Assembly (NCBI GenBank): GCA_000708835.1 | Contig: DF236980.1 | Location: forward strand, 225,999 to 289,998 | Length of the DNA stretch: 64,000 nt | Reading direction: 5' to 3' | From: Klebsormidium nitens | Taxonomy: Eukaryota; Plantae; Klebsormidiophyceae | Shown here: one piece after another, positions 1 through 64,000 of the stretch | Layout of the letters: each line of letters starts with the position of its first letter | How positions within the stretch are numbered: position 1 is the first letter of the stretch | Notes under the pieces: model-generated | What the model was told of the DNA's origin: nothing | The model's database searches: none | Seen by the model: the letters and a program-made list of their open reading frames with translations, nothing else | Position numbers and translations under genes: made by a program

Positions 1-1962
1 TGCCACTCTCTTGACAAATAGCTGATGGGGCGACAACTCGATCGATTGAAGGCAAAGAAAATTTGAATCATCAAACCTTTCTGCAGAATTTCTGATCTGA
101 ATCAGAATTCTCAAATTGGCTGTTACATTCACGACCTCGTTGAAGTGCTCCTTTTGACGTCAGTCTATAGTGCAGTTCCGACACAAATGAAGGGCTTCTG
201 TGAAATAAGTCGCCCTTCGAATCTTACCCTGCAGCCAGGCATTGCTGCAACGTGACTTCTCGAGACTATACCAGATACCTTCGGAAAGCTCTCAGCTGAC
301 CTTACCTTTCAAAGCCTCCTGAATGTCAGCTCTTCTGATGAAGACATGCAGTACGCGCAACTTGGCTGTCGACCAGCTGTCGACAAGGGTGGCAATCCCA
401 ATGCATTTCGATGAACCTAGTGCTTCTCTTCCAGAGCTTCATGAGATCATGCTAGCTTGCATTCCTTTTGCAATGTGGCTCTGGCAAAGACGTCAGCAGG
501 GGGCGGCATCCCTGAAGCTACCCAACCACCATTGGAGAAATTTTGCGTTGCCGCCCATTTTCCAGCTAGCTAGGCCGCACAACACCGACTGAGCTCCCGT
601 TGCTGATCTGGCAAGACGAAGGTTAGATGCTATACGACTGATAACATCCCGTTCCATTGGAATTTTGCAATTTAGGCCACCCGTTTAGCTCGCGATGTTT
701 GCTATGCATAACCGTAGGTTGGACGATCTGTTCTAAATTCTGTTGTTTTCTTCATGAGGCCTTATGCATTGACTTTTGCGGCGGCCGCCCCGGGTTTGGG
801 GGACTTCCATTCGACATTGGCGCTCGCGCATGCCAGTACTGCAATTCATTGGTCGAAGCCGAATGGTTCAGCGCGAGGGTATCGTACCCAATCCCAGTCG
901 CATGATTGGCATGGGGGGTACGCGACCTGCGGGCTCACAAGTGGCTCTTCGCCCTGATGATTTCATTTCACAACCGACCGTTTTACCGGTACGGGTACAA
1001 GTTCCTCGTTGTTAATTTTGTGAGCCGTAGAAGCAATCCTATGTGAATTGAAGCAAGGCTAATTAACGACGACACAACCTAAGCTTTTTTGAGATAGACT
1101 TATCATGTTCCGCATGGTAAGTTCTCACTTAGGTTAGTCTCTTATCCAAAGTCCTACATCAAAGCTGGTCTATCTAGACATTGTGGAAGCCGTTAAAAAC
1201 CCCCCGAGGGTACGTCCCGTGGCTTTTGATATTGGGCCCTGATATTGGGCCCTGATTGGTCCCCTGGCCACATGCACTGCATGGGGCCTGCGCATACACC
1301 GCACTGAAGACAGTTTCATGCAACTTTCAGCAATTGGGCCAGTGGACTAGAGGTATCAAGGAGAGGAAGATTTTGCAACGGGCCGCAACGCTCTGCAATT
1401 CAGTGGGCAATCCGTGGTAGCCATTGACTGGGCCTGGGGGATGTGCGTGGCTATGTGGTCTCCGGGGTTGCATGATACGCAATCAATGGGGTGGCTGAGC
1501 CCATGCGAACAACTCTTACCTTTTTCTTTCAACGGTCTCTATGATTTCGAGGGTCCAGAATAATCATTCATTATGTTCTCAACTTGACAGAAAAGCACAG
1601 GTGATATATCTGGTCAAGTGCATGCAGCTTGGAACGATGCACAAGTGCACTACGAACATCGTCATCTAGTATCGCGGGTTGTAGCCCATGGCAATGGGCA
1701 CCCGGTCAAATGAAATACATATAAGTTCTTGGGACACTGTTGCTGGCCCCTTCATGGTTATGCCGAATGAGTGTGGCATTATGGTGACGCATTATGGCTC
1801 GCTGCTCAGATGTCGACCAATCAGGCCCGTCAAATCCTCTGTCATTGAAGGCTGTAAACGCACTGATTTGCAGATTTCGCATATGTATATCGGCTCGATG
1901 TCAATTCTGGAGTAACCTTGGTGCTCTCTTGAGTTGGTAGACTTAGACTTCTTCTCAAGGCT

Positions 1963-4830
1963 CTAGTCCTCCCCCTTTGACTCTTTCTCAGCTACCAGTG
2001 CTTCCTTTTTCTTTGGTTGTTTATCACCTTCCTCGTCAAGCCCGAGTGCCAACTGACCAGCGTATAGCACTAGCCCGACTGAGTTGAAGGCAAAAACAAA
2101 CGTACTCAAGTAAGCCAAACCAACCACAATGGTCCTGCAGAACACAGAGGTAACATCGGATGTGGATAAAGCAGCGTCTTGTGATTGCTCATATTCAGGG
2201 GCTCTAAAGCAACTCGTGCCACGAGGGTGGTAACTAGGGACACTCGTTGTCTCTGGGCACTCATTGTCTCCACAAACTGGCAAGTGCAGCACACGAGCTT
2301 GACGCACAAAGGCTTTCTCTAGCAACGTACAACTATAGTAGATACCGGACTGTCATGAGCACCGGTTGCTGACGCGATTTTGGGAAAACGCTACACATAC
2401 CATCAGCAGCTCGCTTAGAGAGCTTATCTGTGGTGCAAATATAACAAAAGCTTACCTGACAGTGATTGATATTTGCCGAATCTGCAAAACCAGTACAGAA
2501 GCATCTTTCAGCAACATGATCATCTTTCGAATCCATTTCATGTTTGGAAATGAATTGTCAACGATACCTAAGGCGCAGTGCGAGACTTGTGAATCTTGAG
2601 ATATACGATTCCCACCATCCAAAACGAAAAGTTGAGAGGATTTCGGCTCCTTCTTGACTGGATAGCAATGTGACTTTCCCACGCACCTACTATTGATGTA
2701 CATCGGGCGTGCTCATCACTAAGTCAAAGAACTACGAAGAAGGCACCAACCAAAGAGCTGCTACATGAACTGGCTTTGAGTCGTAGGCAAGGATTGTGAT
2801 CTCAGAAGGGTCGTTGATTACTCTGGAAGGAATACGACCCGTTTCGTTCTTCAGACTTTGACAGGGCATTGCCTGAGCATCCTCCTTGCAGTTCGAGCTT
2901 CGGTTCTCAATCCGTTTCTTGATTCGACAGCGGAATAGGTCGACGAGTAAGGCTCTCATTTTCTGGGGAAAGTTCTTCTGCAACATTCGCAGTGGCTGCG
3001 GACGGGACTCCGTTCACAAGCAAAGCGACAACAGAGAAGTCACGATGAAGTTCTTCGCCCGTCAGTCCTACACACACTCACGAAGAGGGCTTCTCACAGT
3101 GCGTAGAACAGCACGTCAAGGAACAGTCTCTTGTGCGCCGATTCAATAACTTCTCCTTACCTGGTAATCTGTAGACAGCCTCTGCGCATCAAAGACCGCC
3201 TCAACCTTTGTGGTGAACAGCCACAAGCCTGCAGCAATCACCCCCGCGACGACTGCGCCGCTGAGCACGCTCAGAGGGTTCTTCTTCTGAGAAGCCTCGC
3301 TGTCTTGTTTGGAGGCCGGGAGGGAGGGGATTTTGGGATTGACGGACTCCAGAGAGTTCGCTTTGGCCTCTGCTAGCAGATCCACGACCTCCTCTCTGTC
3401 GGACCGCACTCGCTGCAGATGAATCAATCTGATTAAATGTTGCTGGAATGTACAAGAAACAGCTTGAGACACTGGAACTTGGAGAGACTCTCCATGACTG
3501 CTGAGAAGTTTGTGAAAGGCACCGCTGGTGAATGGTGGTTGTAATCCTCCTATTTCATGTGCGCAGGTGTCTCGTGTGAAGATCTGAATGTCAGGAGCTT
3601 GGTATCTTAGCAGGCCCAAGACACATGGTCATAAACAATTCTCACAAGGGCACCGCTTTGAACCGGTTAGGTTGTCCAATGAAGCAAACAACAGGATTGC
3701 TTTAAGCTTTTGTGAGATGTACCACCATCTTTCTCATGAAAGGGTCCATAAGAGCTGCGAAGGAAGTTCGTTGACAATAGAACCAGCTACAAAGCCAAAA
3801 CTTAACCATTGAGACGCTTGGAAGTCCTTATCACTGAATTGTGCAAAGCATCCATTTGTAGTTTGTTTACAGACAACTCTCTCGCAAATCACCAATCGCA
3901 ACCTAACAAATTGCGTTTGATGACTTTCATGAGAACCACGTAATAGATCTTCAGCACTCAGAATCTGGATACAACTTTCTTTTGGAGAGCTGACTGCAAA
4001 ATAACAACAATGGGACACTGCGTTGAAGCAGCCTTTCGCAGAAGAAGACGTGGCACACGAATTTGAGGTGCTTCTGATATTGCACATTCCTGGCATCCTT
4101 CTGTCCCCCAGCTGCTTTCGCAGGACACTCAATCAATGGAGGGATGAATCTGTTGATGTCATACCGTTTTGTCCAAAGTTGCAATTATGGCGAATGGTAC
4201 AATCAGGCAGCGTCTGAAAAGCTTCATCGTCCTTTGCAAAGCTTTGCAGTGTGAGCACTCTGTGTCGGCCCCACTAGCACTGCAGCGTGTCTTCATGGAG
4301 TCAAGTGCTTGCACATTCCTGAAGATGGCACTGGTACACCAGCAGGCATCCAAGCAACTGGAGAAGAGAAGGAGCTGAAATCTGCTCACCACCCCGGTGG
4401 CCCGCTTTGCTCTTCTTCTTGCTGAACGGAACAGAAGCACACCAATGAGGGACGTGAGGGCCAGACTGGCTGCTGTCTGCAAGGGGGAAGCCTTTGGGAT
4501 CTCGAATGGGTCAATCTCAATTACTCTCTCCTTTGGCCCATCTGAGCTTGCCTTTTCTGTATCATTTTCAGCAAGTGCTGCCCGTGCACCTCTCCTAGTG
4601 TTGCAAGATTTAGAAGACCTGGTACTGCTCAAATCTTGCAAAGCCCCAGCATTGCCACCTTGAAGGAAAGTGCTGAGATTGGAAATTGGCCGCCTAGAGA
4701 GGATCGGCTGTGCTCGTCGATCCTGCTTGCAATTGCAAAACGGAAACGTTGGGCGAAGTTCCTGTGGACGCTGAAGGGCTCTACTTATGCTTACTGACGT
4801 CCCAGGCGCCCCAGCATGTGTCAGCGCCAT
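1963..4830 (-). CDS. DUF3082-family membrane protein, probably plastid-targeted; exons 4830-4390, 3412-3161, 2481-2456, 2134-1963
   Basis: GT-AG junctions join in frame. The product reads NPLSVLSGAVVAGVIAAGLWLFTTKVEAVF...DYQ|IRQISITVR|TIVVGLAYLSTFVFAFNSVGL, matching the cyanobacterial/plant DUF3082 pattern as I recall it. Includes a 26-nt micro-exon. The N-terminus is Ser/Arg-rich like a transit peptide. Confidence 0.85.
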
Positions 4831-5391
4831 TTAGGACGGCGCCTCACGCACTTTTTCTGAGAGGTCTCCTCTCTGAGTTGCACAACGTGATCCTGAGCAG
4901 CGAGAGCCGCCTTAATATTTGATTCACAAGTGGCAGGCCTGCAATGTGCAAGGCGCTGTTCAAATGCAATGTGCAGCTTGACATTTAATTGAATCTGCGA
5001 AGTTGGGAAGTCCATTTTAGAGATGACACTCACATGACCCGTCGTCGTCACCCCGTGCCGGTTCCCTACCAGATCTAGGCCCCTCAGATCACGGTACATG
5101 TACATATGGTTCTTGAAAACCGCGGCCGTCGTCTGCCGGTGCCCAAGACTCGCCACTTTCTTTGTTGCTGGTGTCAATCTTCGAGAGAGAGCGCGCTACT
5201 CGGAAATTGATACTTCTATCTGCGTTCTCTTCTTTCTCACATTGTCACAAGCACACTTTCACTTGAGCTTGTCTTTGAGAATGCTGCAGAAGTATCCGCC
5301 TCAGGCCATCGTTGGCTGTAGCGCTCAGTTCCAATAGAGCCTTGGCAGCTGGTTCCGTCTCGACCAAGGCGCAGCGCCGCAGGCTGTCCTG

Positions 5392-8280
5392 ATGGAGGCT
5401 GCAGTGTTTCCCATGATGGACCTCTTTGGGAATGCAAGCGATTCTGATGGTGATGGTGGTGGTGGTGCACATGCCAATGGTAAGTTTTGCCATTTTGAGG
5501 ATTATGAGATGTATGTACAGCTGATTTCCCGTCTGAAGCTGTCAAAAGCTTTTCTTCTCTGTCATGGGCGCAAGTGGCCACAGCAGGATCTTGATTCAGA
5601 AACTCAGGCGTTGGAAAAGCTCGATGAAAGGCGCAATTGCTGGAACCTCAGAACCAGAATGGCAGACAACAATGAGCTTGCGGCAGATTTGCCACCACTT
5701 CAACAGAGTTTTCTAGCAGCACCTAGAGTGACGAACTGTCACCTTCAGATTTCTCTGGCTGGGGCCCTTGCTCTTACTAGAGTCTCCTCCCTTCCCGACA
5801 GGCAGAACTTCTAAACACCTCTCTGTGAACACAAAAGTTGGCTGCACTACTTAAAGAAGAATTTGATTGGATTTGCAGGGGAAGAAAGTGGTGCTACGCA
5901 GAACCAACAGTACGTTGAGAATGAGCACCAGTTCCCTGGAGTGGTGAGAACACTTCAAGCACCTTGCAGCTCAGTTTAATGGAAGCCTTGTAATGGAAAA
6001 GGGTGCTTTGTACTAGAGAAGGGTGCAGTGCTGATTTGGATCATCCCTTGTTAGCCCTATGCCTCCAAAACAGGTTTCAATAAATTGAGTCGCGGAACCA
6101 TCATAATAAGGCTGGGCAGGCGGAACGCACAATTCTGAGATGGCCGAAACGCTGTCACAGCCGTCCGATCTTCACCTAATGAAGCCAGTCTGAGAGTGCA
6201 CTTGGGCGTTAGCTGCTAGCGACCAGGACCGGACTCTTAAGCTTGGGCCTCCTCTCTTGCGCCGGAAAGGACGAATCGTAGCCGTCAATTTGTTGACGTT
6301 GACAAGATGGACGATGATGACAGCCTGGTCGCTTGTCCCCCAGCCATTTCGAGATTGTGCGTTCCGCCTGAGGGGAATTCAAGCTGCGGGTCTCAAGGTC
6401 CCTGTCTGTACTATGCAGTCACTCATCATCCGCGAGTTCGACTTCCACCCTGTGAACGCCAACTTGGTATGGCCAGGAACGGCCTCCTTTGCCGAGTGGC
6501 TGGTGGAGAACCGGACGCTTGTCGAGGGAAAGAAGGTCTTGGAAATTGGCAGGTGAAGTAAACTATCTCAGAAGTTACAGACTGGTATCAGCAGACGGCC
6601 AGAAGCTGTAGCAACTTCTGTACTGTCGAGATTCAGAGAATTTGTACAGCTTTCCTGTTGTCCAATTGCAAATGAGTCTCAGCTTCAACAGCACATGCTG
6701 TTACACTTGACGTGTCCCTTGGTTGCAGTGATCGCATGTCTGCTGAGCATCTGCCTTGCAAACCTTCCTACACATGTTCCTGTCTCGCACTACTGCTTCC
6801 TCTTATCGACTCGGTGGCTGAAGCCTCCGAGTGTGTCCACCTCTGCCTCTTGACGACCCCTTGACGACATCGCAACTCATTCCTAATCTTTATCGTTAAA
6901 TCTCTTCCGAGCAACCTGCTAGATATAGTGAAAATATTAGTGTGACTTAGTCAGTCTGTTGCTGAGTGAAATTAGATGACACTAAAACTGGCAGGTTGGT
7001 CGGGAGAAGCTGTATCAGATAACGTTTGGTCATGCAGTGGTACGGGTATCCTGGCAATCTTCCTGGCGAAAGCCCTGCGGTGCAGAGTGACGACCAGCGA
7101 CTACGACGATGCAGAGATCGAAGAGAACATTGCGTACAACTTTCGAAGGAACGGCCTCGACCCTCCTCCCCACCTCAGACGTATCCATCATATAATATAG
7201 CAGCTTTTTTTCTGCTTGTTTTCAGAGAAAAGAGAGGTCTGCCAGCTTGCTTCAGCGGCACGAACCCCGTCCTAAGATTGCTCACCATATCCGACGGAAG
7301 TCGAGAGCTTAGTGACGACACGGGAGTCTTAAGTCGTGAGGTCGCAAAGGAATACGTATGATGCAGGACGTGCAGAATGGTTGAATGTACGTTCCATTGC
7401 TAAGATTGTCGAAGGAAAGCTTAGTTGCCAGCGGATTGAGCTTTGAACGTGCAAACCTCTTTGGAAAGATTTCCCAATCCTCAGGCAAAGGCCACCTTGA
7501 CCATACGGAGACCAGACACCTGGGGGACTCCACTGGAGGCGAACAGTCATACGTGGGACGTGCTTGTGGCGAGTGATATTCTTCTGTGTGAGTATTCAAC
7601 CTTTGCCCCGCCAAAGCTTCGAGTCCGTTGAGCAAGGTTCGAAGCCTCTCCTATTGAAGGCTCGCGTATCGACAGTTGCAAAGTTGCACCTTTGGTCACC
7701 CTAAGTGAGAGTGGACGTGCACTGTCTATGTTCAAGAGGGGGTGCTATCCGACTCTCCTTTGATGTAGAGTCTGTCTGAGTCTAGAGCCCGTCTAGAGTC
7801 AGTGTGAATCTACACGAATTACGGACTCCTCCAATTTGTCCAATTGGTTTGACGAACGTTTTTCTGTTGGTTTTACTTCGAACATGTCATAGGGTGACCA
7901 CACGTTTGACTTCTTGTGCAATTGCATTCGCAGACGTCAAACAGTACGAGAATCTCATCGACACGCTCAAGTATCTTCTTACCAATGGGGCAAGGGAGGA
8001 GGGAGCGGCCTCAGTGTTAAACGGCAGGCAGCTTACAGCCTCAGGGGAATCGAGTGACATCGTCCCGAACGACCAGCCGCAGATTAGTGGGAAGGAAAAC
8101 GTAGCGGAAGAAGCTGACCCTAAGAGGCTTGCGCGCCCTTATTTCCTGATGAGCTGGCGGAGGAGAATACCGAAAGCGGACGAAGCTAAGTTTTTCGAGG
8201 GCTGCAGGACCGCTGGGCTCTTTGTAACCGACGTAGGACCCCGAATATACTGCATCACAGCTCAGTGCTGGCAACGTTGA
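5392..8280 (+). CDS. SAM-dependent protein lysine methyltransferase (Methyltransf_16 / METTL21-like); exons 5392-5479, 5879-5943, 6419-6552, 7038-7180, 7516-7587, 7934-8280
   Basis: The spliced 282-aa product has REFDFHPVNANLVWPG, motif I VLEIGSGTG, TTSDYDD, HTWG and WDVLVASDILLYVKQY. All intron phases are consistent. Confidence 0.92.
6117..6370. other. Long imperfect inverted repeat (hairpin) in methyltransferase intron 2
   Basis: caggcggaacgcacaat (6117-6133) is the exact reverse complement of 6354-6370. Patchy pairing continues inward (atggc, gctgtca, cgtcc, atctt). Confidence 0.75.
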
Positions 8281-9564
8281 GGTCCCTTTCAGATCCTGTT
8301 GGATGCGCTCGTTTGACAATTTGACCAAACTATGCAGCAGGCCCGGCCTTCCCACATGGACGACTATACGCGGGCTACGATAGATCAAGCGATAACAACG
8401 GCTGTAAGATGTGATCAGCAGAATGATCTTGAATTGCGAGAGCGGTCTTGGGCTTGCGAGTGCAGGACCCATGGGCATGACACGACGGTGCAGGCAGGCC
8501 AGTCCGAAATTGAATCGTGAATACTTGGGCGCACGTGCTGGCGGCATTGTCGACTCACAGTCTAGCAGCGTATCAACTGAGGATTGGAATCTGGATAGTA
8601 TCGCGGTATGTTCAGCTCTCTAAATTAGAACATGATCATGCGTACACATGCATAATTGTTGCCAAGGCCGGGCCGCGGACGGCAGAGCTGCATATATGCT
8701 TACCGGGTACGTACCGCAAACGTTGTGAGCTAGGCGTTCGATCTGATGACTAGGCAAAAATGATTGCATGCGAGTCCGTGGCAGCTGCATGTACCAGGTG
8801 TACATATGCATGTTCAAGCATGCTATTCTCCATGAACCCTTGGATCCCACAAGTGCTGTATGAAAACCTGCATGCGGGCTTGAACGACAGGTAGCAAACC
8901 GGCTATGAGTGAACTGAAACTGAAGCTGGGCAATGCCACCATCAGAGTTAGTGACGACAAGTGTCAAAGTTGCAGCAGACATGTTAGTCTTGGCCATGAG
9001 CAATCTGCACCACAATGAGCCTTGCAGCGAGCCTGCAACAGTCCAGCCTCGTTGTTCGGCATTCTAGGTTCGTCACTGCGTTTAATGGTCTACTGAGATC
9101 CATCGCTGGCTTTGCTGTCATTGCTGTCTCAAGCTAGTCGTCTTCTTAGCTTTTGATCGCACATGCATCCCCAGAAAGCGCAACTCAAACGAGCGTGGTC
9201 GTTGAAACATCGACCCAAGAAAGGTAGAGTAACCATCTTCGGAAAACTTGTCCATTTTGTACAAGTTCTTCCTTAGGTAATCAAGTGCAATGCGGGAACC
9301 TTGACCGGAGGAACCACGCAGACACATTAGAGCACCTAGCAGAAGTCAGCAGCGGGGCCAACTCTGACCGGAGGAGGGAATCCCGCTACTTGTCTCTGAT
9401 CTCAGTGTAGGAACTTTCAGTGCTCTCCTTTCCAGTAGCCAACGTCTCAAGCTGTATGGGCTAGACACCCGAGAAAACCTCCACAAATTCCAACTTTAAG
9501 ACCCTCGAGTCACTCAGACCTGACTGGGACTGACGACTTCGCCTTGGGAATATCTATTATATAC

Positions 9565-12500
9565 TCAGAGCAGCAACTTCTTGCTGCGGACAATATCCAG
9601 AATCTCGATAATGTCTTCTATAGACTGAGACCCGTCAGCCGGGGGGAGCGCTTCGTACGGTACGCGCAGCTGCTTAGGGATGCGAGAAAGGAACCACTCG
9701 TGCTTCCTAACGTCAGCAATGGAGGCGCGCTGCTTGGGAGAGATGGACTTAGTCAGAAAAGAGGGGAGAGAGGGGGAAGAGGCAAGAGAGATAGACGGGA
9801 CAGGGGTAAGACAGCAGAGGAGGTAGAGAGGAGGGGAAAGGTCAGGATGGAAAGAAAGGCAGGGGCTGAGAACCATGAAAAGAAGACGGAGGAAGGGAGA
9901 GGGGACCGAAAATGGACTGACCTCTTCGGGTTTGACTTTGAAAAGCCTGCTCAGGAGGTCTTTGCACGGCTCAGAAAGCGAGATGCCCTCAGGAATGGTG
10001 TAATCTGCGTTGATGATCCGCTGTAACAAGAAGAATTGGTGCAGCTCAGACAATGAGGCAAGCACAGACTGCATTCCCTAGAGAACATGAGAGAATCCTT
10101 TATTCATCAGAACGAGAGCGCTGAGCCAGAATGCATTCGACAACGTGGACCGAGACCCAAGTCCTGCAGTGTGTGCCAAGAAGTGTGGTCAAACACTTGC
10201 GACTTGAACAAAACTTAAGGACGCTTTGATGTGACCACAGTTACTTTAACGGTCCCGATCGCAAAGAAGCCCTGAAAAATAAAAATGCCATCTGTAGTAA
10301 CTCAAACTATGCCCGTAATGTACCTTGAACGTCCTGTCCACGTTCTTCGGCTCCTCAGGGTCCGAAAATGGGTACGCGTGGAACAGAAGCGCGGCCAGAA
10401 TGACACCAAGCGACCAAAGATCTGCAGTTTGCGCAGCCGCCTGCCAAGAGAGCAGAGTCGATACTGACTCAGGCAAACTTTTGTGATGTGACAAGCGGTT
10501 GAATACTGATCTCTCTAACGGGTCCTCTTCGTCCTGATCATAAGGAAACACTCGTGCGTGAAAACGGGATTCCAACTGTCTGCAAATCTTGTTGCCACCC
10601 AAGCTCAATCAGTAAATGGTTCCGGATTGCATTTCCCAAACCAGCTATCATTGGTGCGCGGAACAGAAGGCTTTCATTCTTGAGTGGCAAGACGTGGAAA
10701 GGCTGCCTTGTCAACCCCAAACTCTAGGTCTTCAAGACAACTTTCTTGATCTGCAAACTTGTCTGCGACCTTGCAATGCTTAAGCAAAGTTGTCAAGAGC
10801 GGTAAGCAAAATTGTCAAGAGCGGAAGGATGATTGCGCCGCCTGAATGCAGCTTCCAAAAGTGACAAAGATGAGATCTTCTTGAGGATGATATTGTCAAA
10901 GTCTTGATTGCGCTCCCTAGGCACAGTCTTCAGAAAGAGCAGAACACGTGCGGGAACATGCAGCGCCTGATCTTCAGCGTGCATGTTACCTCAGAGACGC
11001 GAGGCCGTTGCCACACGATCCCTGTGCAGCAGCGCCTGGCTGTGCCTGACTCTCTTGGTCACACACGGCCCTGCAAGAGGGAGGGTCGTTGGGCACCTCT
11101 TCAGTCTCAGGAGCCAAGCTCTTTGTAAGAATCAGGCTTTGTGCAGCCTGCCTGCTGGCACAGGGAGTGTAGTCTTCTCAATGTGCTTGCGCACCAGCTC
11201 ACCTTCAGATTGAATGGCCTAAACGCTGTGGGACTCTGACTGCGAATGAGGACCTCTGGTGCAGCATACACAGTGATCCCTGGGCCGTGCTCGTCTTGTA
11301 AGGAATCAACAATCTGCAAATGCAGCACCGCAGCACTTGAAAACTTGCATCAAACAGACACGGAGGACAAAGGGTGTGACCCTTCTTTCAACAACCTCTT
11401 AACGCTCTGTGGGACTTCATGCAGGGCAAATCTACAAAAGCATGCAGTTTCATTTGCATCCAAAGACGATCGTCGTATCCTGCTAGAAGTCTTGCAGACG
11501 GACACAAAAAACATAACTCGCGAGCGTTCTTGCATAAGATGGAAAACTATGCCCACATTCTGCATTGTTGGGAGAGGCACTTGACCAAAATGCGTACCGC
11601 TGTGAAGCCGAAATCCGTCAGTTTCAGCTCCGGGAACGACTGACCCCCCACAAGGATCGAATCCAAAGAAAGGCTCCGCGGCAGGGCGCCCTGTCATGAA
11701 CCGCATCAAAAATGTCAATGCAGGGTACTTGAATGATTCAGGAGGTTAGCTTAATACCTCCGGTACATGCGTGACCGCATTTTCGCAAGAAATACAGAGA
11801 ACAGCTGAGCAGGGCATCGAAGAGATCTGTCAGGCATCAAGTGCAGCCACGATCCCTCACCTGTCTGTGGCAGAACTCAAGAGCAGCTACAAGCTGCTGG
11901 AAGAGGAAGCGGACCTGTGGAACAGAAGCACAGCCTGTCTGAACACTTCGCAATGAACAAAGGACGAAAGAGCTTTCCTGTTCCACCTTTTGAAAACAGA
12001 TGTTGCAAAACACTACTGATTGGCCAAGTCTGAACATGAATTGGAAGGCAAAGTCAGAATCGTACCTGGACTTCAGACAGTAACTTCCTGTCCACAAAGC
12101 GCATCAGGCTGCCTCCTGGCACGTAGTCAAGGACTAGAGCCAGATAAAACTGCGTCAAGAGAACCTGAAAAGCGCAAAGAGGGTAGCTCAGTTACTGGAA
12201 GTTGAAGGCCTCACCCTTGAGAACCCAACGCAAATAGAAGAAGCATTGACTATTCTCCATCTCTTGCAGACCTTGCAGAATACGTACAAGCCTCCCAGCA
12301 TGAGGTGAAAGAGGTCAAGGACTGCCAACCGGAAGGCCTTGGAAGACACCCCTCAACAGAGCTGCCTCACCCTTCGTAGCTGAACCACACAAGGATGACG
12401 AAGCATGTGGTAATGTCGAATCTCACGTTCAACCTGCTCAGTAACCTGATGCAAGGAGTTGCGGCTTTGTCAGCAGCTAAGTGGCAGACTCTTATGGTAG

Positions 12501-12959
12501 GATTTGATGAGAGACCTGCGGGATCCAATGATTGACAACAGAGCAAATTCTGGGTCACGTGCAAGCAGCATAGCAACGCTTTCCCACATCGATGGAAACG
12601 AAGAGCGGTTCCAACTTGTCGAATTGGACCTGCAACAATGTCAAAGCTCCAGCCAGCCCCTAGGGCCCGCTCCTGTAGTAAATATCCAGAGGACCAGCTC
12701 CCCAGAAACGAATCCGCTTGGACCCACGAAGCCAAGCGAACAACCAGGTGCACCAGCAACCTGCACGTATTGTAGTTAACCAGTATCGATAGCCATATGC
12801 TAATATTACCTTGCTTCTTTGCAACAGTTTCACTGCAACTTTCTCTCCCGTCTTCCGATCTGACATAACCTTGACTTTTCCAAACGCCCCATGTAGAGCC
12901 CCCAGATGCTCGTCGACATAGTGATCTTCCAGTTCTGCATGTTGTATCGGACTGGCCAT
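9565..12959 (-). CDS. SnRK2: SnRK2-derived kinase-like protein, predicted pseudokinase; exons 12959-12810, 12445-12371, 12164-12066, 11914-11861, 11690-11598, 11313-11203, 10440-10324, 10020-9922, 9729-9565
   Basis: Nine exons of 150/75/99/54/93/111/117/99/165 nt; the canonical plant SnRK2 internal pattern is 75/102/54/93/93/105/99. Motifs: VAVK, EREIRHYHMLRHP, RFLFQQL, LKLTDFG, YAAPE, ADLWSLGV, YPFSDPEEPKN and an SnRK2-box-like SQSIEDIIEIL. The catalytic loop reads GALPRSLSLDS. Confidence 0.85.
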
Positions 12960-14246
12960 AATTGCTTTCAAATCTTCGAAGTCTTAGATGCCGGCCATGA
13001 TGCAAACCAAGGCATTCCATACAACCAGATTCGGCTTGTTCCTCTGAACCACGATACTCTGCAATGTATCCATCTTGGGAGTGTGCTGCAAGCCCCGTGT
13101 GGACGAACAGTAAGTCACAACTCCATGTGTCCTTCTCTTGGAGTCCCGTAAAGCATACTCGTTCTGACCCCGACTCAGAGACCCGACACCCGTCGCAGAA
13201 CATACAGCACCAAACAGTCGACAATCCGGAGTGTAGGCGTGCAACTTTTGTTGGCGTGGCGAAACAGGGTTGCTGAGGAAGGCACTCCCTTCTCCTTGCA
13301 AGTCCTTCTCTTCTTCCTCCGCAGAGAGCTAGAGAAGATGGTGTCTTTCTCTGAAGACGAGTTGCAGGATCCCTCGCAATGGTGACGATCTTCTTTCGTG
13401 AGCTGATCGCCCGGAGGTACGTTACCCCCCATAGCAGATCTGAGCCGTCCGATATTCTTTATGGGACGGTTGAGATGGTGAGAAACAGAATCCAATCAAC
13501 ATTCTCCTGCGTGGCAGCTTGGTCGCGAACCTCTCGCAAACCCCGCGGACGGGCAGCGGTGCAGATACAACTTGCCGCGGCCGCGTAAACGTCACGGTAC
13601 GTCGGATCGACTCTGCCACAGCGGAACAGCGCATTGAACTTGACTCTTAACGTTCAATGATAGAGGGGGACAAGAGATTGATAAGAGATTCCCACGTACT
13701 GGGCCTGGCCTCGTTCCCGAGTAACCGTCATTCTTCCTGTCAAATGCTACAAACGCGAAGCAGCCTACGGGGGTGACGCTACGACCTGTGCCGGATGCGA
13801 GCTGCCCAGCTCATTGAATAGTGTCACTCTCGCAAAGCTCTCCAACAGTTCAACAGCCCTACTCCGCCCGCCAACACGTAGTCTGCTCGCGGCGCCTGTT
13901 CGCAGTCTGCTGGTGATCGCAAACAATAGGCGAGACCGAGCAGACGCTTGGTTCCTTCATTCTCCTTGCTCTTCCACATGGACTGAGAGGAGACCGGTCT
14001 GCTCCGACTCATCACTGTTCCTTGCGCCGGCCACACCTCATCAGGTGCAAAACCCTTCCGCATCAGAGGAGAGACCCGTCACCGGCCCCTGTCAGGTACC
14101 GTTAGCACCCGTAAGTACTCGAGCCACAATATGAGTGTTGGCCTTATAACTTGTTGGCACTAGTCAGAAGCCGGTATTAGCCAGGCCACATCACTGCATT
14201 ATTTCACATCCGACCTGGTTTCGATACAAGTACAAGGGCTCGATAG

Positions 14247-17200
14247 TCACGACTTTTCAAGTCCTGGAAGCGCTGTCACCGGTAAGTGGCCCCGGTCGTT
14301 GGCGCCGGTCAAAACCCTATAGAAGCCGGGCCACATTTTGCGCTCCTCTAGTTTCTCGGTCGCCTCCTTCAAATTCTGGCAGCCGCGCCCCAGGCGCGCC
14401 ACTTGGGCGGCGTGGGGGAGAACCGCCACCGCAGTCTCCAGCTCCTTACTGCGGGTTAAGATCAAAAGCTGAGGTTAAGCAGTTATATCTGGTCAGCGCA
14501 CTTCGATTAGGAGGTCGCACTAGGTTGTGTTCGTTTAAGAGTTCACGAATATGTGTTGAAGAATCGCCACCGCCATCTTTAGCTCCTTACTGCGGGTTAA
14601 CAAATTTGGATTACGCAGTTAATGCTCCTGGTCAGCGCACTTCGGTTAGAGGTCGCACTAAATTGTGTTCATGTTATTTGTTGACGGATGTGTGGGGAAT
14701 GACCACTACCGCCGCCAGCTTTTTACTGCGGATCAACAAAGTCGGGTTAAGCAGTTGCTCCTGGTCAGCACACTTTGGTTAGGACGTCGCAATGGTTGGG
14801 TTTCGGATTAATGGGAAGTATGTGGTTACCCTGCGTGGGGAAGGATCGCCGCCGCCGACTCCAGCTCTTTACTGCAGCTTAAGAAGTTGAGGTTAAGCAG
14901 TTGCTTCTGGTCAGCGCACTCTGTTTAGGACGTGACTCAAGGTTTTATGCATCTCTGGTTACCTACGAGTGGAGGATAACCGCCACCGCGGATTCGATCT
15001 GCTTACTGCGGGTTAGGAGAAGAAGGTTGAGCAGTGCTTGAATAGCGGACTTCGCTTAAGGGGTCGCATAAGGTTTAATCACGTGTTAGATGGAAATAAG
15101 CGGTATGCAACACGCAGGAGAGGATGCTACCGCCGTCTGCAGCTCCTTGCAGCGGGTTCGAGGGAACCGGGGTTAGGTGTTCAGTGCGGGTCGGGTGCTC
15201 AAGGACAGGCGTTCACCCTCATAAACTGCTCGAAAAGTCAAGGTGCAAGCGCTTGAGCAAGGCTAGACAAGCATCTGTTTCCGTTCAGTCGAAGTTTTGC
15301 TGGGCGACAAATTGATTGGCCACAAGAGGGAATGACCTGTTGCAAAGCACTCATAAGAAAGGACGAGCGAAAGGTATTCACTGTTACCTGATGCTCGCAA
15401 AAGATTAAAGCTCAAGAAACTTTTTCTGTAAAAGTAGAGTATGCAGGGCTCGACGAGCAGACCGTTCAGAAGATGAAGCCACGTCGGTCACATTGAAACA
15501 CGGCTTGAGATGTCACCACAGACACCGACCAAAAAAGGTCTTCGGGATTGCTCGTCTTCTCGGCTCTTTTCTGGACCTTCGAACTTCCCTAAAACGTCGA
15601 ACAGCACACTAGTGGCACCCAACAACTGTTCTCTCAAATTTGTCGACAGGCACCGTCCAATCCAGCGAAGCCTTGACGACATCCTCGCAAACCCTTGACG
15701 TCAGCGGCCTCTGGCAAGCCGCGGTCACCTGTAGGCATACGCCAGCAGCCCAAGAAAACCGTGACGTCATCCACCCGACACTCGTGACGTCAGCCGCGCT
15801 CACCTGTAGGCATACGCCAGCAGCGCAGACGCTGCACTCCCCCCGAGCAGAAGCCACGGCCCCGGCCGCCGAAAGTTGGACCGCTGCATCACGTTGTATC
15901 CCGTCACGCGCACCGCCCGCAGCGCAATTGCCTGTAATCCAAAAATGGGGTCAGATCTGCTAAATGAACAACCCCACGAAAGGTGGTCAAGGAATGATTG
16001 GAAAGGTCTCCAGGCCGCTGTACCACGTCGACCCCGTCACGCGCACCGCTCGCAGCGCAATCGCCTGCAGTGGAAAACTTGGATTTGGATCTGCTAGTCA
16101 ACAACCCAGGACAAGGGGGTTGAGAGGTGATAAGGTTGGACCCTGCAAACGTTGTACTTCGTCACGCGCACCGCCCGAAGCGCGATCGCCTGCGGTCAAA
16201 AATTTGGGTTAGACCTGCTGGTTACCAACACGGGGAACGGTGGTTAAGAGCTAGTTACACAAAGAAAGTGCTGCAGCACGTTGTACCCCGTCACGCGTAG
16301 CGCCCGCAGAGCAATCGCCTGCAATGAAAGATATGGGGTTGGATCTGCTGGTTAGCAACACCTACAAAGGTGCTTAAGAACTGGTTACACAAAGAGAGTG
16401 CTGCAGCATTCGCAGCACGTTGTACCCTGTCACCCGTACCACCCGCAAAGCGTCGCCTAAATTGAGAAACTTTGGGGCTGAGTCTGCTACTTAAGAACAC
16501 GGGAAAAGGTCGTTAAGAGGTGGTTAAAAAGTTGGACCGCTGTGTCGCGTCGTACTACGATACGCGCACTGCCCGCAGCTTGATTGCCTGCGCTCGAGGA
16601 ATGGGGTTAGATCTGCTGATGATGAGTCGGTGGTTAGTATGGTGGTTGAAAACATGATAGAGCGGCTTTGCCAGACCGCTCTATCACGTTTCACCCCGTC
16701 ACCCGCACTGCGTCCAGCTCAACGCTTGCAACAAAATCATAGGGTTAGATCCTGATCCAACAACCCCGGAAGAGGTACTCAAGAGGTCGGATCAGTCGCG
16801 GTCGGCAGGCGAGACTTCCTTTTTTTTCTTTAGGGCCCATCCAGAGCCTGGGCTGTTAGGACAATCGGAAACGTCCGTTCGACAGTACCTGGCCTCGACA
16901 AAGTATTCCGCTACTATGATGCAGACTATCTCGTGAACTTAGGTTATCGAGTCTTGGCTGTGGAATCGTGCAGATTATCGATCACAGGGACGACAGACGC
17001 ACCGCCGGCTTCTGCAATGAGCAATCGAGCCCAAAGTCAAGAATGCCAAAATGAAGGGACGCCAAATCGACTCTCCATAAGCTGACGCTATATGCGGGTC
17101 CAGACACCCCGGCACTCATCACGAAAACTGACGTCAGCAGGACATCACCCCGCCCCCTCACTTGCAACTGGTTGACTACCCCGTGCGCGACCATTCGCAT

Positions 17201-20200
17201 CTGCTCCGCGGCCGCGGCCGCTTTCGCTTTCGTCACGACCGCCGCTTTCGCCGCCGCGGCCGCCGTCTTCGGCGCCATCGCTTTCGCGGCGAGGCCCGCT
17301 TGCGCCGCACCCACCTGCGAGACAAGAAGCTGTTTTCAGGGACGCAACAATGAGCAGTTCTTCGGGAATAGCGACATCGCTTTTGCGGCAATGATCAGTT
17401 GCGCTGCCCCCCCCTCCACGACATATTCTTGATCTGAAGGTGCGCATCGCCGAAGACAGGAGCAGTTGGACAGTTTAAGAGCGTCAATGAATTGACAGCA
17501 TGTGCACGGCCTTTAAGGTAACCTCTTAGACACCACAGTGTTTGCCAATATTTTCTCCGGCAGCAATGTCACAAAGCATGATGCATACAATGAACGGATT
17601 ACTCGTTGTACAGACGTCGAGTTTCTTTGAGCAGGCCCCCCCACAACAACGATTGCGGGCTTCGAGAAATACCGGGCAAACCTCGCCACCTGCTTCCGAA
17701 CTCTCTGGTTACGTCCGTCCTCGAAAGCTCACGTGCTCAAACCTGTGCAACATCTCTTTCTTATCGATATTTATGAGCAGACAACGATCGATAACGAACA
17801 CTACAGAGCTCCTGCTTATGCAGTACCTGAAACAAAGATCGTTAAGATCGTAAACCCACCTGCGGAACAACGGCTTTCGCCACCGCCACGCCCGCGTTCC
17901 GCTTCAGCAGCGCAGCGCCCGCTTTGACCAGGTGAACCGTTTTGGGCACCGCCGAGGCGACCTTCGCTAGGGTGCCGCCCTGAGCGTAGGTCGCCCCCCC
18001 AGCAATCCCGAGCCCAGCCACGATCACCGCCATCCAGGTGTCTTTCTCTTTGGCGCGCCGCTCGGCGTCTTCCGCGGACGCAAGTTCTGGGGCGAATGGA
18101 GACGGAATGGCATGAGTTTGTGCCAGACACAGGCGCAGAGAGATTGATCATCGTTGAAGGAGACGTATTCGACGTGGACGATGAGACAGTTCCCGCCCAA
18201 GATCCTTAACACAAGCGATCCCGCTCCCTACGAAGATGTGACCGGAAAACTCAAGCAAAGCAAAAGAAGCAACTTTACTAGAAGTTGAGACTCGCCTCAA
18301 ACGAGCCCTCAAAACGGAACTACTTCTAGCCCCAAAAGACCTCTCGAGTGACTTTTTAGGAGGTAGGCAATCACGAGGTCAGAAAATTGAACCTTTAGAG
18401 TCCCGCGCTTTGCTTACCGTCGATGCTCCGCCGCAGATCCTGCGGCGTTCGGACACATTCCTCGGACCACAGCGCCACCTCCTTCGGACCGTCCGATGCC
18501 CACAGCTTCCGGATCCAAGGGAGCTGATCCACGGGAACCAGGGCGACGACGTCACCTGACGTCAGCGCCGCTTGCTGCTTGAGCGTGTGGATGAGCGTTT
18601 GTGCGTGAAGGTTGTCCGGCGAAGGATCCAGACTGGGGGCCGATTTACCTAGGACGCAGAGGAGGTTCCGAATCATGAGACACAACTTTTTCGCAAACCT
18701 GTCCATTTCGAAGTGAAGGGCAACGAAAGGAAACGTTTATACAGGCGACCATTGTCGCTCGAAGGAACAAGAGAGTGGTAAGAGAAGGCCCAAACTTGCC
18801 TGCCGAACAGGAAATTGTCGGGAGTGAAACAGTAAGGTTGCCACGAAACCAGAATTTGTCAGAAGGACTGAGGGACACAGACACAGCACAGGAAAGGCGG
18901 GCCCGGGAGCCTGAAAGGGATGCACTTTTCGGAGGGGTTTTCGACTTGCGTCACAGGTAAGGAAGCGAGGAGGGTTGGAAGACAACGAACACTTGGTTCA
19001 TTTCTGGATTGTTGATGAGAAGGGAAACAGGCATTAAATGAGGAAAAGCCAAGAAAACGGCTATGTTACAATTTTGAGATGACAGAAGAGCCTGAACCGG
19101 TGCTCATCGGAGGCTAAGCGTACCTGAGGGCTGGAACGCCGCGCTCCGCGCCACCTCGCAGTACCCCTGCCGCAGGTTTTCCACCCCCACTCGCAGCACC
19201 GTCGCGTTTGCCAGCTGTTCCTCTGCGATTGGCTCGCCCCCCGCCACGTGTCGCATCACCGCGCGCGCGTGCGAGAGAGGCCAGTCCCCCCACTCCCAAA
19301 CGCCGGGAACATTCGGCAGCGCCGTCATGAGCGTTTCGATAGCGGGGGGGAGAAACCAGGGGTGTTCCTCGGGGGGGGCCTCCGCGACCTGATCCTCGAA
19401 ATCGACTTCAGGGGGGTCGTTTCTGGGGGCCGTTTGGGGAGGGGGGAGTTTGGACGCTCGGACCGCTAAAGAGCGGACGGCGTCGTCCGTGGCGTGAGTA
19501 ACAGCCTGGAAACGCAGAGCGGCGCTGGATGTGCCGTGGGGGGTGAAGCGCTTATGCAACGCGCGGCTGAGCTGTTCCCCCCAACTCGCCTTCCCCTTCT
19601 CGGGGGGGTTCTCTTCCTCTTCGGATTGCCCCCCCAGGCTGATTGGGGGCCAAGAGAAGAAAGTGACTCCGGCGTTTTGGCGGTTGGCGGCTTCTTCGGC
19701 GGCGCTTATGTGGCGGAAAAGGTTGGAGCCGAAAAGGGAGTGGAGGAATTGGTCAGCGGCTTGGGTTTGAAACTCGTCCAAGCTGGCGGCGCCGGTGACG
19801 CATCGTTGGAGGACTTCGAAAGCGGAGGTGGGAACGCCTGGGGAAGGGATGGACACGGAGGTTAGCCTCACCCATGATCGGTCAAGCCTGTAGTTGCAAA
19901 AAGGTAGATTGACAGGTGGTCAACAGGTGGCAGAATCTGATCCAAATCGACAAGCCGAAGGAGGATGTTGGAATGCCTATGGAGATGTGACAAGGGTCCC
20001 GCTTGTACCAAGCAGCAGTTTGAGTGGAACCAAGATAGAAATTATTCTACTTAAATGGTGAGGGGGAATAAAGTAACTGGTTCGAGAGGATGGGGAAATT
20101 ATGACTCAGTCAGCGGTTTCGGAAGGGGGTAAGACGAACACTTGCGTTGAAACAAGGGTCTCGTTTCCCCAAAACAGGAGCCAAAAGAGGATCTATGCAA

Positions 20201-21238
20201 GAAGATTTGCAAGCTGATGGAGATTGTGACTGTCACAGCTTCTTATACGATGTCAGCATCTTCCAGATCCAGTGGGATCCCAATGCAAGGACCAACATGT
20301 GGTAAAGGGGTACTGGAAAGCGCTTTGCCTGTGGCAAGCAGTGCAGAAGTGCATAAACCCTGATTCAAAACTCATCAAATACAATATTTGTTGCTGCTTA
20401 CAAACCAAGAAGAACTACAGCACTCACTGAAGCAAGTCGCAAAACTCTAGTGAGTACGACCCAAAAACATGTGACGGCCCTGCAGAGCCTTAAAGTTCTT
20501 TGGTATGCAAAATGAAACAAAAGCTCAACGTACAAAAATGAAGACACGGGAAGCTTCGTTGCTCGTTGAGGTCCTTCACAGGTCTTCTCAGACCCTTGTC
20601 TCTGCACCCATGTGCATGAGGTCCTGTCTGCCAGAGGTGTCTAGTCACGCAAATGCAAGACATTGAGCCCCACCACCTGACATAAGCCCACCATTCTCTG
20701 AGGCAGAACCGCAGAATACTGCCTGCCAAAGCTTACCATGTACGATTCGCCGACTGCACCGACCAGAACTTTGGCCTGTCTAACCTGCAGCCTCACACCA
20801 GCTCAGACTGCTGCGATTGGACGTCATCTCAACCAAGACAGAACTGTAGACTCCCACTCTGCGAAGAAGACATTAGAAGCAAACGACATTCCCACCTTCC
20901 CTAGGGCCTAGTTCCGCACATGCCCTCGCCGCCTGGAACTCTGGCAGGATCCCAACATTTGCCACCACCGCCTTCGGGTTTGCCGCCCCTATCAGCTGTT
21001 CCACATCGCTCGCGCTCCGCTCTGACAGATTGAACCCCCCCAGAACATAAATGGTCGGCCCGCTGCGGCTGTCTCGGAAAGCGAGGACGCGAGCAGCGAC
21101 GTCGGGTGGAAGGTTGAGCTGTTGAATGAGCTTTGCAGAGAGGCTTAGGTCGGAGGGGTGTCTGCCGCCCCAGGCAAAGTCGAGCCACTTTTGCCAGAGG
21201 CTAGGGCTGCGGTTTTGGGGGGAGGCTTGTGCTGTCAT
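14247..21238 (-). CDS. Conserved uncharacterised streptophyte protein with hydrophobic C-terminal segments; exons 21238-20896, 20722-20677, 19887-19124, 18648-18418, 18086-17860, 17314-17162, 15931-15804, 14448-14247
   Basis: All eight exons join with matching phases. NLSERSASDVEQLI, VPTSAFEVLQRC, AEQMRMVAHGV, PWLLLGGS and VARLGRGCQNL resemble a land-plant unknown-function family I recall (NLSERSA.D.E.LI...PTSAF.VL.RC...ASLGRGIQNL). Confidence 0.8.
14449..15170 (-). repeat. Degenerate tandem array: 5 extra copies (period 134-146 bp) of the 3' splice site plus the first ~40 nt of the terminal exon
   Basis: Acceptors (plus-strand ctg) at 14449 (real), 14590, 14726, 14872 and 15006, with a mutated one near 15150. 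Units share ccaccgc...gctccttactgcgggttaa and ggtcagcgcactt. Confidence 0.9.
15696..15830 (-). repeat. 75-bp-period duplication of an exon 3' end plus donor site
   Basis: cacctgtaggcatacgccagcagc is identical at 15726-15749 and 15801-15824. Confidence 0.9.
15932..16760 (-). repeat. Degenerate tandem array: 6 extra copies (period 125-138 bp) of the 3' splice site plus the first ~50-60 nt of exon 15931-15804
   Basis: Acceptors at 15932 (real), 16065, 16190, 16319, 16457, 16588 and 16725. Units share ccgtcacgcgcaccgcccgcag..caatcgcctg and gggtt.gatctgct. Confidence 0.92.
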
Positions 21239-22518
21239 GCTGGAGTGGTTTCTAGGCAGGGCTGGTGATTCTATCGGTCTCTAGGTTGGTACAGTATGCT
21301 CCAGATATAATACTGGGCTGGTAAGGGGGTCGAGGGCACGTCAGGTGCGGAGCAGGTAGATCTTTGAATTTGGGTTTTTACTGTTAGCTTTCCTCCTAGT
21401 ACAGCGTGAGCTAATGATGAGAATTCTAGGGAATTTGCCGACTCTTTGGCAGTCAACTCAATTGATAGTGGTACCGAGTTGGTGAAATGAGGAAGCTACG
21501 GAGTTGCTTGTAGTTGCTGGCTGAGCGATCAACTAAGATCCATCGGAGCGGTATATAAGAAAGGATCGCTGCTGTTTAAGCTGGGTACGTAGAGACCTTG
21601 GTCAAGTGGCTATAAGTTTAGAGGTACGAAGAAGAACACAAAAGCCTCCCTCACAAGTATTGAAGACCTGAGTTACAACTTTGTTCAGACACGAACGGGC
21701 ACAAACCACCACCAATTGCTTGCCTTGCAATTGACAGCCCGATGACATTTACTTACTGGCATCTCGGTTCGTGCGCTCAACTACTCAGTGTTGAAACCAA
21801 CACTGCTCCTATGCGGCAATCAAACAAGAAGGCAACACCCTTTCCTCTGCGGAGCAATCATGCCTGTTGCTAATATCCAGCTCTGAATTCCCCTGTGCCA
21901 AGGAGCAGCGTTGACAAAACAACTTAACCTGCTCTATCGTTCAGGAGAAAGGTCAAATCTGCCTAAAATGTTACAAGGAATGGCGGCCATGGTCGCTCAT
22001 GATCTGCTGACTCTGCTCCTGCACGACATGAACGAATATTGTGCGCCAAACAGCACCCGTTCATGCGATGGCCACTTTCAGGGATCCCGCAGAATGAGAA
22101 TCGCGCCAGTGCCAAAACATCTGTGCGCGTTCCTGGAGCTTACCCTAGGGCCTAGACCAGTTGACTACGGTATGATCTGAGGGTTACAAATTTTGCGCGG
22201 CGATTTGCAAAGGTCGCGCAAATGTTCAAAGCGCTTTTCTTCCTCTAGCTCGTCACAGCAGCTCAGACTCGTCAGAGTCAGAAGCCTGCAATGCTGCGGA
22301 AGGCGCTTTCTTTGTTCAAAGTCTGAATGCTCTGCAGCATCCCCTTCATGTTGGATACAGTCTTTAGCTAAGCTTTGAACTTGTAAGAAAATAAGCTAAA
22401 ATAGAGGGTGGTCCCTAATCTGATTGGGAGGCAAACGCCAGAGAGTGGGGTTTGCTGCAGTCCATGTCTGGCGGAGCTGCTAATCTCAAATGCAAAGAGA
22501 GAAACATATCTTAGAGCA

Positions 22519-25474
22519 ATGAAGCTGGAGGCTATACTGCTGGCGCTGGTGCTGGCGGCCGTTGCTTTTGGCCTTCGAGTCCTGTTTGTCCTTCGGCAGT
22601 CAAGCAGGAATCGGCACGCAAAGAAGCGGAAGGCGAGCGAGCCATGCACCACCCTCATAGTTTTAGGCTCCGGTGAGTGGCAATTAACACAGGACAGTCT
22701 TCTGTTGATTAATCAATCAAAATGACCCCATCATGCCACTCGAAATCGTGCGAATCATGCGAACCCCTTGCTAGCACAGCTTGTGTGTAGCTGTACTGAG
22801 CATGCTTGGACGATGAAAAGTCAGCAAATTGTTCCCACATGCCTTGAGTAGCAGGATTGCTTAGAAAGAATCTTATGGTTTCAAGCAGGGCGCCTAAACC
22901 TGTCCTGAAGAGCATCTGTAACTTGGTTATTGAGGAAGATCAGGGGGGCAAGGTGCATTTCCTGATCGTCAACAACGCTGTGTCCCTTTCCCCTTGCTTC
23001 TCTCCTTCCTCCTAGGACTGCATCCTATAAAACCACAGCTAAGCAAGTATCCTCTGAAATTGCAGGAGGCCATACGGCTGAGATGCTGACGCTCATCGAC
23101 GCCCTCGACCGCACCCGCTACTCGCCCCGGTGGTACGTAGCCGCGAAGACCGACACAATGAGCCTGAACAGGGCTATGGCGGCAGAGGGGGCGGCAGAGC
23201 AACAGCAGGCAAAGGTGCGCCTAGAGCAACCAGGACTCTGCATTTCATTATTGGAGTAGTTTCCTCGTCATGGTGTTTCGCTTTTTAGGGGGAGGTTTCT
23301 GGTTGAAGTGTTTGATTGTAAGAATGATTAGTTAAGAAGCTCGGTGTGTGCTTTCAGTGAGTTTCAGGAGATACACCACCGCATCCTGGGCCTTGCCTGT
23401 CATGCATGCCCGTCACGCTCGTTCACTCCATTTTATCTTGCTTAAAGAGGGCGTCTACGCAACGTCATCAACCGGCCACTTTTAGCAGGGCCCAGTGCTC
23501 GGGGCATAGCCTCTGATACCAACTTCTTGGCGACAGAATACCACAAAGTCATGCTTCGATGTCGCTGTGTGATATCAGGCGTTCCGGGTTCCAAGACGCC
23601 CACTTTAATGATGCAAGGGCTATGATGCTGGCGCTGATCGCATTCCGAGTTTCTTCAGGATGCACCTATTAAGAACTGTAACTTCGAGGCTAAAACGTGA
23701 GGCGTCTTAGATGTTCTGTGTGAACGGAAAAGTGAGTGGGACTGCTCCTGGATCCAATCCAACTCGGAGAAGACGAAAGGGACCCCCTTTGGATCCATCA
23801 CTCCCTCCTGACTGGAATTGCAAAGAGCTATTTGTTGCAAGAGCGAGTCCTCATTATTTCACTGCGCACTGCGTACGCATATCCAAGTCACCTTTGACCC
23901 CTTCCGTTCGGCAGACGAGGATTCGCTTCAGGTCAGCTTGCAGCAATATGAGGTCCAATTAAAAATGCTAGAAGGTAAGATAGAAGGACCGGAATTGAGC
24001 TTTGAAGAGCAGGAGGAAACAAAAATAATCCTAAGAAAAAGGAAAGGGGGGGGGGGGCAAAAAAAAAAAGGGGGTCTGCAGGTGCGGCGGGGCCCTGCGA
24101 AGACGGCTCACTACCGGAGCATTCCGCGTAGTCGGGAGGTGGGGCAATCGTATCTGACGTCAGTCTGGACCACCCTTGTGGCGCTCTGGGCCGCGGTCGC
24201 GCTCGTCTTCCGGATACGTCCTGAGCTTGTGAGTCATCCCCTGGTTGGGCAGATTTTTCGCGATTGTACAATCAGCGGATGCTTTACTTGAAGTCTTGCC
24301 GGTTACTTCCTAAGAATATAAACATCAGCAAGTGCTTCAACTAAGTTTTAACCGTGTTGAGATTTCCGTGTGTTTCGACCCATTTGTTTGCTTGGTATAT
24401 CAGGATAACTGCTTAGGACCTAGGTATATGGGAAGCGACCAATCTGGGCGTTGGCTGTTGACTACCCTTGTGTCGGACGTAGGCAATCGTAGCTGCCCAT
24501 CAACAGGTGCTCAACATTGGTCTCCAGTGAGAGCGGGGGAAACCTATTCTGTGCGGCTGTTGAACCTTGCTCAGGATCGAGGACTTGTTTATGAGGACGC
24601 TCTGGTCGTCATTGTCTCCAGAGCGATTGTAGTAGTTGACGTGGAAGGATCCTGGTGTTGCTAAGAATTGTCGCTCCGGTTGTTGCCAGTCTTGCTCATG
24701 TTCGTCGAGAAGTCGATCACGATACCAGAAACACGTGCTGGCAAGATTCGCCGGATTTCACAGGGAATTCTCTTGCTTGTTGCATGTACTATTGTCCCTT
24801 AAGACAGCTTGATGCTCTCGTGTGGGATTTCGAAGCTTCTGCAATCCGTCCTTGGCAGCCACAGCTTCTCGCAGAGCAGTTCTTCCTTTCACTGCTGACG
24901 CGCACACATCTGCTCAATTCCACACACCTTGGTAACCCACGGACTCCTCGTAATTCGCAGATTCTCTGCAACGGCCCCGGCACGTGTCTCCCCATCTGTG
25001 TCGGCGGCTTTCTCCTCAAGGTTTGCTCTTCCCCCATTTGCTCGATTGCATCTGCTCGACGATCGTTTTTGATGATTGAGTCGAGCTGAAAATACGGGTC
25101 ATGTGCAATTGCACAGAGGCCACTCTCCTTTCGTTCACAGCTCACAGCATCGAGTTGAGTGAAAATAAGATGGAGGAGGAAACACGTCCATGCGAGTGGT
25201 CGAAGGGACCGATGATACTGCCAGTGGGTCAGTATGTGGACACTCATGTGTCCTTGATCAAGATCTCGTTTGACGTTAAACGTTTGCAATCATGCAGGTT
25301 TTTGGGCTGCGGGACGTAAAGCTTGTGTACGTCGAGAGCATCGCACGAGTGAAAAAGCTGTCTCTGACCGGCCTTATCTTCTATAGGCTCGGTTTGATGG
25401 ACCAGATCTTCGTGCAGTGGCCTTCGCTTTGCAAAAGCTATCCGAGGACAAAATATGTGGGTCGCCTGATGTAG
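22519..25474 (+). CDS. ALG14: UDP-N-acetylglucosamine transferase subunit ALG14; exons 22519-22672, 23066-23214, 24082(or 23932)-24228, 24961-25020, 25298-25474
   Basis: N-terminal TM segment, then VLGSGGHTAEM, IPRSREVGQSY, ILCNGPGTC, VYVESIARVKKLSLTG and FVQWP. Phases are consistent. Confidence 0.95.
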
Positions 25475-26408
25475 TCCAAGTTCAGTTGCGGCCTTCAATC
25501 TCTGGGACTATCTTCAACCGCCCCAGCCGCTCACTTTGCACAATATGGATTTTACAGCCAATGCCAGACCGTCTCGATGCAGCCAACGGAGTCGACCATG
25601 GACAAGAAGCTGCAACGAATTGCATGCATGCGATGAAGTGTTGACATGCAAATGAGTAGGGCAGCTTTACGATACTAACATGTGGCACGATGCGCACCGG
25701 CGAACCTAGCTAGCTCCATTTAGTATTACGCGCATATACGCTCGCTCGCAACCAAAATTCCGGCGATGTCATCGGTATCGACTTTGCATGTGAACATGTC
25801 ATGTAACCCAACCAGTCAATATGCATGCAATATAGTTTGCATGCGGGAAAACATATCTGAACTCGACCCTGGCATGGTTACTAGGTAGTTGGTTATAACT
25901 TATAACCCATATAATTGAACACCATCACTGTGCGGCAGACTTTGCTACGCATGACTGAAGAACTCATATGTTCTGGCATGATCGATCTCATGAATCACTG
26001 GCGATCTGTACAAGCTAATGATACAGAGACTTAAAATGGCTGCCTCACTACCAAAAGGGTTTATATTCATCGTCACAGCATTGCCAGTGAAACGGATCTG
26101 CGTGCATAGCAGCGAGCTCGAGAAGATACGAAGGGAAGGCCAATGACACTGCAAAGCTGCATACTCGTTGTTTATGTTTAGGACTTTCAACGTGCTCAAC
26201 AATGGCTAGCGTATCCTAGATAACGGTGGGACTTCAGTATAAGTCCAGGGCCTCCAACAACAAGACGTCAACCCCCCAATAAAAGCCATTTCGGCAGCGG
26301 AGGTCCTTGCCAGAGATGTACATAACTTCTTTACCTTCGGCGCATACCTGGTGCAAGCACTTGACAACCTCCTACGAAACCAAAGTCATAAAACAAAACC
26401 ATTCCTGC

Positions 26409-29400
26409 CTAGTCGTCGTCCGAATCTGTAATAGCAAGGTCAACAAGACGTCAGTAGCTCACAAGTGGAGGGATATCGAGGTCACGAAGAAATGGTACCT
26501 ACTGTTGCCCCGTTCTTTCTTTACCAATCAAAAGCACGACCGCTGTAAGGTGTTGATTCGTCGAAATTTTCAGAGCCCACGTCATGAAAGCCACTTGTTG
26601 CTCACGAAAGTCGCCGGTGTCAGTTCCTTGCTACAAGAAACCATCCTTCCACTTTGTACCTGTCTGGTGAACCTCTCATGATGGTTGCAACCATCTCCGA
26701 GATTCCAGTGCACACTCGAGCAGCGAAAGAAGCAGCCATTTGCATTCCTCTCTGCATTTCAACATGTCCGCTTGTCTGGAATGGTAAACGGAGACCCGAA
26801 AACTGAAAGTTTCATCGAGAAAAGGATTTTGTCGAATCAACAGCGACTGCTGCGTGCAACTTTCACTTGAGTTGCGATAAGGAGGATTTCAAGACTGCCG
26901 TGCGACTGCGCTGTGACTGCGAGAAAAAGCCTAGTCCCAAGAAGCTGCCACCTCCTTGGAAAGTCAATACGGGGTTTGCTGGGAGTTTAGTATATCTTTT
27001 GCTCCTGGTATTAAGAAATTAGCTGGGGTTCAAAGGGGCTTGGTGCGCTTTCTCGTTCTGGTCGAGGCAGTCAACCCAGTAAAGGGGTCAGCCAAGAGGA
27101 TGGCGAATCACCCAAGAGGATGACAGTTCATTCCACCACTTTTGGAACATGTTACGTCAGTAAGGGATACAAAAACCTCGACAACTAGAGTGGAGAACGG
27201 CGGGCTCACCCGAGCGGACGTCATCCCCCACTGCCCCCGAGTTCTGGACCTGCTTAACGATCATGCGGCCAATCAGGTAGAACCAGTAGACGTGCAACAC
27301 GAGGAGCATGATCAGGAACGTGTTGAAGCAATAATAGTACACCACCGTCTCCGCCACGGTCCGGTTCTCCAGAAACGCCTTCTGCGCCTCGAATCTGCAC
27401 GACAATGAGTGATTGCGGACTTTGAAGAAGCACGTGCGAGCAAAACCTTTCGGACCAGTGGATCATGAAGATTTGCTACTCCTGGCATTCAAGCTCCGAC
27501 ATATCCGCAGCGACATGGATGCGGCGACCGAGGAAGTGCAGTCTACGGACTCCCGTCGCTCAAGCGGACTGGATTTTCGGGTAGCACGTACTTGTGAGCG
27601 ACGACGACAGCGGATAGCGCATGCTCATTGGTCGCCCATGAGGCGAGTCAAAAGTAATCGAAGAGTATCAGCAAGCGTAAGAACAGAACGTGCAACAACT
27701 GGGCGACTGCAGGCCAGTGCCACATCCGTAGCGTTTTGAAAGCACGAGCACCATATCGATCTCCGGCTCATTGCCGAATCCTTACGCGGTGCTCCGGATG
27801 AGATACGTGGGATAGTAGATGAGGCGGAACACGAGCCAGCTGATGGCAAACAGGGCGAACGTGACGCTTGCCCCAATCTCGTTCTTGCTGTACTTGAACA
27901 GCTTGGCGCCCTCGAGTAGGATGTCGCTGATGTCATGCGCGAGCAATACCATGTTCCCAACTCGGACAAACCTGCGGGCGGATTTTGGGTTAGCAATGTT
28001 CTCGTATCTGCTTGCTTGTTCTCTCAAATCCTCTTCTAAGATCTGTAGGCAAGGGATTCTTTCGCTTTGACGACTCAAATAGGACTTTGCTTGCTTGTTC
28101 TCTCAGAAACCCTTTTAGATTTGTAGGAGAGGAATTCCTTCGGCTTTGATGTGTCAATCAGAACTTTGCTCTTCAATACGCAATGCAGTTAGCCTTCTGA
28201 ATCGAGCTTGTGCTGATTGGGAGTATGATCCCTTTGACGGATCTACAATACAGCAAATAGTTGACAAGTCTTGTTGCAAGGCGAGATTATCCACAATCCA
28301 CCCGAGCTACTGCGGCTGGACTTCGTCAACCTTACAGGCTGCAGAAGTAAAACAGAAGTCCGTTCTCATTTGAAACCTGACTATGCTCACCATTGGTGAG
28401 TGGGTCTGATTAACAGTGCAATTTGACAAGATGCAAAGAGGCAGTCAGGCGGCAATCCTATCTTGTTACGAACGAACGGTCATTGAAGCGGTCAGAGGGC
28501 AACAACAGAATGGGACGAGATACATTAGCGACATCAAAGACGTGTGACTGATACTCACCCAGTGAAGTACGAGTAGCTAATAAGGACGAGCGTGCCAATA
28601 TGGTGAATGGTCATCACTCCGAAGTCTTTCCGCTTGGTCTCCCAAAGGAGTAAGAAGACAATCCCGTAAGAGTAGAACCCGAGTTCCGAGGCATAGAACA
28701 ACTTTAGATCCATCCTGCAGAGGACCAATCAGAAATCAAGCGCACGGCTGGATGAGGAGAAGCAAGGGATGTCATTCAGGCACACAATAACGATGGGGCG
28801 TCTGAGAAACTGATGCAAAGATGTGCAAAACTACATTAGAAGAAGGATTGAGGGTAACAGTTCTATGATAGAAAGAGCACTTGTGGCGGCGCCCTGATCT
28901 GTGATGGTCTACAGAAAGTTTAAAGATTAGGCTCTCCACTCCTCATGTCCTGCTGAGGCTGGCAACCACTCAAGCAGGAAGCCTCCTCTCACCTCATCTT
29001 CTGTTCCGGCCACCCCTTCCAGAAGTTTAGCGTGCCCTTTGTGATCCACCACTCCTTGTCATAGGTGATATACACTCCATACGACCACGCGAGCGCATAG
29101 AACAGCAATTTCCAGGCGCTCTCCTTGTACTTCCTCACAGCGACCTCCTTCCGCTCTGCAGCTACTTTGTTGACAGGCTTCTTCCCATCGTCGACGGTTG
29201 CCCTGGCGGCCATCTTGAAATGGAGTGGAAGTGGTGGTAAGAATCAGGGAAGCAAACTGGTTTTGCAGGTTTTTGGGCCAAGAAGAAGATCCTCACCCCA
29301 AACAAATTAACAAAGTCCAATTCTCCGGTCGAGTAAGCCCCCCACCCTTCAGTAAGGCTATAAGGAGGAGTGACTTAAGATGTAAGTTGGTGTAAGTCAA

Positions 29401-29924
29401 AGGCACACACTGTAGGATCTCTTGGTCCTTTTCTTGAACCCGTTCTGAGAACCGTGGAGAAAGGACCACTGAATTGCAACTTTAGTAGCCTATTTAGAAT
29501 CAAATGAACATAGCGATCATAGCGTATAAGAGGACTGTAACGACCACGAGGAGGCAGAGAGACTTTGACATTCGGCCCTTCGTTCCAGACCCAACCGATG
29601 AATGCAGACCAAAGCTGAGGTATGGAGCAATCATCCTTACAGCAAGTGTCACCTGCAATCTCTGCAATTATATCGGAAGTTGGAGACAGGAAGGTGCGAA
29701 TCGATGTTGCCAGTTCAGCTTGAAAGATAGAATGAGCCACCGCTCCTATCTGAACAGGCAACAAGATTTGGAAATTTTGTGAGAAAGTGAGGTCTGAGAC
29801 TAACGTCAAAGATTGTCACGTAGAGAAGCTTCTGCAGCACAGGGTACGCGCAGGCGAAGAACAGGGCATACTTTAAGTCCTGCCACACAGGGTATGACTC
29901 CTGCCCTATCCATGGAGCTTGCAT
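26409..29924 (-). CDS. LAG1: Ceramide synthase (LAG1/LOH family, TLC domain); exons 29924-29805, 29213-28993, 28714-28559, 27971-27786, 27394-27210, 26425-26409
   Basis: KYKESAWK, the Lag1p motif RKDFGVMTIHH...LAHDISDILLEGAKLFKY, LHVYWFYLI and a C-terminal DDVRSDSDDD*. The start codon and the exon-2 acceptor are less certain. Confidence 0.92.
28010..28149. repeat. Two degenerate ~79-bp direct repeats in a ceramide synthase intron
   Basis: gcttgcttgttctctca...tagat.tgtagg...ctttga starts at 28010 and again at 28089. Confidence 0.75.
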
Positions 29925-30748
29925 TTTGCAATTTGCAGTTCGGAGGGGCAAAGATGGTTGGATCTATGGTGAAAGGCCGGGCCTTGATGCTGATTTTCAG
30001 GGCTGTGTTTCAATCGAAACCCAAAGTTTGAGCTCTCTTACTCAAATACAAACTAGGAGGCTGTCAGCTGACATCGTACGAATCAGGTCTGATAATACCC
30101 TCTGAGCTTTGACAAATATCCTACAAGAGACAGCGCCCCTTCGCAATGAACTTGCAATCGAATCTGGTTGCGGGTCTCTCGATCAGGACTTCCACGAACA
30201 CCACAGTCCAGAGCTCACAATTGGAGCAGCCTTTCCAGAAAGTCTCCCTTGGCAAGGCACTCTGCTGCTGCATTCCTGAGCTCTCATTGATGCTGAATAA
30301 TGAATTCTGGCTTCGTCAATGATAATGTGCGAAACAGAGGTGCGTGATTTCTTTTTCGGAGCAGAGTCCGGTACCAACGTTCCGTTGTTCCGCTGTTGGA
30401 ACAGCGGAATGGCAGAAAGCTCGGACTTCAGCCTTCGCCATCGACTTCGAAGCAGATGTGGTGTCAGGCTCCGTCGCCGTCGGCGTTGGACCATCATCCT
30501 CCATAACGGAAACGTTTGTTTGCCAGGCAGCAGCCTCCACTGCCAGCTGTCAGTGTGAGACAGCAGAAAATTCATCTTCGAATGGTGGGAGGTGCGCTCG
30601 CTGCTGGTGCTTGAGTGAGGAGTGGTGGTAAGTGTGGTATTGCATTTGGTTCGCCTTCGCAGGGGGTCGGAGGAGGGAGCAGGCCTCTGCTGCTAAGTGG
30701 GTGTTGAAAGAGACCGCTGAATTTTGTTCTGTTGCCCAACTTCAAGGA

Positions 30749-33646
30749 ATGGCGAAGAAGAAGGGATCAATGAGCCTGAAGGACTTCCATGGTGGAGAAA
30801 TCAGGAGCGACTTACCATTGCCTTCCAAGCCAGGCGTGTAAGTCTTCGTTGTACCTTTTGATTGGCCATCTCTGAGTGTTGGTGCAACTTTGTCTACTCT
30901 GGCTCAGATCATATTTGATTACCACTAACAAGTTGCATTGGCTGATCTCACCCATCTTGCGGCTCTGGGAAGTTTCTCGACCATTCTCTCAGCTCACTTT
31001 ATGGTGGCTCTGATCAAAAGTGTAGTTTTTAATTGACAGGATTATCCATGTGGTGGAATGCAAGGCTCTCATCTTAAGAGTGCTCGCCTGCTGAAGAAGC
31101 TGCCTCCTTCTCCTCTTGAATGGATGCAAGACTTGAACGCACACCGATTGCCAATCAGTGTTGCGTCAAGTCAACCGTGTTTATTATCGATGCCTGCAGA
31201 CTTCCGGATCGCCGCTCAGGTTTGATACTATGAAGCTTTCCTCGTCCATCATTTACGCAGTCACAGATAACAAACTTGCCGGTGAAGTGCTCTCAGCTTC
31301 AGCAACTTCAGAACTCCAGAAAAGCTTGTAGAAGCACAGCAGCTCGACAAAGCGCACCACCGCCGAGTGACTGTGCTCATGCCTTGCTGATCATCCTCTC
31401 CCTGCTTGGTCTAATCAGTAACTAAAGAAGTCCTTGTGAGAGCGCGTCAGCTTGGCTAAGATTCTCCTTACCACTTGCAGAGGAACGGAGACTAACATCA
31501 AGGCATCATTCGGCGGCGACAGGGCCTTTTCCGACCCAAGCCGCGACCGCTTGGTCCCCGCTTACGGCCATGGCAACTCCCGCGCTGCCCCCCCGCCCGA
31601 CCGCGGCTACTTTCCTGACTCCTCCACCATCGGCAAGAACTATGAGGAAGACGAGCGCAAGCCGGTTGGAGGGGGCAGCGCCAAACGGCCAGAAAATGCA
31701 TTTTCAGGGGGCGCCCCTGCCTACCCGAGCCATGTGGTGACGGAGCGCTTCCCTCCATCCGGTGGGGGGTTCTCCTCCCGCCTGGCCGAGCTGCCAAGCA
31801 CGCCCCCCCCCCAGCAGAACAGCCCCCCGAAAGCGGAGCACCGGCCGAAGCTCACCTTGACGCCACGGAGCAAGCCGCTGGAGGACGACAGCACCGCTGA
31901 CGTCAGCATCACGCCCGGGGCGCAGGTGCTGACGATTGAGAGGAACGCGTTCAAGGAGAGCGGGGATGCACGGCCAAAGACGGGGGGAGACGAGGGGCGG
32001 GGTGGCGGGGAGGGCGGGGACGAAGAGCGGCCGAAAGAGCGCCCGAAACTGAACCTGAAACCGAGGTCGCAGGAGGTCGGGGCCGCGCAGGAGGGGGAGC
32101 AGAGCAGGCCTGGGGTGTTTGGGGGTGCCCGGCCGCGCGATGTGGTGAGTAGTCCTGGCCGACTATGCAGCGGTTGCATTGAAGTACTTGTGGAAGCTTC
32201 GATTCAGGTTCAATGCAAGCTTGGCAAAGGTTGCTTCAGCTTGGAAAAAGTGTCCAGCGATTGCAGGAATTAGCTCTTCGTTCTTTGGTGGCTGGGCGTC
32301 AGATTGGATAAGCTTGTTGGACGGGGATGCCTGTGAAGGTATTCAATGTTTGGTAAGTGCTCAGTCGAATCAGGCCGCATCTAGGCACCATATTGATGTC
32401 AGCGAGCGTTTCTGTTTTACTTGTTTGCTGCAATGGAAACGTCTTTCTCTCCTCCAGGTTTTGAAGGAGCGTGGAGTTGACGAGGCAACTATCGTTGGTG
32501 TTGTGGACAAGCGACCTGTGGACAGGTGCGTCGTTTCTTCTTTCACCACCAAGTTTGGTTCTTGTTCCAACTTGTCCTCCAATATTTCTCGGTTCCTCAG
32601 GGCAAGTAGACCATCGCCAACCACTCGTTCTGAATACTTCTTTGTTAGGCAGGTCGATCAAGGTTTTGATCCAGCCAGCACTTCTTGCCGATCAGAAGGC
32701 TCTGAGATTTTCCAGATGTAGCAGTTTGCAGAGACCGAACTGCGAAGCCGTTCAGTCTACCTGCTTGACTTCATCTTAACTTCGATTGTTTGCGTGATTA
32801 TCAGATTTCAAAATTGATCGGATTCGGAGCAATCCCGCTCGGCACTAATACAATCTCTGCACTGACCCTTCCTAGTCTCATTTTGACAGTCCAAAGCCGG
32901 AGCCCTCCCCAGCTCGAGTTGCAAGCCCTGACAAGCAGAAGTGGGGCAAGCTCGGCGAAGAGCCCCGGGAGGACCGGTACGTCAGGCCCGAGGCTCAGCG
33001 GTACGTACCCGAGGCTCAGCGGCGCCCCGGGGGCGACCTCCGGGAGAACGGCCCGACCCGGAACGGCTGGAGAGATGGCTCAGAACGACCGGGACTGCAA
33101 GATGGAGGGGCGTTCCGGGGATCCCCGAACGGCAAGCCTGAGGGGGGTTTCGAGAGGCAGGGCAACGGGGGGGGGTTCGAGCGACAGGGCAGCGGAGGGT
33201 TTGCTCGAGCCGCGAGCTTCGGAGACAACCGGGGGGGCGCTCAGTGGCGCCAGGCGAAGCCCGCGTCCCCACCGATCCGTTCGGCGCTTATCGACGCCTC
33301 TGCGAAGAAGGATCCGTGGGAAGCGCCTTTGACGTCGCTCCAGCTTGCGGAAGCTTTCTCGCGGTCGACCAGTTTCGGGTCGGGGGGGCAGGGCAGGGGG
33401 CCCGGAGCTTCCCCCTGGGGTGGCCCGAACAAGGCGCCCGCTGGTGAGGGATCCCTGGGGAGGAGGCCAGACCGGGGCGGCGGTTTTGGCCGGGGGCCAG
33501 CAAATTTTGGCGGACGAGGGGGCTATTCAAGTGGGCGTGGCAGTGCAGGGTTCGGGGGACCCGGGAGGGATGGATATCGGAGGGCTGAGAATGAGTATCG
33601 GGGGCCTCCCAGGTCGCAGGTGTATCAGGATGACGAGAGGGGCTGA
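30749..33646 (+). CDS. eIF4B-related, low-complexity Gly/Arg/Pro-rich plant protein; exons 30749-30837, 31481-32144, 32458-32525, 32890-33646
   Basis: N-terminal MSLKDFHGG..SDLPLPS.PG, IGKNYEEDERKP, RPKLTLTPRS and RPKLNLKPRS, VFGGARPRDV|VLKERG, QLAEAFSRS and an RGG-rich tail. Phases are consistent. Confidence 0.75.
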
Positions 33647-34657
33647 GAGGAAAGTGCGCCAAGCAGAAGCAGTCGTGATTGCTTTTGCTTTGCCGGAAGC
33701 CGCAGGTCAGGGACGAAGTTTCAGACCAGGTATGATTGGTGAGGTCAAGATTGGTTTGCATGTTGTAGGAAGTCAGCCTAGACGAATGGTACTTGAATGA
33801 CACAATTAATTCCTTGGTGACTGTCTGGTGATTGACAAGCAGGTGGCCTGCGGTGACGTTGTCCTAGAGTCCACAAGAGAGTCCACAGATGCTGAGCTAA
33901 TCGCAATTTGCAGTGCAGCCCTAGGGCCTGCATGACCAGGTTGACAAGTTGTAGGTCAGAGACATGCAGACAACAAGTTAGGGACGTTGACACTGTATGA
34001 GATCTAGGTTTGGTTAGGAAGCTTGATGCACGAGTACTAAGCCAGTGCACAGTGCCAATCATGCTATCATGCATGGATGATTCTTAAGTTTCACAACGAT
34101 TCAGCGAGTACCGGTCCTGAAATTGCAATATGGGGGACGGTTGGCTGAATGTACTCGTATGTGCACATGCACGCCTGTACATTCATGATTGCAATCGATT
34201 CCACATTGTGTACTCAAAGCTGTTCCGATATGCATGTGCAGCACGCATAGCGTTCTGTAGCGCTCCTACCCACCTAAATCTTCTCGACAGTCTTGCCAAT
34301 CACAGCTCAAGCTAAATTGCCGACGCTTGTCATGGTAAATGAAAGCTGCTCGCATCCAGTGTATGAGCATGCCACTGTAAATTCGGTTTCATGTCAATGC
34401 GTGACAATGCACAGGTTTATGCTTGTTGGCTGGGCTTCACCAAAAATGGCTTCTCAGGTTGAGGCATTCACAAACTTTTAGATTCTCACCATGAAGGGTC
34501 CTTCCAGGAAGGTTACATGCATGATGAGATACTCAAAATCTTCCTACCGTACGGTATCCTATGTAAACTTTTATGTCTGGGGCACTGGATTCAAAGTCTA
34601 TCACAAACGAACTCTATAGGAGGCATTGCTATTCAAGCAATGTTGAGGGGCTGCCAC

Positions 34658-36401
34658 TTAGAGGACCTCGTCCTTGGCGCCGGTGATCTTGCCCTTCAGC
34701 TCCTCAATGTCAGACAACAACTCTTTCCTGCTCGACTGCAAAATCACAGGGCGAAAGCATAAGCTGGGCTGCCTGCTATCAGGACATCATGCATTTCCTG
34801 TCAACAGAGACCAAGATCCTCTGGTCACGTCCTGCAGGGCAAGATACATTCTGACGCTTTGCTGAGAAAGCCGAAGCCTGCCATGGTTGAGGAGGCTCTG
34901 CTACATTACGAAACTTTCAACCTGCTCCATGCAAGGTAGAAACAGACTCTTACCTTGAAGAGGAGGTACCGGTACACAAACCAGCCGGTGTATCCCAATC
35001 CAATCAGCTCTGCAAACTTCGGCAGCTGCAGAACAAGGAACATCCGTCATCAATTTGCAGGAAAGTCAATGCCTTCTGCAGCGCTCGTTAACTTGCGGAA
35101 CATGAGCAAGCCTGGCACTTGACGTGCATGGAGTGATCCCGGGACGCTTGCTATGAGAGTCGCTCATCAGGCCCAGAATGCAAGCCGATCACCAAACTGC
35201 CATCAATGAGGGTCAACAATCTCCAGCCACTTGGCGGCAGCTCTTAAGTTATGAAAACGAGACAAAGTCGGTACCAACTTAGAGCAATATACTCCTCGCA
35301 ACATACCCGCCATCATTGCAAGAGAACCCATTCCTTACCTGTGGACAGTCATATACGGAGCCATATCGCTGTTAATGTGTACAGAAACCACGAGCGCTCT
35401 TAATGTGTACAGAATAGAAGCAATTTTGTCCTTGCAATGCGTTCCTGATTGTTTGAGCCCAGAAGTGAATCAAATCCAACTAAGGAGGGACTGAACAAAA
35501 CCAAAGGAAAGGCTCTCACCAGAGGGACAGAGTTGATAGCCCCAACAATTGTGGATGACAGCCACAGGGCGACAAGTGCACCTCCACCATACAGGTACAC
35601 AGACGACTTGTTCTCCACCTTGTCCCACTGCAAAAAGGATGATCGATTGAAGTTACTAAAGCATGTCAGAGTTGAGGGCTTGGAGATGCTCAGACTCGGA
35701 ACTGCAATGCAACTCCAAGCACACTGTCAATGTACATACTAAGTCAATCAGAATTGTTTGAACATGCTATCTGAAATCAAATAGGCAGTTTTCCAGATCA
35801 TGAATACCAGGCTGCTCCTTAATTCGTGCAGCGCACACCTTCTCTTGGAGATCCTTCAAGAGGTCCTCTGTCTGCGCGTCGATACTCTCAACTGGGTCCT
35901 CGACCTGCTTGGCAGAAATCTTGGTGCGGGATGGGTAGCGAGCACCTAAAAACACAAAGCATCATAGTCAGCAATCCAAGCTGCTAAAGTCGACAAAGAG
36001 TCTGCATGAGTAGTCTTTCTACCAGAGTAAAAAGGCCCCTACCTGTGAGTTACCGAGGGTTTCGCTAAACTCTGTTCAACATTTTCGCATGTGGGATCGC
36101 ACGCTTTTTCCTCTGGCCATGCACAAGACATGTTCGACGAATATGCTCCAGATCCAGACAGGATTCACTGAGATTCCCTTTCTCGAACGGGGCTCCTCCA
36201 CAGAAGCTGCATAACTTGCACACTTTTACCTGAAACTGCCTTTGCGAGGCGCAGGCTTCTGCCATTGAAGCTCGATCCTGCGCATGACCCACGCACGGGC
36301 AGGGCCGGAACACCGGCAGGAGCCTCAGTCCTCAGACTGGAGGGGGCCGTCAGAGCAACGAAAGAGCTCACGGCCGAGGAGGCAATGCAGGCAGAAGCCA
36401 T
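34658..36401 (-). CDS. CURT1: CURVATURE THYLAKOID 1 (CAAD domain); exons 36401-36230, 35945-35839, 35627-35520, 35025-34954, 34735-34658
   Basis: A transit peptide is followed by WDKVENKSSVYLYGGGALVALWLSSTIVGAINSVPL|LPKFAELIGLGYTGWFVYRYLLFK|SSRKELLSDIEELK. Confidence 0.95.
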
Positions 36402-37095
36402 GGCGACAGGTTGAGGAAGGTGGCGATGGCGTCCAGATCTGAGTGCCAAGAATTGATTGAATCAATGCAGACGCGGTTCAGCAACTTTCTTTCCACCTTC
36501 GACTAACCCGCGGTCCACAAACCAAGGGTTAAGGTACCTCTAAAATAACCGCCGATTGTAGATGGCTTTGTCTCGTCAGGCGGTGGCTGACCGTATCCAA
36601 ATTGGTCTCGTTTCAATTTGCGTGACGTGTACCCGGGTGGGCACGTCAAAACGGTTTGCATGCCGTCAAAGGTTACCGCGGGTCTAAATCAGGGTTTGGC
36701 CTGCTTCAAGTTCTGGGGAAGATGGTTACGTCTTCAGAACAGGCTGAGGAAGGGTCCGAAGGGCCCAGCTTGTAAAGGAGGCTCCTGTGGTGCATCCTCG
36801 AGGTGGAATGTGCGGAGGGCCAGAGAAAAGAATTCGGCAGTACCACCCTGGTGGCACCTACCTAATCTGGTGTAGCCTGCGGGGGAAGCAATCAAGCTCC
36901 GAACAACCAACTATAGTCTGTTGTGAAAGTGCTTGGCGAGCTGGTGTGGTAGGCACCTGATGCAGAGGATGAGATTGTTTCACGAGGCGGCACGGAAGAT
37001 GGTTGTTGAGTTGGTGAAAAGCTGGGGTGCTTAAAAGCTCTAACCTTAGGGAGCCGCAAAGCTCCAGAAAGTGGTCAGAAACGAGGCACGATAAG

Positions 37096-40000
37096 ATGGC
37101 AGGTGCTACTGCGAGTCACCTGGTTACTGATGCCGAGCCTTCAGAAGCAGAAGTGCTAGATGTGCTTGACATTTCTGGTGGACGCTTCCCCATCCTCGCG
37201 AAGGAAAACCTGGCAAGTACGTTTCTTCGGAAAAGGGGTGGCACTGGAGTTGCAGAAGACGGGCCGCCTATGCGACGTTTAGAAAGGGGCTCCTTCTCTT
37301 TGTCGCCTGGCTTTGGGAAGCTGCCGTCTCTCAGGGTCTTAACGCTCTTTGCCAAGGAGGTTCAGGTTTTGCCTGAGCAGGAAGGGCTCCTGAAGCACCA
37401 CCAAAAACGTGCTTTGCAAATTCCTGAGCGCAATATTCTTGAGCTTCCTGACCACCACGGAGCAGAAGCTACACAGGATCTTGACATACACAAACTCCCG
37501 GTGAAGCTGTTGACACCAAGGCTGCCTGCTTACCAAGGGAATCTATCTGCTCTTCGACGACTTGTGGTCACGCAGTATGCAATCACGTAAGTTTGCTGGC
37601 TCTCGTGCTTCCAATCCTTGTTCATGGAAGGTTCCATCTCAAGTTCTGACTAAAGATGCTCATATGATCCTAGAATAATACACCGTTGGAGAAAGGAATA
37701 ATTTTATTATGGGAGGTTAAAAAAGAACTTACTGCGTTGTAGAATGCAAGATATCAAAAGGCGCAATAACAAAGCTCTTCATGGCGTGCTTCAACAGTTC
37801 CCTTTCCCTTGTTTCCAATCACTGATATGTGTATCTTGCACTACAATCTAAGAAAAGGCTGTAATCAATAGAGAAGCATAAGACTTTTCATTGACAACTT
37901 CCCCAACTTCCTGCTTTATGCAGTCACATTCAACCTGAGATTGTGGCTCTCACAAGCCTCGAAGAGCTTGACCTTAGTTTCAACCGAATCTCCTGCATCC
38001 CCTCCGAGATTGGCAGCCTTGTGGGGCTGAAAGTCCTGCGATTGAGCAGCAACAGAATTGCATCGCCTCTGCCTGCGGAGCTTGAGCGCCTGGTGTCCCT
38101 GGAAATCCTGATACTCAGTCACAATAAGCTGACAAGTATCAAGCCAGTCAACCTCGCCAAGCTGCTATCCTTGACGTACTTGGATCTACAGGTGAGTGCT
38201 TTGATTCCCGCAGTATTTTGGTTCGTACCAGTGGGTTTGTCAGGCTATGAGAAGTGAACATTTGCAGTCACCTTTTTAAGATGGACAGAGCTTCGTGCTG
38301 GATTCCTCGACTCAAGCAGCTGTACTCCTGGTGCACTCATTGTTTGTATCTTACAAGCTTGCCCTCCTGGGATTTAACATGAGCTTTGCTGGCTTCAGGA
38401 CAGAGAGAGAGGATTGCAGATTCTCCTTGTCACCTGTACAACATTTCTTTATCCTTTTAAGAATCTAATCCGTCTTTTCTGCAGTACAATGATCTGCAAG
38501 AGGAAGTTGAAGAACCAGCCTGGGTGACCTGCAATCTGGAGGGCAACGAGCTCCTGACAAGTGACAACTTTGGGCTGGAGCTTCTTGAAAGACCGTCAGA
38601 CGAGGAAACGGAGCCAGAAATCAAAGCAGAAGATGCGTCTGTAGATAAGGAGATGACGGACTTGCAACGCCCCTCTGTAGAGCTGCCGCATCTTGATAAT
38701 GCATTTCAAGCAGAGTCACGGGTAAAGAGCCCTGTCCGAAAACGGGAGCGTCAGGATGTTGAGGCTTGGGAAGAAGACGCCCCAACAGAAAGGGAGTGCA
38801 GAATGGCTGACGTGATACCTCCCTTAGAAGAGGACAGCTTGGGTGGAGAAGGCAGGGACGTAGGCGAGGGGGAGGGGGAGGGAGGAGCAGCGCCAAAGCC
38901 TGAGGACGACATTTCGATTGAGGATGCGGCTCGGGAAGATGCTGAAGAGCCGGGGCTCGAGCGGGAACTGAAGATGAACGACGTAGCGCTGCAGGCTGAG
39001 GAGCTCGCTGCGGGTGCCAACGATGGAGCGAGTGACCCGGCCAACATCGAAGATGCAGCGGCACTGCAGCAAGAGCCCCCCGGCACCCCCAAAATTGAGG
39101 AGGGGCTTGCGGCCTGCGAGAACGAGGCAGAAGCTCCCGATGGGGATGGCCAAGAGGAAAGGGTTCGGATGGGAAGGTCGCAAAGCAGGGAAGAATCAGC
39201 GCATAGCGATAGCGAATGTGAGGAATGGGAGGAGGAGGAGATGGCGCTGGGCCGGAAGCATGTGCGGAGGCGGGACGGGAATCCAAAGCCAACCAAGCGG
39301 CGGAGGGCGGTATTAGAGTCTTCTCCAGTGTCTGAGAAATACCATCGGGAGTCGCTTTGTGGGGTGGACGATCGGTTGCACGACGGGTTTTACGACCCAG
39401 GGAGGGACAGGCCGTTCCGGTCACTGGAGGAGTTTGAGCGGGAGGCGCCCTGCCTGCATTCTCGGGAGGTCATCCTCGTGGACAGGTGCGTGCATATTTG
39501 GCATCCGTCCTGGCGGCCTCTACGTGTGACGAAAGATCATGGCAGCCATACTTCTTGTAGTATCCACCGCAAAGTTGAAACTTTTCAACCATCTGCTGTT
39601 TTCGCTTTCAAGACAGGTCTGGAACCCGAGTTCGTCTGGTTCACTTGTAAAGCTGTCCGCTGCTGGTCTCCAAGAAGCAGTTCATAGAATATTGCCTCTT
39701 CAGGGTGCCTTCGAGGCAACTTCAACCTTTGCTTGACGTCATCGTTGCCATTTTCGTGTCGGTGCGGATCCAGCAGGTTACTATTGCCCTTTCTCTCTGA
39801 ACTCATCAATTGAGCAGAAAGTGTTTCTCTACTTCGTCCGATTCGGCCAATCAGATAGTGATTGCTTTCCAGACGAAAGAATCACACCTACCGGTGCAGG
39901 GCCCGTGACGAGGACCTTGATGTCATCGCCAGCTCCGCCCGGAGCCTCCTCTCCAACCTCCAACCCGCGTGTTCCAGCACCGAGCACAGCGCGCGCGCGC

Positions 40001-42639
40001 TCGCGCTCTTCGTCTCCGACTGCTTCGGCGGCAGCGACCGCAGCGATGACCTCGTCACCTTTCGTCGGGCGACTCTCAGCATCCCTTCCCCCAATTTGCG
40101 CAGCCCCCTGATGACGTCATCCAGCCACTCGATGACTTCACCCGGCGCGGGCTCCGCCAGCCTGGCGGCGCAAGCAGCGGCGGCGCTGCCGGGTTTGCGG
40201 GCCCTGTGCGAGGGCGCGGTGCGCTTCCTGAAGCAGCGGCGGGGGTCGAACGTCGTGCCGATCGGGGCCCTCCCGGTCGGCATCTGCCGGCACCGCGCGA
40301 TCCTCTTCAAGTACCTGTGCGACCGCGCGAGCCCTTTAATTAAGTGCGAGCTGGTGCGTGGTTATCTAGACTACGAGCCTCACGCCTGGAACATGGTCCT
40401 CTTTGAGGAGGAGGGGGAGCTACGCCGATTGCTGGTCGACGCGTGCCGGCCGGGGCGGATACACAACGAGGGCGAGGGTGACACGGCGGTTCGGTACCTT
40501 CCGCTCAAACGGATCAATATCGAGCACTTTGGGGCTGCTTTTCCAGCGAGTAACGGGACAGCCGCTGAGGAGATTGCGCTTCACGAAGAGATCGGACGGG
40601 GATCCTCCGGCGCCGTCGTCCGGCGGTGTACGATCGGCGGCGCCACGGTCGCCGCCAAAGTGGTCTCGTCCGGGGCCCTGTCACGGGGCTCGGCGGCAGG
40701 CGCCACAGGGCAAAACCGGGCGGCCTGCGCCCCACAGGGCCTCAGCGAGCTGCGGACGCTGTACAGCCTGGGGCCCCACCCGTGCATCGTCCGGTGCCAC
40801 GGACACCAGATCCGGGCGTCCGAAAGCGGAAGCTCGCCGCACGAGCTGCGAATCTTTCTCGAACACTTCCAGTCGGGGTCGCTTGAGGCGCTCATCAGAC
40901 GGCGGTCCGACCAGGGTTTGGAGGCGCCTCTGCCCCCCTTGCTGGCGGTTCAAATCGCACTCCGGCTCGCGCGGGGGTTGAGCTTTCTTCATTCACGGGG
41001 GATCATCCACCGGGACGTGAAGTCGGGGAACGTGCTAGTGGAAGTAGTGCCCGGGGGAACGCCCCGGGTGAAGCTGTGCGACTTCAGCAGCGCGGTGCCG
41101 GTGGGGTCGAGTTCGGCGGATCTGGGGGGGAGTTTTGCGCTGGGAGGGAACCCCCCGGCGGACGTGTGCGTCGGGACGCCGAGGTGGATGGCGCCGGACG
41201 TCCTGAGGGCCATGTACGGCCGGCATCCGTATGGAACCGTGAGTCACTTTCTCCCTTTGGAACTTCTTCATTTAGAAGCTCGACAGGCTGCATCTGATTC
41301 GCGGGCTTGAGTTTGTTCGCGTTTCAAGACACTTTGATGTGCCAGCTTTTTCCATGCCAGATAAAGGTGAAGGTTGCAGGAACGCTCTTTCTGGGCTGCT
41401 TTGTTGCTGACGTGCTGAGCTTCTTTAAATGGTGCAAGTTGCCTGCTACTTTGATCAAGCTCCCTTTTGCTCGCACCAGAAGAAACACTTCTCTGGGGCA
41501 GGTTCGCAAATTCGTAATCCAACCGTTTTCTTTCAAAAACATTCCCTTGTCCTTTTGGTGAGCACACTCGAGCTCGTTACGAGTCTGGTATAGAATTTAG
41601 CTGGGATGTTCAACGGAGCACCGACACTCCTAGGGTACTGACCGCTTTCTTTCGCTCTGCAGGAAGCTGATGTCTGGTCGTTTGGCTGCGTCGTCCTGGA
41701 GATGCTGACACTTGCGCCCCCGTACAGCGGTTTGACAGAAGCCCAGGTGCACTCATGGATTCAGGTGATGCATCCTTTGGTGACTTGGTTGTAATGCATT
41801 ACTTGGTCACTTCGTAATTCTGCGTTCCCGATCACGCCTTGCAGTGACCGAAAACCAAATGCTACGAAACTTATGTCTATCACCGATCCTCTGTAGGAGT
41901 CCTCGCTTTCAAGGATATACGTTCTCGATGCTTTACAAACCATTCACGACAATATTCAGTTTGGGGGTTCCCTCTTATCGTTTACCTTACCTCCTTGCCG
42001 TTCCTAGATTTCAGATCGGAATGTCCTTTCTAGCGCTCCGTAGAATGCTTGAACTTTCAAGAAGTCGTGAGCGCATTAATTTCCCGTGATTGCCATGAAT
42101 ATGGGAGCCTTCAAGTTCTTGTCGGGCTCTGTTTATGCTTTTCGGGCTCTGATTCTTTTCTATTGTTTGCGGGCCGGCAGATTGGTCGTCGCCCCGACCT
42201 GCCCTCGGACATGCACCAGCTGCGTCCGCAACCCCTGCATTCCAGCCTGGAAGACCTCCTTGTGTCAATTCCCGGGGAGGATGAGGAGGCCCTGTCTTTG
42301 CGGGCCCTCGTGGGCGTCTTCTACGCTTGCACCGTTGGCGACGCGGCTCTTCGCCCCAAGGCATCCCATATCGTGGGGGTCCTGGAAAAGGTACTAGAAA
42401 GGAAGCTGGTAGAGAAAGTGGAAATGGAAGAGGAGGAGGGAGCTGACAGAGAGGGGGCGGATAGCGAGCCTGGAACCGAGGGGGAAGGAGAAGGGAGCTC
42501 AGGGAATGAGGAGGGGGCTAGCGAGGAGTCGTTTGCTGATCAGTCGCCAGAAGAAGCCGCAGTGCAAAGCGGTTCTCAGGAAGAAGAGATCAAAGTAACG
42601 AGTAAAGACGAGAAAGTGAATGAGCATCCTTCTAGTTGA
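37096..42639 (+). CDS. LRR + EDR1-type domain + C-terminal Ser/Thr kinase; exons 37096-37586, 37924-38191, 38485-39485, 39900-41238, 41663-41764, 42181-42639
   Basis: LxxLDLSFNxI repeats, an acidic linker, DGFYDPGRDRPF, LALFVSDCFGG, GICRHRAILFKYLCD, PHAWN, IGRGSSG, HRDVKSGN, KLCDFS, GTPRWMAPD and ADVWSFG. Phases are consistent. Confidence 0.92.
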
Positions 42640-43380
42640 CGGAGCCGCGGAACTGTTGAGATACTGGACGAGCACACACCACAGCATGCCTGCGTATGGA
42701 GCTTGCGTGGGTGCTGCTACACCTAAGCCTTCAGCAAGTTCATTCAGGTTGTCAAGACTGAGTGTATGAGAATTTATAGGCTGGCAAAAGGTTCTCATTG
42801 CGCCGCGGCTGCGTATGGCAAAACTCACGCATGCCACTATATGAGGCCGGCCCTTCTCAAAGTTTTTCTGTCCTAGGGCCCAGTGCGCGATCGAGGGACG
42901 CATCTGTTTCCACGTGCGCTGCCGGAGAATTATATATCTCGTTTACCTCGATCTCAAGTTGGCGAAGGGGGCCCACGCACATATATGCATGGTCTATATA
43001 CGTACATAGGCGGCATCGAACATGTGTGCATTATCCAATGATCATATAAGCAATAGAGTCTCAGGCTTGATATTGTCTATGGCCCCATGCATTTGCGCAT
43101 CAATATTGCGTAAATGCACTGGCTGCCTGCCTGTTGAAACCAAATGGGCACAAATAATAAGAGACGGTCGCTCATAATGCTGTACTACTCCAATGATCAA
43201 CATAACGCGTGGTCATCTGAATGCTGGCGTCAACTTCATCGCCTGGCTGGCAGGAATTGGACTCGGTTTAGCTCGCCTTTCTCAATGTGCGCTCCTTTAA
43301 CTGTATCCCAATACCATGCCATGCTGAACAGGCTACCGTACGTGCGCGCTCCGAAACTTCAAAAGCAGGCAACCGACACT

Positions 43381-46300
43381 TTAGACCACGGACGGTAACG
43401 CAACCGTCTCGTAGCTGAAGAACGTCGACGCCCCGGTCACTTCGACGAAGCAGTACTTGAGGGGCACGCCCTCCTCGCCATAAAGTTCCCGGTACAAGTG
43501 CAACTCCTTCCGAGTGGGCGGCTGAGTCCTGCAAAACGAAGCTTCCTTTCAGCTCCAAGCGTCCGCGGTGGCCCGATTGGGACCTCCAGTAATCCTGTCA
43601 GTCTTACTAACGCGTGACGTCAAGAAAGCTTCTGAAGTTCGCAGCGTGACGGATTGCGTGCGCATCCCGTTTGTAATATTGCTCACACTTCGTCTAACGT
43701 GGGGCGGCAAACCTGGCCCCCATCTTGCTCTGGTTTTGCAAACGAGCGACGCAAAAGGCCACGGCCGTCTGCGAACTGCCTAAGGCTTAGGGATTGTTGT
43801 ACGAGCCCCCAATCCCGAGTGGAAAGTCTCTTTGAGCCGCGAATGCAGAGACGAAGACAGGTGGCCCTGAAGCTTGGCGAAGGTATCAACGACAGATCAC
43901 CGACTGCACGGGGCTTATTAGTGCGTCTAACTTCTGCTGCTCCGCGGGAGACTACAAAAGGGCCTGGCGGACTTTGAGAATAGCAAGCCCAAACCTCCGC
44001 ACGTCCGAAGCACCTGTTCTACACTAAGCTTGATTAAGGACCGTAACATACACCCGAAACCCCTGGCTTGCCGCTGAATACCCTATCATGTGTCTCTTCT
44101 TTCGAGGAGTGATAATCTTACACTGGGTATACGTTATGGTTAGGCCCACAACATCGCAGATGCAAGCGAATCGGGCCTCGATGAAGGGATAAAAGTTATA
44201 TTGTATCACGCAACTTTGAACAAAAGGAGACGGAGGAGTGAGAAGGAGCAGCAAAATCTTACCCTGCGATGATGAGCCGGAAGAATGGGAGCCCCGGGTC
44301 CGTCTTGCGGAACCGCGAGTTCGGCTGCCACACGTCATACACGACCGACCGCCGCTCGCGTATTTGCGCCAAACGCTCCCCCTCGTCCGCCGCCCACATC
44401 TCCGGGTAAAGCGCTCCCCCCCCCTCGGTCGCCTGCTGTTCGGAACCCCCCGTTTCGGAACCCACTGACACTTCCGCGTTCTCACCAACTTCCGGAAACA
44501 CCCTTCTCCCAGGGGCGGGTCTTGTGCCACGTGGCTGGTCCTGAGTGAGCCGCTGCAACGGTTTCATCGTTCTCCCCGTGCCTAGTTCCCGCTTCCCCCC
44601 CCGGCCCCACATCCAGGGCCACCACCGCCACCGCAACGCGCGCCGCAGACCCCATCGGAGCTTCTGCCACGTGGACGGTTTCGGAATGGGGGGGGGCATC
44701 GTGCACCGGCTCAGGTCCAGCAACGCGTGCAACGCGCCCATGTCGACTGTCGACTCGAGGACCGCCTCCTCCGGTGACGTCAGCAAGGTCGCGTCCGGCG
44801 CGTCTGCTGACGTCGGCGCGCTCAGGGCGTCGCGTGCTTCGCCGTGCGGCTCAATGATGTCGATCGTGACGTCATCCGACCGCGGCGCACCGCCCGCCTC
44901 ATGCGACTCTATCGTTTCTGGAGCCCCGCTGCCTATCTCTACACCTTGTGCCATCGCGGCAGCTTCCGTAAACTCCCCCGCAGCAACGCTCGCTAAAGCA
45001 CCCCCCCTATTCGTTGCTTCTTCCGTCTCCCCCCCTGCCTCGCCAGGCGAATCGTCCCCCCCAGTTGTCGCGCCCTCGGTTTTGGGCCCCCCACGTTTGC
45101 GCTTCTTGGGCTGTCCAAGGAACAAGTACGGCGCGAGCGGGTGATAGTTTTTCACGTTCAGGTTTACGAACGTCGAGGCCTCGTTCAGGTCAAGGGGCCC
45201 CGGTTTTCCCTTCTTGCGTCCGGTCGGCGCAATCTCAACAGGGCCTTTCCGGAAGTCTTCTGTGCCAGCATTGGCGATTGCTTCTTCAGAAAGGCCGAGG
45301 TCTGTCTCGGGGACGGAGGTACCCACTTCGGAGTTGGAGGGATCCCCCTGGAATTCCGGCGGATCTTGTTGAGAATCGGGGTCTGCGTCCTGTACCTCGA
45401 CAATGGTCGCCTCTTTAGTTGTAGCGCTGCTAACCGATCCTTCCCCGTCGTCTCGGGCCGAAGAAAGAGTTCCATCTTGCAAAAGGACTCCGTCGTTTCC
45501 ATTTGATTGCGCCGCAACTTCAGGGGGGTCACGAACCGTCCCCTCAGCCAAAGATTCGCTTGTGTTTTCAGTCAGCGGCTCAGCAGACCCACTACAAACC
45601 TCTGCCTGGACCCCCTCCTGAGGGATCCCCCTCTCGCTCAAAGTCCCCTCTTCTCGCTCCCCCTCCCCAGGTTCGGTTGCTGCACTCGGCCCCGCATTTG
45701 CAGATTGCTCCGTAAGTGCCCCTCCCGCTCCCCCTAAGCTCTCCTCAGTGTTTCCAGCCCCGTCTTTGCTTCCAGCTCCATTCCCCTGTCCCTTTTTGCT
45801 CCCATCCCCCTTCTCCTTCTTTCCTTTCTTCTCTTTCTTCTCCTTCTTATCCGTCTTCTCCTTGCCCCCCCCCCCCTCCTTTTCCTTCTTATTTTTCACC
45901 CCTGCCTCTGCCCCTCCATTTTTACTGGTCTCGACAATTCCCCCCTCAATTCCTTTCGCACTGGCAACACCCTTTGTCTCACTACTAACCTCCCCATTCT
46001 CCCCCGTTTCCTCCCCTTTCTTCTCCCCATCCACCTTCCGCCGATTCTGAGAGACGGGATACACCCACGGCATGTCGTATCGCTGTAAAATGTACCCGAG
46101 TTTCCGCAAATTGCAGTACACGTGATAAGCCTGTAGCGGCCGCCCTTGGTGCAGCAAAAGGGAGTGGACTTGCTGAACGGATGCGGGCTCGGAACCCAAC
46201 AGAAGCAACAGGCTGCCGCGCTCGACCATGTACCTGAGGGATGCAGATTCTGGGTTAGTGCCAGGGTTGGTGCCAAGGGCTGGTGCCAAGATGCAAACTG

Positions 46301-47787
46301 GGGTTAGTCCCAAAGTTAGAGAAGAATGTACGATATTCAAAACTTGGTTTTCTTGCTGTTCGACAAGGACACAGACGCACATTGCTGGTTGCAGAATCCT
46401 GTACCTGGATTTTATGCCTCTGGCAAACAAGGTGTCAGTCGTTTGCTCCACTTCCTTGGCTTCTCAATCAAGTGCCTCGCCAGACATTTATTTGCTTTGC
46501 ATGACCGGATCAGATTTCAACATAAGCAAGGACAGGGACCAACTCGCTAAGGATGACGAACGAATTACGGGACAATCCAAAACACGTTCACAGACAAACA
46601 GAAACAGATGTCCGAAGATGGAAGAAGCGATCCGGCGGAATGAGGCGGCAGACTCACAGCGCCTCCTCGGGCTGACAGAAGATACGGCCCTGGCGCACGA
46701 TGCCCATGTTCTGCCACATGTTGCCCTTCATCACCAACGCCTCCGCCAGGCCCCGGTTCGGGTGCCACCGAGCGACAGACAGCGTTTTTCTGAGAGTGGG
46801 AACAAAAACCTGTTTGAATAACGCCCTTTCAGTTGTGGGCATCTGAAAAGGTTCTGTCATGCGACGTCTTGTTGCAAGTAGGCGCCGGGAGCTTGCCGCC
46901 ACGAGCTGGTTTTTAAGAGCATTGATTGCCACTTGTTGCCGTCGTTTAGGTGATGTGCATAAAAGAGCATTTGATGTGGTGTGCTCCAGGACGACTTGAG
47001 TCTGCGCAGCTAATGCACGAAAAGGGAAGTGAGAAAAGCTGGAGATAAAAGAGGCTGATGACTGGTCTCATTGACGCGCTCCAGGCTCCAATTTTAGATC
47101 TGTATCTTCAGACAGCGCCACAAACCATTTTCCTTGAGCCATGCAACAAACAATACGGATGGTTATGAGAGGTCATCCAGCAGCTGCTGATTGCTTGGTG
47201 GCAGCTTTTAACAAAACAAGTGGTGGACGTAACTTCCCGGGGCTAACCATAAATTATATTGGACCAACTTGTTAATATCTGCTCTGATGGTTGGGTGGTG
47301 TGGTATGAATGAGCACCAGAGCTCAACCAGTACAGTGCGAGTGGCCGCTACTCCCACAAGGCAGCGGTAATGATGCATTGAAACCGTGCGTTGCACCCAG
47401 CAGTGAATGCGGATCAGAGGGTGAGTCTTTTCAACGAGGAATCTAGTCTCGATACTCAACGAGATTGTCCAGAATGAACAAGCGCGATGGCCGTCGTTTG
47501 TTATTGGCGCTGTCCCGTCTGCCTCCGGCCAACTAGCAGAATGCTGAAGGCGCTGTTTACACAGCACGCCTATCACGACCACCTCACCTCGTCGCCAGTC
47601 TCCGCTGCGCCAGAAGCTTATACACTTCCTTCAGCGCCAGCTTTGGTTCCTCCTCGTCCTCATCCAAGTCCATGTGCTTCCTGTTTGAATCCAGGAACTC
47701 GTCTTTCTTCTTCCGCCTCCCCGCACCTTTCTTCTTCCTGCGGGCGGGCCGCCCGTCAGGGGCCGGCCGCCCAAATATGATACCCAT
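43381..47787 (-). CDS. SEN54: tRNA-splicing endonuclease subunit Sen54-like; exons 47787-47588, 46789-46658, 46233-44263, 43528-43381
   Basis: ARWHPNRGLAE..MKGNMWQNMGIVRQGRIFCQPEEALYMVERGSL, AYHVYCNLRKLGYIL, VYDVWQPNSRFRKTDPGLP and PLKYCFVE...TFFSY. The start codon is uncertain. Confidence 0.85.
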
Positions 47788-48446
47788 GACTTTGTCCAAG
47801 AAATTCTAAGAAGACTGTTAGGCCGACCGACTCAATTCACGAAGTTTTAGTTGAAGGATTGCTTGCCACACAATGTTCATATGTGACCGCCCTATCAGGC
47901 TGCTCGAAAGAAGATCGCTCACCGCCAACTTTTTTGACCATGTGGCTGACATCAGTGCAATCATTGTCTGCACGCGAGGAGAACCAAGAACATAGGTATG
48001 CACCACTGCAGCGAAAGTGGATGCAGGCACGCTTTTGGAAGTCATAGCTTATGTCTTACAAGCGTGGGGAGGCCAGTAGTTTGAACCATCGACGCAAAGA
48101 AAGGTGACAGCAGCACGATCGAACGGTTTGCCGGCTGTTTTCAGAGGGGTCCCTCAAGAGAGTCTTATACGCTATTCGCCGAGTGCACCTGTTGCAAATT
48201 AATGCTCTGATCGACAGTGAAGAAGGAGATCCAGCTGATCAGGGGGTCGATCTGCGCTTTCCCCCTAGCTCATCTTCCCTCTCATTTTGGCTCATGGTCT
48301 TTCCAAGACTCTGTGGAGAAGAACAAGGCATAGATAACCCACCCTAGAGCGCTAGCTGGCGGCAAAACATCTGTCCCGCGGATGCAGCATATGAACCTGG
48401 CCAATTTCAACCAGCCCACTTCAGCAATCATTTCTTGATCACAGCC

Positions 48447-49937
48447 ATGGTTCCTGCACCCAATGCAGACGACTCCCTCGACCCTCTGCTGCTAACCGAG
48501 GGCGGCAAGGCTCCTCTTGCACACATCCCCCCCAGACTTTCCCAACAGGAGACGCGCAATGCTGAGGTTGACATCATCTCGAATGCAGAAGATCCATTGC
48601 TAGGCAAGGCCCAGAGCTCTTCTCTTGGTTTTACAAAGCTAGATCTTCTCGAAGCGATCGACGGCCGGGCACTGGCGGGTGCGGGCACCGCAAACCAGCT
48701 CCAGACGATCTTCAACATCATCAACCTATACATGGGCATCGGAGTCTTTGTCATCGGGCACGCATTTGCTTTAGGCGGCTGGGCGACCCTCCTATTTCTC
48801 TTCCTCTTCAGCGCCGTCTTCTGCTTCAGCGCTCAGCTCCTGTGCGCGTCCTTTGAGAAGTTGCCCGGGGAAACCGCACCTAGTTACCCAGCCTTGGGTT
48901 TCCTGGCGGGCGGTGCGGTGGGGCAGTGGGGGGTATTTCTGGTCTCCGTCACGGAGTTCTTCGGCGACACCTGTATTCTGCTGTTATCCATTTGGCAGTC
49001 CTTGATTGTGCTCTTTCCCCCAAGCGGGGGAGTGTGCCTGGGGCTCGTGTGTTTAGATCCTAGGCAGTCCGTGATTCTAGCCACTTTGGTGGCGCTACTC
49101 CCGGCAATCTGGCTCCGGGGTTTCTCAAAGCTGACAGTGATAGCAGTGTCTGGGGTAGTGTCCAGTCTCGTGCTGACAGCTGTCATGGTGGGCACTGTCG
49201 TGATTGACCCAACATCAGCGCACGTGAGTGGGGAGGGATCACACCAGCACACGTTCCTCAGGGCCCCATCACTGCCAACCGGAATTGGTGTGATGCTCGT
49301 GTCGCTCTCAGGCCACCAGTCGCTGCCCTCTTTGAAGAGAAGTATGAGGCGCCCGCAGCATTTTGGGAGGTGTTTGTACGTTGCTTTTGGATCCATGTTT
49401 TTGTTGTACGCTGTAATGGGGAGCCTTTCCTACCAGTACTTTGGCGAGAGCTGCGACGTTCTGGTGACCCACAATCTCATCAAGTCAAGCGCAATTTCAA
49501 AGTGGGTCATCTTGCGGTTCGGCGCTTTTCGAGTTAGGTTAGCCCAAGTGCTCTCAGCCCTGCTCGCTCTTAGCGCATTCTCAACTACCCCGCCGGTAGT
49601 TCTTGTCTTGGGCGACCTGCTAATCGACATGACACAAGGGGGAGCACAAGGCCACGTGTCATCCTTGTTAGAAAGGGGTCTCCGAACAGCAGTTCTGCTG
49701 TTAGCTTATGCAGTTGCTATATTCTTTTATGACGTCTTGGGTCTACTTTTAAGTTTCATTGGGGGCGTTGCTAGCATGTGCTCTTCGTTGCTGCTACCTA
49801 GTCTCTTCTACTACTTGTTGCACCGAAATGAGATGATGCGTAGGCACCAGATCGTTGTAGGCAGCGTCATTTCTTTAGGAGCCGCAAGTGCAATTCTCAT
49901 CGGGGTCATCAACGTACAACAACTCAGCAACAATTGA
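48447..49937 (+). CDS. AVT1: Amino acid transporter (Aa_trans, AVT1-like), single exon
   Basis: An uninterrupted 496-aa ORF with many hydrophobic segments, TIFNIINLYMGIG, LSGHQSLPSLKRSM and an acidic dileucine-like N-terminal DDSLDPLL. Confidence 0.85.
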   Translation: MVPAPNADDSLDPLLLTEGGKAPLAHIPPRLSQQETRNAEVDIISNAEDPLLGKAQSSSLGFTKLDLLEAIDGRALAGAGTANQLQTIFNIINLYMGIGVFVIGHAFALGGWATLLFLFLFSAVFCFSAQLLCASFEKLPGETAPSYPALGFLAGGAVGQWGVFLVSVTEFFGDTCILLLSIWQSLIVLFPPSGGVCLGLVCLDPRQSVILATLVALLPAIWLRGFSKLTVIAVSGVVSSLVLTAVMVGTVVIDPTSAHVSGEGSHQHTFLRAPSLPTGIGVMLVSLSGHQSLPSLKRSMRRPQHFGRCLYVAFGSMFLLYAVMGSLSYQYFGESCDVLVTHNLIKSSAISKWVILRFGAFRVRLAQVLSALLALSAFSTTPPVVLVLGDLLIDMTQGGAQGHVSSLLERGLRTAVLLLAYAVAIFFYDVLGLLLSFIGGVASMCSSLLLPSLFYYLLHRNEMMRRHQIVVGSVISLGAASAILIGVINVQQLSNN

Positions 49938-51337
49938 CTAGGATATTTATAATGATACTGCGCGCGCGCGAATCAACAGTAGTGGACAACCTTGAGTTGC
50001 TGATAATTCAAAAAGCATTGTCAGTTCATGACGACAATATCCCCGTTGGTTCTGGCGAGCAACGAGCATCTCAATGATATTGCAGTCCGGCGCATGTGAC
50101 GGGTTTCCATAAAGCTTCAACGCGCAAGTCTCGCGTTGGACACGTAGATGGTTGTGGTCTGGCTAAGTCAACATAATCCGAAGACCACGAATTGTGGTTA
50201 ATTGCAACAATTCTAAGGAGCGTCCCAACATGGTGGACAAAATCGACTTGGGGACTATATATGTTACGATTGTTTGTCACTGCGAGTATCAGATGGGATC
50301 ATGATGCGTCATGCATGATACTTCGCTCAGATCAGTGTGCCACAGCAAGAACAACGAATAAATTGAGAACAAGCGGGCTGTCAACGACTCGTGAGAACGA
50401 GGCGAGGCGCAGGTTTGCTGCATCATGTCCATATCCGTACACTAGCCAAATCTATGATGACTTCAGTAAGGCGGCAGCTACTCGGATGATTGATGCACCT
50501 GAGATTGTGCGCGTACGGTCGAAGCGTATATTTCTAAGCATATCGGGCATACGAAGTCTTCGTTACGTCAAGAAAAGCTAGTCACTCAATTTCTGATGGC
50601 CGCTCACATCCTGATCCTTCGGGGTCATTGGTTGGATGCGATTATTGTTTGCATTACTTCATTTTCTCGTATGCTAAATGAGATAAGGTTGCGCCGCGTG
50701 ACGATTGCGGGTACCAGACGTTTCGAGGACGTCGAAGATAGTAAGCATGGTCAGCTTGGCATGTGTGCTCTCCAGCAGCTCAGATTACCAGGACGCATCG
50801 CTTTGCTGTTGACTTTCTTATCTCAACAGTGGGTTGCGGCGCAAAACTTGGCTCTTGACTGGCTGCTTGACCAGCAATGTTGCACCGCTGTCTTTCGGAC
50901 CATTGACCTTAAGAAGTCTTTGAGCCGAAGCCGAAGGCTGTTCCCCACAACGTACCTTTCGCTAACTTGAACAGATCATTGTTTGAGCGCCTGCTATCTC
51001 AAAGCAGAGTTTCACAGCAGCCTTGAAGACTTTGAAGCAGATCAGCCCTGGATATGGCCCCATGTGGTCCTTTGCGTTCGAAGTGTGAAAATCAAACATC
51101 CTAGTAATGCACCTATGCATCTACGTCTCCGATCCGTCCAGAGATGAAGAGATCAGCAGCTTTCAATGTACTAGCATCCTCTTTTTGTAGGACTGCTTTG
51201 GCTCTCTGCAGTTCTCGTTCAACGCATGCATTTCCAAGTTCAGCGAATCTTCCTTTCTCATGTGCATGTATCGTTCTGATGTGGCATCTACTTGGACCTT
51301 TCACGCGGTAAGAGAAAGTAGGTAAGGATAAGCTCCT

Positions 51338-53256
51338 TCAAATTTCACCAGGACCTTGAAAAACCTGGGAATGTTGAAGTCCTCGACCTCCCAGCTCCCA
51401 AAGTATCTCCTTGTTTATCCTTATGAACTTCCTAAAAACTGTAAGATCAAGCTCCGTCAAAGGGAAGGGATCTCCAATCACATCCAATGGCTCTTCGAGC
51501 TTGACACGAAACCAGTTTCCCATCGCTTTCCAATGTTCAAACTTATGCACTTTCAGATGTGGATACTTTTCCTGAGAAAGCTCTCCTGTTGTCAGCCAGA
51601 TGGACATTGGCAGTCCCGTCTCGCTTGGACTCAACCACGTCATGCTGAAGGCTTCATCTTAGCTCACAAGATCGCCGAGATAGTAACGGTACATGTCCTG
51701 GCAACAAGGAAACTAGTCTTTGAGTCACCTTAGGAAGAAGAATTTAGTCAGGAGGTTCACTTCAGGATACGTGATACGCGCGGATCGACAATGTCACGGT
51801 AATCCGAGCATCCGAGAATCTCTCATTCTGGGTGGAGGGCTACTCAATCTGGTAACTTATGACACACTTATTTTGAGATGCCTATAACTGTTTCCAGCGG
51901 TCCTCCATCTCCGAGTGTCAGAGAAGAAGCTTTCTGTCGGACCTTGTGAAACTTTCAGCCAAGGATTCAGGAAACTTCATCTTTGCCGTCTGGGATTGTG
52001 AGCTGGAGCTTGGTTGCAGTTTCAGACGTGCTGCTGGACCTGTGAGATTCTATCATTGTCATCCAGATTGACCCAGAATGCCAATGCTCATCTTCTTCAG
52101 CCACGCCCTTCTTAAGACTCCTTCTTCGCTCATGATTACAGAGGATTACAGAGGATCTTGTTAAGTCCCTCACAAGATCGAAATCCCGTTTTTATCCAGA
52201 TCAGATCGTAGTATCCAGACGTTGTTTTGTCGATCGCTCTAAGGCGCTCGCACACAGATGAAACAAAGAGAGGAACCATCTGCAAGCGAGATTCAGAATC
52301 ACTGGACGTTGCGGTGAGAGCGCGGATTGGTTACTTCGTCGTCTGATTTATTCGAAGAAAGGTCGAAGCAGCTCATTTCCCGATCATCTTCTAAACACGC
52401 TGTAATCAACAATTGTGTTCACCTTGCAGGAGCATGTTCCGGTTAGCACGCTACTCCAAGCAGCAACCCCGATTGTCCCCACACTAGCTGTTGGGACTAT
52501 AATGCCTTGCTTATCTCCTTGGATGGTCGGCAGGCTGAGGCCAGACTCCATGAGAGCAGAGGCTCCTCTTCGAAGGGTCTCGCACCCAAAGACGCCCCTG
52601 CTCCTACAGACACGTAAAATGGATTTCCTGAAAGGGTGTACTTGTGTAAGTTTCTCTTCTTTCGTTCGTTGATGGATGGGTGATGGATGCTTGCAGTTTA
52701 TACGGATCAATGTCAACGTCTGATCGACGGAAGGCGGCTAAGAATGAATGGTGCATGGTCTCAACTTTCGCCAGCAGCTTTCTTCGAACTATTTTTAGCG
52801 GCTTGCAGCATACAGGCTCCTAGTTATGGGAAGAGATGTCACTTGGTGCATGGTCTCAACTTTCGCCAGCAGCTTTCTTCGAACTATTTTTAGCGGGTTG
52901 CAGCATGCGGGCTCCTAGTTATGGGAAGAAATGTCACTTGGTGGTATTTTTGGAGAAAAAGGTAGCAATCTTGTCAGCGACCTTGTCACCTGCCCTGATG
53001 CAAAGGCTGAATCGCAGCGGCGATGGCAAGGATCCTCTCAGATTCAAGTTGGATTCAGACGTTTGGAATCGACTCCAATCCCAGCTTTCAGCTGACTGCG
53101 AGCTCCTATTCCAGTGATTCCGGAACCCGATTTCAAATCAAACCAGCTTAACAATCAAAAGCACTCAGAAAGCATTCTCCGTGGCGGGGGATTAAGTACA
53201 CACGTAAGCGCTTACCTGGGAAACATCCCTGCAGTCTGCGCCCCCGCCAGCTGCAT
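51338..53256 (-). pseudogene. Disrupted tandem paralogue of the 54180-55798 gene; exons 53256-53216, 52603-52423, 51697-~51338
   Basis: Same exon structure, with an identical 181-nt middle exon length and the same phases. An in-frame TAA at ~51659-51661 replaces Asp (VS*DEAFSM vs VTDDEAFSM). A 2-nt deletion at ~51395 (TGGGAGCTGGGAG vs TGGGAGTTCTGGGAG) shifts the frame. A MITE sits at the start codon. Confidence 0.8.
52750..52940. repeat. Two near-identical 95-bp direct repeats in intron 1 of the pseudogene
   Basis: ggtgcatggtctcaactttcgccagcagctttcttcgaactatttttagcgg... starts at 52750 and again at 52845. Confidence 0.95.
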
Positions 53257-53258
53257 GG

Positions 53259-53466
53259 ACTCCGATAACTCTCGTGTGACCTAAGAGCCGTGTGACCTAA
53301 GATAGGCACCCGGGAGACGGGTGGGGTTGGGCGCCTTGGTATGGTGGTTAGGGTGGGTTGGGGTGCGGAGCGGTTGATTAATTGGGTTAGGTTTTTAGTT
53401 TGAGGTGCCCGGGTTACTCGTATCTTGGGTCACACGCCCGTTAGGTCACACGAGAGTTACCGGTAT
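53259..53466. mobile_element. 208-bp non-autonomous DNA transposon (MITE) with a 9-bp TSD, Mutator-like
   Basis: TSD gctgcatgg at 53250-53258 and 53467-53475. TIRs at 53262-53284 and 53441-53463 match at 22/23 nt, and the match extends imperfectly to ~43 nt. The paralogous site near 55794-55809 (ctgcatggcgccaatgc) is empty. Confidence 0.88.
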
Positions 53467-54179
53467 GCTGCATGGCGCCAATGCGGAGCCTTTTATTTTG
53501 TCGGAAATTTATAGGTAGACTTTGATATCCGACGATGGCCTCGCGGCCGCTACCGCGACCCGGGGGTTTTGAGGCTTAGCAGGCGCGGCCGTGCCGCGCG
53601 TCAGGTGTGATACCGCGGCCGCGCGTAGAGAAAAAGCGGGGGGGAAATCTTGAAACGCATTGTATTAAAGATGACTTTGCAATAGCAAGAGTTCAGACGG
53701 ACAATGAACGTTGATTCAATGTTTGTTTCAGCAAGCTCCGTGCAGGTATATACGTTCCAAGCAAGGATGCCACTCTGGCGAGGACCACCAATTTCGTTGC
53801 TAGCCATGTTTTCCCCACGTCGTTCGCAGAACAGCAAAAGCAACGCGGTTCTGACAAGCGAAGGCCATTCAATGCCTTACAGTGAAGTGCATACTTAATT
53901 TAATACGGCAAGAATCATAACATTCTTTGCGGCGATTCACAGGTGCGCCTGATAAAATGCTGTTCGGCGCATCTGGTTTTTGCCTGTGACCTACTTTTAT
54001 AGAGAAGGCCGCCTCAGGGCGGGTTTCAAGTCTCTAACGGCGTTCGATGTAGCTCTCCAGTGTATGGTGATACCGGTAAGCTATTTGTAAACAGACTTCC
54101 TTGTAAGTATAGTCGTGCAAGCGAGCCATTCTGCTCGGATCCTGGAGGCGTCTTTCACGCAAGAAAAGTACGGACCCCT

Positions 54180-55798
54180 TCAAATTCCCACTAGCTTATC
54201 GAGAAGTTTGGAAACGCAAAACTCCACCTCCCAGAACTCCCAGAGTAACTCTTTGTTCAGTCTCATGAACTTTCTCACAACTGCGATATCGTCCTCCGTC
54301 AAAGGGTGCGGATCTCCGATCACTTCCATGGGCTCTTCGAGCTTGACACGGAACCAACTTCCCATCTGCGCTCTCCAATCGTAGTTACTTTGCACTTTTA
54401 GATGCGCGTACTTTTCCTGACAGTATTTGCTTGTTGTCAGCCAGATCGTCATCGGCAGTCCCGTACCGTCTCTGGGACTTAGCGACGTCATGCTGAAGGC
54501 CTCATCGTCGGTCACGAAGTCAGAAAGAAGGTAACGATACTGGCAACAAGAAAAATACTGCTTTAGTCACCGCAACAAGAAGTTGAATCTCTAGGAAACT
54601 CGAGGAAGGGCAGATCCGAATTCCTTACTTACATATCTAAGTATCCACGTCTTCTTCTCCCAAGTAAAGCTGTCACTCAGCAAAACCGTTGGGTTTTCAT
54701 CCGAGTGTTCGAAAGATTTTCAGATTTGAACCGTGCTTGTCGGCAGCACTCCCTTCTGCATCTTTCCAGTGTTCTAGAATGAACTTCTTCTTCCAGCTCA
54801 TTATTTCAATACCCGCCCGTACATTTCTTCCCTCGAATACACCACCATTCAGCAAATCTGTCCCTGACAAACAGAGCAAGCCATTTACATAACCCAGATT
54901 AGACCATCACATCCAGGAATGATCTATCAGTCTAGTGCTGCCACACTGCAAATCTTTCCCACAGGAAGCTGAACCGAACTTTGGGTCCAGATTCACTCTA
55001 TCTTGGGGTCAAAACGCTTGGATTTTTATCGTTCTGAAGTTATCCAAGAGGGTCCAGGAGCAGCTCAATTCCTCAACAACTCGACCTCAATGCATCCAAT
55101 CGTCTCATCTTCACCTTGCAGGAGCATGTTCCGGTCAGCACGCTACTCCAGGCAGCAGGCTCTGTTGTTATTCCACTACCTACTGGGCCTACAACGCGCT
55201 GCTTGCCCCCTTGGATGGTTGGAAGCCTAGCGCCGGACTCCAAAAGAGCGGAGGCGCCTCTGTGAAGCGGCTCGCACCCTAAGATGCCCCTGCTCCTGCA
55301 ATTGTTGCCCAAAAAGGACCCTAATAAAGTGCACTTGTTTTACTTCCTGCTCATGTCGTGTATTGAATTCACTGTCTAGCGAAAGTTGCATGTACTGAAG
55401 TATCTGAGAATCAGATTGTGCATCCCACCCGATTTTGCCGGCAGCTCTTGTGAACTAGCTCTTGACAATCAGCCCCACCAGGCAGGGTCCAAAGAGAGTG
55501 TGGTTAGTCATCATGTTGGTGAGTTCCTCTGAACTCTCAAAAGATACCTTCTCAGAAGTCACTCCTGAGCCGTATGCTGGTTGCAGCCGCAACGGCAAGA
55601 TGCGGCCTCCAAATCCGCCCTTAACTTCTACACTTCCAGACCTCAACTGCAAGCTCGTATCTCAATCTCAAAGCAAACCAAGGTGAGCGCATGAAGAAAG
55701 CTTTGAGGGACGCTTTCACTGTCAGGGCCGCGAGCTATCGACGAGACTCACCTCAAGAAGTTTCCCTGTAGAGTCCGCAAGACTGCCACCGACTGCAT
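54180..55798 (-). CDS. 195-aa protein: presequence-like N-terminus plus a small prokaryote-like domain (tentatively DUF4160-like); exons 55798-55752, 55295-55115, 54539-54180
   Basis: Exons join in phase (47+181+360 nt), and splice sites and frame are conserved in the tandem copy. The domain reads MTSLSPRDGTGLPMTIWL..QEKYAHLKV...FRVKLEEPMEVIG..LTEDDIAVVRKFMRLNKELLWEFWE. Confidence 0.7.
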
Positions 55799-56932
55799 GG
55801 CGCCAATGCAGCGCTTCTTGGATTGAACTTTCTGACCAACAGCATGATACCATACTATAATTTATAAATGACTCAGTTACGTCACGGTTTGATCGACGGT
55901 GGCTTCGCGGCCGCCCTCCGCGCGTACCGCAGCTGACCGGAGGGTTTCGAGGTTTACCAGGTTTAGGACGCATGCATAAGTTACTCCAATTGTGCGAGCG
56001 TCGGATTCGGCCGCGCGCTGCCGCTCGTGATAAATTACACATCTGCATGGCCGCTCATGCAGGTTTTATCTGTGTTCTAGGACCTATCTGTGTCGAGCTC
56101 GAGCTGACGTACTGCTTAAACTCGCTCATCTCCTTGAGATCTGCCGCCTCGGACGTTGATACAAGGAACACACAGAGGCGGCCTGGGTCGATATGGCATG
56201 GCGGCATCGCGCGAAGTGAAAAACGGAAGTATGCCGCTGTTTTGCTGCATGTACTCATGGCCGGGCCCGGCTGTAGCTGCTCAGCATGTTTAAAACACAA
56301 ACATGTGTGACACGCGGTCAACAGCTCGAGCACATGCCGGGACGCGGCGTTCAAACAGTATACGTCCTTAACTAAAGATTCATACTTGCAACACTAATCG
56401 TAGAGACGTACCTAGATCACAATGATGCCATGCAGAACATGTCCAAGATTGACATCCGTATTAGCACGTACATGGCAGGCTGGCCGCGGGATTGGATAAA
56501 TAATGTAACTGAATGTACCTTTCTACTGAATCCTATCTCCCTTGATTGACAAATGTCACTTCATTGAAAAGCGGCAAAAGCGTACTCACAAAATGTTCAA
56601 TGAGATCGTTGATGCTTTCTTTGCATGGCACTCTGGAGTGAATGCATGAGGCGGGCCAGGAATACAGGCCGCCGCACGAGTATCCAAACGTGCATCCATT
56701 TCAGCCATGGGCGAGAATATTGAACGATACCTGTCTACTGTGTTACAACAAATGCGGACTGTGATCTGTACTGACCAGCGTTTGGAAGAGGCCGGGCAGC
56801 TAGCTACAAAGATTAGACGTATGCACTGCGGCAGTCGGGCACCTAATCGGCCCTCATCTGGTCGAGCAGTCTAGGAGAGCGCTCGCGACAAGCCCCTCGT
56901 TTCAATCATAGTCGGAATCCTCTACACGCACT

Positions 56933-59900
56933 TTAACTTGCAGGCTTCTCCTGGAACTTCGCACATATCCGTTGGACGTACTTGCTGATCACGGGATCCC
57001 CCAGCCTCTGCAGCTTCTGCAGCACTTTGAACAAGTCCAACTCTAGTAACACCTCCCGGCAGCTCGTGTGGCTGCACATGTTCCCTATGCTAAACAACGC
57101 GATGCGCAGCGGCGACTGCCCCGACTCGGCCCCTGGTGACGTCACCCGGCCCGTCCCGTCCGCTTCCGGCCCCCGCCCCGCTGCAGAGACCACCGACTCG
57201 AAGAGGGCGCGCACGGCGCCTTGCTCGATAAGATCCCGGCAAAGGACGGACGAGTTCCGGACAAGATTTCCGAGTGCGCCCGCAGCGTTGGCACGTGTCT
57301 TTTCTTCCGGGTCGCTCAAGAGTGCGGTCAGGTGCGGGATCGCGGGCCAGAGGGCGCGGTAGAGGGAGTCATTGTGGAAGCCGGCGTTTCCGACCTGGAG
57401 GCGAGACGGAAGTGCGAGTTGACGTCAGCAGGTTGGACAAGCACGTGCAGGGCGAAATTTCCACCAAACAAGAGGCCTGCAATCAACGCCCCTTGCCAGC
57501 GAACCCTTACGGGATGTTGATTGACAGGGGAAGCTTGAGGGCGTCTGAGCAAACACCTTGAGTCCTCCTTGCTTCCTTTCAGGACCAGATCAGTTTTGTC
57601 GCTACTCACGCAAGTTCGTTTTGTCGATCCCGCCGACATCTGACACCAGAGTGCCCCCATAATCTAAATTTCGCCCATGCTAAATTGGACTTCCCCGAGA
57701 GGCTCACCGCGAAGCAGGCGAACTTGCGGGTAGCTCTGTCGGGGTCGCTGCAGCGCTCGATGAGGATGGGAAGGATGCCTTGTTCCACCAGGGCTGGGTA
57801 GAAATATGCGGAGTGCCGGCACATGTTGCCCAGTAGGTTACACGCACGCGAGCGCACGTTGCCCTCCGGGTGGTTTAGGTACCTGCAAGCAAAGCGGAGC
57901 GGGGTTTAGCAGGTCTAGAGAGGTGCAGCGAGGAGCGACGAAGGGAAGTCAGGGTTTGGAAAGTCGAGACAAAGATGGCATGGGTGAGCCGTGGTTGGCC
58001 GACGAGGTAAATAGGCTACGCCAGTCGATAAACCCATGACATGGGGAAACGGGTGAATCAGGTACCTGCGCGAAGAGGAACCGCGATTAGCAGATTTTAA
58101 GAAAATCCTCCGAAACTTGAATGGCATGTAAGGTAGAAAAGGCTAAGCCAGTCGAGAAGACCCATGGCATAGGTAAACGGGTGAATCAGGTAACTGCATA
58201 AAAAGGAGCAGTGATTTAGCAGATCTGAAGATCACCGTCCGAAACTCTGACCGGGCATACAAGGTAGAACTGGTTAAGCCAGTCGATGAGATCCATGGGA
58301 TTATGAACCGGGTGATACGGAGACCTGCACACCAGATAAGCGCACCTCAAAAAGCCCTTGAGAGCCTCACCTCCGCAGCGCGTCGTACATGTTCGCTTTC
58401 GCAATCGGCTCGTAGTAGTCCTTGCTGAGCCTTGCCAGTTGGCTAATCGCTAGGAGGAAATCCACCACCACGCTGGTCGTGTTTGCGGGGCGGGTTAGTA
58501 GCGCAGCCACCGGTGGGGCAAGACCCCCAGCTTCGATGTACTGCCGCGCCAACCCCTGGGACGACAGAATCTGCAAAAAATGGTGGATGTTGTTTACATG
58601 ATTCAGAGCCTGGGGTTTGGGTGTGTGACGGAATTTAAGGTTTTTGGGCTTCAGGAACCTTCAGGATCACAGATTGCACTGAGGCCCTCGATTGAGTTGG
58701 ACTACGGTTGATCTTCAGGCGAATACAAAGGTCTGCACGGAGTCGGCAGAGGCGTTTTGAAAAGGGCCAAAGAGCGGGACTGCAGGTAGCTATTCGCATG
58801 CCTTTTTGAGGGGCTAGGCGTCTGGCGAAAGCAGTTTCGCATAGCCAAGGAGCTACTTGGAGGCAGAAAAGAAACAGACCACTCGACCGACAAACTTGGG
58901 GCGTGCTTGAGAAGGAACAGGAGATCCGTTGCGTACGGGATTACTTTGAGCGTTTTGACATTTACGGTGGGCCCTGTCCAACTGCAAGCTCACAGTGCCT
59001 GTAATATAACTGACTAAAATTTCTGATGCAGTTATGAAGTAGTTATATAACTTTGATTATCACATGTCGGTTAAAACGTGACTAACTTTCGTTATCACGT
59101 TGCATATATCCCCGATGAACTTTGACAACTGTGATGACCGAGTGCATTCGCGAACGCATTCCACCCGTCAATACAGCATTCACGCACGTTCCGAAGCATA
59201 CTGTGCCGGTCAGCCTTCTCCTGGTTCATCGACTGTCTTTCCGAGGCGAACTCAATCAGAAGGGGCAAGATCTTTGGCGCCGGAGTCCGTGGATCTTTCT
59301 GCTCAGAGAAACCAGCCCTCTAAAACACAAAATCCGTTGATACGAAGTCTCAAGTTTCGGGTCCAAGCACAGACCAACAAAAAGCAATCGCAGCCCCGAT
59401 GTGTTGTGACGAAAAAGCGCACTCTGCGAACGAACTGAGACAGGAATCAAGTTGAGAAGATGGACGAAACGCGAAGAAGCTCACCAGCCTAGATAGCAGA
59501 TTGACCGGCGGCCCCAGCTCGTCCCCATCCACCCGCTCGAGGCACGCTGTGATTGCATACACCACTTTCCCGTCGCCCAGGGCCTGCAAGTACGCGGGGA
59601 GCGCTGCGAGGTCGGACGAGCTGGCACTGGTGCCTGCGTGGGGTGAGAGAGAGTTTCTGGGTCTAGCACAGCGTACTTTGACGACTTAGCCTAACATGTA
59701 ATGTACCGGATGACGTAACGCACCGAATATCGCAATGGAACAAGAATGTAATGTAGGGTACAATGTAATGTACCGTAAAAGGTGACCACCGGAGACCGGA
59801 GACCGGATACCGGATACCGTACCGTTGTTTGATTCCGGCGGATCCGATGCCGAGTGATTGTTTATGAAACTCTCCTCCTTTTCGGCAGACCTGGGGTTAC

Positions 59901-62900
59901 CCGCTGTAATATTCACAATCGAGCCGAGACCCGGCTTGAAAGCCTTTGAAAACCAACCGTCTAAAAGGTAGCAAGAACCATGGATCTTCGTCACAGCCTT
60001 TCGTTCTACACTCTCCAACGCACCTATCGCGCAAAACGGCAGCGAAAAGCCACACTCACTCGCGGACGGCGACGCTGCCTGGAGGGGATAGGTTATGATC
60101 GCCGTCACGGCCACGATGAGCTCTTTGACGCCCTCGCGCCCGCCGCCGTCCCGCGACGGCCACTGCAGCACGTGGCTCACGTGGGGCCACGTGTTCAGCA
60201 GGTCGAGCAGCCCCGCGAGGCAGTCCCGCGACAGGAGCGCGGCGGCGGAGGCGCCGGAGGGGAGGCAGCTGTGGAGCGCGGCCAGGGTGCGGAGGACGCC
60301 GTTGGGGGAGAGCTCCAGGGGGTCGAAAGGGACAGGGGAACTGCGGGGAGCAAAAACATCTTATGTTCCATTCCACTGCCCTTTTTGCAGGTTAAAACAT
60401 TGAAACATTTCTTAGAATGGGAGCAAGAAGCAGGGGGTTTGGTAAGCTGGGCAAGATTGGATGATGTCAAGCCAATCGTATGGGTCCGATTCAGACCTCC
60501 TTGCCGCCTCAGACCGGATTTCGCGCTTATTTGGGACTGAGCAGGGCGCCATCTCTATTCGTTTTGTTCTCTGAGCACCTCGGGCCCCCCTCCCCTAATG
60601 ACAAGCTTATCCGTGGAATGACTTCTGCTCATATTGTAAGGACTTCGGATTTGGCAATCTTCCGAGCTTCAATCCGCAGTTTCTTTTCGGCAATCTTCTG
60701 GCACTCTTCTCATCCCTTCACCAACGTACGGACAATTGCACCGCTTGGTACTGACTGCCCGTTTGCGACCACCATCACCGAGGCCAACCAACAAAACCAG
60801 ACGCGCAAGCGTATTGCAAATGACCTTTATTACTGGTCCATCCACCCACATTCTCTACCGTCCCGCAACTATCTGCCGCTCCATTACTTGCAACCAGCAG
60901 CTACCGATGCACCATTGTGTGCTTCAGCCTACTTTGGCTCTGCTGTAGCCTGGACAACATGAACATTTGACTTTTGCTGACCGGAACGCCCCCTTCACAA
61001 GCGTTGTCAATGTGCCGAGGCCGGCAACAACTCTTCGATAAGGCGTTTCCATGTATGACACTCAGCCTCTGTCAATTGCGCCAGGTTCTCACCGTTACGC
61101 AGCTGCAAGGTTTACTATGTCACAAGGCGTGCTCAGGTTCGCTCGACTTCCAAGTCGATGTCCACATGCGTCCCCAACAAACTCAACAAAAACAAGGAGG
61201 AATGGGCGCACGTGAACGGCAGAATCTGCGGCCAACACTCTCACCTGCCCGGTGCTATCCCCCGGTCGCTGCTCGCCGTCAGCAACTGCACCAGCATCGC
61301 CGGCAGCTCCGCCGCGACCGCTTTTTCCGCCGCCGCACCCCCCCGCAGCTGCAGAATCGCCACCAGCGAACCCACTACGCCGTCTCTTAACCCGTCCCGA
61401 CCCTTCCCGACGGCCGCGACTCCGAGCCCCCACTCAAACTCCCCGTCCGAACCGGACGTCTGCCACGTGTCCGGATTCTGCGCCCCCCGGAGAGCGTCCG
61501 CAAAGGCAGCCATCGGCGGAAGCGCCTCAGCTGACGTGTCGATCCACGAGGCCCGGGCTTCTTGCCGCAGGTTGAGCTCGACTTCCATCAGCCAGTACAT
61601 CGCTAACCCGGCCGCTGACCGGACCTTGACGTGCCGCGTTCCGACGAGCGCTGACAGCTTCTTAACCCGTTTTTGCTGCTCGGTCTCGTCGGCGGTTAGC
61701 ATCCAGGCCCACCCTTGCTTCCCTGCGGAATCGAGCCCCTTGCCGCAGCTCGCGAGAACCAGCGCAGCTAACCCCGCGTTGGCTAACCCTTCCTCCGGTT
61801 TCGTTTCATACGGCTTATTTGTACTCTGGGCGTTGTTCTGGGGGGAGAGACGGGCAAAGAGAGCGGCTACGATTGTGTCGTCACCGCCGGCACTGCCGGT
61901 GACGGACCCCGTTGAGCGTCGGCGTTCTTGGCGGGGGGAGGCGGCCTGGGGGATCCCCGTGAGAACAGTGGCGAACGCGGGGGCTTCTGTGCAACAGTGG
62001 AGTAGGACCTGCAAGAGCGACAAGAATTAGAGGATTCTCAGGTGTCAAAGACTTTCAGCTATTGGAATTCTGGGCCAAATAAGCACTCTCACAGGAAATC
62101 GTGAGCTCATCCTTCTCCCGAGTCTTTCTTTCTGACCTACACAACTGAACAACAAACGACACAATCAAAAATTGTCAACGATGCCGCTCTCCACAGCAAT
62201 CTAAGAAACGCTCATCGGACAAAGCATCATTCTCCAGATTCAGACGAAGCTATCCATGTCCGGACTGATTGTTTGAGACCGCACCACTTTATACGGTTCA
62301 GAACCACCCTATGCGGTTTCATACTGATTCTCCACAATACACGTGCAGAAGCACTACAAAATCAAGAAGACTTCCACGGCCCACCTTCAACGCATGGCGC
62401 GTCGCAACGTTGCTCTCCAGCAGCCGCCGCAACGCGCGCACCGCCCCCTCTCGAGGGCTGATCTCGTTCACCAGATGGTTGATAAACACGTTCACGTGGC
62501 CCCCCGCTTCGATCGTCGTGGCCTCGCCCTGTTCCCGCGCCCACGGTTCGGCAAATCCCCGGGCGACGGTCAGGGGGAAAGTCCGGGTGCTCCAGCGCTG
62601 CCAGCTGGTGTCTCCGGCGGTGGCCTCGATGCCCGCGATGAGACCGAGGAGCGCGTCGGTGGCCGCGGCGGCTAGGTGGAGGTCCTCCCCTGCAGGAAGG
62701 AGCGTACTTTCGAGGTTCCGTTGACAGATCCGTTTTTCGAAAAATGAAGAAGCGTGGGACAAGGAAATGGGACGTCTTTGTCGTGGCTCCGACGGCGAGG
62801 TGCAGATTCTCCCCTGCAAGGGAGTGTGCTGGTTTAGGGCATCCGTCCCTAATCCAGACAGCGGTCAGGCGTGGTATTTAAGGGAGGGAAATCATCATCG

Positions 62901-63662
62901 TGGCAAGCGCTACAAGCTCAATAGCTTGACCTTTCTTGGAGCGTCAACAAGCAGCTGCAAAAGCGTAACCCGCTTTCTCCTGTCCTTGTTGCCTCCTGAC
63001 CTGAACGGCAGCGCATGAATAATTGAGAGGCGGTCTTCAATATATCAAGACCAACAGAACGATTCAGCGTCCGGAGCAGCACCGACGCCCCTGGATTTCT
63101 ACAAACGCGCGCTGTCGTGGACGACTAAAGTAATGAACAACCAATTGAGGTAAGCCAGACAGGTTGACCTCTCACCTTCTGCGCTACCGGCCACATCCAG
63201 CGACTTGCACAGCTGACTCTCCACCCCGGACGCCATCGCCTGCCTAAATGCCTGCGCCGCGACTTCCCGGCCCTCCGCGTCCGGCGCTCGCGACAGCTCC
63301 CCCGCTGACCTCAGCGCATCCGCCACGAACAGCGTCCCCTCGAGCACCGCCCCTGTGCGTGACGTCACCCCCAGCTTCGCGTAGAGTCTCAGCGCCGCGG
63401 CAGCGAGGAGCACGGTCGCCTTGGCTTCCCGGCCGAACGCGGAGACGCTCCGCCGGAGAATTCCAAAGGCTTTTGTTTGGACGGGCTGGAAATGACTGTC
63501 CGAAGCATCCGAAGATGCCACGTGGACAACGGCTTTAAGAATCTCGTCTCGGACGGGTGCGGTCCAGGCAGTCGGGTGAGAGAGGAGGTTGGAGGCGATT
63601 CGCAGGGCGGAGTCTGCGGGGGCAAGGGTCGGAAGGGCGCCCGGTTGCAATTGCAGAAGGGC
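56933..63662 (-). CDS. TIO: TIO/FUSED (STK36) kinase, C-terminal ARM/HEAT region (5' part beyond the window); exons 63662-63176, 62689-62385, 62008-61245, 60340-60060, 59633-59485, 58570-58371, 57882-57708, 57394-56933
   Basis: DFLLAISQLARLSKDYY, VRSRACNLLGNMCRHSAYFY, DPDRATRKFACFA|VGNAGFHNDSLY and EEKTRANAAGALGNLVRNS. All phases are consistent. Confidence 0.92.
57883..58370 (-). repeat. TIO intron made of 3 extra copies of the 3' splice site plus the exon start (period ~128-131 bp; one 183-bp spacing)
   Basis: Minus-strand units: gcttgcag|gtacctaaaccacccg (real, 57883), cgcgcag|gtacctgattcacccg (58066), tatgcag|ttacctgattcacccg (58194), tgtgcag|gtctccgtatcacccg (58325). Confidence 0.88.
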
Positions 63663-64000
63663 CTGAGGGGAAAGCGAAAGCTGGTGTTAGAGCTGACGCC
63701 AATATTGACGAATGAAGTCGGAGGTAATGAGCAGATTTGAAGCAAGCAATGGAGCACGTCATCCGGATCGAAACAGCAAGTCACTTGGCAGGAACGCCCG
63801 AAATGTGTTTCAGTCTTTGCATTCAAGTGAATTACCGAACGGTCGTATCCACTAAAGCCGACCCTCCGGCTTCCAAGATAACCAGACACGTTACGCTTGG
63901 ATCATGCTGCCATGAAGCGCTTACATCACGCTTGAACTCACAAACATGCTGCCAGGAAGCACCCATATTTCGGCAAACAAGCTGGCACTCGCATCGACAG

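What the first reader, a model, noticed from the sequence alone, without database searches (positions are those of the whole stretch)
9565..12959. SnRK2-architecture pseudokinase with a destroyed catalytic loop
Seen: the exon pattern matches plant SnRK2, but HRDLKLEN is replaced by PRSLSLDS, losing the catalytic Asp, Lys and Asn. The Gly loop is altered (LGALHGAFG). The activation segment is DFGFTAIVDSLQDEHGPGITVYAAPE, lacking STVGTPAY. The VAVK Lys, the alphaC Glu, DFG, APE and an SnRK2-box-like helix are retained. The acidic ABA box is absent because the stop follows the SnRK2 box. The nine-exon frame is intact. Known: SnRK2s are the core osmotic/ABA kinases, and the ABA box binds PP2Cs. Inference: a catalytically dead SnRK2 paralogue acting as a scaffold or decoy in algal stress signalling.
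Basis: partly seen in the sequence, partly recalled or inferred. Interest (0 to 1): 0.75.

Follow-up and report, generated by a model that had tools for sequence, protein, structure and literature searches.

The report
Conserved dead SnRK2-like kinase in Klebsormidium
This green alga makes, correctly splices and strongly conserves a stress-kinase look-alike that has lost the residues needed for catalysis; it is labelled "SnRK2.6" in public databases and probably works by binding partners rather than phosphorylating them.

Summary
Window 9565-12959 (minus strand) holds a nine-exon, all-phase-0, GT..AG gene for a 320-aa protein. It is identical to GenBank GAQ79487.1, "SNF1-related protein kinase 2.6 [Klebsormidium nitens]".

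- **Lost:** the catalytic loop reads PRSLSLDS instead of HRDLKLEN; activation-loop sites S171 and S175 and the acidic ABA box are absent.
- **Kept:** VAVK Lys, alphaC Glu, DFG, APE and an SnRK2-box helix.
- **Expression:** RNA-derived contigs from four studies show all eight splice junctions exactly as modelled. No alternative HRD exon exists.
- **Selection:** two orthologues keep the same nine exons and the same dead loop. dN/dS is 0.017 and 0.05, while introns are only 64% identical. The dead-cleft exons 4-6 are the most constrained.
- **Family:** SnRK2.6, SAPK10 and SnRK2.3 are the best sequence and fold matches. All eight intron positions match a Selaginella SnRK2.
- **Clade:** the gene groups with two other Klebsormidium lineages that carry different catalytic lesions. 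This long-branched clade sits on the SnRK2 side of the tree, outside the canonical core.

It is therefore a real, selected SnRK2-derived pseudokinase. The scaffold/decoy role is inference. I found no paper describing it. An earlier scan note on other DNA of this genome flagged the paralogue.

The parts
12810..12959 (-). Exon 1: start codon, altered Gly loop GALHGAFG (12879-12902), VAVK with the beta3 Lys (12828-12839)
   Evidence: junction seen in RNA contigs
12371..12445 (-). Exon 2 (75 nt): alphaC helix with the conserved Glu (VEREI)
12066..12164 (-). Exon 3 (99 nt): beta4-beta5, hinge, alphaD
11861..11914 (-). Exon 4 (54 nt): alphaE helix (RFLFQQLVAALEFCH)
11598..11690 (-). Exon 5 (93 nt): degenerate catalytic loop PRSLSLDS (11658-11681) and retained DFG (11607-11615)
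   Evidence: both junctions in RNA contigs of 4 runs; conserved in L001 and L002
11203..11313 (-). Exon 6 (111 nt): activation segment lacking S171/S175 equivalents, APE retained, 6-residue insertion
   Evidence: no kinase match for this exon alone
10324..10440 (-). Exon 7 (117 nt): alphaF helix and SnRK2-type DPEEPKN motif
   Evidence: best PDB hits SnRK2.6, SAPK10, SnRK2.3
9922..10020 (-). Exon 8 (99 nt): alphaG-alphaH region
9565..9729 (-). Exon 9: alphaI, linker, SnRK2-box-like helix (9586-9627), stop TGA (9565-9567); no ABA box
12446..12809 (-). Intron 1, partly retained in RNA (retention gives an early stop)
10441..11202 (-). Intron 6, partly retained in RNA (retention gives an early stop)
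9730..9921 (-). Intron 8, partly retained in RNA; in frame and stop-free here, but not a multiple of 3 in orthologues

Best explanation
**Shown.** The locus is an expressed, correctly spliced Klebsormidium nitens gene (GAQ79487.1). It encodes a complete kinase fold of SnRK2 type that has lost the catalytic Asp, Lys and Asn of the HRDxKxxN loop, both regulatory activation-loop serines and the acidic C-terminal ABA box. It keeps the beta3 Lys, the alphaC Glu, the DFG Asp, APE and the SnRK2-box helix. These lesions are fixed and the gene is under strong purifying selection, strongest over the dead cleft and activation segment. It belongs to a Klebsormidium clade of three lineages (A = this gene, B = a paralogue annotated in K. 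nitens, C = known only from a metagenome and fragments), each with a different set of catalytic lesions.

**Inferred.** The protein cannot transfer phosphate, may still bind nucleotide, and acts through protein-protein contacts. My preferred mechanism is that it docks onto the canonical KnSnRK2 and/or its regulators (clade-A PP2C, B-type RAF/ARK) as an allosteric partner or scaffold, tuning the ABA-independent osmotic and desiccation pathway. I consider this more likely than a simple PP2C sink or a RAF substrate decoy.

**Odds.** About 0.9 that it is a selected, non-catalytic SnRK2-type protein. About 0.4 for the specific partner/scaffold mechanism.
For: - Gene model and motifs.
- Identity to GAQ79487.1 and to K. 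nitens DNA.
- All eight junctions in spliced contigs from four studies. An intronless 1476-nt contig encodes the full orthologue (P0169, identical to my L002 model).
- Orthologues L001 and L002 keep nine exons, the same stop and PRSLSLD(S/T).
- dN/dS is 0.017 (dS 0.32) and 0.051 (dS 0.92), with introns 64% identical. Exons 4-6 give omega 0.015-0.02.
- Pkinase scores 158.8 bits.
- Against the PDB, SnRK2.6 scores 204 bits, AMPK 138 and CIPK23 114.
- The AF2 model has pLDDT 88 and pTM 0.89 with a C-terminal helix at 303-318. The top 13 Foldseek hits are all SnRK2 structures, over 305-316 columns.
- 8/8 phase-0 intron positions are shared with Selaginella SnRK2, against 2 of 5 for a chlorophyte SnRK2.
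- The clade profile scores canonical SnRK2 at about 125-167 bits and other CAMKs at 97 or less.
- The A+B+C clade has 100/99 support and sits on the SnRK2 side of 14 outgroups (90/75).
- The B lineage is also constrained (omega 0.05-0.07).
Against: - No biochemical data exist. Inactivity is inferred from sequence, and a few kinases lacking canonical residues (WNK, CASK, haspin) are active.
- No partner has been shown.
- Sequence trees put the clade outside the canonical SnRK2 core on long branches. In the first tree it sat beside an outgroup. Nesting with streptophyte SnRK2s is not rejected, but it is not supported either (p-AU 0.10).
- Exon 1 alone matches AMPK/Snf1 better than SnRK2.
- The runs are only guessed to be RNA; the spliced joints are what argue for RNA.
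- The fold was predicted for the 92%-identical orthologue P0169, not for the window protein itself.
- Packing of the C-terminal helix on alphaC could not be inspected.
Confidence: 0.6

Rival explanations
1. It is an atypical but active kinase that uses non-canonical catalytic residues, as WNK, CASK or haspin do. The strong constraint on the cleft would then reflect catalysis.
For: The beta3 Lys, alphaC Glu and DFG Asp are retained. The cleft and activation-segment exons are the most constrained part of the gene (omega 0.015-0.02).
Against: The catalytic Asp, the loop Lys and the metal-binding Asn are all replaced by Ser at once. The Gly loop carries a 2-residue insertion, and both activating phosphosites are gone. 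Sister lineages B and C carry different lesions (VAAR/PLG; GRD/DPA/no Gly loop), as expected once catalysis is dispensable.
Confidence: 0.07
2. It is a separate, ancient CAMKL family (a sister of SnRK2, or closer to SnRK1/AMPK) that only resembles SnRK2, and is not a derivative of an SnRK2 gene.
For: Trees place the clade outside the canonical chlorophyte+streptophyte SnRK2 core. Exon 1 matches AMPK/Snf1 best. The SnRK1 and SnRK3 intron maps were not tested.
Against: 8/8 phase-0 intron positions and 4 of 7 internal exon lengths are identical to land-plant SnRK2 (PMC9849630). An SnRK2-box helix sits at the right place. SnRK2 is the best hit by about 65 bits in sequence and fills the top 13 in fold. 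The clade profile prefers SnRK2 over other CAMKs by 30-70 bits. All 14 non-SnRK2 outgroups fall on the other side of the tree (90/75). The AU test does not reject monophyly with SnRK2.
Confidence: 0.15
3. It is a decaying or neutrally evolving pseudogene, or the dead loop is an artefact of a wrong exon 5.
For: None was found beyond the loss of catalytic residues.
Against: The frame is intact with GT..AG sites in three taxa. dN/dS is 0.02-0.05, while introns have diverged to 64% identity. Exon 5 junctions are seen in RNA contigs from four studies and in a full-length spliced contig of the orthologue. There is no hidden HRD exon.
Confidence: 0.02
4. It is a decoy in the narrow sense. It would soak up clade-A PP2C phosphatases or B-type RAF kinases by mimicking an SnRK2 substrate or partner.
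For: The SnRK2 fold, cleft and C-lobe are kept and highly constrained. From established knowledge of the SnRK2.6-HAB1 complex (entry 3UJG appears among the hits), PP2Cs dock into the SnRK2 catalytic cleft.
Against: The ABA box, which stabilises PP2C binding, is absent. S171 and S175, the sites that RAF kinases target and PP2Cs dephosphorylate in SnRK2.6, are replaced by Leu and His/Gln.
Confidence: 0.15

Closest known systems
SnRK2.6/OST1, SAPK10, SnRK2.3 (canonical plant SnRK2 kinases; PDB 3UC4, 3ZUT, 3UDB, 3UJG, 5WAX, 3UC3)
   Same: They are the best sequence match (204 bits) and the best fold match (top 13 hits). They share the nine-exon, eight phase-0-intron gene structure, the DPEEPKN motif and the SnRK2-box helix after the kinase domain.
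   Different: The catalytic Asp, Lys and Asn are lost. S171 and S175 are lost. The Gly loop has a 2-residue insertion. There is a 6-residue insertion after APE. There is no acidic ABA box or domain II. The gene lies outside the canonical core in trees.
Canonical K. nitens SnRK2 (KnSnRK2/KnOST1; listed as Kfl00097_0360)
   Same: Same organism and same family in the broad sense. It is the most obvious candidate partner.
   Different: KnSnRK2 complements moss snrk2 mutants (PMC6340887), and KnOST1 activates AtSLAC1 (PMC4594257), so it is catalytically active. The window gene lies on DF236980.1 and appears to be a different gene, but this rests on accession numbering only.
K. nitens paralogue, lineage B (P0048, scaffold DF237731.1; earlier scan note s1-299529)
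   Same: It belongs to the same clade (100/99). It shares the short tail with an SnRK2-box-like helix and no ABA box, the WSLGVILAA alphaF signature, and purifying selection.
   Different: Its lesions differ: VAAR (beta3 Lys to Arg), GRDLNMET and PLG in place of DFG, with an intact GxGxxG loop. Only one intron is left, 5 nt from the intron-3 position.
Tribbles (TRIB1/2), CAMK-group pseudokinase scaffolds of animals
   Same: They are CAMK-derived pseudokinases with a degraded catalytic cleft that act by binding. They appear as weak hits to exon 7 and to the clade profile.
   Different: They are a different lineage found in animals, with a COP1-binding C-terminal tail and no SnRK2 box. The resemblance is functional analogy only.
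Pseudokinase partners of active kinases (STRADalpha-LKB1, KSR-RAF, HER3-EGFR)
   Same: They are the model for the proposed mechanism: a dead paralogue with an intact fold that allosterically regulates an active relative. This rests on established knowledge and was not tested here.
   Different: No heterodimer has been shown for this protein, and the families are unrelated.

Membership tests
SnRK2 kinase family | Kinase domain most similar to SnRK2 among CAMKL kinases | tested here: met
   SnRK2.6 scores 204 bits, AMPK 138, Snf1 120 and CIPK23 114. The Foldseek top 13 are all SnRK2 structures. The clade profile scores SnRK2 at about 125-167 bits and other CAMKs at 97 or less.
SnRK2 kinase family | Nine exons and eight phase-0 introns, with conserved internal exon lengths | tested here: met
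   Window exons 2-8 are 75/99/54/93/111/117/99. Selaginella has 75/102/54/93/93/105/99. 8/8 intron positions are shared, 6 in identical alignment columns and 2 beside indels (PMC9849630).
SnRK2 kinase family | SnRK2 box (domain I helix) directly after the kinase domain | tested here: met
   QSIEDIIEIL aligns with QSIEEIMQII of SnRK2.6. A helix is predicted at 303-318. Packing on alphaC was not inspected.
SnRK2 kinase family | Acidic C-terminal domain II (ABA box or acidic patch) | tested here: not met
   The stop comes 12 codons after the box core, and no acidic tail is present. No downstream splice was seen in RNA contigs.
SnRK2 kinase family | Catalytic loop HRDLKLEN with catalytic Asp, Lys and Asn | tested here: not met
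   PRSLSLDS in K. nitens and L001, PRSLSLDT in L002.
SnRK2 kinase family | Activation-loop phosphosites equivalent to S171 and S175 of SnRK2.6 | tested here: not met
   They are replaced by Leu and His/Gln in the pairwise alignment with SnRK2.6.
SnRK2 kinase family | Monophyly with canonical SnRK2s | tested here: inconclusive
   The clade is on the SnRK2 side of 14 outgroups (90/75) but outside the canonical core (86/87) on long branches. AU tests reject neither placement (p 0.10 and 0.37).
Pseudokinase (operational class) | Intact protein-kinase fold | tested here: met
   Pkinase scores 158.8 bits over profile positions 4-263 of 263. The AF2 model has pLDDT 88 and pTM 0.89.
Pseudokinase (operational class) | Loss of at least one of: beta3 Lys, HRD Asp, DFG Asp | tested here: met
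   The HRD Asp is replaced by Ser. The loop Lys and Asn are also lost.
Pseudokinase (operational class) | Maintained by selection, not a decaying pseudogene | tested here: met
   dN/dS is 0.017-0.051, and introns are 64% identical.
Pseudokinase (operational class) | No phosphotransfer activity | not testable with these tools
   This needs a kinase assay with recombinant protein.

The most novel reading that the evidence does not exclude
Klebsormidium, which has SnRK2, PP2C and RAF but no PYL ABA receptor, may control its canonical SnRK2 through a dedicated set of dead SnRK2-like partners (lineages A, B, C). These would bind the active kinase or its PP2C/RAF regulators allosterically. That would be a pseudokinase-based, hormone-independent control layer of the desiccation pathway, present in an alga whose lineage branched off before ABA receptors arose.
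Probability: 0.2. Interest if true: 0.8.

Novelty: new variant of a known kind. Interest (0 to 1): 0.55.

Why it matters
SnRK2 kinases are the hub of osmotic and ABA signalling, and Klebsormidium is a reference alga for how that pathway looked before land plants. The papers I read treat K. nitens as having one SnRK2 (one gene in the table of PMC4594257; "the SnRK2" in PMC6340887). GenBank meanwhile calls this dead protein "SnRK2.6", which can mislead gene counts, orthology calls and antibody or co-IP interpretation. A strongly conserved, expressed clade of three SnRK2-like proteins with different catalytic lesions points to a non-catalytic function tied to this pathway. That is directly testable by binding and activity assays. 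I found no SnRK2-family pseudokinase described in the searchable literature.

Tried and rejected
- **Wrong inference, later corrected.** From I inferred that the gene was missing from public protein sets. One search shows that GAQ79487.1 is identical to the model; it was hidden inside a 90% cluster represented by P0169.
- **Exon-by-exon Pfam** gave only sub-threshold Pkinase hits.
- **The first tree**, with two outgroups, placed the clade beside an outgroup under a long-branch warning. I superseded it with a 14-outgroup tree.
- **Alignments A1 and A2** misplaced short exon rows and were discarded. Only the clean A3 alignment was searched. One search failed on a frame slip, and I dropped that row.
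- **L005** held only the last two exons of a land-plant SnRK2, so I used Selaginella (L007) for the intron map.
- **P0002** was a bacterial repeat protein that matched only the translated intron.
- **In-frame intron 8** as an alternative coding isoform is rejected. Its length is not a multiple of 3 in L001 or L002.
- **Joined step.** I never typed the joined spliced model into any search, fold or look-up tool. It was assembled only inside local scripts from window.fa. Searches were made exon by exon by reference, and later with the stored full-length proteins P0169 and P0283. The full-length searches (PDB, Pfam, fold) used P0169, the 92%-identical orthologue, and were not repeated with P0283.
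- **Operator limits.** Read laying received 4,501 letters.
Full report
**What is there.** On the minus strand between 9565 and 12959 lies a nine-exon gene whose exons are all phase 0 and whose eight introns all have GT..AG borders. It encodes 320 residues.
- Gly loop GALHGAFG, with two extra residues relative to GSGNFG
- VAVK
- the alphaC Glu in VEREI
- catalytic loop PRSLSLDS in place of HRDLKLEN
- DFG
- an activation segment ending in APE
- an SnRK2-type DPEEPKN motif
- a C-terminal QSIEDIIEIL helix, followed after a few residues by the stop

No acidic tail is encoded.

The spliced product is identical to GenBank GAQ79487.1 (UniRef A0A1Y1HSF7), named "SNF1-related protein kinase 2.6 [Klebsormidium nitens]". 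The 3395-nt gene is identical to scaffold DF236980.1 of assembly GCA_000708835.1. The organism is therefore K. nitens, and the public gene model agrees with mine.

I laid contigs of four runs from four studies on 9000-13500. Every one of the eight predicted introns appears as a CT..AC joint on the plus strand at exactly the predicted coordinates, including 11313|11598 and 11690|11861, which flank exon 5. The runs are only "guessed" to be RNA, but spliced joints beside near-empty introns 2-4 argue for RNA rather than DNA. No other joints were reported. No HRD-like motif occurs in any frame of either strand across the gene. A sister species also supplies a single intronless 1476-nt contig (L011) whose 320-aa ORF (P0169) is identical to the nine-exon model I had derived independently from that species' genomic contig L002.

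**Is it under selection?** Two orthologous genomic loci were recovered: L001 (a Logan contig) and L002 (a JGI metagenome). Both keep all nine exons at identical lengths, GT..AG sites, the same stop, and the dead loop (PRSLSLDS and PRSLSLDT).

| Comparison | dN/dS (Nei-Gojobori) | dS |
|---|---|---|
| window vs L001 | 0.017 | 0.32 |
| window vs L002 | 0.051 | 0.92 |
| L001 vs L002 | 0.043 | 1.10 |

Differences fall overwhelmingly at third codon positions, while introns between the window and L001 are only 64% identical. Split by region, exons 4-6 (alphaE, the dead catalytic loop, DFG and the activation segment) are the most constrained part, with omega 0.015-0.02. The gene is not decaying. The degenerate cleft itself is being preserved.

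**What family?**
- *Sequence.* The full-length orthologue P0169, 92% identical to the window protein, scores 158.8 bits on Pfam Pkinase. Its best PDB matches are SnRK2.6 (204 bits), SAPK10 (203) and SnRK2.3 (187). AMPK follows at 138, Snf1 at 120 and CIPK23 at 114. The alignment runs into the SnRK2 box.
- *Fold.* An AlphaFold2 model (pLDDT 88, pTM 0.89) shows a complete kinase fold, a disordered activation loop and a C-terminal helix at 303-318. Its 13 best Foldseek matches are all SnRK2 structures, aligned over 305-316 columns.
- *Single exons.* Exon 7 and exons 8-9 match SnRK2 best. Exon 1 matches AMPK/Snf1 best. Exon 6 matches no kinase.
- *Gene structure.* This is the strongest independent evidence. 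A Selaginella SnRK2 gene that I mapped has exons of 198/75/102/54/93/93/105/99/264 nt, all phase 0, matching the published land-plant pattern (PMC9849630). All eight of its intron positions coincide with those of the window gene. Six fall in identical alignment columns and two sit beside loop indels. A chlorophyte (Coccomyxa) SnRK2 gene shares only two positions.

**A clade of three.** The searches uncovered two further lineages.
- *Lineage B* is P0048, an annotated K. nitens protein on DF237731.1 (the gene of earlier scan note s1-299529), with an orthologue P0025/L009. It has an intact GxGxxG loop but VAAR, GRDLNMET and PLG instead of DFG. Its gene keeps a single intron, 5 nt from the intron-3 position. 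Its omega is 0.05-0.07 with dS saturated.
- *Lineage C* (L004, from the same metagenome as L002, plus fragments P0004, P0182, P0185, P0191 and P0192) has no Gly loop, GRDLKLEN and DPA instead of DFG, and has lost introns 6 and 8.

A, B and C form one clade with 100/99 support. All three lack an ABA box, and all share the WSLGVILAA alphaF signature. Different lesions in each lineage are what one expects if catalysis became dispensable at or before the base of the clade. In the databases searched, only Klebsormidium-type sequences belong to it.

**Where does the clade sit?**
- With only two outgroups, it was drawn beside an outgroup under a long-branch warning.
- With 14 non-SnRK2 CAMK outgroups, all outgroups fall on one side (90/75). 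The clade sits on the SnRK2 side, outside the canonical chlorophyte+streptophyte core (86/87), next to a few other divergent algal SnRK2-like proteins.
- AU tests reject neither a grouping with streptophyte SnRK2s (p 0.10) nor monophyly of the clade plus all SnRK2s (p 0.37).
- A profile of the clade scores canonical SnRK2s at about 125-167 bits and other CAMKs at 97 or less.

I therefore call the gene SnRK2-derived or SnRK2-sister. I do not file it as a canonical SnRK2, because three defining features are tested and not met: the catalytic loop, the activation-loop serines and the acidic C-terminal domain.

**How it most likely works.** The shown facts are a preserved SnRK2-type fold, loss of the catalytic Asp, Lys and Asn, retention of the beta3 Lys, alphaC Glu and DFG Asp, loss of S171 and S175 (aligned to Leu and His/Gln), no ABA box, expression, and very strong constraint centred on the cleft. 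From these I infer a protein that does not transfer phosphate, may still bind nucleotide, and works by binding. The missing ABA box and missing serines argue against a plain PP2C sink or a RAF-substrate decoy. I favour an allosteric partner or scaffold for the canonical KnSnRK2 or its regulators, by analogy with STRAD-LKB1 or KSR-RAF. This is inference, and I put it at about 0.4. An atypical active kinase remains possible at about 0.07.

**Known or new?** The gene model is public but carries a name that implies an active OST1-type kinase. The papers I read treat K. nitens as having one SnRK2: Kfl00097_0360 in PMC4594257, and the functional KnSnRK2 in PMC6340887. That gene appears to be a different one, judging only by scaffold accession numbering. 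Searches for SnRK2 plus pseudokinase, Klebsormidium plus pseudokinase, and both accessions found no description of this protein or its clade. Pseudokinases are common, so this is a new variant of a known kind. Its interest comes from its position next to a central stress pathway in a key algal model.

**Limits.**
- I could not retrieve the canonical K. nitens SnRK2 sequence or any SnRK1 or SnRK3 gene structure.
- Contigs cannot give expression levels or strand.
- The fold and full-length searches used the 92%-identical orthologue.
- I never typed the joined model into any tool. Joins were made only in local scripts, and searches were made by reference.

Noticed in passing
window 12446-12809, 10441-11202, 9730-9921: Introns 1, 6 and 8 are covered by exon-spanning unspliced contigs at depths comparable with the spliced forms in all four runs. 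Introns 2-4 are essentially empty, and introns 5 and 7 are very low. This points to selective intron retention. Retaining intron 1 or 6 gives an early stop, while intron 8 is in frame here but not in the orthologues. These three introns are also the best conserved against L001 (64-72% identity, against 54-64% for the others).
   Followed up: partly
L006 4001-6133 (K. nitens DF237731.1): The paralogue, lineage B (P0048), has only two exons and has lost seven of the eight SnRK2-type introns. Its single intron lies 5 nt 3' of the intron-3 position. Its lesions (VAAR, GRDLNMET, PLG) differ from those of the window gene.
   Followed up: partly
L004 261-6291 (JGI metagenome 3300060285): This is a third lineage (C) of the clade. 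It has no Gly loop, keeps VAVK, has GRDLKLEN and DPA for DFG, and has a short tail. Introns 6 and 8 are lost. Fragments from other samples also exist (P0182, P0185, P0191, P0192). Whether K. nitens itself has this gene is unknown.
   Followed up: partly
window 12810-12959: Exon 1 (the N-lobe) alone matches AMPK/Snf1 better than SnRK2 in the PDB (24.6 bits; SnRK2 is not among the 60 hits shown), because of the GAFGKVKV...KVAVKLL pattern. This may be an ancestral CAMKL feature or convergence.
   Followed up: no
window 9565-12959 (GAQ79487.1): The public product name 'SNF1-related protein kinase 2.6' implies an active OST1 orthologue. The sequence lacks the catalytic loop, the activating serines and the ABA box.
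   Followed up: yes
L012 (K. nitens DF236980.1 225563-248957): Annotated neighbours of the gene are an Alg14-domain gene, a 665-aa protein without a Pfam hit, a Methyltransf_16 gene and a DUF3082 gene. There is no obvious functional link.
   Followed up: no
proteins P0175, P0176, P0183, P0184: Other divergent algal SnRK2-like proteins branch near the base of the SnRK2 side of the tree, outside the canonical core. P0175 keeps HRD, and P0184 has NRDIKLEN. Algal SnRK2-like diversity seems wider than the canonical family.
   Followed up: no
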